In this document: positions 1 to 64,000 of the stretch, piece by piece
How the letters are laid out: each line of letters opens with the position of its first letter
How positions within the stretch are numbered: position 1 is the first letter of the stretch
Assembly (NCBI GenBank): GCA_963724765.1
Contig: CAVRVY010000001.1
Coordinates: 1,312,001 to 1,376,000, forward strand
From: an uncultured delta proteobacterium
GTDB taxonomy: Bacteria > Desulfobacterota > Binatia > Binatales > Binataceae
DNA length: 64,000 nt
Reading direction: 5' to 3'
The notes under the pieces: model-generated
What the model was told of the DNA's origin: nothing
The model's database searches: none
What the model saw: the letters and a program-made list of their open reading frames with translations, nothing else
Translations under genes and position numbers: made by a program

Positions 1-721
1 GTACCGGCCCTCGCTGGAGGCGATGCGCGAGGGGATCCGCGCCGCGCTGATGCAGGTGAAGTATTCCGAGAACCAGACCCTGCCGCAACTCAACTTGGGT
101 GCGCAGTTCGGTATCAACTCAACCGCCGGGACGACGCCCTGCATCCGCAATATCGCCGGACTCACGAGCGGTAACTGCGCGGTGACGCCGCTGATACCGC
201 GCTCCGGCACCAAGCTGCCCTTCGGCGGAATCTACGGCGACGCGCTCAACCGCCTGTTCGGCTTCAGTTTCTACAACTATGCCGCGGTGCTGAACTTCGC
301 GTATCCGATCGACAACGCCGCCGCGCGCTCCGTGCTCGCGCAGACCCGCGTGCAGTACGAGTCGCTCAGGATGCAATACCGGGCGTCGATCTCGACCGCG
401 GTGGTTGCGGTGCAGACCGCGCTCGCCAACCTGGAGGCCGACCAGAAGCGCGTCCAGGCCACCCGCGAGGCGACCTACTATGCCGCCCAATCGCTGCACG
501 ACGAGGAGATTCGCTTCAAGGTCGGGATGGCGACCACGCACGACCTGCTGCAGTTCCAGGAGCAGTTGATCTCGGCGCAGGGCAACCAGGTGCAGGCCGA
601 GGTTGATCTCGAGGATGCGCGGCTTTCGCTCGAGCACGAGCAGGGCACGCTGCTGCGCGCCTTCCAAATCAGCTTCCAGCTCCAGGACCCGCATCGTTCG
701 CACTGGTACTCGAAGTTCTAA
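1..721 (+). CDS. TolC-family outer membrane efflux protein, 5'-truncated by the window edge
   Basis: ORF 23..721 has the OEP C-terminal pattern (LPQLNLGA...; EEIRFKVGMATTHDLLQFQEQL). The frame is open to the window start. Confidence 0.85.
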   Translation, partial: YRPSLEAMREGIRAALMQVKYSENQTLPQLNLGAQFGINSTAGTTPCIRNIAGLTSGNCAVTPLIPRSGTKLPFGGIYGDALNRLFGFSFYNYAAVLNFAYPIDNAAARSVLAQTRVQYESLRMQYRASISTAVVAVQTALANLEADQKRVQATREATYYAAQSLHDEEIRFKVGMATTHDLLQFQEQLISAQGNQVQAEVDLEDARLSLEHEQGTLLRAFQISFQLQDPHRSHWYSKF

Positions 722-743
722 GCGCATCACAAGGAGACCGGTG

Positions 744-1142
744 ATGGAAAAGAAGTTTATCAATGCCGACACGATCCATACCCCGCGCGGCTACACTCAC
801 GTCGTCGCGCTGCAGGGCGGCAGGATGCTGTTTGTCTCGGGCCAGGTGGCGATCGACAAGGACGGCCAGATAGTGGGGCGCGGCGACCTCAAGGCGCAGG
901 CGCGCAAGGCGGCCGAAAACCTGATCGCGGCGCTCAAGGGCGCCGGCGCCTCGCTCGCCGACGTGGTCAAGATGAACACCTACGTGGTCAACTACAAGCA
1001 GGACGACTACCGTGCGATCGCCGACATGCGCCGCGAGTTCTTTCCCAAGGAGAACCCGCCCGCTTCGACGCTGGTCGGTGTGGCGGCGCTGGCGGTCGAG
1101 GGCTTGCTGATAGAAATCGAAGCCGTCGCCGCATTGCCTTAG
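744..1142 (+). CDS. RidA/YjgF/UK114-family enamine/imine deaminase
   Basis: AAGGAG RBS, then GTG/ATG at 741/744. Motifs GYTH, LFVSGQVA, PASTLVGVAAL and LIEIEAVA. The typical catalytic Arg before S/T is Ala here (PPASTL). Confidence 0.88.
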   Translation: MEKKFINADTIHTPRGYTHVVALQGGRMLFVSGQVAIDKDGQIVGRGDLKAQARKAAENLIAALKGAGASLADVVKMNTYVVNYKQDDYRAIADMRREFFPKENPPASTLVGVAALAVEGLLIEIEAVAALP

Positions 1143-1252
1143 GCTTGCGTGCGCAAGCGCGCGTGCTACAGCGGATCAAGAGGCAGCGAGCCGACGCGCT
1201 CAGGCGTTCGAGGCGTCGCCGCCGGCGGCGCGAGGCGAGGGCCGCTCAAAAT

Positions 1253-4200
1253 TCAATCCTCCATCGGACGGTAGACGATCTCGAGCCGTTCGAGGAAGTT
1301 GATAAGGTTACGTCCCAGGCGCCGCGCCGCGTCGAAGTCGCTATCCTTGCCCGCCTGCTCGAGTTCGCGGCCGATGTCGGTAATCGCGTCGAGCCCATAG
1401 CTGCCGCCTTCGCCCTTCATCTTGTGGCCCAGCCGCGCGATCGCTTCGGGATCGCTGCGTTCCACCGCGGCCAGGATGGCGCGGGCATCTTCGCGTTTGC
1501 GGGTGAGGAAGCCTGGGACGAGGTCGCTTAAATCCTGATCGATCTGAACGACGATCGGCTGCCCGGCAGCGCTCCCGGTGTCATTGCTGTCCGCCTGCGC
1601 GGCGGATGGAGCGGCCTGCGAGGTCGGCTCGACCGCGTCGCGAATCGCTTCGAGCAGGGTCGAACGTTTCACCGGTTTGGTCACATGGGCGTCGCATCCC
1701 ATTTGCAAACTCCTCCGAATGGCTTCGTCGTGGGCCGAAGCGGTCAGTGCGATGATCGGCGTGGGGCGTCGATGGTCGCTCTGTTCGAGGCGGCGAATCT
1801 CGGCGGCCGCTTCGTAGCCGTCCATGACCGGCATCTGGATGTCCATCAAGACCGCGTCATAGTGTCCGGTCATGAACTTATGCACCGCGATCTCGCCGTT
1901 CTCGGCGTGGTCGAGCTGGTATGGAGTGCCCTTCAGATAGGCTTCGACCAGCAGCCGATTGTCGGGGGAGTCTTCTGCCAGCAGAATCTTAAGCGGCTTC
2001 TTGACCAGCATCGCGGCGCTGCGCGGCGCGACTTGTTGGATGAAGGTGTCGGGCCACGCGGCGTGACCGGCAGCGGCCGCCGCGTCCACGCCATTGCTGC
2101 ATGAGCGCTCGTCGGGGGCGCCGGCGCATGCGGCGGCGAGCGCCGCCCACAGGTCCGCGCGCCGCACGGGTTTGAGCAGATAGCGGCAGCGCTGGGCTTC
2201 CTCCAGGCCGCGCTTGCGTAACTGTCCGAGTTGCGAGCTGAGGTCGTCCGCCGTCAGCATCAGCACCAGCGCCTCGCGCGGCGCGTGCGCCGCGCTCATG
2301 ATCTGTTGCGCGATCGCGGTTCCGTTGGGCGCCGGCATCCGATTGTCGGCCACAACCGCGTCGTAGGGCCGTCCGGCCGCGCGCGCCCGCGCAAGCTCGG
2401 CTAACGCGCCGGCGCCGTCGGCGGCCACGAAGACCTCGGCGCCGGTGAGCGCCAGCAGTTCGGCCAGAATGGTGCGGCTGGCCGCTGAATCGTCCACCAC
2501 CAGCACTCGCTTCCCTGCCAGGCGAGCCATGGCGGCGGGTGCCGGCACTCGCGCCATAGCGGCGCTGGGGGGTTGAAGTTCGAGCGCAATGGTGAAGCTG
2601 AAGGCACTGCCCGCGCGCGGCCGGCTTTCGACCGTGATCTTTCCGTTCATCAGCTCGACCAGGCGTTTGACGATCGCCAGTCCGAGGCCGCTACCTCCGT
2701 ACTTGCGGCTGATCGTCGAATCGGCCTGGATGAAGTTCGAGAAGATCGTCCGCTGCTGATCGGCCGGGATACCGATGCCGGTGTCGCGGACCACGAAACG
2801 CAGCAGTTGGCGTTTGCCTAGTATGCCGGGGTCGACGGAGACGGCAGCTTCGGCGCCGTGCGGCGCGGTCGAGGTTTGGCCAGTCCTGGCTGCGTCGTCG
2901 GCCGCGTCGTCGGCTGCGTCGATGGTCAGCGTCACTTCGCCACGTTCGGTGAATTTAATCGCGTTGCCGAGCAGGTTGATCAGAATCTGTCGCAAGCGCA
3001 GCGGATCGCCGGTCAGCGCAGTGGGTAATGCGGGTGGGATGCGCAGTGCCAGTTCGAGGCCTTTTTCGTGCGCGCGCACGCCCAGCGTCTCCATCACGTC
3101 CTCGGCCAACTCGACCAGGTCAAAATCCGCGTGCTCCAGGATGAGCCGGCCGCTCTCAACCTTGGAGAGATCGAGGATGCCGTTTACGAGGTTGAGCAGC
3201 GAGGCACTGTTGTTGCGCATGGTGTCGAGATAGCGGCGCTGCTCGGCGCTGAGCGGAGTCTCCCACAGCAGATCGGCCATCCCGAGGATCGCGTTCATCG
3301 GCGTGCGGATTTCGTGTGACATGACGGAGAGGAAATGCGACTTGGCCTCGGAGGCCGCGAGCGCCGCTTCGCGCGCGGCGATCAATTGCTGTTCGATCTG
3401 CTTGAGCCCGCTAACATTGCGGGAAGCCGCCACTATGCAGCGCTCTCCCTCCAACTCGATCACTGAGGCCGACACGAGATAGTCCGCCAGGCGGCCGTCC
3501 TTCATACGAAAGGTGCACTCGAAGTCGCGTGTACTGCCGGCTTTGAGCCGCCGCAGGTACTCTCTGAGCTGCTCGCGGTAAGGCCAAATCCCGATCTCCG
3601 ACGGGCTGCGCCCGAGCACCTCTTCGCGGGTGTAGCCGATCACGTCGCAGAAGCCCTGGTTGACGTCGAGATAACGGCCGTCGCTCACGCGATTGACGCA
3701 GATGGCTTCGCCGCTTGCCTCCAGCACCTGGCGCAGCTTGGTCTCGCTGCTGGTCAGTCTGCGCTTGCTCGCTTCAAGCTCGCGCACCTGATCAGAGAGC
3801 TTCTGCTGGGTAGCCCTGAGTTCGTCCTCGGTCTGTTTGAGCGGGCTGATGTCGTGGACGATCGCGATGACGCAGGGTTCGCCGGCGACATTGACCACGG
3901 TGGCCGAAAATAGGTGGGGGATGAGACGGCCGTCCCTGGCGCGTACATTTATTTCGAAGTTGCGCGCAAAGCCGTCGATACGTAGTCGCTCGAGCATCTC
4001 GCGTATCCGCGACCGGTTGCTAAAAGCCTTGAGCTGCGCGCCGGTCGCGGCCAGCACTTCCTCTCGGCTGTAGCCCGTGAGGCGCAAATACTCGTCATTG
4101 ACGGCGATGAAGCGCCCGTCGCTCAGGCGGTTGATTGAGATCGAGTCGAGGCTGGTCTCGAAGATCTTGCGCAACGTCGCCTCGCTCTCTGCCAGGCGCT

Positions 4201-5863
4201 CTTGCGCTAGCGTGCGCTCGGCGATTTCGCTGCGCAGCCGGCGCTCGCTCGTTTCCAACTCGCGCACTTCGGCCGCGAGCGCCTCGCGCGCAGCGCGCAA
4301 CTCCCGCTCGGTTCGTTTGAGCTCGCCAACGTCGCGCGTAGCGGCAACAATGCAGGTTTCTCCGTCCAGCTTTATAAGTGAGGCGGAAACCAGATGTTCG
4401 ACCACGCGGCCGTCCTTCATGTGGAAGCTGCATTGGAGGTTTCGCGCCCGCCCGTCTCTCTTGAGCAGGCGCAACAGGTGCTTGAGCTGATCCGGGTAGA
4501 TCCATAGGCCAATCTCCATCGCGCTGCGTCCGATTGCCTCCGCGCGCGTATAGCCGGTCAGGTCACAAAAGGCCTGGTTGACGTCAAGATAGTGGCCGTC
4601 CTTGAGGCGGCTGATGGTAATGATGTCGCCAGTGGCCTCGAGCACCTTGAACAGCTTGTTCTCGCTGCTGACAAGCTGGCGGCGGTTTTCTTCCAGCTTG
4701 CGCAGTTCGACCGCGAGCGCCTCGCGCGCCTCAGTCAGCTCGTGCTGAGTCCTCTTGAGCTCGGTGATATCGCGCGCAATCGAGATCACGCACTGCTCGC
4801 CGCCAAGCTCGACCATGGTCGCCGAAACCAGGCTCGGCACCAGCCGGCCATCCTTGTTGCGCAACTCGGTCTCGAAATTGCGCACGGTGCCGTACGTGCG
4901 CAGGTCGCGCGTCAGCGCGCGGAGCTGCGGGCGGGACCAGCGGCCCACCTTAATGGCCGAAACGCCGAGGACTTCTTCGCGGGTGTAGCCGGTCTTGAGG
5001 AATTCGCGGTTGACCTCGAGCATCGCGCCGTCGAACATGCGGGTGATCGCGATGTTGTCAGGGGCGGCGTCGAAGACCTTGCGCAGCATCTCCTCGCCCT
5101 CGCGCAGGCGGCGCTCGGCCACCTCGCGCTGGGCCATGATCGTCGCGCTCTGCGCGAGCGCGTCGGCCAGATCCTGGCGGCTGGCGCGCAAACTATCCAT
5201 CCATGTGACCAGTTCAGCCTGGTACCGCTCGCGCATCACCAGAATAAAATGACCCAGGGCGGCCGCCATCAGCACGCCAATCCATCGGTACGCGACTTCG
5301 GAATCGAACGACACAGTCGCCAAGGCCGAAACCCCCATCGTGGCTAATCCGGCCAAGCTGAGCGGCAACTGCCAACCTGTCGACCACGGCAATAGCGCCC
5401 CTGTGCCGATGAGTGTTAGCACCATGGTGATTAACAGCGGCTCGGCGCCGCCGGTGCGCAGGCGCAACACCAACGTCAGGCCATAGATGGCGAGCAGAGT
5501 CGCAAAGCAGACCGGCCGCCAGTGGCGCTCGAACCACTTTGACGTAGTGAGCGCCACAAGGAGCAGCGTGATGCCTACAGCGCCGGCGTGCGGCGCCATA
5601 GTCGCCGGCGTCAGCGGCGAAGATATGTAGCTATCGAGGATGAAATATATGATCTCGAAACCGGCTAACAAGGCTGCGCCCGCGCGAAGAGAACGCAGGT
5701 TCCAGCCCCGAATCATTTTGCAGGGATCGTGGGCCGCGGTCAGACCTCCGTGCTCGCGCGACGCCTGTTCCGCGGCGGACGCCGGCGCCGCAGAGAGTGG
5801 CGAATCGGCCGGCATCCGCGCGTCAACGATGGGGTCCGTCGGCTCGGGTTTCCTGACCGCCAT
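1253..5863 (-). CDS. Hybrid sensor histidine kinase: TM region, 4 PAS, HisKA, HATPase, 2 receiver domains, Hpt
   Basis: H-box [15 protein letters not shown]-box [11 protein letters not shown]-boxes DTGIGI and GGSGLGL, receivers ([20 protein letters not shown]), Hpt GHKMKGEGG, four repeated PAS/PAC blocks. Confidence 0.93.
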
Positions 5864-6166
5864 CGACTATGCACCCAAGCTCGTAGTCAATTGCTCCCCC
5901 CAAAGGCTAGAGCCTCATTTATAGTAGCAATTCGTAATAACAAGCGCGATTCTTTCCTTATCCGGCTTAAGCTGTGCAGTCAGTCACCCGCCTGTGAGGG
6001 CCGGCGACCCATGCTCGAACTAGCCAGCCATTGTGGATCAAAACTGCGACATCGAGAACTGCGACTGCCTCGGAATGGAGACAACGGTGGCGTTACCCCC
6101 CACTTCCTCATTGGAGAGCATAAAGCGCGCCGCGGCAGAGGAGCGTAGCGACGGGAACCACAGCAC

Positions 6167-7339
6167 TCAGCAGGCGGCGAGCGAGCGCGTAAAGTCCTCG
6201 ACCAGATCCTCGGTCGCCTCGAGCCCCACTGAGAATCGAATCAGGCCCTCCGCGATTCCCGCGCCGGCGCGCTCGTCGGGCGTCATCCCGGAATGTGAGG
6301 TCGTCGCCGGCCGCGTGATCAGACTCTCGACTCCGCCCAGGCTGGGCGCTGAGATGGGCAGCGTCACGTGGCTGATAAAACTGTCGGCTGCGGCCACGCC
6401 ACCTTCCAACTCGAAGCTCAGCATCCCGCCGAACCCGTCGAGCAGCTCGCAGGCGCGCAAATGGTCGGGGCTGCTCTCGAGTCCGGGGTAATTGACCTGC
6501 CGGACCTTGGGATGGGCTTCCAGAAAGCGCGCGATCTTTAGCGCACTCTCATTCTGATAGCGGACCCGCACGGCCAGCGTCTTCATCCCGCGATGCAGCA
6601 GGAAGCAGGCGTGCGGATCGAGTACGCCACCCAAATGGTTGAGCTTGTGCGCCACCTTCCGCACCAGGCTGGCGCGCCCGATCACCGCGCCGGCCACGAT
6701 GTCGGAGTGACCATTCAAATACTTGGTGCAACTGTGCAAGGACAGATCGAAGCCGGCCTCGGAGGGGCGGAAGTTCACCGGACTCGCGAAGGTGTTGTCG
6801 ATGATCGACACCAGCCCATGCGCCGCGGCGAATTCGACCACCGCGCGCAGATCGGCCACGCCCATCAGCGGGTTGGATACCGTCTCGACGTAGATCGCGC
6901 GGGTGCGCTCAGTGAGTTGTTCGCGCCACGCGGCCGGATCGTTGGGGTCGATGAAATCCGTGCTTATCTCCAGTGCCGGCAGGTCGGTCGTCAGCAGGTC
7001 ATGAGTCCCGCCATACAGGCAATTCTGCGCCAACAGATGGTCGCCCGCACCGAGTAGCGCGAGCAGGGTGGCCGAAATCGCCGCCATCCCGCTCCCCGCT
7101 ACCAGTGCCGCCTCGGCGTTCTCGAGTGCGGCGAGCTTGCGATGGAGGACCTCGTGATTGGGCGTGTTGCTCAGCCGGATGTAGCGGAGGTCGTGATAGT
7201 TTTCCTCGCCGCGATAGGCGAAGGTCGCCGATTGGAAAATCGGCATCGCCACTGCGCCGCCGATGAGCGGCTCGGGCTCGCCGGCATGGATGAGCTTCGT
7301 TTCAATCGCCCGGATAACTTTCGAGGTGACCTTCGTCAT
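6167..7339 (-). CDS. PLP-dependent trans-sulfuration enzyme (cystathionine gamma-synthase/lyase or methionine gamma-lyase family)
   Basis: YIRLSNTPN, SGMAAI, IIDNTFASP and the PLP-Lys motif HSCTKYLNGHSD, plus SLGGVESL. Start at ATG 7339 after GGAGG. Confidence 0.9.
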   Translation of the reverse strand: MTKVTSKVIRAIETKLIHAGEPEPLIGGAVAMPIFQSATFAYRGEENYHDLRYIRLSNTPNHEVLHRKLAALENAEAALVAGSGMAAISATLLALLGAGDHLLAQNCLYGGTHDLLTTDLPALEISTDFIDPNDPAAWREQLTERTRAIYVETVSNPLMGVADLRAVVEFAAAHGLVSIIDNTFASPVNFRPSEAGFDLSLHSCTKYLNGHSDIVAGAVIGRASLVRKVAHKLNHLGGVLDPHACFLLHRGMKTLAVRVRYQNESALKIARFLEAHPKVRQVNYPGLESSPDHLRACELLDGFGGMLSFELEGGVAAADSFISHVTLPISAPSLGGVESLITRPATTSHSGMTPDERAGAGIAEGLIRFSVGLEATEDLVEDFTRSLAAC

Positions 7340-7553
7340 GGCGTTTCCTCCATCGGCATTGCCGAATGCCGCCGCTGCTGTGAGGTCGCCTGTTGCGCCC
7401 AGCGAACCCCCTTGCAAGAGGGATTTTTAGCACATCGCAATCCGCGCTTTCACACCGCCTGTCGTTCGCCTTTCGCACCGCGTCCGGCGCAGCTAAGCTG
7501 AACGCTCGCGGATGCGCGCGTATGCGTATGGCTGTGGCAGGGAGCGCAACGAA

Positions 7554-8663
7554 TTGAAGGCGATCATCATTGGCGGCGGTATCATCGGATGCTCGGTGGC
7601 ATGGCGGCTGGCCGCCGAGGGCGTCGCCACCACCGTGCTCGAGCGCGGCCGGGTCGGCCAGGAAGCGTCGTGGGCCGCGGCCGGTATGATCGCGCCGCAG
7701 GCCGAAGCTGATGGCCCCGGCCCGTTTTTCGATTTTTGCATCAAGGCGCGCGACGCCTTCGAGGCGATCGTCGATCGCCTGGTGCGCGATAGCGGCGTCG
7801 ATCCCGAGTACGACGCCGCCGGAATTCTCTACGTCGCGCTGGACGCGGACGAGCGCGTCCAACTCGAGCGGCGCGCCAGGTGGCAGCGGACCGTCGGCGC
7901 TCCGATGGAGGAATTGAGCGGCGCCCAGGCGCGCCGGCTCGAACCGATGCTCTCGCCGGAAGCAATTTACGCCATCCACATGCCGACCAACCGGCGCACC
8001 GATAATCGCAAGCTCACCCAGGCCTACGCCGCCGCCGCGCGCAAGGCCGGCGCCGAATTCGTCGAAGGCGCGCGGGTCGAAGCACTGGCGCTTCGCGGCC
8101 AACACGCGACCGGCGTCGTGATGGATGACGGCTCGACGCGCGAGGCCGACGTCGTGGTCAACGCAGCCGGGTCGTGGGCCGGTGAAATTCGCGGCCTGGA
8201 GGCCGACCGCGTGAAGCTCCATCCCGTGCGCGGCCAGATCCTATGCTTCGAGGTCGCGCCCGGAACTATCGGCCCCGCGCTGTTCTCGTTGCGCGGCTAC
8301 CTGGTGCCGCGGCGCGACGGCCGGTTGCTCGTGGGCTCGACCATGGAGGAGGCCGGCTATAACAAGATCGTCACGCTGGCGGGGCTGGACAAGATCGCGC
8401 GCGGCGCGGCCGCGATCGTTCCCGCGCTCGGCGCCGCCCCATTTCGCGAGGCCTGGGCCGGCCTGCGTCCCGCCACTGGCGACCTGCTGCCTGTGCTCGG
8501 CTTCTCGCCCAGCGTATCCAACGTGTTGTGGGCCGCCGGCCATTTTCGCAGCGGTATTCTGCTCTCCGCAATCACCGGCGAGATCATCGCCGATTTGGTC
8601 AAGGGCCGCCGCCCTAAAGTAGAATTGGGCGCGTTTTCCGCCGCGCGTTTCAGGGAGCCATAA
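7554..8663 (+). CDS. thiO: Glycine oxidase ThiO / D-amino-acid oxidase family FAD enzyme
   Basis: IIIGGGIIGCS FAD motif, ASWAAAGM, PVRGQ, YLVPR, WAGLRP, GHFRSGILL. Likely TTG start at 7554 after GGAG. Confidence 0.82.
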   Translation: MKAIIIGGGIIGCSVAWRLAAEGVATTVLERGRVGQEASWAAAGMIAPQAEADGPGPFFDFCIKARDAFEAIVDRLVRDSGVDPEYDAAGILYVALDADERVQLERRARWQRTVGAPMEELSGAQARRLEPMLSPEAIYAIHMPTNRRTDNRKLTQAYAAAARKAGAEFVEGARVEALALRGQHATGVVMDDGSTREADVVVNAAGSWAGEIRGLEADRVKLHPVRGQILCFEVAPGTIGPALFSLRGYLVPRRDGRLLVGSTMEEAGYNKIVTLAGLDKIARGAAAIVPALGAAPFREAWAGLRPATGDLLPVLGFSPSVSNVLWAAGHFRSGILLSAITGEIIADLVKGRRPKVELGAFSAARFREP

Positions 8664-8666
8664 CCT

Positions 8667-9014
8667 ATGAGTCGAATCCTCGGCCTGATGCACGATCTGT
8701 TTTTCCGCTCCAAGGTGGACGCGGTGTCCCACGCCGTGGGTATCGAAGTTGTGTACGCGAGTTCCTTGGATGAGGCCAACGCGCGATGTGCCGAAGAGGC
8801 GCCGGCCATGATTTTCGTCGACCTTGCCGATCCGCTGTTTCCCGCGGTCGAGACCGCCGGCGCGATGCGCGTCGCGGCGCCCGCCGCACGGCTTATCGGT
8901 TTCGCCTCGCACGTCGACCTCAAGGCGCTGGGCGCGGCGCGCGAGGCGGGATTCGAGATGACGCTCTCGCGCAGCGATTTCACCCAGCGCCTGCCCGACC
9001 TACTGAAGTCGTAA
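8667..9014 (+). CDS. Small atypical receiver (CheY-like) domain protein
   Basis: 115 aa, starting 3 nt after the thiO stop. The pattern DLFF...MIFVDL...IGFASH...AREAG fits a degenerate receiver fold. Confidence 0.6.
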   Translation: MSRILGLMHDLFFRSKVDAVSHAVGIEVVYASSLDEANARCAEEAPAMIFVDLADPLFPAVETAGAMRVAAPAARLIGFASHVDLKALGAAREAGFEMTLSRSDFTQRLPDLLKS

Positions 9015-9103
9015 GCGCCGCGCATTCCCTCGGCCATCCGGGATCGTCGCGATAACGTAGGTAGGGAGCGCAGCGGGTGAGCCGCGATGGTTGAAATCAG
9101 TTG

Positions 9104-9760
9104 ATGAAATCGACCGTCAGATGGACGTTCATCCTCGCGGGCACTGCTGCCTATTTTGCCGTGGCCGTCATCGGCCGGGGCGGGCTTGCAGCCTTCTTCT
9201 CCCATCCGCCGCTAACCGCGCTCGCGATCGCACTTTTCGCAGTCTCCGGCATCGCGCTTTTCGCCGGCGGAAATGTGAGCCCGGGTGTGCGCGAGGATCG
9301 TGGCAACCGTTGGGTCCTCGTAGCTTTTGGAGTGCTCGGGCTGCTGGACGCCTATCTGCCGGCCTACACGGACCGTATCGAATTCTGGACTATCGATGGC
9401 GACACCATTCGATGGGTTGGCGTCGTTCTCTTCACTGCCGGCGGCTTGCTGCGGCTCTGGCCGGTCTTCGTGCTAGGCCCCCGCTTCAGCGGGCTGGTCG
9501 CGATCCAGCCCGGGCATACGCTGGTCACCGACGGTGTCTACAGTGTCATCCGTCATCCCAGCTACCTGGGGTTGTTCGTCAACTCGCTGGGGTGGGGCCT
9601 GGCTTTTCGTTCGGGGGTCGGCGTGCTGCTGACGGCGCTCACGATGCTGCCGCTCCTCGCGCGCATCCGGGCGGAAGAGCGGTTGCTGCGCACGCAGTTT
9701 GACGGCGAGTACGATGCATACTGCGCCCGTACGTCACGGCTCATTCCCGGGATCTATTAG
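9104..9760 (+). CDS. Isoprenylcysteine carboxylmethyltransferase (ICMT/PEMT) family membrane protein
   Basis: Hydrophobic segments plus the signature LVTDGVYSVIRHPSYLG...RIRAEERLL...YDAYCARTSRLIP. Confidence 0.88.
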   Translation: MKSTVRWTFILAGTAAYFAVAVIGRGGLAAFFSHPPLTALAIALFAVSGIALFAGGNVSPGVREDRGNRWVLVAFGVLGLLDAYLPAYTDRIEFWTIDGDTIRWVGVVLFTAGGLLRLWPVFVLGPRFSGLVAIQPGHTLVTDGVYSVIRHPSYLGLFVNSLGWGLAFRSGVGVLLTALTMLPLLARIRAEERLLRTQFDGEYDAYCARTSRLIPGIY

Positions 9761-9943
9761 TACTCTTTATTTTCTGACGTCCTATGTCTTGGGGGAAGAA
9801 TGATGGAGGGCGAGCGAGGGAACCGCCGGATATCGTTCCTTCGCTGCGGCGAGAGTCTCATCGCGAATCTCTTCTCTCGGGCGGCGTCCAGGAGTATCGA
9901 TTTTTACCGGCGCGCGGCGATCCTATAAGCTGTAGTTTCGACG

Positions 9944-12900
9944 ATGAATTCCGTGCTCGAGGCTTTTCATCCCGCCGTCCGCGCCTGGTTCGCCGAGCGC
10001 TTCGGCAATCCCTCGTCTGCGCAGACCCTGGGATGGCCGGTAATCGCCGGATGCGACGCGCCGCCCGGCCATGACGTGCTCTTGTGCGCGCCCACGGGCA
10101 GCGGCAAGACGCTCGCCGCGTTCATGTGGTCTATCGACCGGCTCTTCCGCGATGCCGAGCGCGGCGAACTCGGTGATCGCGTCTCGGTGCTTTACGTCTC
10201 GCCGCTCAAGGCGCTCGCCAACGACATCCGCGTCAACCTCGAAGAGCCGCTGGCCGGAATTCGCCAGACCGCGCATCGTATCTCCGCGATGGAGCGGGCT
10301 TTCGATAAAGTTAAACCTATACTTGAAGTGCGGGCGGGACTCCGCACTGGCGACACTACCGCCAACGAGCGCTCCGCGATGCTCCGCCGGCCGCCCCATA
10401 TCCTCGTCACCACGCCTGAGTCGCTGTTCATCCTGCTGACCTCGCCGCGCTTTCGTCAAAGCTTAAGCACCGTGCGCTACGTGATCGTTGACGAACTGCA
10501 CGCGCTCGCGCCCAACAAGCGCGGCGCGCACCTGATGCTCACGCTGGAGCGGCTGGAGCGGATGGTGCGTGCGACCGGCGCGCCGCGTCCGGCGCGAATC
10601 GGGCTCTCGGCGACGCTCAATCCGATCGAGCGGCTGGCCGGGTTTCTCGCCGGCACTGAGACGGATGCCGACGGCGCACGCCGCCCGCGCCCGGTGAAAG
10701 TGGTGCGCGCCCAGGGGTCTGACGATCGCGCTCGTGCGATGGACCTCCAGGTGATCGCGCCGGGACCCGACCTCGGCGCGCTCGCGACCCATCAGCACTG
10801 GGAGGCGATGTACGACGCGGTCGCCGCGCTGGTCCGGGAGCATCGCACGACCCTGGTCTTCACGCTCAGCCGGCGATGGGCCGAGCGGATCGCACTCAAC
10901 CTGCAAAAGCGCCTCGGCAACGACGCCGTGCTGGCGCATCACGGGAGCCTCGCGCGTGCCGAGCGCGTGGCGGCCGAGCAGCGGCTCAAGCGCGGAGAGT
11001 TGCGCGCGCTGGTCGCGACCGCCTCGCTGGAGTTGGGTATCGATGTCGGCGCGGTCGAGCTGGTCTGCCAGATCGACACGCCCAAGAGCATCTCGGCCGC
11101 GATCCAGCGTATCGGCCGCTCGGGCCATCAACTCGACGCGACGCCGAAAGGGCGCCTGTTCGCGCTCACGCTCGACGATCTGCTCGAATGTGCCGCCGCG
11201 GTGCGCGCGATCCGCCACGGCCGGCTCGACGAGGTCGAGATTCCCACCGGATGCCTCGACGTTGCGGCGCAGCAAATCGTCGCGATCGCCGCCGAAGAGG
11301 ACGAAATCGGCGAGGCCGAACTTCTGCGCCTGCTCTGCGGTGCCTACAACTTCGGCGACCTCGACCGCGACGCGCTCGTTCATCTGCTCGACCAGATGGC
11401 GGCCGAATTGCCGGCGCGGATCCAGGGGGCGGCGCCGAAAATCTTTTACGACCATATCGGCGCGCGTGTGCGCGCGCGACGCGGCGCGCGCATGGCCGCG
11501 ATCACCTCGGGCGGCACGATTCCCGAAAGCGGCAACCTCGACGTCGTGATCGAATCGCAGGGCCGCAAGATCGGCGACGTCGAGGAGGACTTCGCTCAGG
11601 AATCCTCCCGCGGCGACATCTTCGCGCTCGGCTCGATGCCGTGGCGGGTGCTCGGAATTTCGCGCAACCGTTTCCTGGTCGAGCCGGCGCCCGGGATGGC
11701 GCCGTCGCTGCCGTTCTGGCAGACCGAGGCGGCGGGCCGCTCACCCGCGCTCTCTTCTGAAGTCTCGGAACTGCGCGGCGAAATCTTCGAGCGTATCGCG
11801 CGCGGCGACGAAGACGCGGCCGCCGCGTTCCTCTCCCGCGAATGCGCGATGGACGAGCGCGCGGCGCGCCAGGCAATCGATTATGTGCGCCGCGGCCAGG
11901 GCGCGCTCGGTGCGATTCCCAACCAGCGCACGCTTGTGGTCGAGCGCTTCTTCGACGGCCTCGGCGGCACCCAGGTGGTGATTCACTCGCCGCACGGGAT
12001 GCGCGTCAACCGCGGGCTGGGGCTGGCTATCCGCAAACGCCTTTGCCAGTCGTTCGATTTCGAAATCCAGGCTTCCGCCATCGATGACGCGGTGCTGCTC
12101 GCGCTCAATGCGCGCCATAGCTTCCCGCTCGAGTCGCTGATGCCGATGATTTCCTCGCGCATGGTGCGTCACGTGCTCGAGCAGGCATTGCTGGCCGCGC
12201 CGATGTTCGAGGTGCGCATGCGCCATGTCGCGACGCGCGCGCTGGCGGTGATGCGTTCTTCGCGCGGGAGCAAGGTGCCGGCATGGATTCAGCGCCTGCG
12301 CGCGCAGGAACTCGCCGCCGCGATTTTTCCCGGGCGCGAGGCCTGTCTGGAAAATCGCCCACCCGACGTCGAATTGCCCGACCATTTCATCGCCGCCGAG
12401 ACGATGCATGAGTGCCTCACCGAATCGACCGATATCGGCCGTATCGAAGAACTGCTCCGCGCGATCGAGCAGGGCGCGACGCGGGTGGTGACCGTCGACG
12501 CCGTTGCCCCGTCGGTTTTCGCCCATCGCATCCTGCTCGCCTGGGACTACTCGTTCCTCGACGACGGCGAGCGCGCCAACCGCCGCAGCCGCACCGTCTC
12601 GCTCAACCGCGCGATGGCCGAAGACGTGCTGCGGACCGAAGACCTCTCTACGATGCTCGCCGCGGATGCGGTCGAGAGCGTCGAGGCCGAAGTGAGCGGC
12701 CGTGCGATGGCGCGCCGCGCGCGCGATCGCGACGAGCTCTACGAATTGATTCGCGCGCACGGCACGCTCGCGAGCGGCGCGCTGGAGGAACGCGTTGCCG
12801 GTGAGGCGCACGCGATGATCTCCGCGCTGGAGCGCGAGGGCCGCGTGATGCGCGCCCGCCTTTCCCCGGGCGCGCCCGAGATGCTGATCGCGAGCGAAGA

Positions 12901-14677
12901 CGTCGCGCTCTTTGCCGCTGCCTATCCCGAAGCAATCTTCGAGCGCCACCACGGGGCGCCGCCGCCCGCCGCCGCATCCGGCGCGACCGCTCCCGAAGCC
13001 GACGACGCAGAGCGTGAAATCATCCGGCGCGCGATGGCGACGTCGGGGCCGGTAGAAATAGCGGAACTGGCTGAGCGTCTGAAGATGGCGCCGGCGACAC
13101 TGGAGAGGCATCTGCTCGCGCTCGAAGCCAAGGGACTGATCTTCCGCGGCCATTTCACGCCGCGCCGCCCGGCGCTTGGCGCGACTCGCGTACGCGCCGC
13201 CACTAACGGCCCGGAGCAATGGTGCGACCGCTACAACCTGGAGAAAATCCATCGCCTGACCCTTAATCGCCTGCGCGCCGAAACCGAGCCGTGCGCCGAC
13301 CACGAGTACGCCGCCTTTCGCATGCGATGGAATCACGTGGGCGGCGCGGGAATCGCCGCCGACCAATCCGGCGTCGCCGCCGTGCTCGAACAACTATCTG
13401 GCGTCGCGCTCAGCCCAGAGCTATGGGAACGCGCGATCCTGCCGGCGCGAATTCCCGGCTATCGTCCCGAATGGCTCGACCTGCTTTGCCTTGGCGGCGA
13501 AGTGGTCTGGGCGGCGGTTCCGGGCGAAGACGCCGCCGACGAAGCGCCGGCGCGAATCACGTTTCTGCGCCGCCGTCGCGCCGGCGCCGCGCGCTCCGAC
13601 GAAGCTGCGGCAAGTGCCGCCGCCGTCGAATTCACCGACCGCGACGAGAAGCGTGTTTTTCTCGCGCTTGCCGGGGGCGGTGCGCAATATCTCGACCAGC
13701 TCGCCGAGCGCGCCGGGCTGGCGGAACGGACGGCGCTCGCCGCGCTATGGCGGCTAGCGGCCGCCGGCCGCGTATCCAACGACAGCTTCGCACCGCTGCG
13801 CTTGCTGTGGGCCGCGCCCGAAGCGGTGCGCGCGATGGCCCCCGGGGCCCATCGCCGAGCCCGCCACGACGCGGCGCTGCGCGCGCGTCTGCGCTCGAGC
13901 GTGACCGGGCGCTGGTCGGCGCTGGGCGAAGCCGCTGCCGCGACTGCCGCTGCCGGCGTTGCTGGTGACGGCAGCGCGGCCACGGCTATCGGCAACGCCG
14001 CCGCCGCGACGGCAGCCGCGGCAGCGGCGCCGACGCCCCGCGCCAGCGACTCGCAACGCGAGTTGGCCCGCGACTTGGCGCGCGAGCACGCTGAGATGCT
14101 GCTCAATCGCAACGGGATCGTGACGCGCGAGATGCTCGGGCTTGAAAGCGAGCCGATGGCATGGCACGAAATTTCGTTTGCGCTTCGCAGGATGGAATAC
14201 GCGGGAGCGATCCGGCGTGGCTACTTTGTTCGCGCGCTCTCGGGCGAGCAGTATGCGCTGCCCGCCGCGCTCGAGATGCTCGCGGCGTCGCGCAATCTCA
14301 ACTCGGCGCGCGAGCATCCCGTTGCGCTGAGCGCCGCCGACCCGGCCAATCCCTACGGCGCGGTGTTGCCTGGATGCGGCGTCGCGCGCGAGGCTGGCAA
14401 CTTCGTCGTCCTGCGGGCGGGGCGTGTGATGCTCGGGCTTGCGGGACGCGCGCTAGTGAGTCTCGATGCGCTCGACGACGAGGCCTTCTCAGCCGCTGTG
14501 GGAGCGCTTATCGAGCTTAGGCGCAAGGTCGTGGTCGAGACGATCGACGGCGCGCCCGCGCTCGCCTCGATGCGAGTCGGCGCGATGGCCGCGATGGGGT
14601 TTCATTCCGATGGCCGCGCACTGGTCTACGACGGATTGCCCGGCCCGGCGCCGGCACGCGCGGCGCTTCGCAGCTAG
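9944..14677 (+). CDS. lhr: Large Lhr-family SF2 helicase with extended C-terminal winged-helix domain
   Basis: FHPAVRAWF start, APTGSGKT, YVSPLKALAND, TTPESL, DELH, GLSAT, HHGSL, SLELGIDVG, QRIGRSGH, GGTIP. The C-terminus has RRGYFV and DPANPYG. Confidence 0.9.
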   Translation: MNSVLEAFHPAVRAWFAERFGNPSSAQTLGWPVIAGCDAPPGHDVLLCAPTGSGKTLAAFMWSIDRLFRDAERGELGDRVSVLYVSPLKALANDIRVNLEEPLAGIRQTAHRISAMERAFDKVKPILEVRAGLRTGDTTANERSAMLRRPPHILVTTPESLFILLTSPRFRQSLSTVRYVIVDELHALAPNKRGAHLMLTLERLERMVRATGAPRPARIGLSATLNPIERLAGFLAGTETDADGARRPRPVKVVRAQGSDDRARAMDLQVIAPGPDLGALATHQHWEAMYDAVAALVREHRTTLVFTLSRRWAERIALNLQKRLGNDAVLAHHGSLARAERVAAEQRLKRGELRALVATASLELGIDVGAVELVCQIDTPKSISAAIQRIGRSGHQLDATPKGRLFALTLDDLLECAAAVRAIRHGRLDEVEIPTGCLDVAAQQIVAIAAEEDEIGEAELLRLLCGAYNFGDLDRDALVHLLDQMAAELPARIQGAAPKIFYDHIGARVRARRGARMAAITSGGTIPESGNLDVVIESQGRKIGDVEEDFAQESSRGDIFALGSMPWRVLGISRNRFLVEPAPGMAPSLPFWQTEAAGRSPALSSEVSELRGEIFERIARGDEDAAAAFLSRECAMDERAARQAIDYVRRGQGALGAIPNQRTLVVERFFDGLGGTQVVIHSPHGMRVNRGLGLAIRKRLCQSFDFEIQASAIDDAVLLALNARHSFPLESLMPMISSRMVRHVLEQALLAAPMFEVRMRHVATRALAVMRSSRGSKVPAWIQRLRAQELAAAIFPGREACLENRPPDVELPDHFIAAETMHECLTESTDIGRIEELLRAIEQGATRVVTVDAVAPSVFAHRILLAWDYSFLDDGERANRRSRTVSLNRAMAEDVLRTEDLSTMLAADAVESVEAEVSGRAMARRARDRDELYELIRAHGTLASGALEERVAGEAHAMISALEREGRVMRARLSPGAPEMLIASEDVALFAAAYPEAIFERHHGAPPPAAASGATAPEADDAEREIIRRAMATSGPVEIAELAERLKMAPATLERHLLALEAKGLIFRGHFTPRRPALGATRVRAATNGPEQWCDRYNLEKIHRLTLNRLRAETEPCADHEYAAFRMRWNHVGGAGIAADQSGVAAVLEQLSGVALSPELWERAILPARIPGYRPEWLDLLCLGGEVVWAAVPGEDAADEAPARITFLRRRRAGAARSDEAAASAAAVEFTDRDEKRVFLALAGGGAQYLDQLAERAGLAERTALAALWRLAAAGRVSNDSFAPLRLLWAAPEAVRAMAPGAHRRARHDAALRARLRSSVTGRWSALGEAAAATAAAGVAGDGSAATAIGNAAAATAAAAAAPTPRASDSQRELARDLAREHAEMLLNRNGIVTREMLGLESEPMAWHEISFALRRMEYAGAIRRGYFVRALSGEQYALPAALEMLAASRNLNSAREHPVALSAADPANPYGAVLPGCGVAREAGNFVVLRAGRVMLGLAGRALVSLDALDDEAFSAAVGALIELRRKVVVETIDGAPALASMRVGAMAAMGFHSDGRALVYDGLPGPAPARAALRS

Positions 14678-14696
14678 ACGGGTTGACGAGCTTCCG

Positions 14697-15206
14697 ATGA
14701 CACCTGATGACAAGGGCTCGCACGACATGGGCTCGCGGGATAAAGATTCGACGGGCCTGGAAGCCCTGCAAAAGTTAATCGACCGCAGCGCCGCGTCTGC
14801 CGGCCCGGCCGCGGCCGATTCGCTCGCCTTTCCGGGGCGCCAGATGAGCGCGGCCGAGTTCGTTGAGTTCTGGCAGAGCGTGCGGTTGGTCGCGATGGCG
14901 ACGGTGGGCGAAACCGGTGCTCCGCATCTCGCACCCGTGCATGCGCGACTCGATGGTCTCGTGCTTCGGCTCGTGATCTACGACAACACGTTGCGCAGGC
15001 GCGATATCGCAGCCAATCCCCGCGTTGCGTTCACGACCTGGCGCGCCGACGGCGCGGCCGCGATCGTCTATGGTATCGCGCACGAAGTCGTCGGCAGCCT
15101 GCGTGCAGCGCGCGCGGGGCAGAGCGGAAAACCGCGCCAGGTGATCGAACTCGAGGTCAAATTGACACGGATCTACGCGATGCGCCCGCCAGATCGCGCG
15201 CCATGA
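14697..15206 (+). CDS. Pyridoxamine 5'-phosphate oxidase-like (split-barrel flavin-binding) protein
   Basis: MATVGETGAPHLAPV...RRDIAANPRVAF pattern. ATG at 14697 follows the lhr stop; the upstream part of ORF 14466 overlaps lhr and is discarded. Confidence 0.7.
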   Translation: MTPDDKGSHDMGSRDKDSTGLEALQKLIDRSAASAGPAAADSLAFPGRQMSAAEFVEFWQSVRLVAMATVGETGAPHLAPVHARLDGLVLRLVIYDNTLRRRDIAANPRVAFTTWRADGAAAIVYGIAHEVVGSLRAARAGQSGKPRQVIELEVKLTRIYAMRPPDRAP

Positions 15207-15226
15207 CGATCCTTTCGGAATAAGGG

Positions 15227-15331
15227 AGGGCCGTTCACGAACGGCCCCCGACAAAAGAATGACACCAGGCTGTTCACGAACGCTGCCAACAATTTCAGGT
15301 TCCGGTGTAGGGGCCGCTCGTGAGCGGCCCT
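15227..15331. repeat. Cluster of GTAG-type REP palindromes (three copies, mixed orientation)
   Basis: GTAGGGGCCGCTCGTGAGCGGCCCT at 15307-15331. Inverted copy AGGGCCGTTCACGAACGGCCCCCGAC at 15227-15252. Degenerate copy at 15267-15290. Confidence 0.75.
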
Positions 15332-15389
15332 CTTCGAGCACGCCTAGGATGCTTGCATTCCCGCCGCACCTGCGGCTGAGATTGTGCCT

Positions 15390-15875
15390 ATGAACAAGAC
15401 GCTATGGCTCTATGGCGTGCTGGTTTTCGCAGGCGGACTGATTGGCGGAGCCCTGACCAGCGGAGTTTGCCGCTCGCGGACCGTTGCGGCCGCCCCGCCT
15501 GTCACCAACAACGATACCTCCGCGCCGCGGCGAATCGTGAGCGCCTCGGAATTCGTGGTGCTCGACGCGGCGGGCAAGGCGCGCGCGCGAATCGATGTGA
15601 ACAAAGACGGGCAGGCGGGCTTCGCGATGTACGACAGTGACAGCCACGCGCGCGCGCAGATCGTAATCGATAATCAGGGTGCGCCGAGCGTGCGGCTCTA
15701 TGATACCTCCAACAAGCTCAGGCTCTCGCTCGAAATCAGCACCGACGGAGTTCCGACCGTGCGTCTGATGGATACCAGCGACCGCGCGCGCGCAGTGATC
15801 GGCGTCGACGCCCAAGGCGAGGCGGGACTCAACTTTTACGACCAGGACGGCAGAGTGCTGCGCGAGTTGCCCTAG
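15390..15875 (+). CDS. Exported/membrane-anchored hypothetical protein with ~23-aa tandem repeats
   Basis: N-terminal hydrophobic helix, then about 4.5 repeats of (F/V/L)xLYDxxxxxRxxxxxxxxGxPx. Confidence 0.75.
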   Translation: MNKTLWLYGVLVFAGGLIGGALTSGVCRSRTVAAAPPVTNNDTSAPRRIVSASEFVVLDAAGKARARIDVNKDGQAGFAMYDSDSHARAQIVIDNQGAPSVRLYDTSNKLRLSLEISTDGVPTVRLMDTSDRARAVIGVDAQGEAGLNFYDQDGRVLRELP

Positions 15876-16010
15876 CGGCTTGCCCCGAAATGATGCGTGC
15901 CGCGCCTTGGCCAATACGGAAGCGCCACGCTATCTTCAACCCACAGCCGTGCCCCGCGCCGCTTGCGGCCTCGGACGCGTAATTTTTCCGGAAAGGACCC
16001 AGTCTGAACC

Positions 16011-18776
16011 ATGAGTAAAGACAGTTTCGGTGCGCGTACCGAGCTCAACGTCGGCGGCCGCAAGTACACGATCTTCAGCCTGCCGGCGCTGGAGCGGCGC
16101 GGCTTCGCGCTCGCGCGCTTGCCGTATTCGATAAAGGTAATGCTCGAGAACGTGCTGCGCCGCGAAGACGGCGTCGTCGTCACCGCCGACCAGGTCGAAG
16201 CCGTCGGACACTGGAGGCCGCAGCCGGGCGAGCGCGAGTTCTCCTTCATGCCGGCGCGCGTGCTGCTCCAGGACTTCACCGGCGTGCCGGTGGTGGCCGA
16301 TTTGGCCGCGATGCGCGACGCGATTAGGCGCCTGGGCGGCGATCCCTCGCGGATCAACCCGATCCAACCCGCCGATCTCGTGATCGACCATTCGGTGCAG
16401 GTCGACAGCTTCGGCACTGCCGGGTCGTTCGCGATCAACGCCCAGATGGAATTCGAGCGCAACCGCGAGCGCTACCTGTTTCTGCGCTGGGGCCAGGGCG
16501 CCTTCGACAACTTCCGCGTGGTCCCGCCCGACACTGGAATCGTGCATCAGGTCAACCTCGAGTATCTCGCCCCGGTCGTCTTCATTTCGAAGGACGGCCA
16601 CGCTTATCCCGACACGCTGCTCGGGACCGACTCGCATACCACGATGATCAACGGGCTGGGCGTAGTCGGATGGGGCGTGGGCGGAATCGAGGCCGAGGCG
16701 GCGATGCTGGGGCGCTCGATTCCGATGCTGATTCCCGAGGTGATCGGTTTCAGGTTCACCGGCGCGATGCGTGCGGGGGCGACCGCGACCGACCTGGTGC
16801 TGACGGTGACGCAGATGCTGCGCAAGCGCGGCGTGGTCAACAAGTTTGTGGAGTACTTCGGCAGCGGGCTGGGTAGCCTGAGCGTCGCCGACCGCGCCAC
16901 CCTGGGCAACATGTCGCCCGAGTACGGCGCGACGATCGGATTTTTCCCGGTCGACGATCAGACGCTGGAATACCTGCGCCTCACGGGCCGCGCCGAGCCT
17001 CAGGTGCAGCTGATCGAGTCCTATTGCAAGGCGCAGGGGCTTTTCCGCACTGCCGAGTCGCCCGATCCGATCTTCACCGACACGCTGGAGCTGGATCTCG
17101 GCACGGTCGAGCCGAGCATGGCCGGCCCGCGCCGTCCGCAGGATCGCGTGCGATTGCGCGCGTCCAAGAGCGAGTTCCGCCGCGAGCTGGCCAAGGAAGT
17201 CAGCAATCACGACGGTATCGATCCGGAACGGATCAGCAAATGGATAAACGAAGGCGGAGCCCCCGCTGTCGCGCCCCATCAGCCGATCTCTTCTGTCGAT
17301 CTCGGCCCGCTGGGGCATCGTGTTGAAGTGACGGGCGAGGGCGGTGAGCACTTCGAACTAGCGCAGGGCGCTGTGGTTATCGCCGCGATCACGAGCTGCA
17401 CTAACACCTCCAATCCGTCGGTGATGCTGGGGGCGGGGCTGCTGGCGAAGAAGGCGGTCGAGCGCGGGCTCAGCGTAAAGCCGTGGGTCAAGACCAGTCT
17501 TGCGCCGGGGTCGAAAGTGGTCACCGACTATCTCAACCGTGCGGGCCTCACCGAGTACCTGGAGCGGCTGCGCTTTAATCTGGTCGGCTACGGCTGCACG
17601 ACCTGTATCGGCAACAGCGGACCGATTCCCGAAGCGATCGCGGCCGCGGTCAAGCAGGGCGACCTGGTCGCTTGCGCGGTGTTGAGCGGCAACCGCAATT
17701 TCGAGGGCCGTATCAACCCGGTCGTCCGTTTCAACTATCTCGCCTCGCCACCGCTGGTGGTCGCGTATGCGATCGCGGGCACGATGGACTTCGATCCCGA
17801 GCGCGATTCGCTCGGCAGTGATCAGCAGGGCAACCCGGTCTACCTCCGCGACATCTGGCCGACCACGCGCGAGCTCACCGAAGCCGTCGCCGGCTCGATC
17901 GATTCCGCGATGTTCCGCAAGGAGTACGGTCAGGTGTTCGAGGGCGACGAGCACTGGCGCGGGCTGAAAGTGCCCGAGGGCAATTTGTTCCGCTGGGAGA
18001 AAGATTCGCTATACGTCAAGGCGCCGCCGTTCTTTGACGGCGTCGATGCGACGCCGCCGCCGATCGGCGACATCAAGGATGCGCGCGTGCTGGCGATGCT
18101 CGCCGATAGCGTGACCACCGATCACATCTCACCCGCCGGATCGATCGCGGACCACACCCCGGCCGGCAAGTATCTGATCGCTCATGGCGTACAGCCGCGC
18201 GACTTTAATTCCTACGGCGCGCGCCGCGGCAATCATGAAGTGATGGTGCGCGGGACCTTCGCCAATATCCGGCTGCGCAACGAGTTGGTGCCGGGCGTCG
18301 AGGGCGGCTTCACCATGCATCTGCCCGACGGCGAGCGCACCACGATTTTCGAGGCCTCCGAGCGCTACCGCACCGAGGGCGTGGCGCTGATCGTGATCGC
18401 CGGCAAGGAATACGGCTCGGGAAGCTCGCGCGATTGGGCCGCCAAGGGCACGCAGTTGCTCGGCGTGCGGGCGGTGATCGCGGAGAGCTTCGAGCGGATC
18501 CATCGCAGCAACCTGGTCGGGATGGGCGTGCTGCCGCTGGAGTTCACCGGTGGTGACACGCGCAAGAGCCTGGAGCTTACGGGGCGCGAGAGCTACTCGA
18601 TCGAAGGGCTGGCGGCGGGCGTTGAGCGGCGCCAGAAGCTCAAGGTGCGCGTCAGCGACGGCGGCCGCACGCGCGAGTTCGAGGTGCTGGCGCGGATCGA
18701 CACGCCCGAGGAAGTCGAGTACATGCGCCACGGCGGCATCCTGCCGTACGTGCTGCGCGAACTACTCCACGCGTGA
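16011..18776 (+). CDS. acnA: Aconitate hydratase AcnA
   Basis: RVLLQDFTGVP, DHSVQVD, GTDSHT, Fe-S Cys motifs ITSCTNTSN and GYGCTTCIGNSG, TTDHISPAG, GSGSSRDWAAKG. Confidence 0.97.
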   Translation: MSKDSFGARTELNVGGRKYTIFSLPALERRGFALARLPYSIKVMLENVLRREDGVVVTADQVEAVGHWRPQPGEREFSFMPARVLLQDFTGVPVVADLAAMRDAIRRLGGDPSRINPIQPADLVIDHSVQVDSFGTAGSFAINAQMEFERNRERYLFLRWGQGAFDNFRVVPPDTGIVHQVNLEYLAPVVFISKDGHAYPDTLLGTDSHTTMINGLGVVGWGVGGIEAEAAMLGRSIPMLIPEVIGFRFTGAMRAGATATDLVLTVTQMLRKRGVVNKFVEYFGSGLGSLSVADRATLGNMSPEYGATIGFFPVDDQTLEYLRLTGRAEPQVQLIESYCKAQGLFRTAESPDPIFTDTLELDLGTVEPSMAGPRRPQDRVRLRASKSEFRRELAKEVSNHDGIDPERISKWINEGGAPAVAPHQPISSVDLGPLGHRVEVTGEGGEHFELAQGAVVIAAITSCTNTSNPSVMLGAGLLAKKAVERGLSVKPWVKTSLAPGSKVVTDYLNRAGLTEYLERLRFNLVGYGCTTCIGNSGPIPEAIAAAVKQGDLVACAVLSGNRNFEGRINPVVRFNYLASPPLVVAYAIAGTMDFDPERDSLGSDQQGNPVYLRDIWPTTRELTEAVAGSIDSAMFRKEYGQVFEGDEHWRGLKVPEGNLFRWEKDSLYVKAPPFFDGVDATPPPIGDIKDARVLAMLADSVTTDHISPAGSIADHTPAGKYLIAHGVQPRDFNSYGARRGNHEVMVRGTFANIRLRNELVPGVEGGFTMHLPDGERTTIFEASERYRTEGVALIVIAGKEYGSGSSRDWAAKGTQLLGVRAVIAESFERIHRSNLVGMGVLPLEFTGGDTRKSLELTGRESYSIEGLAAGVERRQKLKVRVSDGGRTREFEVLARIDTPEEVEYMRHGGILPYVLRELLHA

Positions 18777-18816
18777 GCGTGCGCGACGTATCGCGTACGG
18801 CCCGTGTCGCCGGGTG

Positions 18817-19881
18817 TCAGCTTACCTGCCTAATCGCAGGAACGAGTTCTTCTGGTGCAGATAAGGCAACCGGGATAGGCGGCAACCATCTGAGAGCCAG
18901 TCGGCGCTCGCGGACATTGGCTCGTGGACCCAGCCAGAAACTATGCCAGTGTGCACGACGAATATGTGGGACTGGCGAGGAGCGATTTGCTCCCGTCTGT
19001 CCAAGCGCCTGTCGCATTGCACAACGCAGGGGGGCACCCATTCTGTAGCCCGTTTCCCAGATCGTCGGCCCGTCGGGTGGAAAAAGGCGAGGCCCTTTAC
19101 GCGTCTGAACTGGGATTGGTCTGCCGGGCGCATTCCTGATCGCTGCCGAATCGCGGTAATCGGCGCTCTGGCTACATAGGTAGAGCAGCATTGAAATCAG
19201 AGGAGAGAGGCTAGCGGCCGCGGCAGGGGGATCAGCCGCTACCAATTGCTCATCCGCTAGCTTTGTGGCTATACCGCTCGACCAGCATATCTTCTGCTCG
19301 TAGTTTGCACGATCGATCGACGCGATGCGGCAGGCCTCTTCAAGCGTCGATACGGAAAGCGGAACCGCGATCGAATGAAGTACGCCGGCCGGGTCGTCGA
19401 GCAGAAGATGCAGTTCGGAATCGGCGTCACCGGAGCCGGTATTCAAATGTGCAAAAAATCCTTCCAGACGTTTGCCGGTCGACAGACTCCTTCCTGGCGT
19501 CTCGATATATACACACCATTCCGGCAAGTGAAAAAGAAGTTCAACTGGAAGCTGACCTTCGATTGGCGTATTCCAAACCGCTTCGGCTACGTCCGGATCG
19601 ATCCTGTAGATCCCCTGAGTGACGCGCCAGGTGGCCAGCGGAACCACCATCCGGCTGAAGCATTCCACGGAGTCGAATGAGAGAGATTTTGTCGAGTCGT
19701 TCCCGAATGGGCAAACGTGCTCGATTAGAAAAGACCCGGCTGTGGTCGATAGATAACACCAATCCGGCCATCTCGGGAGTTTCCTCCCGCGTTCGGCACG
19801 CGCAAGGTCCACGTACTTCCACAGCGCTGGCCACTGACGGCCGCATTTGACTAGGATTTGCTTGGGCCTTGGCCAGCTTAT
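18817..19881 (-). CDS. AcrVA2/FinQ-like protein (anti-CRISPR AcrVA2 family homolog); start uncertain
   Basis: Motifs I recall for this family: WPDWCYL, WRVTQGIYRID, LPEWCVYIETPG, LLYLCS, PHIRRAHWHSFW, RWLPPIPV. The annotated GTG is at 19812, but the frame stays open to 19899 with an in-frame ATA at 19881. Confidence 0.68.
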   Translation of the reverse strand: MSWPRPKQILVKCGRQWPALWKYVDLARAERGRKLPRWPDWCYLSTTAGSFLIEHVCPFGNDSTKSLSFDSVECFSRMVVPLATWRVTQGIYRIDPDVAEAVWNTPIEGQLPVELLFHLPEWCVYIETPGRSLSTGKRLEGFFAHLNTGSGDADSELHLLLDDPAGVLHSIAVPLSVSTLEEACRIASIDRANYEQKICWSSGIATKLADEQLVAADPPAAAASLSPLISMLLYLCSQSADYRDSAAIRNAPGRPIPVQTRKGPRLFPPDGPTIWETGYRMGAPLRCAMRQALGQTGANRSSPVPHIRRAHWHSFWLGPRANVRERRLALRWLPPIPVALSAPEELVPAIRQVS

Positions 19882-19899
19882 CTTTGGACGATCCGATCC

Positions 19900-21408
19900 C
19901 TAAAGCTTCACGTACACAGACTTTATTTGCGTGAACAGATCGAGTACGTGCTGACTTCCCTCGCGACCGAAGCCCGACTGTTTGTAGCCGCCGAAAGGCA
20001 TCGCGGTATCGACGATGCCATAGCAGTTGACCCAAACCGTCCCTGCCTTGAGCGCTCTGGCGACCTTGTGCGCCCGGCTGATGTCGCGCGTCCAGACTGC
20101 CGCGGCGAGCCCGTAGGTCGTGTCATTGCTCTGGAACACGGCGTCATTTTCGTCCTTGAACGGGATCGTTGCGGCGACCGGGCCGAAGATTTCCTCGCGC
20201 GCGATCCGCATGTCGTTCTTCACATCGGCGAAGACAGTTGGCTTGACGTAGTATCCTTTTCCGTCTTTCGCCTCGCCGCCGATCGTGATCCTCGCACCTT
20301 CCCGTCTGCCTATTTCGAGGTAGCCTTTCACCCGATCGAACTGTTCCTGCGAAACTACCGGTCCCAACCTCGTTTTCGAATCGAGCGGATCTCCGAGCGT
20401 AAGGCTTTCGCTGGCTTTGGTAAGTTCCCCGACAAAATTGTCGTAAATGTCGCGCTGCACAAAGATTCGCGTGCCGGCCGCGCAGACCTGTCCGGAATTG
20501 TAGAACACTCCGTTCATGGCGTTGCGCACCGCCTGACCCATGTCCGCGTCAGGGAAGATGATATTTGGCGACTTGCCTCCGAGTTCGAGCGAGACGCGTT
20601 TCAAATTGCCTGTGGAAGCCCGGAGGATAAGTTTGCCTACCTCGGTCGACCCGGTGAAGCTTACCTTGTCGATGTCAGGATGCTCGGCGATGGAACTTCC
20701 CGCGCCGGGACCGAACCCGGTAACCACGTTGACTACTCCGTCGGGAATTCCCGCTTCTTGGATTAGTTCGCCCAGCCGGAGCGCGGTGAGTGAGGTTTGC
20801 TCGGCGGGTTTCAAAATCATCGTATTGCCGCACGCGAGTGCTGGCGCGATTTTCGTAACCGCCATCAGCAACGGAAAATTCCACGGGATGATCAGGCCAC
20901 ATACGCCGACCGGTTCGCGCAGTGTGTAGTTGAACAAAGACGAGTCTGACGGATTAGTTTCGCCGTAGATCTTGGTCGGCCATCCGGCGAAATAACGAAA
21001 AGTGCCGGCGGCGCCGACGATGTCGATGGCGCGCGCCTGCGAAACTGGTTTGCCATTGTCCAGGCTTTCGAGCTCGGCCAGTTCGTCCGCATACTTGTCG
21101 ATCAGTTCGGCCATCTTGAGCAGATAGCGCGCTCGCTGATGCGGGCTGATACTCCGCCACTTGCCTTCTTCGAATGCTTTGCGAGCCGCCTTTACCGCTT
21201 CGTCAACGTCCGCCTGGTCTCCCTCGGCCACGAGCGCCAGCACTTCTTCGTTGGCGGGATTGATGGTTTCGAACGTCTTGCCCGATTTGGCGGGCACCCA
21301 TTTGCCGCCGATCAACAGCTTGGTCGGCGAGCGTTTCAGGAAATCCAAGACCCCGCTTACCTTGACGCCCTGCGTGGCCCTTTCGACTGACGGAACTGTT
21401 GCTGCCAT
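19900..21408 (-). CDS. NAD-dependent aldehyde dehydrogenase (copy 1)
   Basis: PWNFP, KPAEQT, FTGSTEVG, LELGGKSP, catalytic Cys in GQVCAAG, EEIFGPV, FGGYKQSG. ATG at 21408 (MAATVP). Confidence 0.95.
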   Translation of the reverse strand: MAATVPSVERATQGVKVSGVLDFLKRSPTKLLIGGKWVPAKSGKTFETINPANEEVLALVAEGDQADVDEAVKAARKAFEEGKWRSISPHQRARYLLKMAELIDKYADELAELESLDNGKPVSQARAIDIVGAAGTFRYFAGWPTKIYGETNPSDSSLFNYTLREPVGVCGLIIPWNFPLLMAVTKIAPALACGNTMILKPAEQTSLTALRLGELIQEAGIPDGVVNVVTGFGPGAGSSIAEHPDIDKVSFTGSTEVGKLILRASTGNLKRVSLELGGKSPNIIFPDADMGQAVRNAMNGVFYNSGQVCAAGTRIFVQRDIYDNFVGELTKASESLTLGDPLDSKTRLGPVVSQEQFDRVKGYLEIGRREGARITIGGEAKDGKGYYVKPTVFADVKNDMRIAREEIFGPVAATIPFKDENDAVFQSNDTTYGLAAAVWTRDISRAHKVARALKAGTVWVNCYGIVDTAMPFGGYKQSGFGREGSQHVLDLFTQIKSVYVKL

Positions 21409-21504
21409 TTTTCGGAATCTCCTGGAAATCGAGTTCGAATGAGTATCGTTGCGAGCGGAGGCGGCCGTGTCCTCAATCGGAACAGCCGCCTCCGCCCGCA
21501 CAAG

Positions 21505-23008
21505 CAAGAGCTTCACGTAAACCGATTTTATCTGCGTATAGAGATCGATCGCATATTTTCCTAACTCACGCCCGATGCCGGACTGCTTGTAGCCGCCAAA
21601 GGGCGAGATTGGATCGATGTTGTTGTAGTAATTGACCCAGACTGTGCCCGCCTTCAAGGCACGCGCAACCTTGTGTGCGCGACCCACGTCGTTGGTCCAT
21701 ACTGCGGCCGCAAGCCCGTACGTAGTGTCATTGCCCTGCAGGATGGGCGTCGTTCTCATCTTTGAAGGGGATGACGGAGGCTACGGGGCCGAAGATCTCC
21801 TCGCGCGCGATTCTCATGTCGTTGTTGACCCCGGTAAAAATGGTCGGGTCGACGAAGAACCCTTTGCCCTTGCCGACCTCGCCGCCGATCGAAGGCTTCG
21901 CGCCTTCCTTCCTGCCAAGCTCGAGATACCCCTTGACCCGATCGAACTGCTCCTTGGAGACGAGTGGCCCAACCGTGGTTTTCGGGTCGAGTGGATCGCC
22001 AGCTTTGACATTGGAAGTGTAGCGGGTCAGTGCATCGACAAAGCGATCCTGGAAATCGCGCTGAACGAAAACGCGCGTTCCCGCACAGCATACCTGCCCG
22101 GACAACATGCAAAATCCGAACATCGAGGTAGCCACGGCAGATTCGAGGTCGGCGTCGGCGAAAACCACGTTGGGCGACTTGCCGCCGAGTTCCAATGAGA
22201 CGCGCTTCAGGTTTCCCGCCGAGGCCTGCAAGATCAACTTGCCGACTTCAGTTGAGCCGGTGAATGCTACCTTGTCGATGTCAGGATGGTTGGCGATCGC
22301 GGCGCCGGCCGTCTCGCCGAATCCGGTGATAATATTGACTACGCCATCTGGAATGCCAGCCTCAAGCACCAGCTCTCCGAGCCGAAGCGCGGTGAGCGGC
22401 GTCTGCTCGGCGGGTTTCAGGATCGAGACGTTGCCGCAAGCGAGCGCCGGTGCGATCTTCCAGGCGAACATGGCGATGGGACCGTTCCATGGAATGATCT
22501 GGCCGCAGACGCCCACCGCTTCGCGCAGCGTGTAGTTGAACATCGAGGGGTCGGAAGGGTTGGTCTCACCATAGATCTTGGTCGCCCATCCGGCGTAGTA
22601 GCGAAACACGTCGACTGCGCCGGCAACCATGCCGCGAGCCAACGAGATTGCCATTCCATTGTTGAGCGTCTCCAGGGTCGCCAATTCGTCGGCGTTCTGC
22701 TGAATCAGGTCTGCGATCTTGAGCAGATAGCGGGCCCGTTGATGCGGACCAATTGTGGGCCATTTGCTTTCCTCGAAAGCCTTGCGCGCGGCTTTTACCG
22801 CTTCGTCCACGTCAGCCTTGTCGCCCTCGGCCGCGAGCGCCAGGACTTCCTCGTTAGCCGGATTGATTGTTTCGAAGGTTTTTCCCGACTTGGCCGATAC
22901 CCACTTGCCGCCGATGAGTAATTGTTTTGGCTTCCTGAGAAACCCGAGCACCGCAGTCGAGCTAACACCATGAGCCGCCTTTTCGATTGATGGAACTGCC
23001 GCTGCCAT
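21505..23008 (-). CDS. Aldehyde dehydrogenase (copy 2), with an apparent +1 frameshift at ~21746 and no stop codon (sequence error or pseudogene)
   Basis: ORF 21728..23008 ends DENDA-HPAGQ, while ILQGNDTTYG...YVKL continues in another frame. After YVKL the codon is TTG where the paralogs have TAA/TAG. Confidence 0.85.
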
Positions 23009-23073
23009 TTTGTTTCCTCCAATTCGAGCGATCGCCCCGTCCGGGTCGGCATAGGCCGACGAACCTGCAACGC

Positions 23074-24579
23074 TTAGAGCTTCACGTAAACCGTCTTGAT
23101 CTGCGTATACAGATCGATTGAATGCCTACCCAGTTCGCGGCCGAAACCTGACTGCCTGTAGCCCCCGAACGGTGAGATCGGATCGATGATTCCGTAACAA
23201 TTCACCCATACCGATCCTGCCTTGAGTGCGCGCGCGACCTTGTGCGCACGGCCTATATTCTGCGTCCATACTCCAGCGCCCAGCCCGTAGGTGGTGTCGT
23301 TGCCCTGCAGCACGGCGTCGTTTTCGTCCTTGAACGGAATCAGCACCGCGACCGGTCCGAAGATCTCCTCGCGAGCTATCCTCATTTCGTTTTTGACGTC
23401 AGTGTAAATCGTTGGCTTTACGAAATAGCCTTTCGCCTGGGGGCCGCGTTCGCCGCCGGCTTTCGCCCGCGCGCCTTCGTCTTGCGCAAGCTTGAGATAA
23501 TCCAGCACGCGCTCATGTTGCTCGCTCGAAACCAGCGGCCCCATCGTGGTCGCCGGGTTGAGCGGCTGACCCAGATTGATCTCGTTTGCTTTGACGGAGA
23601 TCCGCTCGGCGAACTCGTCGTAGATTCGCTCCTGCACGAACATCCGCGTTGCCGCACAACAGATCTGCCCCTGATTGCGAAAGACACCAACCGCCGAAAG
23701 CGCCACCGCCTGCTCCATCGGCGCATCCGGGAAGATAACGTTGGGCGACTTGCCTCCTAGTTCCAGCGAGACGCGCTTTAGATTGCCGGCGGAGGCTTGA
23801 AGGATGAGCTTCCCTACTTCGGTCGAACCGGTGAAAGCGACCTTGTCGATATCCGGATGCGCCGCTATCGCGCCTCCGGCAGTGGGGCCGAAACCGGTCA
23901 CTATATTGACCACTCCATCCGGGACGCCCGCGTCGCAGATAAATTCCCCCAGTCGAACGGCGGGAAGCGGAGTCTGCTCGGCAGCTTTCAGAACCAAGGT
24001 GTTGCCAAAAGCCAAGGCAGGCGCGATTTTCCAACTGATAGTGGCGAGCGGGCCGTTCCAGGGAATAATTTGTCCGCAGACACCGATCGGCTCACGCAGA
24101 GTGTAGTTGAAAGTGCCGGGATCCGAGGGATTGGTCTCGCCGTAGAATTTTGTCGCCCATCCGGCGTAATAGCGGAATGTATCGGCGGTGCGGCCAACTT
24201 CTATGATCGACTCGGAGATTGGCTTGCCGTTGTCGAGCGTTATCAACTCGGCTAGCTCTTCCGCGTGGCCTTCAATCAGATCCGCGATCGTGAACAGGTA
24301 GCGCGCGCGCTGATGCGGCCCCATCGAGCGCCATTTGCCGGTTTCGAAGGCCTTGCGCGCGGCCCTTACGGCTTCATCCACATCGGCCTTGTCGCCTTCC
24401 GCGGCCAGAGCAAGGACTTCTTCGTTTGCCGGATTGATGGTTTCAAAAGTCTTGCCCGACTTGGCTGCAATCCACTTACCGCCGATCAGGAGCTTCTTGG
24501 GCGAATCCTGCAAAAATTCCCGTACTGCGGAATTCGCCCCTGCCGCGGCGCGCTCGATAGATGGAACTGCTGCTGCCAC
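23074..24579 (-). CDS. NAD-dependent aldehyde dehydrogenase (copy 3)
   Basis: Same ALDH motifs (LELGGKSP, GQICCAA, EEIFGPV). GTG start after a GAGGGG RBS. Confidence 0.95.
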   Translation of the reverse strand: MAAAVPSIERAAAGANSAVREFLQDSPKKLLIGGKWIAAKSGKTFETINPANEEVLALAAEGDKADVDEAVRAARKAFETGKWRSMGPHQRARYLFTIADLIEGHAEELAELITLDNGKPISESIIEVGRTADTFRYYAGWATKFYGETNPSDPGTFNYTLREPIGVCGQIIPWNGPLATISWKIAPALAFGNTLVLKAAEQTPLPAVRLGEFICDAGVPDGVVNIVTGFGPTAGGAIAAHPDIDKVAFTGSTEVGKLILQASAGNLKRVSLELGGKSPNVIFPDAPMEQAVALSAVGVFRNQGQICCAATRMFVQERIYDEFAERISVKANEINLGQPLNPATTMGPLVSSEQHERVLDYLKLAQDEGARAKAGGERGPQAKGYFVKPTIYTDVKNEMRIAREEIFGPVAVLIPFKDENDAVLQGNDTTYGLGAGVWTQNIGRAHKVARALKAGSVWVNCYGIIDPISPFGGYRQSGFGRELGRHSIDLYTQIKTVYVKL

Positions 24580-24765
24580 TGGTCCAACTTCCCCTCTTCA
24601 GGATTTTGCGACTAAGATTCTATTGCGGCCTGTCGCCATCGTAAGAGCGAAACGCTCGTATCATGGCACAGGCGGAGGAGGCTCGTAAAGCGAACAAATC
24701 TTTTCAGGCAAGCGAGGATGCGTTCCGAAGATTGAGGAGACGTTAAGACTGAATTCTGGCGAGCT

Positions 24766-27021
24766 TTATTCGTAGCGCAGAGCGTCGATCGGATTGAGCA
24801 GCGAAGCCTGGCGTGCCGGATAGTAACCGAAGAAGACGCCGACCGCGGCCGAGAACAGGAATCCACCGATGATCGCAGTGGGCGAGAGCAGCGTCGGCCA
24901 TCCGGCGATGGACGAGATCGCCTGCGACGCGCCGATGCCGGCCAGTATTCCGCCGGCGCCCCCGACCATTCCGAGCAGGATTGCCTCGACCAAAAACTGC
25001 AGCAGGATATGCACGCGCCGCGCGCCAATCGCCATCCGGATGCCGATCTCGCGGGTGCGCTCGGTGACCGAGACCAGCAGGATGTTCATGATGCCGATGC
25101 CGCCGACCAGCAGCGAGATCGATGCCACGGTGGCGAGCAGTAGCGCCATGATGCGGCTGCTGCCCTCGGCCGCCTGCGCCACCTCGCTCAGGTTGCGCAC
25201 GTCGAAGTCGTTATCCTGGCCGGGCTGGATGTGATGGCGATTGTGCAACGTGTCGATTATCTGATCCATCGCCTGCGGGATGAGCGCCTGGCTCTTCGCC
25301 TGGACGAAGATATTGTGCACCACGCCCGTCAGTTTGGGCGGGCTGCCGAACGGACTGGTCTGGGTCGAGTCCGAGCTGAAGATCGTCCCTACGGTCGGTA
25401 CCGCCGCGTAAGGATTCGAGGGGCTCGGCGTCGGCGCGGTCGCGGGGCTGGTCGAGGGCGGCGCGGCGACACCCAGGACCTTGCGCTCGGCGGTGCTGAA
25501 CGGAATCAGCACCACGTCGTCCTGGTCCTGGCCCCATCCTGACTGGCCCTTGGCTTCGAGCACGCCGACCACCTGCATGTCCACGCTTTTGACCCTGATA
25601 TTGGCGCCGATCGGGTCGGCATGCTCGCCGAACAGGTTGGCGACCACGGTCTGCCCGAGCAGACACACGCGGGCGGCGGAACGCTCGTCCTCCTCGGAGA
25701 GCGGGCGTCCTTCGGCCACCATCCAGTTGCGGATCGGCAGATAGCTCGGCGTCACGCCCTGGATATTGGTGCTCCAGTTCTGCCGGTTGTATTCGACCTG
25801 GGCGAGTTGGCGATCGAGATAGCTTACTCGGGCGACTGGCCAATCGTCCTTGAGGATCTCGTCGGCGTCGCCCACGGTCAGTGTCGAGACGCTGCCGAAC
25901 CCGGCGCGCACGCCGTTGGCCGTGGTTGCGCCGGGCATCACGACCAGCAGATTGGTGCCGAGGCTTGCGATCTGCTCTTCGACGGCCTCGTTGGCGCCTT
26001 GCCCGACCGCGACCATCGCGATCAGCGCGGCGACGCCGATGAAAATTCCGAGCATCGTCAGGATCGAGCGCAGCTTGTTGCGGGCGAGCGCGCGGGCCGC
26101 CGCGCGCAGCGCCATCATGGCGAAAGTCAGGGGCGCGGCGTCGGATTCCGAGAACTCGTGCAACTTCTGCAAATGCTGCAAACCCTGCGAATCCTGCGAG
26201 TCCTGCGAGTCCTGACGGACCTGCGGGCCCTCAGCCGCCGCGAACTCGGAGGCTTCCGCGGGCTGCGCGGCCTGGCCGGCGAGTGCCACGGATGCGGACG
26301 CCGGCGAATCGACCGCACCCGCGATCGCCTGTCGTGCCGTCTGCCGTTTGTCCGAAATGATCAGGCCGTCGCGCAGCATGACGACCCGAGCGGCGAAGGC
26401 GGCAAGCTCGGCGTCGTGGGTCACGAGCACGATCGTCAAGCCCTGGCGGTTGAGCTTCTGCAGCGTGGCCATGATTTCGAGCGAGGTCTTCGAGTCGAGG
26501 TTCCCGGTCGGCTCGTCGGCCATCAGGATCGCCGGGTTGTTGATTAGTGCGCGCGCGATCGCGACCCGCTGCTGCTGGCCGCCGGAGAGCTGATTGGGAT
26601 GGCTGCGCTCGCGGCCCGCTAGTCCCATCAGCGCCAGAACCTCGTAGGCGCGTACCGCGCCCTTGGCCAAGTCGCCCGAGTAAAAGAGCGGCAGCTCCAC
26701 GTTCTCGAGCGCGCTGGTGCGCGAGAGCAGATTGAAGCTTTGGAAAACGAAGCCGATCCGCCGGCTGCGGATTCGCGCCAGATCGGGTTCGCTGAGCGAG
26801 GCGACGTCGACGCCTTCGAGCAGGTAGCGGCCGGCGGTCGGCCGGTCCAGGCATCCGACGATGTTCATCAGAGTGGACTTGCCCGAGCCCGAGGCGCCCA
26901 TGATCGCGACGAATTCGCCGCGCTCGATGGTCAGGCTGATGCCGCGCAGCGCCCGCACCTCGAGGTCGCCAAGCTGATAGGTCTTGTGGAGATCGGAAAC
27001 GCTGATGACGGCGTCTGCCAT
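24766..27021 (-). CDS. macB: MacB-type ABC transporter (ATPase fused to FtsX-like permease)
   Basis: GASGSGKST, LSGGQQQRVAIAR, ADEPTGNLD, RSILTMLGIFIGV, GGIGIMNILLVSVTERTREIGIR, LNPIDALRYE. Confidence 0.9.
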   Translation of the reverse strand: MADAVISVSDLHKTYQLGDLEVRALRGISLTIERGEFVAIMGASGSGKSTLMNIVGCLDRPTAGRYLLEGVDVASLSEPDLARIRSRRIGFVFQSFNLLSRTSALENVELPLFYSGDLAKGAVRAYEVLALMGLAGRERSHPNQLSGGQQQRVAIARALINNPAILMADEPTGNLDSKTSLEIMATLQKLNRQGLTIVLVTHDAELAAFAARVVMLRDGLIISDKRQTARQAIAGAVDSPASASVALAGQAAQPAEASEFAAAEGPQVRQDSQDSQDSQGLQHLQKLHEFSESDAAPLTFAMMALRAAARALARNKLRSILTMLGIFIGVAALIAMVAVGQGANEAVEEQIASLGTNLLVVMPGATTANGVRAGFGSVSTLTVGDADEILKDDWPVARVSYLDRQLAQVEYNRQNWSTNIQGVTPSYLPIRNWMVAEGRPLSEEDERSAARVCLLGQTVVANLFGEHADPIGANIRVKSVDMQVVGVLEAKGQSGWGQDQDDVVLIPFSTAERKVLGVAAPPSTSPATAPTPSPSNPYAAVPTVGTIFSSDSTQTSPFGSPPKLTGVVHNIFVQAKSQALIPQAMDQIIDTLHNRHHIQPGQDNDFDVRNLSEVAQAAEGSSRIMALLLATVASISLLVGGIGIMNILLVSVTERTREIGIRMAIGARRVHILLQFLVEAILLGMVGGAGGILAGIGASQAISSIAGWPTLLSPTAIIGGFLFSAAVGVFFGYYPARQASLLNPIDALRYE

Positions 27022-27102
27022 GAGTGTCGCGCGCTCGGCCAATAGTTGGTTCAATCGCTCGGTCGGAACATCCGCGCCGGATTCGGCGAGTCAGAACGCA
27101 AA

Positions 27103-28298
27103 TCAAAAATGATGCATTCCGCCCATCTTCGGCTGCGCCAGATGCGGCCTGCCGGTAGCCGACCCGGTACTCTCGTCGAGCACTACCTGGTCGCCCGGCT
27201 TCAGAGCGCCGCTCAGTATCTCGACCGAGGTACCGTCGTCGACGCCTCTGGCCACCTGAATCTGGCGGAGTGTCTTGTCCTTGAGCACCCAGAGGCTGGC
27301 GGTATGGTCGCCGTGCCGATGGGCCGGGTTGTCACCTTTCCGCCGCCGCCGGGCGTAAAGCGCAGTGCCTGCAGCGGCACTTTCAGCACGTCTTCCTGCT
27401 CGGCGGTGATGATCCGGGCATTGGCGGTCATCCCGGGCTTGAGCAGCAATTCGGGGTTGGACACGTTCAGCACAACGTCGTAGGTGACGACGTTCTGCAC
27501 GGTGATCGGCGCCTGCCGCACCTGGCTCACGTTGCCGAGGAACGTATGGTGCGGAAACGCGTCGACCGTGAACTCCGCCCGCTGGCCGATACGAACCGGG
27601 CCGACGTCCGATTCGCTGACGCTGGCGTCGACCTGCATCCTGGTCAGGTCCTGCGCGATCAGGAACAGGGTGGGAGTCTGAAAGCTGGCAGCCACGGTCT
27701 GGCCGACGTCGACGTTGCGCAAGACCACGGTGCCGTCAACCGGCGAAATGATATCAGTATACCCGAGGTTAACCTCGGCCGCGTGGAGTGCCGCTTCCTG
27801 TTGCTGGATGTTGGCCCGGTCGAGCTCGATTTGCGCCACCGCCTGGTCGGCGGTGCTGCGGGCGCTGTCGACAGTGTCCTGCGACACGACGTTTTCCGCC
27901 AACAGCGATTGGTTGCGCGTGTACTCCAGCCGGTCGTAGATGAGACTCGCCTGGTCCTTTTTCAACTGCGCCCGGCCGTTGGCAAGATTAGCGCGCGCCT
28001 GTTCGACCGTGATCTGATAGGGGCGGGGATCGATTTTGGCGCAGATCTGGCCCTTTTTGACCTCGGTGTTGAAGTCACAATAGAGCTTCACGATCGGTCC
28101 GGAGACGTAGGTGCCCACCTGCACGGTCACGACGGGATTGACCGTGCCGGTCGCGGTGACGGCGCGGATGAGAGAGCCGCGCTCGGCCGCAACCGTTACG
28201 TAATGGGCCGGGACCGAAGCATGCTCGTGCCATAGCAGGACCATAGCGACGGCGAAAATCGCCAGCAGCCAACCCCAACGCCAAGCAAACCTGCTCAA
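27103..28298 (-). CDS. macA: MacA-type periplasmic adaptor subunit, with an apparent -1 frameshift at ~27338
   Basis: ATGTVNPV, VGTYVSG, IISPVDG, VGQTVAASFQTP, LKPGMTA. The natural C-terminus (LWVLKDKTLRQIQVARGVDDG...GDQVV) lies in ORF 27103..27288 in another frame. Confidence 0.85.
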
Positions 28299-28327
28299 GG
28301 TAACTCCCCCGCTTGTGGTCCTTCCAC

Positions 28328-28397
28328 AGTCAGCTTACGCCCCAGAGTCAGCTTACGCCCCAGAGTCAGCTTAGGCCTAGGATCAGCTTACGCCCCG
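28328..28397. repeat. 18-bp direct tandem repeat, about four copies
   Basis: AGTCAGCTTACGCCCCAG twice exactly (28328-28363), then AGTCAGCTTAGGCCTAGG and ATCAGCTTACGCCCCG. Confidence 0.9.
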
Positions 28398-28408
28398 CGC
28401 TATGACAA

Positions 28409-28456
28409 CGCACCGCGTTGATAGCCTGTTCCGGGCTCAGGCATCAACGCGGCGCG
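28409..28456 (-). terminator. Long hairpin downstream of the 28493..28987 gene (terminator or mRNA-stabilising stem)
   Basis: CGCACCGCGTTGATAGCCTG ... CAGGCATCAACGCGGCGCG. The G-U pair forms on the minus strand and the U-tail is weak. Confidence 0.45.
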
Positions 28457-28492
28457 AGGCGACCCTAGCTGGTAATACTCGAATCTCGCGTA

Positions 28493-28987
28493 CTATTCCC
28501 CAGGCGTAGGAGGCGTGCCGGAAGTATCGCCAGACTGGGATCCGAAAGCCGCCTGAAATATCGCGTGCCGCTGCTGCTGCAATTGCTCCAGTTGGCTCAG
28601 CAACGCGGTGGACTTGCTGGTATTGGGAGCGCCCTTAAACAGCCCTTCCCATACCTTGTACTTCTCCATCGTGAGGGCCTGCTGCGCGCTGGCAAAGCTT
28701 GAAATCTGACTGTCGCAGGTGCCGCCGGAAGCCAGGCAGGCGATCAGGGCCTGATGGGTGCTTTTGACGTTGGCGAAGTCGGTCTTCAGGGCCGCATCGC
28801 CTTTGAACGCCGTATGCATCTGAGAATGGTCAACGCCGGCCACTTTCGCGAGCATAAAGAGATGACCGTCGCCACCCGGCCCGCCGCCGTGCCCGCCCCA
28901 TCCCTGCGCCAATGCCAGTCCGCATGTAGCCGCCAGGACCACGCCGATTGTTGCCGCCACCCGTGAAGCTTTCCGCTTTCCAATCAT
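28493..28987 (-). CDS. Secreted helical protein, possibly Spy/CpxP-like
   Basis: GAGG RBS, signal peptide ending ALA-Q, Gly/His-rich N-terminus (GWGGHGGGPGG), helical Gln-rich body. Confidence 0.6.
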   Translation of the reverse strand: MIGKRKASRVAATIGVVLAATCGLALAQGWGGHGGGPGGDGHLFMLAKVAGVDHSQMHTAFKGDAALKTDFANVKSTHQALIACLASGGTCDSQISSFASAQQALTMEKYKVWEGLFKGAPNTSKSTALLSQLEQLQQQRHAIFQAAFGSQSGDTSGTPPTPGE

Positions 28988-29032
28988 ATACTTCTACCTC
29001 GCTGTTTTGCCCGTCATTTGGGCTCGGCTCTA

Positions 29033-29060
29033 TAGACGAATCCGCGCGCCCAAGGTTACA
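29033..29060 (-). promoter_or_regulatory. Putative ECF-sigma promoter (TGTAACC-N15-CGTCTA)
   Basis: The minus strand reads TGTAACC ttgggcgcgcggatt CGTCTA about 45 nt upstream of the 28987 ATG, matching the AAC/CGT ECF pattern. Confidence 0.45.
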
Positions 29061-29112
29061 ACTCCGCGGCACCAAAACGTGACAGAGCGTGCCTTCCCCG
29101 CGTCTGGGAGGG

Positions 29113-29787
29113 TCAGAGCTTCCTGACCGCCGGTCTGCGCTCTCCCGACCATCGATACTCGTAAAACCCACCCTGACGGACCCGAGTGACGAGCCGCGGC
29201 CTGAAGCAGGCGAGACAGGTTCCGCCCCGGTCGCGAACGCAGGGGTAAATAATTCCGTTGGAGCTATGGTCAAGCAGCCTGCGGCCTAGCCGTTGTGAGG
29301 CCGCATAACTGTCGGGATTCAAGTACTTCGAGAAGCGCCGGGCGCGAAGGTCATGAAAGGCTGCATTGAAGTCCGCAAGATAGGCCGCCATCTGGACGAA
29401 CGTATCGAACCATCCGCCGATCTCCTCCAGCTCTCGCGTGCGGTGGTAAATAGCCTCCTCGTGTGCGGTCTTGAGCGCGAATCCCGCATACCAGGCGCCG
29501 CGATTGGGATCATTGAAACGGCCGCCATCGGGGCGGGGATGGCAAAACGCCGCCATGACCACCGTGGCCATCGGCCGTCCGGTGAGCCATTCGTCCCTTG
29601 GGATGGTATACAGAACACCCAACTCGGCGCTGATCCGGTCGTTGGTCCATCCCTCGAGCTCGAAAATCGCTTCGAGGTCCTCCGATGAAGCGACGGCGTC
29701 GAAGATTCCGATCGAAGGATAGCGGCTGGGGATCAGTCGGTAGGTTGCGCGTCTGGCGAGATGGACCAGCGGTGGCTTCAGTTCCAC
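29113..29787 (-). CDS. RES-domain toxin (NAD+ phosphorylase family)
   Basis: YRLIPSRYP, GGRFN...GAWYAG...TAHEE, YAASQRLG, GIIYPCVR. GTG start at 29787 overlaps the antitoxin stop. Confidence 0.85.
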   Translation of the reverse strand: MELKPPLVHLARRATYRLIPSRYPSIGIFDAVASSEDLEAIFELEGWTNDRISAELGVLYTIPRDEWLTGRPMATVVMAAFCHPRPDGGRFNDPNRGAWYAGFALKTAHEEAIYHRTRELEEIGGWFDTFVQMAAYLADFNAAFHDLRARRFSKYLNPDSYAASQRLGRRLLDHSSNGIIYPCVRDRGGTCLACFRPRLVTRVRQGGFYEYRWSGERRPAVRKL

Positions 29788-30248
29788 GCGCCGCGCCGGG
29801 CGTCGAGCAAACGCCTGACCCGATGAAGGCCGTCGATCCCGCCGTCGATCATCAACTCCAGCGGCGGCTTGCCCCCCAGCAGCGGATTCGCGTTGCGAAG
29901 CCTGACCCATTGGTCCGCGAGCTCGGCCTGGGGGTAGAGGATGTGAAGAGCCTTGTAGATTCCGAGGACCAGCGAAATCCTGCTCAGCATGTCGAAGGAG
30001 AGTGTGCCGGTCTGGCCGGCCTTGTACTTGTGATAGGTGGAGGGGGCCGGCCAGCCCAGAAGCCCACGCTGCTGGTTGACGCTGAGATCCCATGCCGCGC
30101 AGATGTTGAGGAAGGTCCGCATCGCGGGCGCGGAGAGCCGCCGGCGCACCTCGGGGTCATGACGGCCGGGTGTGGCGTCATGCAAACGCTCCAAACCATC
30201 GCTCAGTCTCTCGGGCAGAACCATCCGCCGGTCTCTCCTTATGGACAC
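29778..30248 (-). CDS. Xre/MbcA/ParS-type antitoxin
   Basis: HTH region (WDLSVNQQRGLLG...STYHKYK) and C-terminal WVRLRNANPLLGGKPPLELM...GLHRVRRLLDA. It lies directly upstream of the RES gene. Confidence 0.88.
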   Translation of the reverse strand: MSIRRDRRMVLPERLSDGLERLHDATPGRHDPEVRRRLSAPAMRTFLNICAAWDLSVNQQRGLLGWPAPSTYHKYKAGQTGTLSFDMLSRISLVLGIYKALHILYPQAELADQWVRLRNANPLLGGKPPLELMIDGGIDGLHRVRRLLDARRGAWN

Positions 30249-30305
30249 TCTACTCCATATATGGAGAATGCGGCAATCGGGTCAAAGTTGGAAGATGTTC
30301 CGCGT

Positions 30306-31448
30306 CTATGGGATCGTCACCGCAACGCCGGTTTTGCGCGCGACGTAGCCGCTTAGCAGGCGCAACATCGACGGCGTGACCTCGCTTATCGCGCCGGGGC
30401 GAAAGCCGACGCTGTGCGGCCCCCGCTCCCGCATCATCCCGAGTATCGAGAGCCGAAGCGTCCCCGCGAGGCCCTGGTAGTACTGTAAGCGTCGCAAGTC
30501 CATCGGGGCGGTGGCATGGTAGAGCGAGAGGTAGAGCGCGTTGAACGTGCGGCGCAGGTTGTTCCCGGCCGCGTTATCGCGCATCCAGCGCGGATGCTCC
30601 ATCGCGCTGGTCGACAGGATTACCGCCGTGGTGGCGACGTCGAAATGGCGGTCACCGACCGCTGCGTTGGCCCAATCGATAACCCCTGTCACGCGGAATC
30701 CGCTAACCAGGACATTTTGCGGATGATAGTCCAGGTGGAGAAACGAGGGTGGGGCGTCTTTGAACTCCGCTGCGCGACGGCGCAAACGCTCAAGCGCCGC
30801 GGCCAGCCCCGGCAGCGGACCCTGCTCGACGCGCGCCGCGACGGTCTCTAGAGTGCGTTCGAGCAGGCGCGCCGCCGCGCCTTGTGCGTCATCCTTCGCA
30901 CGATTTTCCGTACCATCTTGCGACGGGCGCACGAGTCCCGGCTGATTCGTGGCACCCGGCGCTCTGAGCGCCTCGAGCGCGAACGGCGCGACCGCCATCC
31001 GATGCAACCGTGCCTGCGTGCGCACGAATCCCAGGAAGCCCATCGAGAACGTCCGGAACGCTTGCGGGAAAGAGCGAACCGCAAAAAGCGGTCCGCCGCC
31101 GAGGCGTTCCATCACCAGAAATGGCGCACCGATAGCTGCGCCGCTCGGCTCGAACAGGTAGGGCCGCGGCACGGGATAGCCGGCGCTGGCCAGATAACTG
31201 AGGGTGCGGAATTCCAACGCCCCCTTGTCGGCCGCCTCGACGCTTGGATAGAAGCGCAGCACCAGCGGCGCGCCCGGCTCGACTCCGGTGAGCGTCCCGG
31301 TGCGGCTGCGCAACTCGAATTCGTACAGCGTCGTTTCCCATCCGCTCGCCAGCACGCGCAGATGCTCGACGCCGGCGCCGAGGTAAAGGGAAAGGGCGGC
31401 GGCCAGGGTTTCAGGCTCGGCGGGGAGTTGAGGCGAGGCGTCCGGCAC
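30306..31448 (-). CDS. Aminoglycoside phosphotransferase / choline-kinase-like family protein
   Basis: YPVPRPY, FLVMERL, Brenner motif LHLDYHPQNVL, VIDW...GDRHFD. Confidence 0.8.
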   Translation of the reverse strand: MPDASPQLPAEPETLAAALSLYLGAGVEHLRVLASGWETTLYEFELRSRTGTLTGVEPGAPLVLRFYPSVEAADKGALEFRTLSYLASAGYPVPRPYLFEPSGAAIGAPFLVMERLGGGPLFAVRSFPQAFRTFSMGFLGFVRTQARLHRMAVAPFALEALRAPGATNQPGLVRPSQDGTENRAKDDAQGAAARLLERTLETVAARVEQGPLPGLAAALERLRRRAAEFKDAPPSFLHLDYHPQNVLVSGFRVTGVIDWANAAVGDRHFDVATTAVILSTSAMEHPRWMRDNAAGNNLRRTFNALYLSLYHATAPMDLRRLQYYQGLAGTLRLSILGMMRERGPHSVGFRPGAISEVTPSMLRLLSGYVARKTGVAVTIP

Positions 31449-31545
31449 GGCGAGGCGAGCGTAGTATGCGCGTCACCCGCGGCGCAATTGCCTATGGCAG
31501 CCAGCCGCGACCGTGCCGCAGGAATCTATGGGGTCTTGCGGATAG

Positions 31546-32793
31546 CTACTTCGACGACGCGCCGGGCTGCGGCGGCTCCGGGGCGTCGGGATTCGCTGGC
31601 GCGGAGCCCGGCCGGGCAGGGTTCGATTGCGAGGTAGCCGGCGCCTGCTCCGAGGGCGGAAATACATGGTAGTTCTGCGTACCGTCTTCCAGCGGCTTCA
31701 TCCGTCGCATCGTCTCGGGAATGGCTCCGTGCTCTCCGTAAGTGTGCTGGAGCGTGGACGTGAGCAGCGGCCCGCGCGTGTCGGAGATGTCGACAGTGAC
31801 CTCGACCGAAAGGCCCATCCGCAGCGGTTTGTCGGGCGGCTCGGGCTGGTCGAGCACTACCTTGACCGGTATGCGCTGCACGACTTTGACCCAGTTGCCG
31901 GTGGCGTTTTCCGGCGGCAGCAAGGCGAAGGCCGAGCCGGTGCCGATACTGATGGAATCGACGTGGCCACGGTAGATGTAGCCGGGGTAGATGTCGGCTT
32001 CGATCTCGGCTGGCTGGCCGACGCGCACGTCGGTGAGTTGGGTTTCCTTGTAATTGGCGGTGATGTAGAGCCCGCGGAGCGGAACCAGCGCCATCAGCGG
32101 CTGCCCGACTTCGACGCGATGCCCGACGTGGACGTTTTTGCGCGTCACGATTCCGTCGAAGGGCGCCTTGATTACCGTGTAGCTCAGGTTGAGTCTGGCG
32201 GCTTCCAGCGCGGCGTCGGCCTGTTGAACCACCGGCCGCTCGTAGTGCGAATGGTCCTCGCCGTTGGTGCCCAGGGCGGCCTCAGCCTGCATCAATTGAT
32301 GGCTGGCCAGCCCCTCGGTGGCGAGCGCTACGCGCCACGCCGTGTTCGCCTGGTCGTAGTATTCACTGGACACCACGCCCTGCGCCTTTAGTTGTTTCGC
32401 CCGATTGTAGTCGATACGGGCCTGATTGAGTTGCGATTCGGCGAGCCTTACGCCCGAGCGCGCGGCCTCGACCTGCGCGTAAAGCTGGTCGACGGTCTGA
32501 CGCGCACGCTGCAGCTGGGCCTCGGCGCCGTTGACCTGGACCTGGTAGTCGCGCGGGTCTAGCTCGAGCAGCGTTTCGCCGGCCTTGACCCGCCAGTTTT
32601 CCTCGACGAAGACCTTGACCACGGTGCCGCTGATCCGCGAGGAGATTAGCCCGATAGAACCATCGACGTAGGCGTCATCGGTGGAGACGTGGGAATTGAA
32701 GTAGCGGTAGTACCTGAGAGCCGGGAAAATGGCTGCCACTATAAGGATCGCCACCGCGACCAGCAGAATCCGGCGAAACCAAATCGATTTCAT
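31546..32793 (-). CDS. EmrA/HlyD-family membrane fusion protein
   Basis: VSTDDAYV, ANYKETQL and ALLPPENATGNWVKVVQRIPV (EmrA signature). Confidence 0.9.
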   Translation of the reverse strand: MKSIWFRRILLVAVAILIVAAIFPALRYYRYFNSHVSTDDAYVDGSIGLISSRISGTVVKVFVEENWRVKAGETLLELDPRDYQVQVNGAEAQLQRARQTVDQLYAQVEAARSGVRLAESQLNQARIDYNRAKQLKAQGVVSSEYYDQANTAWRVALATEGLASHQLMQAEAALGTNGEDHSHYERPVVQQADAALEAARLNLSYTVIKAPFDGIVTRKNVHVGHRVEVGQPLMALVPLRGLYITANYKETQLTDVRVGQPAEIEADIYPGYIYRGHVDSISIGTGSAFALLPPENATGNWVKVVQRIPVKVVLDQPEPPDKPLRMGLSVEVTVDISDTRGPLLTSTLQHTYGEHGAIPETMRRMKPLEDGTQNYHVFPPSEQAPATSQSNPARPGSAPANPDAPEPPQPGASSK

Positions 32794-32981
32794 TTTGCCG
32801 TCGCGGCGCCCCTCGAGTCCATGCCTGAACTAACCAGTCCGCTCCATGCGATAATGAGTACAGCCCTCATAACGAACCTTTCAGATCACAGGGAAGAGGC
32901 GGCTCGGCAAATCTAGCCTGTCCGCCCCGCGCCGTCCACTATGCGCGGCACGGCCGCCTCAGTCGTATGCCGTGACCTATG

Positions 32982-33710
32982 CTAAGGGAACTTGATGAGC
33001 AGGCGAGGGCCCCCGGCCGCCTGCACCGCGACCGCGCCGTCGGAGAGGATATCGGCAAAGATAGTTCCTCCCTCGTCGACCGAATTGATTATCGCGTCCA
33101 CCCGCGCGTCAGGATGCTCGAACAGAAACAGGGCCGGGGAGCGTGCTTCGACCACGAAGCTCAGCGACAAATCCTCGACCAGCCCGTTGATCAGCCCGCC
33201 CGACGGTCCTTTGACGAAGATCATGACGTTGGGGTTCGCGTTCGGAGCGATTCCAGGCAGGCCGCCGAAGGTCTGCACTACCGTGGTGCCGAACGGATCG
33301 TTGGTCGATTCTTCAGCCACCAGGTTGTTGCCACTGATCAGCTCGGCAGTCAGCAAGGCGGCGCCGTTGGTGAGCTTGGTGACTGTCATCTGCACGCCCG
33401 GCGAACCGTTGATGACCACCACCGATTCGGGCACCACCCCCCGAAACGTCCACGACTGCGAGCTATCGGTGACCACGGCCTGAAAGGGCGTGCCCGGCGT
33501 GCCGAGCACCCACAGGCTGGCCTGTTGCGGAATAGAGGAAGTCTGACCGGGCGAGGTTGGATTAGCCGTGCCGAAGGCGCCCCCGCATGCCGCGCAGGCG
33601 AAGGCGAGGATCGCAAGCGCGCCGCGGTGCGCGGCGGCCGACCATTTTGATATACGCTTCGCGTTTGATTCGCGCTTCGCGCTCATGACTGATGCGGTGA
33701 TGGGGGTCAT
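32982..33710 (-). CDS. Putative lipoprotein, function unknown
   Basis: ATG overlaps the upstream stop (ATGA, 33707-33710). Lipobox-like FACAAC-GG; beta-rich body. Confidence 0.6.
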   Translation of the reverse strand: MTPITASVMSAKRESNAKRISKWSAAAHRGALAILAFACAACGGAFGTANPTSPGQTSSIPQQASLWVLGTPGTPFQAVVTDSSQSWTFRGVVPESVVVINGSPGVQMTVTKLTNGAALLTAELISGNNLVAEESTNDPFGTTVVQTFGGLPGIAPNANPNVMIFVKGPSGGLINGLVEDLSLSFVVEARSPALFLFEHPDARVDAIINSVDEGGTIFADILSDGAVAVQAAGGPRLLIKFP

Positions 33711-35784
33711 GGGACCGTTACGCCGTTGTTGTTGACGCATACCAGGCACTGTGCGCTTCCGGTACCGCAGATGCTGTTGCACGGCTGAGCGACCTGCAGC
33801 GGCGGCGTCATCAGCTCCGGAACCGGAGTGCCTACCGGCGAAGGTTCCGCGGCCGGGGGACTCGCCTCGAAGCGTTGCAGCTCGTAGGACGCGGGATCGG
33901 CCGGCGCGCAGAGCGAGAACTGGCCTGGGACGGGACCAAACTTCGCGCCGACTCCCGTCGACATCAATTGCACTCCATCCTTGGACAGTACGATCGAGGT
34001 ACCGTCGTCGAAGGTCGCGGTCGAGCCCATGATCGACCCGTGTCCCGCGCATTGCATCGAGAGGATCGGATGGGTCGCGGCGGTTCCGCAACGCGAGGCC
34101 GGCACGAACGCGCTCAGCACCGCGATGGTGTGGCCGCTCGCTTTTTCCGGCAACCCGTTGAAGTAGTCGCTGACGGTCGCGTACAGGTCCAGCGAGGCGA
34201 CGCTGCTCTGCTCAGGCACGAACATCGTGAACGGCGCGGTGTTGGAACCGACCGGCACCGTAGCCAGCGCGACGTTCTCGATACTATGCGTGCCGTGGTC
34301 TTCCGCCGTTACCAGTACGTTAAGCGCCCGCGGGCTGGGAACCGGCGGGCTGATCGTGACCAGGCCCTCGATTGTCGATCGCCCAAGGGCGAAATTGCAT
34401 GAGCTGCCCGTGCCTGCCGAGCATACGGCGCCGCCGCTCACCGACATGCTCGTGGCCACCGTGTCGTAGCCGGCGTCCGTGACGACCATCGTGTAGCTGC
34501 CGTTGGGGACTTGCGTGAAATTCTGCACGACGAAGTTGCTGCCCGGCAGCGGGTAGGTGCCGGTGTCGTCCGTATTGGCGCTCGCCAGCACGACGCAGCC
34601 CGAAGGCGTCGGGACCTGCGTGCAATCGGCCCCGCTGCCCTTTGCTGGCGCCACGATCTGCAGCGTGGCGCCCTGCAGCGCCATTCCCGAACAGGCGTCG
34701 GTCACCTTGCCGGTGAGCGCGATCTGGCCGGCCGGCGCCGCATCGAGCTGCACCGAAGTTACTTTGCTCGGCTGGGCCAGCACGTTATGCGCGAACGCGT
34801 AAGCGAAACCCGGACCCGAGGCAACCAGGTCGTACAGCGTTCCTTGCGCGCTGGCCGGCAATAGCAACTGGTATTGCCCGCCGCCCGTGGTCGTCGTCTC
34901 GACCACGTCGCCGGTGTTCGACAGCTCCGCCGCGACTCTGCTGGCCCCAAACGCGGCGCCGGTTACCAGTCCTAAATAATTCGGGATGGTGGGCGCCAGC
35001 GTGATACTGGGCGAGAATTGGTAAAGGCCGCCACTGAAGGTCGGCCGTCCGGGAAATCCCTGGACCCCGGGAGTTACCGGCGTGATGTTAATGACCATGG
35101 CGGTCAGTCCATTGAGCGGCACGCTCACTCCCGCAAAGCTCATGGTCGTCAGGTATTGTTGGGGATTGACCAGCGATATTTGCGACGCGATACATCCCTC
35201 GAGCAGACTTTGGGGATTTTCCAAACAGGTCGGTATGACGGTGCCGGCGTTGCTCCCGTCGAGCACCAACTCGATCGCATGGTAAGTGTTGGCGGGCACC
35301 AGGTAGCTGTTGAAGAGCGTCGGCACCGACTGAATATGGTTGATGTCGACCTGCAGTTCACTAACGCCGACGCCGGCGCCGGCCGGGTTGGGACCGGTGG
35401 TATTGAGATTGAACAGCGTCGCGAGCTGGGTGAATACGTTCACCGTGCCAAGGTTATTAAGACCGACCCCGGGAGCCACCGGGATCGTTGTCCAGTTGGG
35501 GTCGCCCTGGTTCTGGAAGATGTAGGGATCGGTGCTAGGGTTGAGCTTCACCGCCTCGACGTTGAATGAAAGGGTCTGGAAACCGGGAGTGTAAGACAGA
35601 AACGGTGGTGGCGTCGGTGAGGGGGGGCCCCGGTCAGAGCGATCACGATGGTGCCCGCGGGGCCTGAGACCCCGCTGGAGATGGGTTGGCTATGGCCGGT
35701 CCCGATCGGCACCAGCGTTGCCACTAACATCAACATGGGCGCGAGCAGAGCGGCCGCTGCCCGCCAGGACGATAACTGTTTCAC
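33707..35784 (-). CDS. Large secreted beta-sandwich protein (DUF4382-like plus carboxypeptidase-regulatory-like domains), frameshifted at a G7 tract (~35621-35627)
   Basis: The signal peptide is in ORF 35548..35853 and the mature part in ORF 33707..35551. One extra C joins them (…ALTGAPPSPTPPPFLSYTPGFQTLSFNVEAVKLNPS…). Motifs LTGKVTDA, TDDTGTY, GSYTMVV...GY. Confidence 0.65.
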
Positions 35785-35939
35785 TCGTGAAGCCTGCAAC
35801 AGAGATTTCGGTTCCCGCTTGGGATAACCTAACGTAGGAGCGAAGGCAAGCAACCAGGTTTATCGCGTGACGTAATCGGGACGTGGGGCTTGACTGTATG
35901 GCTTGAAGATCCGGAGAGTTTTGGGAGAATTCTGTTGAC

Positions 35940-37592
35940 ATGAAGCGTATCTCACCAGCCGCGACCGGCCCGGCGCTGATCCTTGCCGCGCTCTTCGCTT
36001 TTCAGTTGTGCGCCGCTGCCGGCGCGCTCGCCGCGATGCAAGTCGTGGTCGGCAATCCCGGCCTGCAGCACTTCGACTCGGACGGCGGGGTCGAGCTCGA
36101 TTTCGGCTTGACCGATCAGAACGGCCAGCCAGTGGGCAATCTGCGCCCGGATAATTTACAGGTCTTCGAAGACGGCAAGCTGGCCAAGATTCTTGATTTT
36201 CGCGGTGTAGGGCAGGGCCGCCCGGTCGACATCGTGTTCGTGATGGACGTGACCGAGTCGATGCAGCCGTATATCGATGCGATCAAGCAGAACATGGTGA
36301 ATTTCGCCCACGACCTCGCCTCCAACAATCGCGACTATCGCCTGGGCCTGGTGACGTTCGAGGACTACGTGGTCTCGAAATACCCCGACTGCAATTGTCC
36401 CTATCAGAAGACCATGACCTCGGACGTAAACCAGTTCATCAACTGGGTCGGCACCCTGCACGCCTCGGGCGGCGGCGATATTCCCGAGGATCAGCTCGAC
36501 GCACTCGCCTACGCCTCGAGTTTCCCGTTCCGTCCCAAGGCCCAGGGCATTATCATCATCATCACCGACGCCCCACCGCATCATAAGGGCGACGGCTCGG
36601 CCAACACCCAGCACGACCAGGCCTTCTGGGACCACCATCAGAAGGGTCAGGACGTAACCGACCTGACCGGCAGCGACGTCGCCGCGATGATGAAGCGCAA
36701 CGGGCTGACGCTGTACGCGGTGGTACCGCCGCCGTTCATCGCGCCCGAGTACGCCGAGATCGTCGAGACCACCCACGGCCGCTCCTACAACATCGTGACC
36801 GAGGAAGGCCGCTTCGCTTCGCTGGTGCGCGAGATCGGACATTCGATCGCGACCGAGTACTCGCTGACCTATCGCACGCCGCGGCCGATCGAAGACGGCA
36901 CCGACCGCACGGTCGAACTCAAGATTAACTACGAAGGCCAAACCGGCTCCGCCACTACTTCTTACCAGGTGCACGGCGTTGGCGGCGCGACTATCAACGT
37001 GCCGGAAGAGGGCGCCGAAGCGGGCACCAACCTGGGCGGCACGGGACTTCAGCAGTTGTCCTTCAACTGGTGGAACCTGGCGGTGCCGCTGATCGCGATC
37101 ATGGGGCTCTTTGGGCTCTCGCGGATGCGTTTCGGGCTCTCAACCGAGGAACTCAAGGCGATTGTCGAGGCGCAGAACCAGCCCGCGCCAGCGCCGCCAA
37201 CGGGTCCTGCCGCGCGCGCGCCGGTTACCGCGCGGCCCACACCCCCCGCACGCACCGTTTCAGCCGCGCCGCCACCTTCCTCCACTCCGATGACGGCGGA
37301 TGAGGCGCGGCTCAGCCTGCTCGAAGCGATCGACCCGGTGCCGGCCGAGTACAGCCTGTTCAAGGACGAGGTTTCGCTGGGGCGCGGCGAGGACAACGAC
37401 GTGGTAATTCCCCACGCGAGCGTCTCGCGCGCGCACGCCCGCCTGATGCGTCGCAACGGGGTCTTCGAGCTGACCGATCTCAACTCGACCAACGGCAGTT
37501 TCGTCAACGAGCAGCAGGTGCACGGTTCGGTGCGCGTCAGCAGCGGCAACCAGGTGCGCCTGGGCGACGTACGTTTCGTGCTGCGCTACTGA
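35940..37592 (+). CDS. Membrane protein: signal peptide, VWA domain, TM helix, Pro-rich linker, FHA domain
   Basis: MIDAS DIVFVMDVTESM, GGGDIPE, IITDAPPH; TM WWNLAVPLIAIMGLFGL; FHA LGRGEDND...VSRAHA...DLNSTNGSFVN. Confidence 0.9.
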   Translation: MKRISPAATGPALILAALFAFQLCAAAGALAAMQVVVGNPGLQHFDSDGGVELDFGLTDQNGQPVGNLRPDNLQVFEDGKLAKILDFRGVGQGRPVDIVFVMDVTESMQPYIDAIKQNMVNFAHDLASNNRDYRLGLVTFEDYVVSKYPDCNCPYQKTMTSDVNQFINWVGTLHASGGGDIPEDQLDALAYASSFPFRPKAQGIIIIITDAPPHHKGDGSANTQHDQAFWDHHQKGQDVTDLTGSDVAAMMKRNGLTLYAVVPPPFIAPEYAEIVETTHGRSYNIVTEEGRFASLVREIGHSIATEYSLTYRTPRPIEDGTDRTVELKINYEGQTGSATTSYQVHGVGGATINVPEEGAEAGTNLGGTGLQQLSFNWWNLAVPLIAIMGLFGLSRMRFGLSTEELKAIVEAQNQPAPAPPTGPAARAPVTARPTPPARTVSAAPPPSSTPMTADEARLSLLEAIDPVPAEYSLFKDEVSLGRGEDNDVVIPHASVSRAHARLMRRNGVFELTDLNSTNGSFVNEQQVHGSVRVSSGNQVRLGDVRFVLRY

Positions 37593-37748
37593 GTGGCGAG
37601 GCGGCGATAGCCGCGTCAACCGGCTTTGACGTTGAGAGGCTTTGAAGGTGCCGGCCCGCGCCAGCGCCTGCGTTGAGCCATTCCCTTCGTTTGGTGTAAC
37701 TTTGCTGCTTAACCCCCAGGAGGTCTGTCCCGTGCAGCCGTGTCGCCG

Positions 37749-39455
<1,707 letters not shown>

Positions 39456-39492
39456 GCTTACAAGTTCGCTACCACGTGGAAGGAAATTTCCG

Positions 39493-40035
39493 ATGGCGCG
39501 ATTGCCGTATGTCAGCCGCGAAGATCTGACTGTCGAGGAACGCGAGGTCTTCGACGAACACGAGCGCGCCCGCGGCGCTCCGCCCGGACATATCCATCGC
39601 GCGATCGCCAACGCGCCCAATCTGCTGCGGCGCTTCTCGGCGATGGCGCTCGAGTTGCGCAATCACACGAAGCTCGACCCCCGGCTGCGCGAACTCGCCC
39701 TGATGACCGTCGGGCGCATCGCGGGCGCCGAGTACGAATTCGTCCATCACTGGAATATCGCGCTGAACGTCGGCGTGCGCCGTGAGCAGCTCGAGCAGCT
39801 TGCGGACTTCGAGCGGGCGCCGGTCTTCAACGAACACGAGCGCGCCGTGATGCGCTACGCGGCCGAGGTCACCACCAATATCAAGGTCAGCGACGGGACC
39901 TTCGACGCGCTGCGCGAGTTTCTCGACCATCGCCGCATCATGGAACTGGCGATGAACGTCGCGTTCTACAACGCCGTGGTGCGGATAATTGTGCCGATCG
40001 GCGTCGAGCTCGAACCCGACGCGCGCAAGAACTGA
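39493..40035 (+). CDS. Carboxymuconolactone decarboxylase (CMD/AhpD-like) family protein
   Basis: MARLPY, LDPRLRELALM...YEFVHH, ERAVMRYAAE, IMELAMNVAFYN. Confidence 0.85.
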   Translation: MARLPYVSREDLTVEEREVFDEHERARGAPPGHIHRAIANAPNLLRRFSAMALELRNHTKLDPRLRELALMTVGRIAGAEYEFVHHWNIALNVGVRREQLEQLADFERAPVFNEHERAVMRYAAEVTTNIKVSDGTFDALREFLDHRRIMELAMNVAFYNAVVRIIVPIGVELEPDARKN

Positions 40036-40143
40036 TTTCGCCTGCCAAGCGCTTGCTCGATAAGCCCGGCTTTCCTTGCTTCACTTTTCGTTTAATGCGA
40101 AGCATGAGAGGTACGCAACTCTATCCAATGCGGAGATCTGCTG

Positions 40144-41853
40144 ATGCCAGAATTCGACATTGTCATTAAAGACGGAATGATCATCGATGGGACCCGCGCC
40201 CCGCGCATTCGCGGCGACATCGGGATCAAAAACGGGCGCATCGCCAGGATCGGGCGTATCCCGGCCGGCGAAGCCAAAGAGGTGATCGACGCGCGCGGCC
40301 TTATCGTGGCCCCGGGCTTCATCGACCTCCACACTCACTACGATGCGCAACTGTTCTGGGATCCGTGGCTCACCATCTCGGGATGGCACGGCGTGACCTC
40401 GGTGGTTATCGGCAACTGCGGCTTCGGTTTCGCGCCGGTCAAGCCGGGCGACGAAGAGCGCGCGATGCTGACCATGACGCGCACCGAGGCGATTCCGCTG
40501 GCCGCGATGAAGGCCGCGATGCCGTGGGACTGGCACACCTATCCCGAGTTCCTCGACCGAATCGAGCGTCTACCCAAGGGCGTCAACGTGCTGCCCTACG
40601 TTCCGGTCAATCCGTTGATGGGCTACGTGATGGGGATCGAGCAGTCCAAGACCGGCCGCATGCCGACCGACGACGAGCATCGCATGATGGCCCATCTGCT
40701 CAACGAAGCGATGGACGCCGGCGCTTATGGATGGTCGGCGCAGCGCCTGAAGCCCGACGGGCCGTCAGCCGTGCAGCGCGACTGGGACGGCTCGCCGATG
40801 AACACGGACGTCATGCACGATGAGACCTGCAAACTTTTCGCCAAGGTGCTCGGCGAGCGCGGCGAAGGCTTCCAGGAACTGACGCTCGCGAGCTGGAATC
40901 CCAAGGAGGACGCGCGTCACTACGAGGAGCTGGCGAAAATCAGCGGCCGCCCGATTATGTTCGAGGCGGTGCAGTCGCAGGACCGCTTTCCGCATCGCCA
41001 TCGCAACATGATTCGATGGCTCGATCGGTGCCGCATCAACGGCATTCCCGTTTACGGCCAGGGCATCACCACCGAGGCCGGGCTGACTTTCACCTTCGAA
41101 GACTGGAACCTGTTCGACGATTCCGATTCGTGGCGCGAGGTCACCACCGGCACGATCGAGGAGCGCAAGGCCAAGCTCGCCGACCCCTCGCGCCGTCACG
41201 GGCTCAAGACCAACCTGCCGCGCGAAGGACTCATCACGAGTTTCTTCGACCAGATCGTCATCACCCAGGTGATCGACGACAAGCTGCGCCATCTCGAAGG
41301 GATGACGTTGCGCAAGGCGGGCGAGCGCGACGGCAAGGATCCGGTCGACGTGATGTGCGATCTGGCGGTGGCCGATAACCTCAAGACCGAGTTCTTCGCC
41401 CCGGCCATCAATCGCGACCCCGCGCTGATGAAGGAGATCATCGACTATCCGTACATCACCTTTGGCGTCTCCGACGGCGGCGCGCATACCAAGTTTCTCA
41501 CCGCCGGCCGCTACCCGACCGAGGGCATCGCGACTTTCGTGCGCGAGCGCGGATGGCTGACGCTGGAGGAAATCCACTGGCGGCTGAGCGCGCTGCCGGC
41601 GTTCTGCGCCGGTTTCAAGGACCGCGGCTTCCTGCGCGAGGGTGCGCCGGCCGACATCGTAATCTACGACTACGAAAGGCTCGGCGTCGGACCGGTCGAG
41701 ATCGTGCACGATCTGCCAGGCAATGAATGGCGCCGCGTGCAGCGCGCGGAGGGCTATCGCCATATCCTGGTCAACGGTGCGGTGACCTTCACCGAGGGCG
41801 ATTGCACGGGCGCGACCCCGGGCAAGTTGCTGCGCCACGGCGTGGCCGCATAG
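40144..41853 (+). CDS. Amidohydrolase, N-acyl-D-amino-acid deacylase family
   Basis: VAPGFIDLHTHYD, GVTSVVIGNCG, SDGGAH, DRGFLREGAPADIVIYD. Confidence 0.9.
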   Translation: MPEFDIVIKDGMIIDGTRAPRIRGDIGIKNGRIARIGRIPAGEAKEVIDARGLIVAPGFIDLHTHYDAQLFWDPWLTISGWHGVTSVVIGNCGFGFAPVKPGDEERAMLTMTRTEAIPLAAMKAAMPWDWHTYPEFLDRIERLPKGVNVLPYVPVNPLMGYVMGIEQSKTGRMPTDDEHRMMAHLLNEAMDAGAYGWSAQRLKPDGPSAVQRDWDGSPMNTDVMHDETCKLFAKVLGERGEGFQELTLASWNPKEDARHYEELAKISGRPIMFEAVQSQDRFPHRHRNMIRWLDRCRINGIPVYGQGITTEAGLTFTFEDWNLFDDSDSWREVTTGTIEERKAKLADPSRRHGLKTNLPREGLITSFFDQIVITQVIDDKLRHLEGMTLRKAGERDGKDPVDVMCDLAVADNLKTEFFAPAINRDPALMKEIIDYPYITFGVSDGGAHTKFLTAGRYPTEGIATFVRERGWLTLEEIHWRLSALPAFCAGFKDRGFLREGAPADIVIYDYERLGVGPVEIVHDLPGNEWRRVQRAEGYRHILVNGAVTFTEGDCTGATPGKLLRHGVAA

Positions 41854-41886
41854 ACGTCGCGCGGGTCAACGAACATCAGAAGAGCG

Positions 41887-41984
41887 GGCGACGGCCGCCG
41901 GCGCGTATCGCGCCGGCGGCCGTCGCCATTGAGGCCGGTGCGCCGGGGAGCGACTTCAAGTGATACTTGAAGTCGCTCCCCGGC
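41887..41984. repeat. Two adjacent perfect inverted repeats (19-bp and 20-bp stems, 3-nt loops)
   Basis: GGCGACGGCCGCCGGCGCG-TAT-CGCGCCGGCGGCCGTCGCC (41887-41927) and GCCGGGGAGCGACTTCAAGT-GAT-ACTTGAAGTCGCTCCCCGGC (41942-41984), between convergent genes. Confidence 0.9.
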
Positions 41985-42130
41985 ATACGGCGCGGGGTGC
42001 GCGGCATGCCGCCGATGCAGCTCTTGCGCAATGCGGGCGACGTCCGCCGCGTCGCTCGAGATAAGAATTTGCTCTACTCCTCTTCTGGAGCGGGAAGCGG
42101 TCAGGAGTCGGGTGGCCTGGCGTCGCCCGC

Positions 42131-42919
42131 CTATTCAATCGGCGTCGGCGAATGCGGGAACTCGGCCCAGTCCTCGGGGTCGTGACTGATCAGCAGGCGT
42201 GCCTCGCCGCGATCCTGCATTTCCTTGAGCCGTCGGATCGCCGCGCTCGACATCGGCTGATCCCAATCGGTAGCCATCGGGGCGCAATTCTCCAGTTGGC
42301 GGCGGATATGGATCGTGTCGCCGGTGAGCACGATCGCACGCTGCGGCAGGTTGACCATCAGCGAGCTTTCGCCCGGCGTATGGCCCGCCGTCTTCAGCAT
42401 GATCAGGCTGCCGTCGCCGAACAGATCGGTGTCTCCGCTAAGCTCGCGCCAGTTGAAGCGACGGGTTGGGAGCAGGTCGTTGAGGATGAAGGCGGCGCGC
42501 GCCTCGCGTCGCGGCCAGTACGCGTACGGCAGTTCGCCCTCCATGATGTAGAACTGCGCGTGGGGAAAAAGACTCATCCCGCCCGAGTGGTCGAGATGAA
42601 GATGGGAGACGATCACGTTTTTGACGTCGTCAAGCTTGTAGCCGAGCGCCTTTATCTGCGAATCGACGGTCAGGTCCGGCGAGTATTTCACCTTCAGGTA
42701 GTCGGCGATCCTGCCCCAGTAGCCGCGCGGATCAATGGCGACCTGCGGCGCGCATCCGGTGTCGAACAGCGTCAGCCCCTTGGGATGCTCGATTAGATAT
42801 GAAGGGCAGGGCAGGCTGAGTTCGACCTCGGGCCGCCCGCCCAGCATCATGTCCGCTTCCGTCAGCGTGAGCGGCGCGACGGGGAGCGCGATGAGCTTGC
42901 TCGCTTTGCCCTGTGCCAT
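42131..42919 (-). CDS. N-acyl homoserine lactonase-like metallo-beta-lactamase (AiiA/AttM family)
   Basis: YLIEHPKG, FDTG, SHLHLDHSGG, DLFGDGS, GHTPG, TGD, SHD. GAGGAGG RBS before ATG 42919. Confidence 0.88.
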   Translation of the reverse strand: MAQGKASKLIALPVAPLTLTEADMMLGGRPEVELSLPCPSYLIEHPKGLTLFDTGCAPQVAIDPRGYWGRIADYLKVKYSPDLTVDSQIKALGYKLDDVKNVIVSHLHLDHSGGMSLFPHAQFYIMEGELPYAYWPRREARAAFILNDLLPTRRFNWRELSGDTDLFGDGSLIMLKTAGHTPGESSLMVNLPQRAIVLTGDTIHIRRQLENCAPMATDWDQPMSSAAIRRLKEMQDRGEARLLISHDPEDWAEFPHSPTPIE

Positions 42920-43030
42920 GAGCCGCCTCCTCGCGGGATGTACGCTCGATAATCGATTGCCCGGCGCGCGCGTCAAGCGCGCGGTCCCGCTATTATCGCA
43001 TGAGGTGAGGCGAGTGACGCGAGACGGGTG

Positions 43031-43381
43031 ATGCGGGATAAAGACGCGCACGACTTGTGGGCCGAAGGGATCGAGCTTTTCAACGCGGGCCGGTTTTTCG
43101 ATTGCCACGAGGTGTGGGAGGAAGTCTGGAAGCGGACGAGCGGCGCTGAGAAGTTCTTTTATCAGGGGATGATCCAGGCGGCGGTGGCGATCCTGCACGC
43201 CGAGCGCGGCAATCCGCGCGGCGCGCGCTCGACCTGGGACAAGGCGCGCGCGAAGCTCGAGCCGTTGCCGTCCGAGCACATGGGAATCGCGCTGGGCGAG
43301 TTACGTCATGCGATGGACGCGTTCATCACGGTCGCAATCGCCGGCGGCTCAGCGCCGCCGCCGACGATTCTCCGTCGCTGA
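43031..43381 (+). CDS. DUF309 domain protein
   Basis: GIELFNAGRFFDCHEVWEEVW...QGMIQAAVA..H...GN. Confidence 0.88.
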   Translation: MRDKDAHDLWAEGIELFNAGRFFDCHEVWEEVWKRTSGAEKFFYQGMIQAAVAILHAERGNPRGARSTWDKARAKLEPLPSEHMGIALGELRHAMDAFITVAIAGGSAPPPTILRR

Positions 43382-43402
43382 AATTTGTGCTGCGAAAACC
43401 GT

Positions 43403-43852
43403 CTAGAAAGGGATGTCGTCGTCGTCGGGGCTGGCCGGCGGCATGTCGGTGCTGAAATCCTCCGGCTCATCCATCCCGCCACCGCCGCGCGCGCCCGCGC
43501 CGCCCGCGCCTGCACCGTCGCCGCGGCCGCCGAGGAATTGCACGCGCTGCGCGACGACCTCGGTGCGGTTGCGCTTGCCGCTGCCGTCCTTGGCTTCCCA
43601 CTGACGCGTCGTCAGCCGGCCCTCGATATAGACCTGCCGTCCTTTCTTCAGATACTGGCTGCATAGCTCGGCCTGTTTGCCGTAGACGACGATGTTATGC
43701 CATTCGGTCGATTCCTTGTTGGTGCCATCGCGTCCCTTGAAGCGCTCGCTGGTCGCCACGGAAAAATTGGCGACCGGCTGCCCCGAGGGCAGGTAACGCA
43801 CTTCGGGGTCGCGTCCGAGATTGCCGAGCAGAATGACTTTGTTTACTGACAT
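43403..43852 (-). CDS. ssb: Single-stranded DNA-binding protein
   Basis: [28 protein letters not shown]-terminal DDDIPF. Confidence 0.97.
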
Positions 43853-44036
43853 CGTGGTTTAAGCGACAAGCTTCTCGAGCCGCGCATACCTTTGGCGCAA
43901 TGGGTTGCTTTCCTACGTCTCGAAACCTAACGCCGGCGCGCATCCGGCGCAACCGCCCGCGCGGAGGTGAATCCACTGCCTGTTGATATGGCTCTGGAAG
44001 CCCCCGATTGGCGCTCCGGCCGCTCCCGATGCCGCT

Positions 44037-44064
44037 TTCGCCGCTACCGGGGGCTTTATATAAT
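44037..44064 (+). promoter_or_regulatory. Putative sigma70 promoter of the rnj-ftsK operon
   Basis: Perfect TATAAT at 44059-44064, 35 nt before the rnj ATG. The -35 is weak (TTCGCC). Confidence 0.5.
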
Positions 44065-44098
44065 CGCTGCGGTGGTCGGGTGAGGTGGGGTTCAGGTA

Positions 44099-45769
44099 AT
44101 GGCATCCCACGGATTGACATCTTCGTCGGTCAGGATCGTGCCTTTAGGTGGGCTCGGCGAAATCGGGCTCAACCTGACGGTGATCGAATGCGCCGGACGC
44201 GCGATCATAATCGACGCCGGGGTAATGTTCCCCGAAGAGCGCACGCTCGGCCTCGGCGTGCTGGCGCCGGATCTCGCCTATCTCGAGCAGAGCCATCTCG
44301 AAATTCTTGGCGTGGTCCTGACCCATGCTCACGAGGATCACGTCGGTGCGCTGCCGCATCTGCTGCGCCGCTTCAACGTGCCGGTCTATGGCACCGGGGT
44401 AACGCTGGCCTTCGCACGCCGCCGCCTCGACGAGGACGGGCTCATCGGCGCGCGCATGAACACGATCGAACCGCGCCGGCGTTTCGAGCTCGGCCCGTTT
44501 GGCGTCGAGCCGATCCGCGTCACCCATTCCACGCCCGACTCGGTCGCGCTCGCGATTGCGACCCCGGCCGGGCTAATCGTGCACAGCGGCGACTTCAAGA
44601 TCGATCCGACGCCTATCGACGGCGAACTCTTCGACCGCGAGCGCTTCGCCGAGTTGGGCGCCGAGGGCGTGGCGCTGCTGATGTCGGATTCGACCAACGT
44701 CGAGCGTACCGGGCGATCGGGCGCGGAGAGTTCGATCAAGCCCGTGCTGCGCGAAATCGTGTCGCGCAGCCGCGGCAAATTCTTTCTCTCGGTCTTTTCC
44801 TCCCATCTGCATCGCATCCGGCAGTTGACCGAGGTCTCGCGCGAGATGGGGCGGCGGGTGGTGCCGCTGGGGCGGCGGATGGCCGAGAGCGTGCGCCTGG
44901 GATTGGAACTCGGCCAGCTCTCGTTCGCGCCCGGCACCTTTATCGATCCAGCTGAGGCGGAGTTTTTGGAGTCGCGCAAGTTGACCTTCCTCGCCAGCGG
45001 CAGCCAGGGCGAGCCGCTTTCGGCGCTGGTGCGAATCGCCGCCGACGCTCATCCGCGCGCACGCGTGGACCCGGGTGACACGGTGGTGCTGTCCTCGCGC
45101 TTCATTCCCGGCAACGAACGCACGATCAATACGCTGGTCAATCAGCTCTACAAGCGCGGCGCCGAGGTCTTCTACGAATCGGTTGCGCCGGTGCATGTCT
45201 CCGGTCACGCCAACCAGGACGAACTGACCGAACTGATCGCATTGGTCAAGCCGAAATACTTTGTGCCGATTCACGGCGAGTATCGTCACCTACGCCGCCA
45301 CGTCGCGCTCGCCGCGAGCGCGGGCATGCCTGAGGCCAATTGCTTTCTGCTCGAGGACGGCGAGCCGCTGACGTTGAGCGCGGGCCCGACGGCGCATCGC
45401 GCGCGCGAGGTCGAGGCCGGACGCATCCTGATGGAGGACGGGGAATTCGGCGACCCGGGGCTGCTGGGCGAGCGGCGCACGTTGGGGCGCGACGGCACCG
45501 TGTTCGCGGTAATCGCGGTATCGTCGAAGACCGGCGCGATTGTCGCGGGGCCGGAACTCGTCTCGCGCGGTCTTTTGATTGGCGACGGCACCTCGGCGCA
45601 CATCCGGCGCGCGCGTGCGCAACTGGCCGAGCGGCTCAATCGCGTCGAGGGACCGTTCAGCGCCGAGGGTACGATGCTGCGCGAGGAGATCGTGCATACG
45701 CTGCGCAACTACTTCAGTCACGCGCTCGGCAAACGGCCGCTGATCGTGCCGCACATTATGGAGGTCTGA
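44099..45769 (+). CDS. rnj: Ribonuclease J
   Basis: PLGGLGEIG, THAHEDHVG, SGDFKID, DSTN, GSQGEP, HVSGHA, PIHGEYRHL. Confidence 0.95.
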   Translation: MASHGLTSSSVRIVPLGGLGEIGLNLTVIECAGRAIIIDAGVMFPEERTLGLGVLAPDLAYLEQSHLEILGVVLTHAHEDHVGALPHLLRRFNVPVYGTGVTLAFARRRLDEDGLIGARMNTIEPRRRFELGPFGVEPIRVTHSTPDSVALAIATPAGLIVHSGDFKIDPTPIDGELFDRERFAELGAEGVALLMSDSTNVERTGRSGAESSIKPVLREIVSRSRGKFFLSVFSSHLHRIRQLTEVSREMGRRVVPLGRRMAESVRLGLELGQLSFAPGTFIDPAEAEFLESRKLTFLASGSQGEPLSALVRIAADAHPRARVDPGDTVVLSSRFIPGNERTINTLVNQLYKRGAEVFYESVAPVHVSGHANQDELTELIALVKPKYFVPIHGEYRHLRRHVALAASAGMPEANCFLLEDGEPLTLSAGPTAHRAREVEAGRILMEDGEFGDPGLLGERRTLGRDGTVFAVIAVSSKTGAIVAGPELVSRGLLIGDGTSAHIRRARAQLAERLNRVEGPFSAEGTMLREEIVHTLRNYFSHALGKRPLIVPHIMEV

Positions 45770-45774
45770 GCGCC

Positions 45775-48048
45775 ATCGCGCGTCAGCCCAAAGCGCCAAT
45801 CGAACTCGAGCCGGCGGCCGCGACGGTGGAGCTGAAAATTCCGCCCGCGCCGGCTCCAAACCGCGTCGCGCGCGAACTGGCGGCGATCGTGCTGGTCGCG
45901 CTGGCCGCCTTCGGCGTGCTGAGCCTGGTCTCGGCCGCGGCCGGTCAGAATCCCAACCTGTGCGGCATCCTGGGCGGCGCAGCCGCCGCCGCGGTGGGCG
46001 GCCTTTTCGGATTTCAGGCTTACGTGCTGGCTCTGCTGGTGACCGTTCTCGCGATGCGCGTGTGGAGCGGCGCGCCCGGGCGCACGCTGATGCGCGAAAG
46101 TCTCGGCGGAGCGCTCTTGCTGATAGCGCTCAGCGCCGGTGCGGGCCTTTTCGCCGGCGGCGCGCAATCGGCGGCGGGAGAAGCAGGCGGTGCAATTGGC
46201 GGCGCGCTCGCGTCTTCACTGGGAAGCTACCTCAACGTGGGCGGCGGTTATCTGTGCGTGATGCTCGTGGTGATCGCGGCGCTGGTGATGATGCTGCGGC
46301 GCTCGCCGACCGAGTTGATGGCGGGTCTCGCGTCCAGCGTGCGCCTGCGCGGGCCGCGCGGCGTGTCGCGCGATTTGCCTATGGATGACGACGGCGATTG
46401 GTCGGCCGGTGACGCTGAAGTTCCCGCCAAAGCCATGGCGTCCCCGGCCGCGAGCGGCGCAACGAGCGCCGATCTCCGTCCGCTCAAGGTCCGCCGTCTC
46501 GAACCCGCCGAGCTTCGTGCGCGCGACAACAAATCGCTGCGCCCGGCGCGCGCGAAGGGCGGCTACGAATTGCCGCCGCTCTCCCTGCTCGACATGCCGC
46601 CGGCTGAGCACGCGCAGGTCGACGAGGCAGCGCTCGAGCGCAGCGCCCGCGTGCTCGAGCAGAAGCTCGCGGACTTCGGGGTCGAGGGGCGCGTGGTCGA
46701 GGTGCAGCCTGGGCCGGTGGTCACGATGTACAAGTTCGAGCCCGGCTCGGGGATCAAGGTCAGCCAGATCGTCAACCTGGCCGATGACCTTTCGATGGCG
46801 TTGCGGGCGGCGACGGTGCGAATCCAGGCCCCGGTACCGGGCGAGGCAGTAGTCGGAATCGAGGTGCCCAACCGCAAGCGCGAGAAGGTTTATCTGCGCG
46901 AGATCATGGAGGCTGAAGAGTTCGCGGCCGCCCGCAGCCAGCTCACCATCGCGCTCGGCAAGGATATTTCGGGGCGACCGATGGCTGCGGATCTTGCGAT
47001 GATGCCGCATCTGTTGATCGCGGGCGCGACCGGGACCGGCAAGTCGGTGTCGATCCACACGATGATCGCGTCGATTCTCTTCAACGCTACCGCCGACGAC
47101 GTGCGCTTCATCCTGATCGATCCCAAGATGCTCGAGCTGTCGGTTTACGAAAACATCCCGCACCTGCTCGTCCCGGTGGTGGTCGATCCCGAGAAGGCGG
47201 CGGCGGCGCTTTTGTGGGCGACGCAGGAGATGGAGACGCGCTATCGGATGATGCGCGAGATGGGCGTGCGCAACATCGACGGCTACAACCGCGCGCTCGG
47301 CGCGGCCGGCAAGGTGGTCGAGCTGAAGCCGGTCAATCTGATCGAGGAAGGCGCCGGCCGTGCCATCGCCGACGAAGGCGAGCCGATCAAGCATCGCCGG
47401 CTGCCCAAGATCGTGATCATCATCGACGAGTTGGCCGACCTGCTGCTGAGCGAAGGCAAGACCGTCGAACGCGACATCACGCGCCTCGCGCAAAAGGCCC
47501 GCGCCTCCGGAATCCATCTGATTCTCGCCACCCAGCGCCCGTCAGTCGACGTGCTGACCGGGCTCATCAAGGCCAATCTGCCCGCCCGCATCTCGCTGCA
47601 AGTGACTTCGCGCGTCGACTCACGCACCATCCTCGATTCGATCGGCGCCGAGCGCCTGCTTGGCGCGGGCGATATGCTGTTCATGCCGCCGGGCAGCGCC
47701 AAGTTGCGCCGGCTGCACGGCCCGTTCGTCTCGGAGACCGAGATTCGCCGGGTCGTCGACTTTTTGCGTGCGCAGGGTGCGCCCGACTACCAGATGGAAA
47801 TTCTGGAGACCAAGGCGCCGTCGGAGGATGGCCTCGACGGTGGCGGCTTCGAGGCTGACGACCTTTACGATGAGGCGGTGCGAATCGTGCTCGAGAGCAA
47901 TCAGGCGTCGGTTTCGATGATCCAGCGGCGCCTGCGAATCGGCTACAATCGGGCGGCGCGGATGGTCGAGCAGATGGAACGCGAGGGGCTGGTTACGCCG
48001 GGTGACGGGATGCGCCCGCGCGAAGTCCGCACGCGCAACGCCAACTAG
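45775..48048 (+). CDS. ftsK: DNA translocase FtsK (4TM, motor, gamma domain); start uncertain
   Basis: GIEVPN, PHLLIAGATGTGKS, IIDELADL, ATQRPSVDV, GAERLLGAGDML, IQRRLRIGYNRAAR. Start is either ATC 45775 behind GGAGG or GTG 45826. Confidence 0.95.
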   Translation: MARQPKAPIELEPAAATVELKIPPAPAPNRVARELAAIVLVALAAFGVLSLVSAAAGQNPNLCGILGGAAAAAVGGLFGFQAYVLALLVTVLAMRVWSGAPGRTLMRESLGGALLLIALSAGAGLFAGGAQSAAGEAGGAIGGALASSLGSYLNVGGGYLCVMLVVIAALVMMLRRSPTELMAGLASSVRLRGPRGVSRDLPMDDDGDWSAGDAEVPAKAMASPAASGATSADLRPLKVRRLEPAELRARDNKSLRPARAKGGYELPPLSLLDMPPAEHAQVDEAALERSARVLEQKLADFGVEGRVVEVQPGPVVTMYKFEPGSGIKVSQIVNLADDLSMALRAATVRIQAPVPGEAVVGIEVPNRKREKVYLREIMEAEEFAAARSQLTIALGKDISGRPMAADLAMMPHLLIAGATGTGKSVSIHTMIASILFNATADDVRFILIDPKMLELSVYENIPHLLVPVVVDPEKAAAALLWATQEMETRYRMMREMGVRNIDGYNRALGAAGKVVELKPVNLIEEGAGRAIADEGEPIKHRRLPKIVIIIDELADLLLSEGKTVERDITRLAQKARASGIHLILATQRPSVDVLTGLIKANLPARISLQVTSRVDSRTILDSIGAERLLGAGDMLFMPPGSAKLRRLHGPFVSETEIRRVVDFLRAQGAPDYQMEILETKAPSEDGLDGGGFEADDLYDEAVRIVLESNQASVSMIQRRLRIGYNRAARMVEQMEREGLVTPGDGMRPREVRTRNAN

Positions 48049-48082
48049 GCCCGGTTCAAAGCAGTTCCGCGGCCGCCCGAAC

Positions 48083-48110
48083 GAAACTTCGACTGCTCCA
48101 CTCGGTCCTA
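48083..48110 (+). promoter_or_regulatory. Putative sigmaE-like promoter upstream of lolA
   Basis: GAAACTT-N16-TCCTA resembles the RpoE consensus GGAACTT-N16-TCAAA. Confidence 0.35.
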
Positions 48111-48133
48111 TAAACTTGGATTAGGTGCCTACG

Positions 48134-48871
48134 ATGCCAAGAGCTGAATGCTCGCGTCGCAGCCTGACGAGGGCTCTTCGCCGCGCCACACTGGCGATAC
48201 TTGCGAGCGCGACCGTCGTATCATTTGGGCAAATAGCGACGGCTCAGGCGCGATGCAAGCCCGTGCCGGCGGGGGGCTATTCCGCGCAGCCCACGCCGAG
48301 CCTCGATACGACGCTGACGCGCTTGCAGCAGCGCTACGACTGCTCGCGCTCGCTGCAGGCGGATTTCGACGAGATGCTGAGCAGTCCTGGCGGCATGACG
48401 CGCACTCGCAAAGGGACGGTCTACTTCAAAAAAGTCGGGCGGATGCGATGGGAGTTTGCGGCGCCGTCGGAGGGCACGGTCGTGAGCGACGGCAAAACCG
48501 TCTATGATTATGAGAAGGATCTCAACCAGGTGGTCGAGTTGCCGGTGAGCCAGGCGCTCAAGAGCAGCGCCACGGCTTTTTTGCTCGGCTTGGGTAATAT
48601 CCGTCGCGATTTCAAGGTGTCGTTGCCGCCGCTGTCGTCAAGCGACGGACTGACGCATGTGATCCTGACTCCCAAGGGCGGCGGCGATACGATGGAACTG
48701 GGGCTCGATCCGAAAAGTTACGACATTGTTAATTTCAAGCTCACCAATCAGGTCGGCGGCGTTACCAAACTAAAGTTTAGCGATATTCGGACTAACGTAG
48801 CGCTTGATGACTCTTTGTTCAGGTTCACAGTGCCCGAAGGGGCGGACATCGTTCGTCCCCAAAAGAACTAA
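48134..48871 (+). CDS. lolA: Outer membrane lipoprotein carrier LolA
   Basis: LQADF, GTVYFKKVGRMRWEF, VVSDGKTVYDY, LNQV, FRFTVPEGADIV. Located directly after ftsK. Confidence 0.88.
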   Translation: MPRAECSRRSLTRALRRATLAILASATVVSFGQIATAQARCKPVPAGGYSAQPTPSLDTTLTRLQQRYDCSRSLQADFDEMLSSPGGMTRTRKGTVYFKKVGRMRWEFAAPSEGTVVSDGKTVYDYEKDLNQVVELPVSQALKSSATAFLLGLGNIRRDFKVSLPPLSSSDGLTHVILTPKGGGDTMELGLDPKSYDIVNFKLTNQVGGVTKLKFSDIRTNVALDDSLFRFTVPEGADIVRPQKN

Positions 48872-48949
48872 AAGCGCTCTTCCGCGCGGACCCCGATTGC
48901 GCCCGTTGCCGGGTGAGAGTAAGCATATAAGCCCTATTTTTATCCACTT

Positions 48950-50296
48950 ATGGAAAGCGTCCACCTGATCAGCCTGGGATGTCCCAAAAACACAGCCGAT
49001 AGCGAGCTGATGTTGGGAGCATTGGTGCGCGCGGGATTCGAAGTCACGATGGATCCGCAGCAGGCACAGGTGCTGCTGGTCAACACTTGCGCTTTCATCG
49101 AGCCGGCCAAGAAGGAATCGATCGACGCTATCCTGGCGGCGGCTGAAGTCAAAAAGCACGGAGCAGGCAAGCGGCTGGTGGTGGCGGGATGCCTTTCGCA
49201 GCGCTATGGAAGCGAGCTGCGCGAGCAGTTTCCCGAGGTCGATATTTTCGTCGGCACCGGCAACTTTCTCGACCTTCCTGAACTCCTGCGCCGCAGCGAA
49301 CGGCCGGAGTTGCGGCCAATTCCTTACACTGGCGCGGCCCATCTGCTGCCTACGGCCGAGGCGCCCCGGATCAGGACGGGCGACCCGTTCAGCGCCTACC
49401 TGAAGGTCTCGGAGGGCTGCGACCATCGATGCGCCTTCTGTATCATTCCGAAGATCCGCGGGCGTCACGAAAGCCGGCCGCTCGATGACCTGGTGGAAGA
49501 GGCGGCCGAGCTTGCGGCGAGCGGAGTGCGCGAGATCAATCTGATAGCGCAGGACCTGACCGCCTACGGCCGCGACTTGAAGCCGCGCGCGTCGCTGGCG
49601 GCGCTGTTGCATCGTCTGGCGCCCATCGACGGCATCCGATGGATCCGGCTGCTCTACTGCTATCCGAATTTTGTCACCGACGAATTGCTCGCGGCCATCG
49701 CGAGTCTCGAAAAAGTGGTTAATTATATTGACATGCCGTTGCAGCACGCCGATGACGCGATGCTGCGTGCGATGAAGCGCGAGCGCTCCGCCGACGCGCT
49801 GCGGAGCCTGCTGGAGCGGGTTCGTGCGGCGATTCCCGCGGTGGCGCTCCGCACTTCGTTCATCGTCGGATTTCCGGGCGAGACCGACGCGGCGTTCGCG
49901 ACCCTGGTCGATTTTGTACGCGAGCAGCGGTTCGATCGGGTCGGAGTTTTCACTTACTCGCGTGAGGAAAATACCGCGGCCTGCGAGCTTGCGGGCCAGG
50001 TTCCGGAAGGAATCAAACGGCGCCGGCGGGCCGAGCTGATGGAGGTGGCGGCGGAAATTTCTCTGGAAAAGAATCGCGGCCTGGTGGGCCGCGAAATCGA
50101 GGTCATGGTCGAAGGGGCGGCGCCGGGGCGCGCGACGCGGTTACGCGCGCGGACCTCGGCCCAGGCGCCCGAAATCGACGGGATGGTCCTGCTCAGCGGC
50201 GAAGCCGAGCCAGGCGAAATCGTCCGCGCGCGTATCGAGTGCGCCTCGACTTATGATCTTCACGGACGGATCACGGGCGCAGTGGCGCAACTATAA
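48950..50296 (+). CDS. rimO: Ribosomal protein S12 methylthiotransferase RimO
   Basis: SLGCPKN, VNTCAFI, AGCL, radical SAM CDHRCAFC, AQDLTAYG, WIRLLY, QAPEIDG TRAM. Confidence 0.92.
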   Translation: MESVHLISLGCPKNTADSELMLGALVRAGFEVTMDPQQAQVLLVNTCAFIEPAKKESIDAILAAAEVKKHGAGKRLVVAGCLSQRYGSELREQFPEVDIFVGTGNFLDLPELLRRSERPELRPIPYTGAAHLLPTAEAPRIRTGDPFSAYLKVSEGCDHRCAFCIIPKIRGRHESRPLDDLVEEAAELAASGVREINLIAQDLTAYGRDLKPRASLAALLHRLAPIDGIRWIRLLYCYPNFVTDELLAAIASLEKVVNYIDMPLQHADDAMLRAMKRERSADALRSLLERVRAAIPAVALRTSFIVGFPGETDAAFATLVDFVREQRFDRVGVFTYSREENTAACELAGQVPEGIKRRRRAELMEVAAEISLEKNRGLVGREIEVMVEGAAPGRATRLRARTSAQAPEIDGMVLLSGEAEPGEIVRARIECASTYDLHGRITGAVAQL

Positions 50297-50309
50297 GGGG
50301 CGGCGAGCG

Positions 50310-50762
50310 ATGCCGAAGAAAACAGTAGCCACGAACAGAAAAAAGTTTCTGGCCAAAATGCGCGAGCAACTGGGAGAGATGAAGACCAAGCTGCTCAGCG
50401 AGATCGATTCCGAGTTGCGAGCCGAGCGCGAGGGCAACAAGGACGAGGGCATGGATACCTACGACCTCGCCTCGGAAGAGCGCGATCGGGAGATCAATTT
50501 CATCCTGTCCGATCGTGAACGGGTGAAAATCAAGCAGGTCGATGACGCGCTCGGCCGGCTTGACGATGGCACTTACGGTGTGTGCGAGTCGTGCGGACTC
50601 GAGATCGCCGAGGAGCGTCTGCAGGCGCTGCCGTTTACGCGGCTTTGCCGCGACTGTCAGCAGGAGCAGGAAAAAGAGGCCAAGTCGCAACGCCGCTTCG
50701 ACGACGAGCGCAACACTTACCGCAAGCTTGGCTCGACCGATGCCGATGAAGAGAATCCGTAG
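50310..50762 (+). CDS. dksA: DksA/TraR-family C4 zinc-finger transcription factor
   Basis: Coiled-coil tip DTYDLA and YGVCESCG...ERL.ALPFTRLCRDCQ. Confidence 0.82.
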   Translation: MPKKTVATNRKKFLAKMREQLGEMKTKLLSEIDSELRAEREGNKDEGMDTYDLASEERDREINFILSDRERVKIKQVDDALGRLDDGTYGVCESCGLEIAEERLQALPFTRLCRDCQQEQEKEAKSQRRFDDERNTYRKLGSTDADEENP

Positions 50763-51026
50763 CCGGCCGAGCCTGCGGAAGTTGCGAGAATAAGCTTGAC
50801 GAGAGTACGCCTGCCGGTTGTAACGGAGATGCGCCAAGGCGCGCATCGACGAACGAAACCGCGAAAGCGTCTTTACCGCCGCCCGATCCATGGGCATTCT
50901 AATTCTCATAGCGGCGCGAATTGATGGCTGAACGCGAGGTGTGGTCCTCTGGCGTGCCGCGCGGAGATCGCGTGCGCCGGGCAAAGCGTGGGAACGCCCG
51001 GACGGTATCGATCTAAGAAGGTGTCA

Positions 51027-51977
51027 TTGACGACTAGAATCTTCTGCGCAGCGCGGCCGGAAAAGACGCCGGCCGGCGCTGGTGCAGACAATGGTGCGGC
51101 GGCCATCCTGAGGCTGCCCGACGTGCGCGCGGTGGTGGCGTTTGCCAGCGCCAAGGGCGGCGTCGGCAAGAGCGCCATCTGCGTGAACGTCGCGGCCGCC
51201 CTGGCGATGACCGGGCGCAAGGTCGCGATCATCGACGCCGACCTCAACTCGCCCAGCCTGCTCGGGATGCTAGGGTTAAAACCGCTTCGGCGGTTCTCGA
51301 CCGGTGAAGAGATCGATCCCGCTTCCGGTCCGTTGGGCGTCCGGGTCGTCGCTTCGAGCCAGCTCGCCGACGGCGAACCGGTGGCGTTCAGCTTCGTCGA
51401 AGACGAAGCTGCGCTGCCGCCGGCACCGTTGCACAACGGCGTGCGGCCACTCGAGATCGACCATCGTGCGGCGCTGCGCCGGCTGCTCGGAGCGCGCTTT
51501 GGCTTGCTCGACCTGATGCTCATCGATCTCGCCTCGGGGCTTTCGCCATTGCATGACCTGGCCGAAGTGATTGAGTTGACCGGGGTCGTGATGGTCACGC
51601 GTCCCTCCGAAGCCTGTGTGCGCGCGACCGATGCCGCGCTCAAGACTATCGTCCACGACGGGGTCCCGGTGCTCGGGCTGATCGAAAACATGCTCGGCTT
51701 CAACTGCGACAGTTGCCACACCGTGCGCCCGCTTTTTCCGCAGGGCGACTTCGCTGGCCTGGCGCATTCGGCCGAAGCGCAGATTCTCGGACGGCTTCCA
51801 TTCGACCCGCGGCTGGCGGATTGCGCCGAGCGCGGCGCGCTGTTCGTACGCGAGCATGCCGATGCGCCGATGTCCAAGCAGTTCGCGGTGATAGCCGCGA
51901 ATCTCGAGCAGGAGATCGCACGGCGCGCGGCAGCAGCAGCGGCGCCGCCGCCGCTTGTTACCGAAGAGCCTGCCTGA
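51027..51977 (+). CDS. Mrp/NBP35/ApbC-like P-loop ATPase (divergent)
   Basis: SAKGGVGKS, IIDAD, GLIENM, FNCDSC (CXXC), LGRLPFDP. The canonical DxPPGT is replaced by DLASGL. Confidence 0.82.
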   Translation: MTTRIFCAARPEKTPAGAGADNGAAAILRLPDVRAVVAFASAKGGVGKSAICVNVAAALAMTGRKVAIIDADLNSPSLLGMLGLKPLRRFSTGEEIDPASGPLGVRVVASSQLADGEPVAFSFVEDEAALPPAPLHNGVRPLEIDHRAALRRLLGARFGLLDLMLIDLASGLSPLHDLAEVIELTGVVMVTRPSEACVRATDAALKTIVHDGVPVLGLIENMLGFNCDSCHTVRPLFPQGDFAGLAHSAEAQILGRLPFDPRLADCAERGALFVREHADAPMSKQFAVIAANLEQEIARRAAAAAAPPPLVTEEPA

Positions 51978-52105
51978 GCGCACAGCCGCTTTTTGTGTGA
52001 TCCTGAGTCAGGCGAGTCTGCCTCTTGGTAAAGCTCTCTTCTTCAAAGGGGCCAGGGAACGATGATGGGTGGGGAGTTTTATTCAACCGAACTTGAAACT
52101 CAGGA

Positions 52106-53962
52106 CTAGCTCTCGTCGTTATCCGCGTCTGCGGTTTCGGTTATCGCGCGCGGCGCGGATGCGCTGCGGTGCGAGCACTCGAACATCCCGGCACCGACAA
52201 GATTTCCGACATGACCTCCGATACGAAAACTGGCGAATCCGAGCGAGGTCAGAATTCGACTTTGTGCGGGCCCCGGCCGCGAGAGCATCACGAAGCTCTG
52301 GACTTCGCCGTCGAGGCTGAGCGCTTGAGCGTCGCCGGCCGGCCGCAGTAGCGCGCTGATTCGATGCGGCGGGCGCCTGGGAGTTGCGGGCGTGAGTTCC
52401 AGCCGCTGGAGGCTCGCGTCGATCCATCGTCCGCGATCGAGGACGCGCGCGCTCGCGTTTTCGGCGCCGTCATCGCCGGTAAGCATTCGCGCCTCGACAA
52501 CGTGCCGAGACGCAGTGCCTGGAAAGGCGGCCCATATCATTCGCCGCTCTTTGAAAGTGCCGTTGCCGATCCCGATAAGCGAGCGACCCAGCCGGCCCAC
52601 GGCCTCAAGGCGATGTCTCGCTCCGGCTATCGAGAAGTGGCCGGTGACGCGGCCGAAAACGCCGTCGGCGGAGTGCTCCGCAGTGGTGATCAGTTCGATT
52701 AGCGTTTCGGTGCGCGATTTCAACGACGCGTGCGCCACCGGCCACACCTCGAACTCCGCGTGTAGCTCCATCGCTTCGTGCAGCGAGGCCTTTGCCAGCG
52801 CGCTCTCGACGCTCAGATACGCGGTGCCGTCTTCGACTACGACCGCCGGGCCTGTGAAATCGAAGCGTAGGCGCTCGCCCTCGATCCGCAATGCCAGCGG
52901 GCCAAGCGCCAGGCTTTGCGCCGTGCGTTCGACCCGTCCTTCGGCCGTGAAGAGCGCGATACGTTCGCGGCCCGTAACCGTCATCACGCGCGCACCCGCC
53001 GCGCCCGAGCCAAAATCGAAGCTCGCCATCGCACCCACCTGCGCCGACGAATCGTAAAACTCCAGTCCCACCCGAAGCGGCCCGGCGGAAGATTGCTGGG
53101 CACTGCGCCGGGGCGCTGATGAGGGCGGCTCGATGGTGCGGATGATCTCGATGCGGCTCGTGCGCTCGGTACGGCTTGTGCCGAACGCGTCGGCAGGCCG
53201 ATCGCATCGGGCGAACGATTCGGCGATCGCGGCGATGGTTTCGGTGCGGAAGCGGCCGGGCATCCGCAGCGCCACTGAAAGTTCGAGCTGCACCGCTTCC
53301 AGCGCGCCGCGCGCGTTGAGCGCGGCCAGGCGCTTGAGCGCGCCGACCGGGCTTGAAGCGTGACGTTGGGTGAACGCCTGGAGCAGATTGTTGGCGCCGG
53401 CGCCTGGATAGCGCAGGCCGAAGCTGGGCTTGATACCGCTGCGGCGGAGCGACTCGACGAAATCGAGCAGCGGCCCGTTGATAAAGCCGTCGCTGGCGGA
53501 GACGTGTGCGCCGCACGCCGGCAGCAGCGTCCCGCTGGCAGACTTGACGCCGACACCCAGGTCAACCCGGGGCTCGATGACGTTCCATCCGTGGATCACC
53601 AGCACCACCGCGCGTCCGCTGCGCGTCACGATTCGCTCCAGGCGCGCGGCAATAAGCTCGAGTATCCACGGCGCCTCGCTCATCACCTGGCTCAGGCGGT
53701 TGAGGTCGAGCCGGTTGCGATCCATCCCGGTATTGATGATCGCACCCGCGCCGAGGCGCCGCGCCAGCTCGCGCGTAATATCGGCAGTGTGCAGATCGTT
53801 GACCTTGGGATTGAGCGTCGCGCGCGTCGCCGGGCCGGCATGGCCGCCGTGAGGCGCGATCAGCAATACCGGCGCGTCGCCGTCGGGCCTCTGGAGCCAG
53901 CGCGCGCCTTTCGCCGCGGCGGCTTCGTCAAAGAGGCGCGACTTGGCCGTCGACCTTGCCAT
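52106..53962 (-). CDS. Hypothetical two-domain protein; N-terminus resembles the N-formylglutamate amidohydrolase / Zn-exopeptidase fold
   Basis: LLIAPHGG, ND..T, RNRLDLNR, VIHG, AVQLELS. The C-terminal half is beta-rich. It starts ~10 nt after the pcs-like stop. Confidence 0.55.
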   Translation of the reverse strand: MARSTAKSRLFDEAAAAKGARWLQRPDGDAPVLLIAPHGGHAGPATRATLNPKVNDLHTADITRELARRLGAGAIINTGMDRNRLDLNRLSQVMSEAPWILELIAARLERIVTRSGRAVVLVIHGWNVIEPRVDLGVGVKSASGTLLPACGAHVSASDGFINGPLLDFVESLRRSGIKPSFGLRYPGAGANNLLQAFTQRHASSPVGALKRLAALNARGALEAVQLELSVALRMPGRFRTETIAAIAESFARCDRPADAFGTSRTERTSRIEIIRTIEPPSSAPRRSAQQSSAGPLRVGLEFYDSSAQVGAMASFDFGSGAAGARVMTVTGRERIALFTAEGRVERTAQSLALGPLALRIEGERLRFDFTGPAVVVEDGTAYLSVESALAKASLHEAMELHAEFEVWPVAHASLKSRTETLIELITTAEHSADGVFGRVTGHFSIAGARHRLEAVGRLGRSLIGIGNGTFKERRMIWAAFPGTASRHVVEARMLTGDDGAENASARVLDRGRWIDASLQRLELTPATPRRPPHRISALLRPAGDAQALSLDGEVQSFVMLSRPGPAQSRILTSLGFASFRIGGHVGNLVGAGMFECSHRSASAPRAITETADADNDES

Positions 53963-53971
53963 CAACCTTCA

Positions 53972-54741
53972 TCATGCACCGCGCCGATAACGCCTGAGTT
54001 TCATCGCCGCGCGCGCGTGCAGGATAAACGAGGCGGCGAAGTAATAAGCGATGAACGACAGCGAGGCATAGAGCAGTAACGGGTTATGTCCGGGTAACGC
54101 GGGCAACATTGCGAGCGTGATTATCGCCCAGGCGATCGCAAGCGTGAGTGTCAGCGCGCGCAGCGGCCCGGTGCGATTGGGATAGATGTACTTAATCGGC
54201 ACGAACACCATCAGTGCGAATATCGCGACGATGATCGTGCCGGCGAGCGCTCCGAGTTCGAGACAATAGAGATAAAACGCGACCAGGTTCCAGTACGACG
54301 GGAAGCCGCGGAAGTAGTGATCGTCGGTCTTGGCTTCGATGTGGCAAAATCCGTAGCCGCTCGCAACCATCACGAAGCCGCCGACGATGTAACCGCCGAG
54401 GCCGGGCTCTAAAATTCCCGCACGCAGCATCAGGAAGACCGGCGCGAGCACGTAGGTCAGATAGTCGACGACATTGTCGAGCAAGGCGCCGTCGAAGTGG
54501 GGGATGCGCCGGCGCACCTCGAGCAGGCGGGCGAGCGGGCCGTCGCTGGAGTCGATTGCGGTCGCAACCGCCATCGCGATGAAGCTCGCGCGAAAATCGC
54601 CGCGCGCGGCGTAATCGATAGAGAGCAGGCCGGCTACAGCGCCGAGCGCGGTGTACAGGTGAACGCCCCAGGCGCAAAGCCGCAGCCAGCGCTCGCGCGC
54701 AAGGGCGGCGGCGTCGCGGCCCGCCCGCGCAACCGGCTCAC
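53972..54741 (-). CDS. pcs: Phosphatidylcholine synthase-like CDP-alcohol phosphatidyltransferase; probable frameshift just after the GTG start
   Basis: DSSDGPLAR...FDGALLDNVVDYLTY motif, KTDDHYFRGFPSYWN, FVPIKYIYP. The in-frame upstream AWGVHLYTALG matches the Pcs N-terminus. A GTGA overlap with the upstream stop needs one extra C. Confidence 0.75.
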
Positions 54742-55271
54742 TTGCCGGGCTTGTGATGGCGCGGTCCGAAGTAGTCCTCCAAAATCGTCATGAACGGGCC
54801 GCAGGTGCGGCGCCCCTTGACGTGCGCGCAGGCCTCGTCGAGCGACATTTCGCCGTGCGCGCGCAAGTAAGCGATCGCGAGTGTCGGCGCGCGATTGAGA
54901 CCGGCGTTGCAATGCAGGTAAACGCGCTCGCCGGCGCTGATGAGGCTTGCCAGCGCGGCGAGCGTATCGGCGAGCCGCTCGGCCATCGCGTCCGCGCTGC
55001 CATCCTGGATCTGCGTGCGAACGAATTTGATTCCGCTTAAGCGGCAGGCCTCGGCGAGCTCACGTTCGCCGAGTCCATTGAGCGCCAGATCCTCGTCATC
55101 CTGAAGATTGTGAATGGCGGTGACACCGAACTCCGATTTGAGCCAGGCGATGTCGTCCGGGCGGGGAAATTCGCCGACCAGGAGTCCCGGAAAAATTTCT
55201 GTCACCGACGGACGGCCGCGATTGTGCGCCACGTGGCTCTGATGATCGGGTCGTTTGCTGAACCAGTCCAT
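54738..55271 (-). CDS. Dual-specificity/PTP-type phosphatase (CX5R)
   Basis: VYLHCNAGLNRAPT, IQD acid loop, AYL...A...VKGRR. Confidence 0.88.
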   Translation of the reverse strand: MDWFSKRPDHQSHVAHNRGRPSVTEIFPGLLVGEFPRPDDIAWLKSEFGVTAIHNLQDDEDLALNGLGERELAEACRLSGIKFVRTQIQDGSADAMAERLADTLAALASLISAGERVYLHCNAGLNRAPTLAIAYLRAHGEMSLDEACAHVKGRRTCGPFMTILEDYFGPRHHKPGK

Positions 55272-55391
55272 CTTTTGTGAAGTGTGCGATCGCGACAGCC
55301 CGCTCCTGCGCGCCGCTAATTTTCATTTTAGCTCATCAGCCTGAGGCTCTAAACCTGGGAATCGCGGCGCTCGGTCAACCCCTTTGACTCC

Positions 55392-55476
55392 TTCCGTCGT
55401 CCTGAGCGAAGGCTGCCGGAGCGAAGGATCTCGCGCGGTCTTCCGCGCGTAATCCGCTACCTTCAGGATGACGGAA
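55392..55476. repeat. Palindromic intergenic element of the GTCATCCTGAGCGAAG...GGATGAC repeat type
   Basis: Arms TTCCGTCGTCCTGAG and TTCAGGATGACGGAA enclose GCGAAGG...GCGAAGGATCTC and an inner CGCGCGG/CCGCGCG hairpin. Confidence 0.6.
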
Positions 55477-55600
55477 CACGGCTTGTGCTGAACGCTTGTA
55501 TATCAATCTATAACTCAGCCCACTCGTGTCGCTCAGGTGCCAGGGTGGCCGGCGAGCAAACCCTGACGCCGGTGGCCTAGAGCGTCAGCGCATGCTGCGC

Positions 55601-58600
55601 TCAGCCCTTGGCGCGACGGCCGCCGCGCGCCGACGCGCGGCGCGGCCGATTCGCGGTGCGCGGCTCGTCGCCCGCCTCTCCAGCCGGCTGAGCGGTTTCC
55701 GCTGGGGCCACTGCGGTGCCGCCATCGTCGCTGTGCGCGCTATGCGCGCGCATGGAGCGCTTGGCCGCGCTGGACAGCGGCAGTCTCTCGCCCAGCGCCA
55801 GCACCGCCGCACGCATCGCGTCGGCGAGCTTGCGATAGGCGCCGGTGCCCTCGGCGTTGTCGGCGAGCGCGCGCAACTCGGCGTTGGTTATCACGCGGCC
55901 AATTCGGACTTCGACCGGGCGGCGATGCGGGATGATGCTGCCTTTGCCGAGAACCTCGTAAGTGCCGCTGATACGTACCGGCAGCACGTCGCATCCGCCG
56001 CGCAGCGCCAGGTAACCCGCGCCGCTTTTGAATTCGTGGATCGCGCCGTCGGGTGAGCGCGTGCCCTCGGGAAACATCAGGACGCTGCGCCCGGCATCAA
56101 GCTCGTCGATCGCGTCGTCGAGCGAGTCAAGCTGCGCGCGCTCGCGGTCGAACGGAATCAGGCGGGTGAAGTTGCTGACCACGAAGCGGCGCGCGTTGGT
56201 ATTGAAGAAATAATCCTTGGCGGCGAGCACGACCAGCTCGCGGCCCGGCGCGCCCAGCGCGTAGCTGGTGAGCGCGAAGTCGAGATGGCTCGCGTGATTG
56301 GCGACCACCAGGAAGTTGCGATTCGCCGGCACGTTGCCGCGGCCCAGCACGCGCGGCTGGAGCCAACCGTCAAACGCCATCCGCTGCGCCCCGCGAAACG
56401 CCGCTTCGCCCAGGCGCTTGAGCGCCCCCGGCAAGATCGGCGTGAACGGCTCGGCGAAGCGCGCGTATGACGGCAGCCGCGGGCGGTTCTGTCCCTGGCC
56501 CACGGCGCGTTGCAGATCGTCGACGGTGCGAAGGTCGCCTAGCTCCTCGGGGCTCAGCTCGCGCTCGGCGTGAGCCGCGATATGCTCGGCCAGTTCGGCC
56601 ATCGCCAGCGAGTCGAGTCCGAGGTCTTCGATAAGCCGGGTCGCGGGCGTGATGCTCTCGATGCCGCTGGAGACCTGGGCGAGCGCCTGGGCTAGCCACG
56701 GCTCGACCTCGGAGCTGACCGCCGCACGCTCCTGGGCGTGGCTCTCGAGCATCCGCGCGAGGATCCCGACGACTTCGAGGCGCTTGACCTTGCGCGTGCG
56801 GGTCCGCGGCAGCTCGGTGTCGGTGAAACGCAGGATGCGGATGCGTTTGTGCGGGCTGAGTCCCGCGCCCACCTTTTCGAAATGCGTACGCAGGTTGTCT
56901 TCCACGGCGCGACGGCTTTCACCGCGTGCGTAAGCCGGTACCACCAGCGCCGCGGCCTGCTCGCCCAGGGCAACCTTAAGCCCGACGATCGCAATCTCCT
57001 TGATATACGACGAGTGTCCGTAAACTTCTTCGAGTTCGTCGATATAAATATTGTTGCCGCCGGAGTCGACGATCACGTCCTTGGCGCGGCCAACGATGTA
57101 GAGCCGTCCGTCTTCGTCGAGGCGGCCGAGGTCTCCGGTGCGGAGCCACCCTTCGTGCAACACCTCGTCGGTGGCGGCTTTGTTGTGGTAGTAACCCGCC
57201 ATCACGTTCGGCCCGCGCGCCAGGATTTCGCCCACTGTGCCGTCGCCGCTGGAGGCGAGCTTGATTTCGACGCCATTGAGCGGCTTGCCGACCGACCCGG
57301 CGGCCATCGGTTCGTCCGGGCGCGCGACGCTCAGCACTGGCGCGGCCTCGGTCAGGCCGTAACCCTCGAGTAGCCGTATCCCGATGTCGTTGAAGAAGCT
57401 GGCTACGCGTTGCGGCAGCGCCGCGCCGCCGCTCACCGCGAGCCGCAGCCGCCCGCCAAGCGCGGTATGGGCCTGGCGGAAGAGCATCGCGCCGGCATTG
57501 AGACCCCATTCGCTGTCGAACCTGCGGTTGAGATCGCGCAGGCGATCGAACAACGCGTGGAGGAAGGGCCCTTGCGCCTCGACCCCGTCGACGATGCGGC
57601 GATGCACCGCCTCCCACAGCGCGGGCACGCCGACCACCGCGGTCGGCCGCACGTCGGCCAGCGTGCGCGCGAGGCTCGCGGCGTCCACGCCGAGCGGATA
57701 GACCACGGTCGCGCCGAGCGCGAGCGGCAACAGCATCCCGCACGTGAACTCGAAGGTGTGATGGAGCGGGAGCAGTGAGAGCACCACGTCGGAGGAATCG
57801 AGCGCAAAGACCCGCGCGAGCATCGCTACTTCGGCGGCGAAATTCCCATGCGTGAGCATCACGCCCTTGGGCGCGCCGGTGGTGCCGGAGGTAAAAACGA
57901 TGGAGGCGAGGGTCTTGCGCTCGGCGGCGGGCCGCGGGTCGGGCCGCCCTTTGAGCACGAAGGGACGGCTCAGCTCGGCGAACTCGAACTCGACGATCTC
58001 GCTGTTCAGCTCAGCCAGTGCGCCGCCCAGCCGCTTGGCGACGGCCGCCGAGCATAGCGCCGCAGCGGGCGTAGCGATGCGGCAGATGGGCGCCAGCTCT
58101 TCGGGCGAAATCAGATGGTCCAGCGGTACGGCGACCGCACCGGCGGCGAGAATCGAAAAATATGCGAGCACCCACTCGGGCGAGTTCTCGCCGATGAGCA
58201 GCACGCGGTCGCCCGTCTTGACCCCGCGCATCCCGAGCAACAGGCCGGCGCGATGCGCACCGTCGCGCAGCTCGCGGAAGGTGGACGTGATGCGCTCGCC
58301 CGAGGGTTGCCGCGCAACCAGCGCGGGCCGCGAGCCGTAGCGCTCAGCCGCGCGGTCCAGCATTTCGGCCAGGGTGCGATGGCGCGCCGGAGCGCTGGGG
58401 CGGCCGCGGGTATGCAGATCGAGCGAGCCGAAGATGTGCCGGCGCAGTCCCGGCAGATGCACGTTGATCCAGTAGTCCGCCCAATCGATTCGTTCGGGCG
58501 CGTAGGGATGATGCTCGGCGTCGGCACTCGCGAGCGATTTGTAGAGCGCGCGGATGTTGGTGCCGTGGAAGGTGTAGACGAGTTCCTGGATGTATGGGCG

Positions 58601-60019
58601 ATAGACCTCAACCAGCTCGCGCGCCATTGCGGTGTTGGCGCCAAACTTGTCGACGCTCTGCGCGAACTTTTTCGCGCGCTCGGAGTCCTCGCCAAGCAGC
58701 GTGCGCGCGGCGCCGGCGCCCTGCTTGAGCAACTCGGGCAGCGTCTGGCTCGCGAGCTCGTAAGTGCTCTGCGAGACGACCACCGCCTCCAGGTGCGGTG
58801 CAAAGCGGCCCATGGGACCGCCCACGCGGCGATGCTCGCGACGGTTGCTGAGCCCGGTCAGCTCGACCAGCCGGCGCATCGGCAACGGATTCACGTCGGA
58901 CGTGCAGAGCTGGTAGATGGGTTTGTGGCGTCCGGCGAGCAGTGCCGCGAGAATCGGGATCATCGCGTGCGCTGCAAGGTCGACCGGAATGACGTCGAGC
59001 ACCAGCTCGCCCTTGGCCGGGTACAGGCGATAACCGCGGCCGGAAAGATAAGTCAACGGAGCGCTGGTGTTGACGCCCTGGTTCCATCCGGGGAACGGGT
59101 CGCGGAGCGCGCTTTCGATGATCGAGGGGCGCGCCACCGTGGCGGCAATCGTGTCCTGCGCCGCGAACACCAGTTGCTCGCCGAGGCTCTTGCTGTAGCT
59201 GTAGGTGTTGGGCCATCCCCAGCGCCGCGCGCGCTCCAGGCCAATCTCCTTGAGCCGTTCTTCGACCCAGCGCTTGCGCCAGCGCTCGGCCGCCGCTTCG
59301 TGGACGTCGCCGCCGTCGGCGTCCGCATTGACCACGTGCAGCTCGTCGGCCTGGCGCGCCTGGTCGTGGGATTCCGCTTCCACGCGGGCGACCGCGGCGA
59401 GCGCGTCGCGGATTTCGCGCCGCAGCGTGAAATTGCGCCGGCCGTTGGGACACCAGTCGGTCGGTATGTCGTCCTCGAAACGATGGCCGTCCGCGTTGCC
59501 CGCGGCGTAGCAGGTCGAAACATGGAGCAGCGCGGCGCCGCGCTTGCGGCAGAACTCGATCACGTTGGCAACGCCGGTGGTGTTGACCGACAGCGACTTC
59601 TCCAGCGAGGCCTCGAAGTTGACCAGTCCCGCGCAATGCACCACCGCGTCGATCGCGCCGCGGCCCGGCGCCTCGCCCTCGGAGACCAGGTCGTCCTCGG
59701 TGATGTCGCCGCAGAGCACGGAAAGCTTTTCCTCGACGTAGCGGTCGAAGCGGTCGCCAAGGTGTTCGCGCAAAGGACCGAACACGGGCGAGTCGAGAAT
59801 TTCGCGGCGCAAGCGGCTGAGCGCGAGGCGGCGGTCGCCGCGGATGAGCAGGTAGATGCGCTCGATCTCGGGATGCCAGCGCAGGAGCAGCGAGAGGAAG
59901 ACCTTGCCGAGAAAGCCGGTCGCGCCGGTCAGCAGGATGCGGCGGTGGCGCAGCGTCTGTTCGAGCGGCGCCATCGCGGTGCGCGCGGCGCTGCCGTTAG
60001 TTCCATTGCTATTCGACAT
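55601..60019 (-). CDS. elbD: ElbD-like multifunctional enzyme: fatty acyl reductase, AMP-binding domain, carrier protein, PlsC acyltransferase
   Basis: FAR: LTGATGFLGK, HVSTCY, NTYSYSK, RPSIIES. Adenylation: FTSGTTGAPKG, GYGLTE, TGDLG. Carrier: LGLDSL. Acyltransferase: NHASHLD, FPEGTRS. 1472 aa. Confidence 0.85.
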   Translation of the reverse strand: MSNSNGTNGSAARTAMAPLEQTLRHRRILLTGATGFLGKVFLSLLLRWHPEIERIYLLIRGDRRLALSRLRREILDSPVFGPLREHLGDRFDRYVEEKLSVLCGDITEDDLVSEGEAPGRGAIDAVVHCAGLVNFEASLEKSLSVNTTGVANVIEFCRKRGAALLHVSTCYAAGNADGHRFEDDIPTDWCPNGRRNFTLRREIRDALAAVARVEAESHDQARQADELHVVNADADGGDVHEAAAERWRKRWVEERLKEIGLERARRWGWPNTYSYSKSLGEQLVFAAQDTIAATVARPSIIESALRDPFPGWNQGVNTSAPLTYLSGRGYRLYPAKGELVLDVIPVDLAAHAMIPILAALLAGRHKPIYQLCTSDVNPLPMRRLVELTGLSNRREHRRVGGPMGRFAPHLEAVVVSQSTYELASQTLPELLKQGAGAARTLLGEDSERAKKFAQSVDKFGANTAMARELVEVYRPYIQELVYTFHGTNIRALYKSLASADAEHHPYAPERIDWADYWINVHLPGLRRHIFGSLDLHTRGRPSAPARHRTLAEMLDRAAERYGSRPALVARQPSGERITSTFRELRDGAHRAGLLLGMRGVKTGDRVLLIGENSPEWVLAYFSILAAGAVAVPLDHLISPEELAPICRIATPAAALCSAAVAKRLGGALAELNSEIVEFEFAELSRPFVLKGRPDPRPAAERKTLASIVFTSGTTGAPKGVMLTHGNFAAEVAMLARVFALDSSDVVLSLLPLHHTFEFTCGMLLPLALGATVVYPLGVDAASLARTLADVRPTAVVGVPALWEAVHRRIVDGVEAQGPFLHALFDRLRDLNRRFDSEWGLNAGAMLFRQAHTALGGRLRLAVSGGAALPQRVASFFNDIGIRLLEGYGLTEAAPVLSVARPDEPMAAGSVGKPLNGVEIKLASSGDGTVGEILARGPNVMAGYYHNKAATDEVLHEGWLRTGDLGRLDEDGRLYIVGRAKDVIVDSGGNNIYIDELEEVYGHSSYIKEIAIVGLKVALGEQAAALVVPAYARGESRRAVEDNLRTHFEKVGAGLSPHKRIRILRFTDTELPRTRTRKVKRLEVVGILARMLESHAQERAAVSSEVEPWLAQALAQVSSGIESITPATRLIEDLGLDSLAMAELAEHIAAHAERELSPEELGDLRTVDDLQRAVGQGQNRPRLPSYARFAEPFTPILPGALKRLGEAAFRGAQRMAFDGWLQPRVLGRGNVPANRNFLVVANHASHLDFALTSYALGAPGRELVVLAAKDYFFNTNARRFVVSNFTRLIPFDRERAQLDSLDDAIDELDAGRSVLMFPEGTRSPDGAIHEFKSGAGYLALRGGCDVLPVRISGTYEVLGKGSIIPHRRPVEVRIGRVITNAELRALADNAEGTGAYRKLADAMRAAVLALGERLPLSSAAKRSMRAHSAHSDDGGTAVAPAETAQPAGEAGDEPRTANRPRRASARGGRRAKG

Positions 60020-61649
60020 CAGCGATCACCAGCGGCGGTAAGTGGAGATAGGTGATACTGGCCGAGCGCCCCAGATCCGACGTCGCCATCGCGATCGCCT
60101 CGTCCAGCGTGTCGGCCGACTCCCATCCCATACGCGTTGCGACTTCCGGCTCCTCGCATCCTGCGGCGATTACCCGTCCTACGTGCTGGCGAGCCGGCTC
60201 GCCCCAGTACCACATGTAGAACGGATGCACGCCGTGATAGGCATGGCCGTAGCGATACATGTGAACGTAGGTCGGGTTGCGTGCGAACTCGGCTTCGAAG
60301 TTGCGCTCCAGCTCGGTGGCCTCGGTGGTCTCGCGCAGGCAGCGATGGAAGAACTCGATGTAACTCGGATGATGCTCGGGGTGAAACTGATCGCGCAACG
60401 GATGACAGATGATCACGGTACCGCCTTCGCGTACCAGCGGCTTGCCGCGGAACATGTTGAACAGGTAGCCAAGACCCGTGCACTGCACCAGCACCGGGTT
60501 CATCACCGAGTTGACGTTGTAGGGGCAGACGTAGGGAACGCCTACGATCAGCACGTCGGACTGGCCCTTGACCGGCACCGCGTATTGCTGGAACACGCGG
60601 GCCAGCGCCTTGCGATGCACCGCGTCGGTCTCGCCCGCCCACACGCCGGTCATCGAATAGGGCGCGGCGTATTGATTGAGCACCTGGCGGCGCAGTGAAT
60701 CCGACATGTTGCCGAGCGTCCAGCGAAAGCCCTTCAACCGCATCCGATCCCAATCCGAGAAGCGGTCCTCGTTCTTCTGCAGAAAATCGAGCATCCCGCC
60801 GTACATCTGGTTGTTGATCGCGGTCTCGATGGTGAAGACATTGACGTGCTCGTTGACCAGGCGGCCCATCCGGTTGGCCGAGTGATGCAGCGCCGATCGC
60901 GTCGGGTCCATGTAGGAATTGCACTGGCGCAGCGTGGCCGGGTTGTGATGGTGGCGCAGGCTCTGGTAGGGCGCGAGGCCGACCGCGACGGATTTGTGGC
61001 CGCCGTCCATCGGGACCAGGTTGATGTTGAGATAGAGCAGCAGGTCGGACTCGGCCGCGCGGCGTGAGAGCCATACCTCCTCGCCATGATCGGTCTTGCC
61101 CAGCATCGCCAGCTCGGCGCGATTCTCGGCGTCGAAGTTATACAGCCGTTCGGGCCAGAACTCCTTGAACGCGCGCTCGCCCACCATGCGGCGAATCTCG
61201 GCCTCGGTCATGCGCCGATGGAGCGAGGTTGCGACGATCAGATGGACATCGTCGACGCCGTAGTCGGCGAGCGTCTGGAGTACGATGTTGAGCGCGCGCT
61301 CGCGGATATCGGGCCGGCGCATCTGCGGCAGCGGCAGGCTGATGTCGTCGATCGCGATCGTGACGCGCATGTTGGGATTGAGCTGCGCGAACAGCGGATC
61401 GGCGTTTTCAGGACGTAACAGCGCGTAGCGGATCGCGGCATCAGGATTGGCCAGCGGCTCCAGCGGCGGCGGGGGATAGATCACTCGCGTGCCGGCGGGC
61501 AGCTTCTCGTACCAGAAGTCGTCGCCATAGGCGATGAGCCGCGGCGCCGAGCGCCGGTTGAGCGTCACCACCAGGTCTCGGCGCGCGCCGGGCTCGTGCC
61601 GGAGTTCGGCGGTCTTCAGCTCTTTGAGCTTACCTTCCGGTCGCGCCAT
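60009..61649 (-). CDS. Lactate racemase (LarA/DUF2088) N-terminal domain protein, ElbC-like
   Basis: TIAIDDISLP, IVATSLHRRMT, LGKTDHGEEV, ESDLL, GGHKS. Overlaps both neighbours. Confidence 0.75.
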   Translation of the reverse strand: MARPEGKLKELKTAELRHEPGARRDLVVTLNRRSAPRLIAYGDDFWYEKLPAGTRVIYPPPPLEPLANPDAAIRYALLRPENADPLFAQLNPNMRVTIAIDDISLPLPQMRRPDIRERALNIVLQTLADYGVDDVHLIVATSLHRRMTEAEIRRMVGERAFKEFWPERLYNFDAENRAELAMLGKTDHGEEVWLSRRAAESDLLLYLNINLVPMDGGHKSVAVGLAPYQSLRHHHNPATLRQCNSYMDPTRSALHHSANRMGRLVNEHVNVFTIETAINNQMYGGMLDFLQKNEDRFSDWDRMRLKGFRWTLGNMSDSLRRQVLNQYAAPYSMTGVWAGETDAVHRKALARVFQQYAVPVKGQSDVLIVGVPYVCPYNVNSVMNPVLVQCTGLGYLFNMFRGKPLVREGGTVIICHPLRDQFHPEHHPSYIEFFHRCLRETTEATELERNFEAEFARNPTYVHMYRYGHAYHGVHPFYMWYWGEPARQHVGRVIAAGCEEPEVATRMGWESADTLDEAIAMATSDLGRSASITYLHLPPLVIADVE

Positions 61650-62427
61650 CCGTAGCTCTCCCCAGCCAGTCCAGCAGCCACGTCCCGGTTGAGCTGCCGT
61701 CGCGGACGGGCTCGGCGTCATGGCTGAAACGAACAATGGGCCATTTGCGATTGTGCGCGGCGGCGAGCAGGCGGCGATCGGGATTGACGGCCACCGGATG
61801 CCCCAGCGCGCAGAGAAAGGGTAAGTCGTAGTATGAGTCGGCGTATCCCCAGCATCCCGCCATGTCGACGCGGCACGCCTCAGTGAAGCTTTCGCACCAC
61901 TGCGACTTCTCGGAACCCGCCATCACCGGCTCCAGCATCCGGCCCGTAGCGAGTCCGCGGCTGTAGACCAGGCGGTTGGCGGCGAAATATTCGATCTTGA
62001 GGCGGCGCGCGAGCGGCTCGACCAGGAAATCAGGCGACCCGGTAACCAGCACCGGTTCGATTCCGGCGGCGCGATTGGCCTCGAGCATTTCGATCGCGCG
62101 CGGATACAGATGGCGCATCAGCACCCGGTCGCAATACTCGTCTCCAAGTTCCCACAGACGGTCGCGCGAGACCCCCTTGTAGGCCTCGAACAGCATCATG
62201 TTGAGCAGCCGGCGGTCGTGACGCTCGGCCATGTAGAGCCGCGGAAGGCTGAGCGCGAGACGGGCGAGATAGCCGGCACGTCCGCTCCATTCGCCCAGGT
62301 TGGCCATGTAGAAGACGGTGGCGTGCAGCAGGTTGAGACTGGCCAGCGTGCCGTCGAGGTCGTAAAAGGCCAGCACCTTAGCCCGGCCGCGGGAGCTGCG
62401 TCCCGTTCTGGTCGCATAAACTGACAT
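61630..62427 (-). CDS. HAD-IB (SerB-like) phosphatase, ElbB-like
   Basis: FYDLDGTL, VTGS, conserved K, GYADSYYD, GHPVAVNPD. Confidence 0.88.
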   Translation of the reverse strand: MSVYATRTGRSSRGRAKVLAFYDLDGTLASLNLLHATVFYMANLGEWSGRAGYLARLALSLPRLYMAERHDRRLLNMMLFEAYKGVSRDRLWELGDEYCDRVLMRHLYPRAIEMLEANRAAGIEPVLVTGSPDFLVEPLARRLKIEYFAANRLVYSRGLATGRMLEPVMAGSEKSQWCESFTEACRVDMAGCWGYADSYYDLPFLCALGHPVAVNPDRRLLAAAHNRKWPIVRFSHDAEPVRDGSSTGTWLLDWLGRATDGATGR

Positions 62428-62428
62428 G

Positions 62429-63079
62429 TCATTCTACCTTGGGCCCAGAAACAGCGCGCTCAGCCGTTGGCAATTCGCCACGCCGGCGGGCTTCGTCGAG
62501 CAACTCCGGGCGCGCCACGCCACCCAGTCCGAAGGCCAGAATTTCTTCGACTAGCGAATCGATCTCACGCGGGCGCCGGCGCGCGATCTGGCCGACCACC
62601 TCCTTGATTCCGCCCAGGATGCAATAGGCGGCGATGCGCGTGTCGCAGGGACGCACGAGGTTCATCTGCACGCCCAGGTCCAGCGAACGCTGGATGGCGT
62701 CGGCGATGCGCTGGTAGAATTCCAGGATCCGCAAATCGAGGTCGCGGTCGAAACCCACCGAGTGGTTGAGCAGGATATCGGTCAATTCGCGCTCCGCCAG
62801 CACGAAATTCATCACGCGCTTGAGGTTGTCGCGCAGTTGATTGACCGGGTCGGGTTCATCCGCGCGCAGGCGCTGGATGCGTCGTGAAAGCTCGGTTAGC
62901 ACTTGGGCGAGCAGTTCCTCGAAGAGATCCTTCTTGTTTTGAAAGTAGAGGTAGAAGGTACCTCGTGCGATACGAGCGCGGGCGATGATATCAGCGACAT
63001 TGGTCCGATGATAGCCTTTGCGCGCGAATATCCGCTTGGCATGGCGCAACACCTGGGCGCGCCGGGCCTGTCGTTCCAT
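62429..63079 (-). CDS. TetR/AcrR-family transcriptional regulator
   Basis: FARKGYHRTNVADII...IARGTFYLYFQNKKDLF. Its stop lies 1 nt from the HAD start. Confidence 0.92.
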   Translation of the reverse strand: MERQARRAQVLRHAKRIFARKGYHRTNVADIIARARIARGTFYLYFQNKKDLFEELLAQVLTELSRRIQRLRADEPDPVNQLRDNLKRVMNFVLAERELTDILLNHSVGFDRDLDLRILEFYQRIADAIQRSLDLGVQMNLVRPCDTRIAAYCILGGIKEVVGQIARRRPREIDSLVEEILAFGLGGVARPELLDEARRRGELPTAERAVSGPKVE

Positions 63080-63104
63080 TACAAGAAAACCTCAGGAGAA
63101 TAAG

Positions 63105-63133
63105 ACCCTATCGGCCCGTTCCGGTAGTGTCAA
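63105..63133 (-). promoter_or_regulatory. sigma70 promoter of the tetR-HAD-larA-elbD operon
   Basis: The minus strand reads TTGACA (63133-63128) - 17 nt - TAGGGT (63110-63105), 25 nt upstream of the TetR ATG. Confidence 0.65.
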
Positions 63134-63143
63134 ACCTTCCCTT

Positions 63144-63152
63144 TGTGGATAA
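63144..63152 (-). promoter_or_regulatory. Perfect DnaA box TTATCCACA
   Basis: Plus strand TGTGGATAA, 10 nt upstream of the -35 element. Confidence 0.45.
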
Positions 63153-63181
63153 CCTCCACGCCGCGGTCGGGCTTTCGATGC

Positions 63182-63655
63182 TCACGGAGAAGGTGGCGAC
63201 GGCGGGCACGGACTGCAAGCCGACGCCGGCTGTCCGACGCCTATCAGCACCGGCGGGCTTATCACCGTCCCGGAGGCGGCCGTAATACACGTGCACCCCG
63301 TCACCGTGTGCGAGGTGAAGAAGCCTTGACCCTCACTGGTGAGGAGCGAATTGTTGACGAACCAGTTTGCCGACGGCGAGATATTCTGGAAAGTGCTGAT
63401 CCCGTTGGAGCTGAACTCACCCTGGGCATAGAACTCGTAGTCGTCGGTGCTGAGCGGAATCTCAGCCGAGGTGGCTTGTGTACACGCGGCCCCGGTTGAT
63501 GGAGCCTGCGCGCAGACCCGCATCACTATCAGCGTTATCGGCGTGACGGTAGGAGACGGGGCCGAGCTGCTCGAGCCGCCGCCGCAACTGAGCAGCAGCG
63601 TCGTCATCACGAAAGCCAGTACAGGCCCGACAATCAAGCATCTTTTTTGCCACAT
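63182..63655 (-). CDS. Putative Cys-rich lipoprotein (Ig-like)
   Basis: Lipobox LLLS-C followed by GGGSSSS; several Cys pairs. Confidence 0.65.
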   Translation of the reverse strand: MWQKRCLIVGPVLAFVMTTLLLSCGGGSSSSAPSPTVTPITLIVMRVCAQAPSTGAACTQATSAEIPLSTDDYEFYAQGEFSSNGISTFQNISPSANWFVNNSLLTSEGQGFFTSHTVTGCTCITAASGTVISPPVLIGVGQPASACSPCPPSPPSP

Positions 63656-63799
63656 CAAGCATCCAGCTATGCCGTGGTAGCTCCAGCGCTGTCAAGCAGA
63701 GGCGCCAGAAACTAGACATGCCGGCCCTAAATTCTTCCCGTCAGATGGGTGGAGAGGCGGGAGTGATTCGAAATCGAAGCTGGAGAGTCGCCAGACAAG

Positions 63800-63938
63800 G
63801 AACGGCGGGCATCGAGAGAGGGGGGAGGCTCCCCGATGCCCGCCCGTTCGGGCCCGCCTTTCGGCGGACATCGTTCGGCTGCCGGGAGGAGGTTGCAACC
63901 GAAGTGCGGTGCAGTGAAAACTGCCAACAAATCCGCAC
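63800..63938 (-). ncRNA. Candidate structured sRNA or leader with four consecutive hairpins, two with CCUCC-rich loops
   Basis: Minus-strand stems: GUGCGG..CCGCAC; UUCGGUUGC-AACCUCCUCCCG-GCAGCCGAA; UCCGCC-GAAA-GGCGGG; GAACGGGCGGGCAUCGGGG-AGCCUCCCCCC-UCUCUCGAUGCCCGCCGUUC. The G-U pairs form only on this strand. Confidence 0.5.
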
Positions 63939-64000
63939 TCAAAAGATTCGACGATGACCCGGCGGGATTATTCAGAGGGCTCCGCGGACCGGCTTTTAGG

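Follow-up and report, generated by a model that had tools for sequence, protein, structure and literature searches.

What is a homologue of an anti-CRISPR protein doing in a metabolic stretch of a bacterial chromosome, between an aconitase gene and a row of aldehyde dehydrogenase (ALDH) genes? The question is posed by a coding frame of the AcrVA2/FinQ family on the minus strand of the window, the whole 64-kb stretch of DNA analysed here. The frame occupies positions 18817–19881 and has 354 codons plus a stop (18817–18819) when counted from the position at which its relatives have their ATG; without a stop it extends further, to 19899 (360 codons), and it encodes 331 amino acids when counted from the first listed start, a GTG at 19812. 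A preliminary description of this DNA had reported a reading frame of about 330–355 amino acids with four motifs and had called it a stranded or domesticated homologue of AcrVA2 and FinQ. All four motifs (WPDWC, WRVTQGIY, LPEWCVYIETP and PHIRRAHWH) are found in the translation of the minus-strand frame.

AcrVA2 lowers Cas12a by triggering degradation of the Cas12a mRNA during translation, and in the one member of the AcrVA2/FinQ family that has been studied, binding of the nascent target polypeptide leads to loss of the mRNA of that protein. AcrVA2 homologues number about 1,800 and lie mostly on mobile elements, a setting in which any component of the cell might be the target. To our knowledge, no bacterial protein other than AcrVA2 has been described that recognizes a protein in the making and then destroys its mRNA.

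The membership of the frame in this family holds at the level of sequence and of the predicted fold. A phmmer search of PDB sequences returned 7ci1_A (E = 1.4e-17), a chain of AcrVA2, the anti-CRISPR protein of a Moraxella bovoculi prophage (PDB 7CI1, 7CI2), as the sole match at E up to 10, in two collinear stretches (query residues 53–121 and 190–314), and phrog_6160 was matched over residues 6–320 (E = 9e-44). The AlphaFold2 model of the frame (pLDDT 81.6, pTM 0.83) retrieved only AcrVA2 chains from the PDB with Foldseek (7ci2_A, E = 1.7e-15; 7ci1_A, 2.5e-15; 7ci1_B, 9e-15), with TM scores of 0.59–0.71 over 356–358 aligned columns at approximately 16–18% identity, the next PDB match having an E value of 0.31. 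A tblastn search of plasmids reached annotated finQ genes (E = 5e-14, 27% identity, query residues 77–352, corresponding to 77% of the query); matches were found in 597 plasmid records, 557 of them conjugative. The assignment made in the preliminary description is thus upheld by sequence, fold, finQ similarity and conserved functional residues, and the profile and similarity comparison proposed there produced matches to AcrVA2, phrog_6160 and finQ alike.

The conserved residues lie where activity has been mapped in AcrVA2. According to the Marino preprint, mutation of W79, D89, H286, R288 or H291 of AcrVA2 weakens or kills its activity; all five residues are present in the window protein in the phmmer alignment, in which PHIRRAHWH is aligned with AcrVA2 phirrghwh, and tWRvTqGIYriD with aWRnTlGIYqlD. 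Across the alignment of homologues, residues W85, H306, R308 and H311 never vary (90 of 90 sequences). Scans of the open reading frame with Pfam, NCBIfam and PADLOC gave no match, and the blank Pfam result is not evidence against membership because the Pfam set searched did not include PF26125. The precomputed family PF26125.1 is annotated on all 120 homologue clusters listed, including P0005, the called protein of the window itself (100% identity over the aligned length, 84% of the query).

An inserted four-gene cassette of 5.95 kb (18811–24765), delimited by comparison of loci from the same genus, ends with this gene. Three tandem ALDH genes precede it on the minus strand, each with a Pfam Aldedh match (E = 1e-152 to 1e-216): ALDH1 (23074–24579, 501 amino acids, GTG start), ALDH2 (21506–23008, frameshifted, as aligned to ALDH b of locus L025) and ALDH3 (19900–21408, 502 amino acids), for which every NCBIfam match falls under its curated cut-off. 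On the left the cassette is flanked by acnA (16011–18776, plus strand; Pfam Aconitase, E = 1.8e-160), which is convergent with the AcrVA2-like gene, and on the right by a macB-like ABC transporter gene (24766–27054, minus strand; profile scan and locus comparison), co-directional with the cassette and upstream of it. These Aconitase and Aldedh matches agree with the position between acnA and an ALDH triplet given earlier for the gene.

The presence/absence comparison suggested for this junction shows a filled site in the window and an empty one in five same-genus genomes: at 5 of the 15 loci compared within the genus, nothing separates acnA from the macB-like gene. In ten other genomes of the genus the DNA downstream of acnA is variable, a possible hotspot. 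Positions 24578–18817 form one colinear segment of 5,801 bp with 85.7% identity to the same-genus metagenome loci L024 and L025, and the flanks of L025 are 89–93% identical to the window's own genome (G000), at another place, on contig C4. No flanking repeats were found at the cassette ends among the 20 direct and 21 inverted repeat families examined, all long direct families being the three ALDH paralogues themselves, and the 64-kb window has no tRNA gene that could serve as an integration target. A scan of 42 of its open reading frames found neither an integrase or transposase nor a phage gene or small helix-turn-helix (HTH) gene, and no conjugation gene lies within it. The cassette leaves no room for an aca gene, since its non-coding DNA is limited to two stretches of about 6 and about 186 bp. 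The absence of aca, integrase and phage genes noted in the preliminary description thus extends over all 42 frames, and the chromosomal setting free of mobile-element genes is confirmed by the window scan together with the locus comparison. Location on a phage, plasmid or other mobile element, as a rule with aca or other acr genes, which is typical of Acr proteins, is not seen for the window gene.

Base composition also sets the gene apart from its housekeeping neighbour, as the reported excess of A/T-ending codons relative to acnA had indicated: its GC3 is 0.57–0.58, against 0.85 for acnA and 0.69–0.72 for the ALDH genes of the window. The low G+C content spans the whole 6-kb cassette and is low only relative to the local housekeeping genes, the genome having a mean G+C of 0.62 and a median GC3 of 0.70 in long open reading frames. 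In each of the four genomes compared, the GC3 of the AcrVA2-like gene (0.56–0.65) lies below that of its ALDH neighbours (0.69–0.82).

Two lesions in the cassette were absent from the preliminary description, namely an ATA in place of the start ATG of the AcrVA2-like gene and the frameshift in the middle ALDH gene. Relatives of 354–359 amino acids align from position 19881 of the window frame, 23 codons upstream of the window GTG; the codon there (19879–19881, minus strand) is ATG in 7 of 7 clade relatives whose upstream regions were compared, and ATA in the window. In the translation the first canonical in-frame start is the GTG at 19810–19812 (minus strand), and its use would cost 23 residues, including R5, P18 and W21 (each at least 90% conserved), as well as most of a helix modelled at a pLDDT of about 90. 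Because ATA replaces a conserved ATG, the window copy probably yields little protein or none, judging from its sequence. In ALDH2, one additional base near 21746 shifts the frame, which, with the stop codon missing as well, runs on into ALDH3; the search matched residues 1–426 only. Since both the start codon and the ALDH2 frame are affected, the sequence suggests that the cassette has begun to decay.

The DNA of the window was met in peat and soil habitats, and the sequencing runs listed for it included no RNA run. Short-read contigs of runs X1, X4 and X7 are identical to the window at the ATA site, each with fewer than 31 letters on one side, and the ALDH2 lesion sequence is also present in contigs of X1 and X7; neither the ATA nor the frameshift is spanned by a short-read contig with at least 31 letters on both sides, and one of the runs, X1, may be the source of the window itself. 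The contig of X3 (record 13) has one unlisted difference near its ATA end.

The window protein belongs to a tight clade (72–87% identity): of the 120 clusters listed in the protein search, 29 are at least 70% identical to it, the others listed being at most 48% identical. Purifying selection maintains the protein across the clade, with a pairwise dN/dS of 0.07–0.16 at a dS of 0.57–1.18 and uniformly low values along the protein (0.08–0.13), without an arms-race signal in the N-terminal half. These figures contradict the reading that no member of the clade has a function or that the open reading frame is a chance one. That reading could draw on the ATA of the window and on lesions elsewhere in the clade (a 1-nt deletion in each of L029 and L030; P0016 and P0028 rearranged or frameshifted), the latter of which could be assembly errors; at least 12 clusters nevertheless encode intact proteins of 354–359 amino acids, the functional motif is invariant and the fold model is confident, which together make it extremely improbable.

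Selection is no weaker on the window lineage, in which 23 synonymous and 4 non-synonymous changes are lineage-specific. Because constraint is not relaxed, either the start was lost only a very short time ago, or translation of the gene continues, for example by re-initiation 18 nt past the ALDH3 stop or from the GTG at 19812. The dS to L025 is 0.57 for the AcrVA2-like gene, 0.57 for ALDH3 and 0.68 for ALDH1.

The surroundings of the clade differ from those of its distant homologues, which lie beside phage, plasmid, transposon or defence genes at 22 of 28 loci (12 of 15 and 10 of 13 in the two sets). In the clade contexts examined, no mobile-element gene adjoins the AcrVA2-like gene and no defence gene is linked to it; every context contains ALDH, XDH/aldehyde oxidase, Oxidored_molyb, MobA-like, modABC, NarM-like or aldo-keto reductase (AKR) genes. 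In the window, at L024/L025 and at L029, the gene lies 18–30 nt downstream of a co-directional ALDH gene. The NarM-like gene (PF09655) next to it in L025 was considered as a co-varying partner and rejected, as it belongs to the genus core (15 of 17 genomes). A literature search on AcrVA2 together with aldehyde dehydrogenase found no paper.

Such contexts invite the explanation that the protein is a domesticated regulator of aldehyde metabolism, recognizing the nascent N-terminus of an ALDH paralogue, of the cassette or of the core genome, or of a molybdoenzyme, and tuning its mRNA level; the accessory aldehyde cluster would then include it as a working component. The short distance to ALDH genes and the aldehyde- or molybdoenzyme-type genes in every clade context are in keeping with it, as are the uniform purifying selection without an N-terminal arms race and a dS equal to that of the neighbouring ALDH genes. 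Among 17 genomes of the genus, moreover, the triplet is present in exactly the three carriers of the gene and in none of the 14 others, and the carriers are not monophyletic on the acnA tree. As an observation in itself, this perfect co-occurrence within the genus, in carriers that do not form one clade, is more readily explained by a functional link than by hitch-hiking alone.

Against a regulatory role stand the tandem ALDH triplets of other genera of the family (G042, G048 and G090; ALDH1 orthologue 84% identical), since an AcrVA2-like gene was found in none of the five genomes searched there; a requirement of the triplet for the gene was rejected on this count, and the gene is not integral to the ALDH pathway because other genera keep the triplet without it. 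In two genomes (G002 and G009), an AKR gene directly follows the triplet and the AcrVA2-like gene is on another contig. The contexts, furthermore, belong to closely related genomes and may all go back to a single ancestral gene neighbourhood, and a GC3 below that of the ALDH neighbours in four genomes is what a later insertion would be expected to leave. A domesticated regulator of this kind is therefore distinctly unlikely, and its more specific form, a nascent-peptide switch within an aldehyde-oxidation cluster that, for example, shuts off the core ALDH or a cassette paralogue when the cassette is expressed, is very doubtful.

The Cas12a profile (TIGR04330, cas_Cpf1) found no match in the window's own genome (0 of 1) or in genomes of the family (0 of 61), but the control genomes were also without a match, so that these searches have no positive control. 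By analogy with AcrVA2, the clade protein would most likely still be a sequence-specific silencer of some other target, a mechanism drawn from one studied homologue that is approximately 16–18% identical in the Foldseek alignment. Type IV coupling protein genes are present at three places in the window's own genome, outside the window, and offer candidate targets for a further explanation, in which the window copy would have remained an active inter-element weapon, FinQ-like or directed against defence, and would silence a gene of a resident conjugative element, phage or defence system, with either the host or incoming DNA profiting. It would be translated from the ATA by coupling to ALDH3, or from the GTG at 19812. 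The homology to FinQ and the predominance of conjugative plasmids among the plasmid matches are consistent with continued activity, as are the unrelaxed constraint on the window lineage and the frame left intact for 360 codons. Bacteria do not usually start translation at ATA, however, and a start at the GTG would delete most of the confidently modelled helix and the three conserved positions. A scan of the cassette also found no promoter-like site, against 1.8 expected by chance (terminator-like sites: 7, against 6.9 expected), counts that say little either way, and no context in the clade has a linked mobile element or defence gene. An active weapon in the window is unlikely on this evidence.

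The reading we prefer, and consider on balance probable as a whole, is that of a genuine family member from a chromosomal clade, brought in by a cassette and now a start-less, decaying passenger copy. A small clade would have left mobile elements and would now belong to the accessory chromosomal genes of a single genus, whose uncultured members live in soil and peat. The gene would have arrived as the last of a four-gene cassette, behind the three ALDH paralogues, and the cassette would have recombined into the acnA/macB spacer without a visible mobility gene or repeat. Intact clade proteins would still silence a specific target other than Cas12a, and the window copy would be a stranded passenger, not a working regulator of its neighbours. 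Of the two words used in the preliminary description, 'stranded' is borne out by the cassette-borne arrival at a site empty in five same-genus genomes and by the lost ATG. 'Domesticated' holds only partly: purifying selection acts on the clade, but the same ALDH triplet occurs in other genera without the gene.

Unlike most of its homologues, the clade is chromosomal, under steady purifying selection, restricted to one genus and found repeatedly in one type of neighbourhood (genes for ALDH, aldo-keto reductase and molybdoenzymes), which narrows the candidate targets to a few and offers strains that naturally have or lack the gene for comparison. A target, if one were found here, would reveal a role of the family beyond anti-CRISPR and fertility inhibition; a metabolic switch, if true, would be the first use of a phage and plasmid silencing mechanism in ordinary metabolic regulation. 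If the gene is a mere passenger, the locus is a clean case of a four-gene metabolic cassette moving between the chromosomes of one genus without a mobility gene, and also an example of early cassette decay.

Set beside known systems, the window gene differs from AcrVA2 in that it is chromosomal and part of a metabolic cassette, AcrVA2 being carried by a prophage; it has neither acrVA1 nor aca as a neighbour, the window copy has lost its start codon, and identity in the structural alignment is low, as given above. PHROG 6160, matched over most of the protein, has itself no assigned function. FinQ acts in fertility inhibition and is encoded on conjugative plasmids of the IncI and F-like types, and the Marino preprint places it in the same family as AcrVA2 and describes it as plasmid-borne and as lowering F transfer-gene mRNA. 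The N-terminal quarter of the window protein is not aligned to FinQ, and the window gene has no conjugation gene around it within the 64 kb; the tblastn match to annotated finQ genes is the likeness between the two. With AcrVA2 the window protein shares the three-domain fold over its full length, collinear sequence similarity, the W, D and H-x-R...H residues and a comparable size (354 amino acids in the window frame, about 320 in AcrVA2). The gene is an ordinary member of its family, and what is unusual about it is its stranded setting.

The AcrVA2-like open frame of the window comprises 360 codons on the minus strand, from 19899 down to its stop codon at 18817–18819, within which a 331-aa ORF begins at GTG 19812, the first ATG, GTG or TTG in frame. 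The preliminary description had placed it in the AcrVA2/FinQ family and listed four motifs, all of which (WPDWC, WRVTQGIY, LPEWCVYIETP and PHIRRAHWH) are read in the translation. The ORF has no match in the local NCBIfam and PADLOC libraries or in the local Pfam copy, which does not include PF26125; PF26125.1 is precomputed for all 120 homologue clusters listed in a search of 5.8 billion proteins, among them a cluster (P0005) that is 100% identical over an aligned length equal to 84% of the query. The ORF is also matched by phrog_6160, a PHROG of unknown function (E 9e-44). AcrVA2 (7ci1_A) is its sole phmmer match among all PDB sequences, in two collinear stretches (E 1.4e-17), and an AlphaFold2 model made from an alignment of 90 sequences (mean pLDDT 81.6, pTM 0.83) retrieves only the three AcrVA2 chains from the PDB in Foldseek (E 1.7e-15 to 9e-15, TM 0.59–0.71, 356–358 columns), the next match having an E of 0.31. 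By tblastn, 597 plasmid records are matched, 557 of them conjugative, and finQ-annotated plasmid genes match at E 5e-14; 59 phage records are matched as well, among them those of Moraxella phages and one with an AcrVA2-annotated gene. FinQ is named as an AcrVA2 homologue in the Marino et al. preprint (10.1101/2022.11.29.518452). The PDB phmmer, Foldseek and finQ matches thus bear out the family assignment, which is correct; the lack of profile or structural similarity named beforehand as its refutation was not observed. According to the same preprint, AcrVA2 is weakened by the substitutions W79A and D89A and abolished by H286A, R288A and H291A. The window protein keeps all five of these residues, and no variation at W85, H306, R308 or H311 (numbered from the ATA codon described below) is seen among the 90 homologues aligned.

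The window copy has lost the start codon of its clade, the group of 72–87% identical close relatives. Relatives 73–86% identical and 354–359 aa long start M-[SKN]-W-P-R-P-K, the window reading I-S-W-P-R-P-K at this point, with ATA at 19881–19879 versus ATG in all seven clade relatives compared (genomes G002 and G009; metagenome contigs L024, L025, L026, L029 and L030). Upstream of the ATA there is no in-frame ATG, GTG or TTG. A start at GTG 19812 would cost 23 residues, comprising helix 5–16 and the beginning of helix 20–29, both modelled at pLDDT ~90, together with R5, P18 and W21, three positions with conservation of 90% or more. The ATA region is reproduced without differences in short-read contigs from three sequencing runs of three studies (X1, X4 and X7), each extending less than 31 letters to one side of the ATA, and X1 may be the source sample; the contig of a further run, X3, shows a single unlisted difference close to its end in this region. 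Codon changes unique to the window lineage number 23 synonymous versus 4 non-synonymous, so constraint on this lineage has not been relaxed, and the ATG was therefore either lost recently or the gene is still somehow translated. Pairwise dN/dS among the window, G002, G009 and L025, calculated with our own Nei–Gojobori script, is 0.07–0.16 at dS 0.57–1.18, and is even along the protein (0.08–0.13 per 60-codon segment).

To the left, acnA (16011–18776, plus strand) is convergent with the AcrVA2-like gene; to the right lie three tandem aldehyde dehydrogenase (ALDH) genes and, beyond them, a macB-like ABC transporter gene and then an HlyD-like gene, all on the minus strand. GC3 is 0.57–0.58 in the AcrVA2-like ORF, 0.69–0.72 in the ALDH genes and 0.85–0.86 in acnA and the macB-like gene. 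The reported absence of integrase and phage genes nearby holds, as none of the 42 scanned window ORFs is an integrase, transposase or phage gene; the 64-kb window also contains no tRNA genes. The genus includes 16 genomes besides the window's own, and the region downstream of acnA was compared in 15 of them. In five of the 15 (G013, G005, G015, G011 and G007) the macB-like gene follows acnA within ~60–110 bp, the window carrying 5,955 extra bases (18811–24765) between the two, and this cassette is present at the site in none of the 15. The remaining 10 have post-acnA DNA unlike that of the window, or only part of its gene order (L010–L013, L016–L020 and L023); the site may be an insertion hotspot. 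Repeats, whether direct or inverted, were found at neither end of the cassette.

From the start of ALDH1 (24578) to the stop of the AcrVA2-like gene (18817), a single 5,801-bp HSP of 85.7% identity connects the window with metagenome contigs L024 and L025. L025 carries, on one strand, three ALDH genes, the AcrVA2-like gene, a NarM-like gene (PF09655/TIGR02664) and an aldo-keto reductase (AKR) gene, and is from the same genus, since its flanks are 89–93% identical to contig C4 of the window's own genome (~1.51–1.54 Mb). The dS values between window and L025 are similar for the AcrVA2-like gene (0.57), ALDH3 (0.57) and ALDH1 (0.68), indicating that the cassette diverged as one unit. Relative to its L025 orthologue, ALDH2 (21506–23008, minus strand) carries an additional base near 21746 and no longer has its stop codon, giving a 426-aa ORF that ends early and a 619-aa ORF that fuses the ALDH2 tail to ALDH3; the lesion sequence recurs in short-read contigs of X1 and X7. 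The setting is thus a metabolic cassette without mobility genes, inserted into a chromosomal spacer, and the clade is chromosomal and constrained, with a window copy that lacks the ATG and a neighbouring ALDH gene that is broken.

Elsewhere in the window, a RES-domain gene (29116–30093, minus strand; Pfam E 3e-27, GC3 0.63) adjoins a 164-aa ORF without Pfam match (28496–28987, minus strand), and the two may form a RES-type toxin–antitoxin pair. The stretch at ~29181–30301 is unmatched in G013 (L009) and present in G011 (L021), so it too varies within the genus.

The clade is a tight one. Of the 120 clusters listed from the 5.8-billion-protein search, 29 share 70% identity or more with the query and the other 91 no more than 48%; of the 80 loci kept from a metagenome scan, 7 reach 76–87% identity over the best tblastn segment and the rest at most 42%; and in a scan of one genome per species, only two loci, from uncultured delta proteobacterium MAGs (L104 and L105), are 83–84% identical, all other full-length matches being at most 42%. 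Within the genus, 3 of 17 genomes (G000, the window's own, G002 and G009) carry the gene, at three different loci. Its neighbours are XDH-like, ALDH, ALDH and modABC genes in G002 (the AcrVA2-like gene lying between the two ALDH genes); MobA-like, Exo_endo_phos and MutS genes in G009, L026 and L028 (the AcrVA2-like gene following the MobA-like gene); an ALDH gene preceding it in L029; and two ALDH genes, an XDH-like and an Oxidored_molyb gene preceding it in L030. No mobile-element gene adjoins it in any of these six contexts. In G009 (L007, 9685–12163), a 2.48-kb insertion separates the MobA-like gene from mutS, where G000 has only 64 bp; it consists of the AcrVA2-like gene and, convergent with it, an Exo_endo_phos gene. 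The sole tyrosine recombinase in L007 lies 8 kb off, in DNA syntenic with G000. The pairing with an endonuclease/exonuclease/phosphatase family gene recurs in metagenome contig L028.

Such neighbourhoods raise the question of a functional tie to the ALDH genes. Within the genus, a tandem ALDH triplet occurs in exactly the three carriers, which have five (G000), four (G002) and four (G009) ALDH matches, the other 14 genomes having one or none, and the carriers are not monophyletic on an acnA tree (1.47 kb, a single gene, some support values low), in which G002 pairs with the non-carrier G001. However, in G002 and G009 the triplet is directly followed by an AKR gene and the AcrVA2-like gene is on another contig. 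Other genera of the family (G042, G048 and G090) also have tandem triplets, with an ALDH1 orthologue of 84% identity, yet the AcrVA2-like gene was found in none of the five such triplet genomes outside the genus, with a query that had matched within it. Four genomes flagged as unpublished (G089, G073, G049 and G075) were counted in this triplet survey, and none of the conclusions depends on them. Moreover, in each of the four genomes compared the AcrVA2-like gene has a lower GC3 than its ALDH neighbours, as expected for later insertion. Our conclusion is that the AcrVA2-like gene is not required by the ALDH cluster, and that the two are linked most likely because both reside in the same accessory region of the genus; a functional tie is the less probable reading. 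No NCBIfam match of the ALDHs reaches its curated cut-off, and hence no substrate is assigned to them.

Around distant homologues (31–42% identity), mobile-element or defence genes were found in 12 of 15 loci in one set and 10 of 13 in another. They include integrases, IS605/IS21 or other transposases, TraG_N, Aca2, portal, CI repressor and lysis genes, as well as RadC, DUF932, ParB, YopX, McrBC, GmrSD, restriction–modification, TIR and Abi genes. Such genes are lacking at three distant loci (L113, L116 and L145), and lone chromosomal copies thus also occur outside the clade. A 40% homologue in an Isosphaeraceae MAG (L120, 3546–5105) has a transposase gene ~1.2 kb away and an ALDH gene ~5 kb away, the latter probably by coincidence. 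Some homologues 37–42% identical (P0035, 404 aa; P0069, P0070, P0076 and P0078, 429–447 aa) have N-terminal extensions, zinc-ribbon-like with two CxxC pairs in P0035, which may be extra target-recognition or nucleic-acid-binding modules.

Further lesions are seen within the clade: a 1-nt deletion in each of L029 and L030, one of them beside a run of six T, and a frameshifted N-terminus in cluster P0016. P0028 (266 aa), a metagenome cluster, combines an N-terminal fragment of NarM-like type (PF09655) with the clade's middle and C-terminal part, its C-terminus being garbled, probably through deletion between neighbouring genes like those of L025. Some of these lesions may be assembly errors. At seven loci (L156, L167, L169, L173, L176, L181 and L182) only C-terminal fragments were observed (55–130 residues, 44–58% identity), which suggests that decayed AcrVA2-like remnants are common in chromosomes.

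Cas12a (TIGR04330) was found neither in the window's own genome nor in any of 61 family genomes, in a search in which no control genome matched either. The window's genome does contain type IV coupling protein genes (PF02534) at C1:938748–940031, C2:547239–549493 and C1:73404–75036 (the last interrupted by TGA), all far from the window and without a link to the AcrVA2-like gene; these loci are probably integrated conjugative elements, and such residents are possible FinQ-type targets. A weak VirB4-like match was observed at C2:543551.

That AcrVA2 homologues are abundant in bacteria without Cas12a is already published, the preprint describing ~1,800 orthologues, mostly on mobile elements, in such bacteria (10.1101/2022.11.29.518452). 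A literature search found no paper naming AcrVA2 together with aldehyde dehydrogenase. What is new here is the conserved neighbourhood of aldehyde and molybdoenzyme genes, and a natural presence/absence series within one genus.

Follow-up and report, generated by a model that had tools for sequence, protein, structure and literature searches.

A Candidate Binataceae Version of the elb Ether-Lipid Cluster, Headed by a TetR Regulator and Followed by a Possible Head-Group Module

Gene Content of the Locus

The window analysed here is a stretch of 64,000 nucleotides from the genome of an uncultured peat/soil bacterium of the family Binataceae (Binatia). Its minus strand carries four genes between positions 55601 and 63133: one for a TetR-family regulator, one for a HAD-IB phosphatase, one for a protein of the LarA family and one for an enzyme of 1472 aa that joins a fatty acyl reductase (FAR), an acyl ligase, an acyl carrier protein (ACP) and an acyltransferase (Table 1). 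One base separates the TetR stop from the HAD start, the LarA-like gene overlaps the HAD gene by 20 nt if it starts at ATG 61649, and its stop overlaps the start of the gene for the large enzyme by 11 nt. A preliminary description had reported four abutting or overlapping genes led by a TetR gene, a TTGACA-N17-TAGGGT site before it and intact catalytic motifs in the large enzyme, all of which hold: the junctions are 1 nt apart or overlapping on a single strand, TetR comes first in the window and is present in 62 of 71 Binataceae loci, the site is in the sequence, and YSYSK, TSGTTG, GLDS and HASHLD are kept across all four domains. Its span of 55601..63133 was right for these four genes and too short for the cluster, which continues with three further genes of the same strand as far as 52106. 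Searches of the cluster for RNA families and tRNAs found none.

Table 1. Features of the locus; positions are those of the window, and residues refer to the 1472-aa protein.
Feature	Position	Strand	Evidence or remark
Promoter-like site	63105..63133	-	TTGACA (63133-63128), 17 nt, TAGGGT (63110-63105); 25 nt ahead of the TetR start codon (ATG)
TetR-family regulator, 216 aa	62429..63079	-	Pfam TetR_N, E 7e-16
HAD-IB phosphatase, ElbB-like, 265 aa	61630..62427	-	PF12710, E 3e-29
LarA-family protein (nickel-pincer-nucleotide type), ElbC-like, 546 aa	60009..61649	-	Lar_N, E 3e-34
ElbD-like enzyme, 1472 aa: FAR, acyl-AMP ligase, ACP, PlsC/GNPAT-type acyltransferase	55601..60019	-	Pfam and motifs
NAD_binding_4	residues 30-353		Pfam
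Sterile	residues 466-530		Pfam, weak match
AMP-binding	residues 554-944		Pfam
PP-binding	residues 1108-1169		Pfam
Acyltransferase	residues 1223-1351		Pfam
ElbD-like motifs	residues 32, 273, 710, 1134, 1242, 1316		GATGFLG, YSYSK, TSGTTG, GLDS, HASHLD, FPEG, in this order
Intergenic gap downstream of elbD	55272..55600	-	Promoter-like TTTAGA-17-TAAAAT (55353-55325) and a short REP-like repeat
Dual-specificity-phosphatase-fold (DSP) protein, 177 aa	54738..55271	-	Pfam DSPc, E 4e-15; HCNAGLNR active-site motif
Phosphatidylcholine-synthase-like (Pcs-like) CDP-alcohol phosphatidyltransferase	53972..54685	-	Start uncertain; CTG 54685 proposed
619-aa protein of no known family	52106..53965	-	AlphaFold model, pLDDT 81.7

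The tetR, elbB-like, elbC-like and elbD-like genes are probably read as one TetR-controlled transcript. A TTGAC(A/T) box is conserved in position at −35 in 25 of 25 aligned upstream regions, the flanks of which are otherwise unalignable. A consensus promoter scan did not call the site because its −10 hexamer matches at only three of six positions. As a TetR operator, we considered and set aside an 11-bp imperfect inverted repeat (9/11) lying over the −35 to −10 region: its right arm is conserved in the aligned upstream regions of relatives and its left arm varies. In each of the nine loci without a TetR gene, the contig reaches barely or not at all beyond the LarA-like gene on its upstream side, and contig ends are the probable reason for the absence. 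Among metagenome loci, TetR was found in 22 of 23 that are Binataceae-like, against one weak match in 57 others. The best NCBIfam match of the regulator is the Bacillus-type FadR model NF053878, at 64.6 bits and under the cut-off of 200; by its sequence, it is classed as a TetR-family protein only, and not as an acyl-CoA-sensing FadR.

The ElbD-Like Enzyme and the HAD Phosphatase

The order of domains in the large enzyme (FAR, acyl-CoA synthetase/ligase, ACP, AGPAT-like acyltransferase) is the one given for Myxococcus xanthus ElbD in the available part of PMC9131029, as had been proposed from the first inspection. Architecture, neighbouring genes and published descriptions together suggest that the protein is an ortholog of ElbD (MXAN_1528), a likeness judged from those descriptions and not from an alignment. 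Its FAR domain is single-copy, no second one being found in the genome. In a comparison for the large enzyme, the Atlas returned a Myxococcota-labelled cluster at a score of 0.93, which we take as a lead only.

The ligase, ACP and acyltransferase parts could also be read as an Aas-like acyl-ACP synthetase/lysophospholipid acyltransferase that feeds exogenous fatty acids into phospholipids under a fatty-acid-sensing TetR, with the Pcs-like enzyme leading to ordinary phosphatidylcholine. The NCBIfam Aas models PRK08633 and PRK06814 do match the protein at 212 and 183 bits, FadR is the best-matching model for the regulator, and Pcs-like models best match the downstream transferase. However, both Aas matches lie far under their cut-offs (1221 and 1349 bits), the domain order is different, and the N-terminal reductase and the tightly coupled LarA-like gene, the most conserved of the cluster, would be left unexplained. 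We consider this reading very unlikely.

The HAD-IB protein scores 98.7 bits against the TIGR01490 cut-off of 98.3, and its translation shows DLDGT and DSYYD motifs. In elb clusters of the M. xanthus type an elbB-type HAD phosphohydrolase gene lies adjacent, as it does here. The same neighbourhood is found well outside the family and favours an elb assignment: of the 46 non-Binataceae metagenome loci that could be evaluated, 42 have a HAD gene directly upstream of the ElbC-like gene.

The LarA-Family Protein and Its Cofactor

The ElbC-like protein exceeds the cut-off of NCBIfam model NF052592 (LarAH_14_15_16; 839 bits versus 740). Its start is most likely ATG 61649, which has a GGAGAG box upstream; TTG 61736 is a less likely alternative. 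The nearest solved structures are PDB 9q2u (E 7e-31) and 9Q3J (E 9e-29). Aligned to 9q2u and the group 14/15 rows, it retains the lysine tether (K219), the nickel-binding histidine (H234/H235), the ribose-binding aspartate (D101) and the first catalytic histidine (H144), and it has no equivalents of the carboxylate/phosphate-binding Arg75 and the second catalytic His174, with Leu at the former position and Val aligned at the latter. By family model and cofactor ligands the protein therefore belongs to the LarA superfamily, without the His174 and Arg75 of the 2-hydroxy-acid racemases.

MXAN_1529, a LarA homologue of group 15 in Dataset S2 of PMC7583248, is tabulated with the same pattern of two missing and otherwise kept residues, which favours the elb assignment, and a count made by hand gives 58 identities over 100 aligned positions near the active site of the two proteins. 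Groups 14 and 15 (Frankia LarAH14, MXAN_1529; Desguin et al. 2020) fall under NF052592. Frankia LarAH14 showed no activity on the acids assayed, a point against the elb assignment. With LarA_Sp and LarA_Bw (9Q2U, 9Q3J), as described in the available part of PMC12611868, the ElbC-like protein shares a single catalytic histidine and the kept cofactor ligands; in those proteins the second position is Asn and the gene neighbourhood is of a carbohydrate kind, whereas the protein studied here has Val and a lipid context.

The ElbC-like gene is the sole LarA-family (Lar_N) gene in the genome, which also encodes the cofactor proteins LarB (285 bits), LarC (470 bits) and LarE (327 bits). A phylogenetic-profile argument for the nickel cofactor was discarded, LarC being almost universal in Binatia: it occurs in 183 of 201 genomes (one of the 183, G426, being flagged as unpublished), with or without an ElbC-type gene, itself present in 30 of the 201. 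The presence of LarC is, for that reason, permissive and not specific. ElbC-like is the best-conserved protein of the cluster, with a median identity of 84% versus 70% for ElbD in the distant Binataceae group. Against an elb assignment, eight further genomes of the phylum carry LarA homologues 34-41% identical to it with no elb genes beside them.

The Three Downstream Genes

The DSP gene is present in 58 of 71 loci, and among solved structures its product is nearest to two plant glucan phosphatases, LSF2 (E 4e-19) and SEX4. The transferase that follows contains the CDP-alcohol motif, and a conserved first transmembrane segment lies upstream of its first ATG. Five Pcs models are its best NCBIfam matches, none above 191 bits and all under cut-offs of 300-440, so by sequence it is classed as Pcs-like only. 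The 619-aa protein matched no Pfam or NCBIfam family at default thresholds, and its Atlas clusters have so far only Binatota labels. In the AlphaFold model, the N-terminal domain resembles N-formylglutamate amidohydrolase and the C-terminal beta domain resembles AttH, fungal Diels-Alderases, kievitone hydratase and 25-phosphosteroid lyase.

These genes may be co-transcribed with elbD, a reading made less certain by the gap of about 330 bp, its own promoter-like site and the inserts of 1-3 kb that many relatives carry between elbD and the DSP gene. The same gap and inserts speak for an independent neighbouring unit with no functional connection to the elb genes, as does one relative (L009) in which 8 kb of downstream sequence holds none of the three genes; none of the three was found in the 57 non-Binataceae metagenome loci. 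On the other hand, their strand and order are kept in 58 of 71 loci, and two of the gene products are of lipid-type fold or family. Independence is a possibility of some weight, although we lean towards a linked module.

Conservation and Possible Expression

As far as the contigs extend, every one of the 71 related loci retains the cluster, which answers the suggestion that the locus be surveyed across related MAGs, and the ElbC-like protein was found in 23 of 25 sampled Binataceae genomes; both counts favour the elb assignment. The sources of those 71 loci are Binataceae, Binatus or MAGs with generic labels, and together with the lineage of the genome this agrees with the earlier view that the host is not a myxobacterium.

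The HAD-LarA-ElbD core recurs around more distant ElbC-like genes in metagenomes. The distant set consists of 57 loci found through their ElbC-like proteins, with a scan built from a four-sequence alignment; a FAR domain lies directly downstream of the ElbC-like gene in 27 of 42 of the distant loci, again in favour of an elb assignment. In one soil metatranscriptome library, contigs about 91-94% identical cover the DSP gene, elbD, elbC and the HAD-elbC junction. We take these contigs as a weak hint of expression, in a library that may contain DNA; they do not report transcript start, strand or level, and the parts they leave uncovered carry no meaning.

Comparison with Known elb Systems

The sources on M. 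xanthus and on elb-like clusters in other phyla are cited here for the parts available. They give elbB as a HAD phosphohydrolase (PMC9131029), elbA as MXAN_1531 and elbE as MXAN_1527 (PMC13012113), from which elbC should be MXAN_1529, the LarA homologue of group 15. The statement in the preliminary description that HAD and DUF2088 genes precede elbD in M. xanthus was thus correct. In elbABCDE and in the Binataceae locus, the HAD, LarA-family and FAR-ligase-ACP-acyltransferase genes are tightly packed in the same order, and the gene between elbB and elbD is of elbC type by its NF052592 match and the MXAN_1529 residue pattern. Unlike the M. xanthus operon, the Binataceae cluster, whose host belongs to a different phylum, has no elbA or elbE, is led by a TetR gene and is followed by three other genes.

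No NAD-dependent epimerase/dehydratase gene of elbE/elbA type was found in the cluster. An unlinked ElbE elsewhere in the genome was considered and rejected, since the best genome-wide match to ten ElbE-like proteins (31-40% identical) is an epimerase among squalene/hopanoid genes. The first description had noted that no ElbE-like SDR follows elbD, and this stands; an ElbE-type gene does follow elbD in 10 of 12 metagenome loci examined. PF10520, the model for the CarF/PEDS1 desaturase of the plasmalogen (vinyl ether) pathway, had no match in the genome and none in the 14 control genomes. Among 19 radical SAM proteins, compared with NCBIfam models as possible tetraether (Tes) or membrane-spanning-lipid (Mss) synthases, 14 received ordinary names and L177, L179, L181, L182 and L184 no assignment.

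ElbD homologues and elb-like clusters are known in Acidobacteriota, Poribacteria, Chloroflexota, Planctomycetota and others (PMC11868695; bioRxiv 10.64898/2026.06.23.733905), so the claimed novelty of an elb-type operon outside the myxobacteria is not borne out in that form. Those of Acidobacteriota (subdivisions 4 and 6), Poribacteria and others likewise pair a non-myxobacterial ElbD with ElbB, and some of them have phospholipid genes alongside (both reports). Binatota is not among the phyla named in the available parts of these two reports, and the literature searched held no link between Binatota and ether lipids. A protein search aimed at M. xanthus ElbD/ElbC gave only Binataceae-type proteins among its best 120 matches, and in two cluster listings of 20 representatives the names given were Chloroflexota and a single "Myxococcales bacterium" MAG. 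None of the proteins collected had motifs like those of M. xanthus.

Proposed Function

We hypothesize, with a probability of roughly 0.6, that the locus is the Binataceae version of the elb ether-lipid cluster: a four-gene TetR-controlled unit with a linked head-group module. As such it would be a further member of a kind already described, with extra genes specific to the lineage and, in the ElbC-like protein, a candidate enzyme of the nickel-cofactor type. Disruption of elbD in M. xanthus strongly lowered alkyl and vinyl ether lipids (PMC9131029), which favours this assignment. Three further published observations, as given in the available parts of their sources, count against it: inactivation of elbE, which Binataceae lack, reduced ether lipids in M. 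xanthus (PMC9131029); in vitro, M. xanthus ElbD could not be shown to act as a FAR or as an acyltransferase (PMC9131029); and Pontiella has ElbD homologues and no detected ether lipids.

The Pontiella case and the missing ElbE also fit a cluster that makes no ether bond, in which the ElbD-like enzyme would supply alcohol and acyl groups for neutral lipids, or acyl lipids of another sort, derived from fatty alcohol or aldehyde (wax-ester-like products or acylated polar lipids) and the LarA-like enzyme would isomerise a hydroxylated head group or hydroxy acid. Alcohol-forming reductases typically show a FAR domain of this kind, with a weak Sterile/FAR_C match, and characterised LarA relatives are hydroxy-acid racemases or epimerases. 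But genes for a wax synthase or a DGAT-type enzyme are absent from the cluster, genetics in M. xanthus ties the conserved HAD-LarA-ElbD core to ether lipids, and the ElbC-like protein lacks the carboxylate-binding Arg and the second His required for hydroxy-acid racemisation. We regard such a product as unlikely and favour the elb assignment, by which the Binataceae host would be a putative producer of ether lipids. The "dialkyl" part of the original claim found no specific support.

In the pathway that we propose for the elb assignment, the ElbD-like enzyme would adenylate a long-chain fatty acid and load it onto its own ACP, its N-terminal reductase would convert the acyl thioester to a fatty aldehyde or alcohol, and its C-terminal acyltransferase would acylate a glycerol phosphate or DHAP acceptor. 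These would be the reductase and acyltransferase activities of the eukaryotic/myxobacterial FAR/GNPAT/AGPS route to alkyl-DHAP. The ElbC-like protein, using the nickel-pincer nucleotide made by LarB, LarC and LarE, could transiently abstract a hydride from the hydroxyl carbon of a non-carboxylate, glycerol-type intermediate, a step that would replace the keto chemistry provided elsewhere by AGPS and a separate reductase. The HAD enzyme would remove a phosphate, and the Pcs-like enzyme and the DSP phosphatase may add the polar head group. We expect the product to be a saturated 1-O-alkyl glycerolipid whose head group may be of choline type, and TetR would repress the promoter until it binds a lipid or acyl-CoA ligand.

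A bolder version is that the ElbC-type nickel-pincer enzyme itself forms the ether bond through a transient, redox-neutral oxidation of a glycerol hydroxyl, which would make AGPS and ElbE dispensable, while the Pcs-like and phosphatase genes lead to a choline-type alkyl ether phospholipid. We hold this to be quite unlikely; if true, an abundant uncultured peat/soil family would be a source of orphan bacterial ether lipids. Bacterial ether lipids of soil and peat serve as environmental proxies, and most of their producers, as well as the ether-forming enzyme of the aerobic elb systems, are still to be named. The widespread uncultured family Binataceae now joins the genetic candidates for producers. 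Having elbB-C-D and no elbE, and only one LarA-family gene alongside larBCE, it offers a natural minimal variant and a clean setting in which to probe the role of ElbC.

Organization of the elb-like cluster

The cluster is of the elb kind, to which it adds a regulator and a putative head-group module that are specific to the lineage. Its four leading genes are as tightly packed as the preliminary description held. One base separates the TetR and HAD genes; the most likely start of the LarA-like gene, an ATG preceded by a GGAGAG box, makes it overlap the HAD gene by 20 nt, and its stop overlaps the start of the 1472-aa gene by 11 nt. Pfam orders the domains of the 1472-aa enzyme as NAD_binding_4 (30-353), AMP-binding (554-944), PP-binding (1108-1169) and Acyltransferase (1223-1351); Sterile/FAR_C matches weakly at 466-530. 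The catalytic motifs said to be intact were all found (YSYSK 273, TSGTTG 710, GLDS 1134, HASHLD 1242). The promoter-like TTGACA-17 nt-TAGGGT ahead of TetR is likewise present. A consensus promoter scan did not call it because the second hexamer matches poorly; TTGAC(A/T), on the other hand, holds its position in all 25 aligned upstream regions from relatives, amid surroundings that cannot be aligned, and we read this conservation as pointing to a real promoter.

Genes and candidate promoter of the cluster (positions in the window)
Feature	Position	Strand	Basis
Promoter-like TTGACA-17 nt-TAGGGT	63133-63105	minus	-35 part conserved
TetR-family regulator	62429-63079	minus	
HAD-IB phosphatase (ElbB-like)	61630-62427	minus	
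LarA-family protein (ElbC-like)	start most likely ATG 61649	minus	NF052592 match
1472-aa enzyme (ElbD-like)	55601-60019	minus	Pfam domains
DSP (dual-specificity-phosphatase fold)	54738-55271	minus	
Pcs-like transferase	53972-54685 (start proposed)	minus	
619-aa protein	52106-53965	minus	

Contig depth was very high at 57632-57942 in all four runs. This stretch encodes the conserved AMP-binding core around TSGTTG, on which contigs of unrelated organisms cross-map, so the depth does not reflect copy number. Beyond TetR, the N-terminus of a 158-aa ORF (63182-63658, minus strand) looks like a signal peptide with a lipobox (LLLSCGGG), and its tail is rich in Pro and Ser; the ORF has no family match and is conserved in the nearest relatives only (54-79%).

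Comparison with M. xanthus

As a 2022 review outlines the M. xanthus operon (PMC9131029), two of its genes, elbA and elbE, belong to the NAD-dependent epimerase/dehydratase family; the product of elbB is a HAD-like phosphohydrolase, that of elbC has no known function, and ElbD combines FAR-like, acyl-CoA-synthetase, ACP and AGPAT-like domains. The locus tags given in PMC13012113 (2026) run from elbA, MXAN_1531, to elbE, MXAN_1527, which makes elbC MXAN_1529. In Dataset S2 of Desguin et al. 2020 (PMC7583248), MXAN_1529 belongs to LarA homologue group 15: Asp72, His108, Lys184 and His200 are conserved, Val replaces Arg75, and His174 falls in a gap. The preliminary description's placement of HAD and DUF2088 genes upstream of elbD in M. 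xanthus is therefore correct. The residue pattern of the window's protein is alike, with Leu instead of Val at the Arg75 position, and a count by hand, not by a tool, gave 58 identities in 100 positions around the active site against the printed MXAN_1529.

Assignment of the elbB-C-D core to the elb kind is sound, and the predicted orthology of the 1472-aa enzyme to ElbD rests on architecture and neighbours. The M. xanthus operon carries elbE, a defining feature of its type of cluster, whereas the Binataceae cluster lacks it. We infer, with a probability of roughly 0.6, that the organism produces ether lipids.

The claim that no ElbE-like gene follows elbD was borne out. Ten ElbE-like queries all matched best at one place in the genome (31-40% identity), between squalene/hopene genes; the gene there is most simply a hopanoid-cluster epimerase. 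That hopanoid/squalene cluster lies outside the window (G000:C1:1271071-1279000) and contains squalene-hopene cyclase, Dxr, two squalene/phytoene-synthase-family genes, an amine oxidase and the epimerase, with the radical SAM genes HpnH and HpnJ elsewhere on the contig. The genome has no second FAR domain and no match to the PF10520 desaturase model, which also left the control genomes unmatched. Five further radical SAM proteins (L177, L179, L181, L182, L184) have no NCBIfam match above curated cut-offs; two are B12-binding, and one of these two weakly matches a "lipid biosynthesis B12-binding/radical SAM" model.

The ElbC-like protein and its possible nickel-pincer cofactor

With 839 bits, the ElbC-like protein passes the cut-off (740) of the NCBIfam model NF052592, "LarAH14/15/16 family". 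It keeps D101, H144, K219 and H234/H235, and has no His at the His174 position. LarB (285 bits), LarC (470 bits) and LarE (327 bits) are encoded in the genome, each above its cut-off, and the operon's product is the only Lar_N protein of the genome; this is compatible with a nickel-pincer enzyme without proving one. Of 201 sampled Binatia genomes, 183 have LarC, with or without an ElbC-type gene (the 183 include G426, a genome flagged as unpublished).

According to section 2.1 of PMC12611868, the second catalytic histidine is absent from LarA groups 14 and 15, and the paper's section 2.5 has related single-histidine enzymes thought to use quite different substrates; in published work, a Frankia LarAH14 showed no activity on any acid tried. 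That the carboxylate-binding arginine and the second base are missing fits a hidden-redox step on a non-acid hydroxyl, not hydroxy-acid racemisation. We hypothesize, on our own account, that this step could be ether-bond formation. Among the papers listed in a literature search, none tied ElbC or an ether lipid to lactate racemase or DUF2088.

Distribution within and beyond Binataceae

Searching one genome per species turned up 71 loci that encode relatives of the 1472-aa enzyme (66-96% identity). All lie in MAGs titled Candidatus Binataceae, Candidatus Binatus, uncultured Binatia, generically ("delta proteobacterium", "Proteobacteria", "bacterium") or, once, Candidatus Acidiferrales, which agrees with the proposed non-myxobacterial host; NCBI places Binataceae in Candidatus Binatota. 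The window's assembly is 97% complete (5.4 Mb, four contigs), the cluster resembles the rest of the window in base composition, and peat and soil metagenome assemblies, one possibly from the source sample, contain stretches identical to it.

By tblastn, the LarA-like gene is present in 70 of the 71 loci and TetR and HAD in 62 each; in all nine exceptions the contig extends hardly or not at all past the LarA-like gene on its upstream side, which probably explains the absence. The three downstream genes occur in 58. Twelve of the remaining 13 loci end inside elbD or within about 1.1 kb past it; the other, L009, has 8 kb of sequence after elbD without them. In a class-wide Binatia sample (E <= 1e-60), an ElbC-type gene was called in 23/25 other genomes of the family vs 6/175 of other families. 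Conservation is highest in the LarA-like protein: median identities in the 58 more distant loci are 84% for it, 73% for TetR, 70% for ElbD, 63% for Pcs-like, 62% for DSP, 61% for HAD and 47% for the 619-aa protein. Soil metatranscriptome contigs from one library (91-94% identical) cover DSP, elbD, elbC and the HAD-elbC junction, at most a weak hint of expression, as their source is a relative and the library may hold DNA.

Among 1.84 billion representatives, 356 proteins matched the LarA-like protein at E <= 1e-30; of those with a name, the nearest belong to Chloroflexota (52% identity) and to a "Myxococcales bacterium" MAG (50%). Four ElbC-like proteins used as queries against metagenomes gave 80 loci, 23 Binataceae-like and 57 others. 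In the latter, a HAD gene lies directly upstream of the ElbC-like gene in 42 of 46 evaluable loci and a FAR domain directly downstream in 27 of 42; in several more the ElbD-like gene lies on the upstream side, and in about ten the available sequence shows none. The Binataceae operon is led by TetR, which occurs once, weakly, in these 57; the three downstream genes occur in none. The first gene after elbD is ElbE-like (NAD-dependent epimerase family) in 10/12 of the non-Binataceae-like loci, in contrast to Binataceae. Eight LarA homologues from other Binatota families, 34-41% identical to the ElbC-like protein, have no elb-type neighbours, which speaks against a universal link between ElbC-like proteins and elb.

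Clusters of this kind outside myxobacteria were already known; what is lineage-specific in Binataceae is the regulator and the putative head-group module. PMC11868695 reports ElbD homologues in many Black Sea phyla and cautions that Pontiella, which also has them, showed no ether lipids, and a preprint (bioRxiv 10.64898/2026.06.23.733905) describes elb-like clusters in sponge Acidobacteriota and Poribacteria and over 150 organisms by cluster search. Among the papers listed in literature searches, none tied Binatota or Binatia to ElbD or ether lipids, with the proviso that preprint supplements may include Binatia-type MAGs as "Proteobacteria"; the word "ether" is absent from the published Binatota genome survey.

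Downstream genes

Nearest solved relatives of DSP are the plant glucan phosphatases LSF2 and SEX4. The second gene encodes a CDP-alcohol phosphatidyltransferase whose best NCBIfam matches are five phosphatidylcholine-synthase models (up to 191 bits, all below cut-off), with serine-type transferases far lower (30 bits). Its conserved first transmembrane segment lies upstream of the first ATG (54575-54737, minus strand), with no in-frame ATG, GTG or TTG ahead of it in the window or in its closest relatives, L001 and L008; more distant relatives have ATG there, and a start at CTG 54685 or another unusual codon is implied. The 619-aa protein has no family match. Its AlphaFold model (pLDDT 81.7) has two domains, one resembling N-formylglutamate amidohydrolase and a predicted beta domain resembling AttH, fungal Diels-Alderases, kievitone hydratase and 25-phosphosteroid lyase, enzymes holding hydrophobic substrates.

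These genes may or may not be co-transcribed with elbD, since the 330-bp gap has a promoter-like site and, in many relatives, accommodates either an additional gene that weakly matches zinc phospholipase C or different insertions. About one third of the distant Binataceae loci have an extra gene of about 1 kb; the one examined (L012, 12124-13299) weakly matches zinc-dependent phospholipase C (31 bits) and also S1/P1 nuclease. Another locus (L014, 12430-15400) has about 3 kb extra with several ORFs, one transposase-like by eye. A short repeat in the window's gap (55380-55480) recurs elsewhere in the genome as six partial copies of 22-51 nt. The depth bin covering most of it (55144-55454) reached 240 and 158 in two peat metagenome assemblies, most other bins being in single digits, and the repeat looks like a REP-like element common to other soil bacteria.
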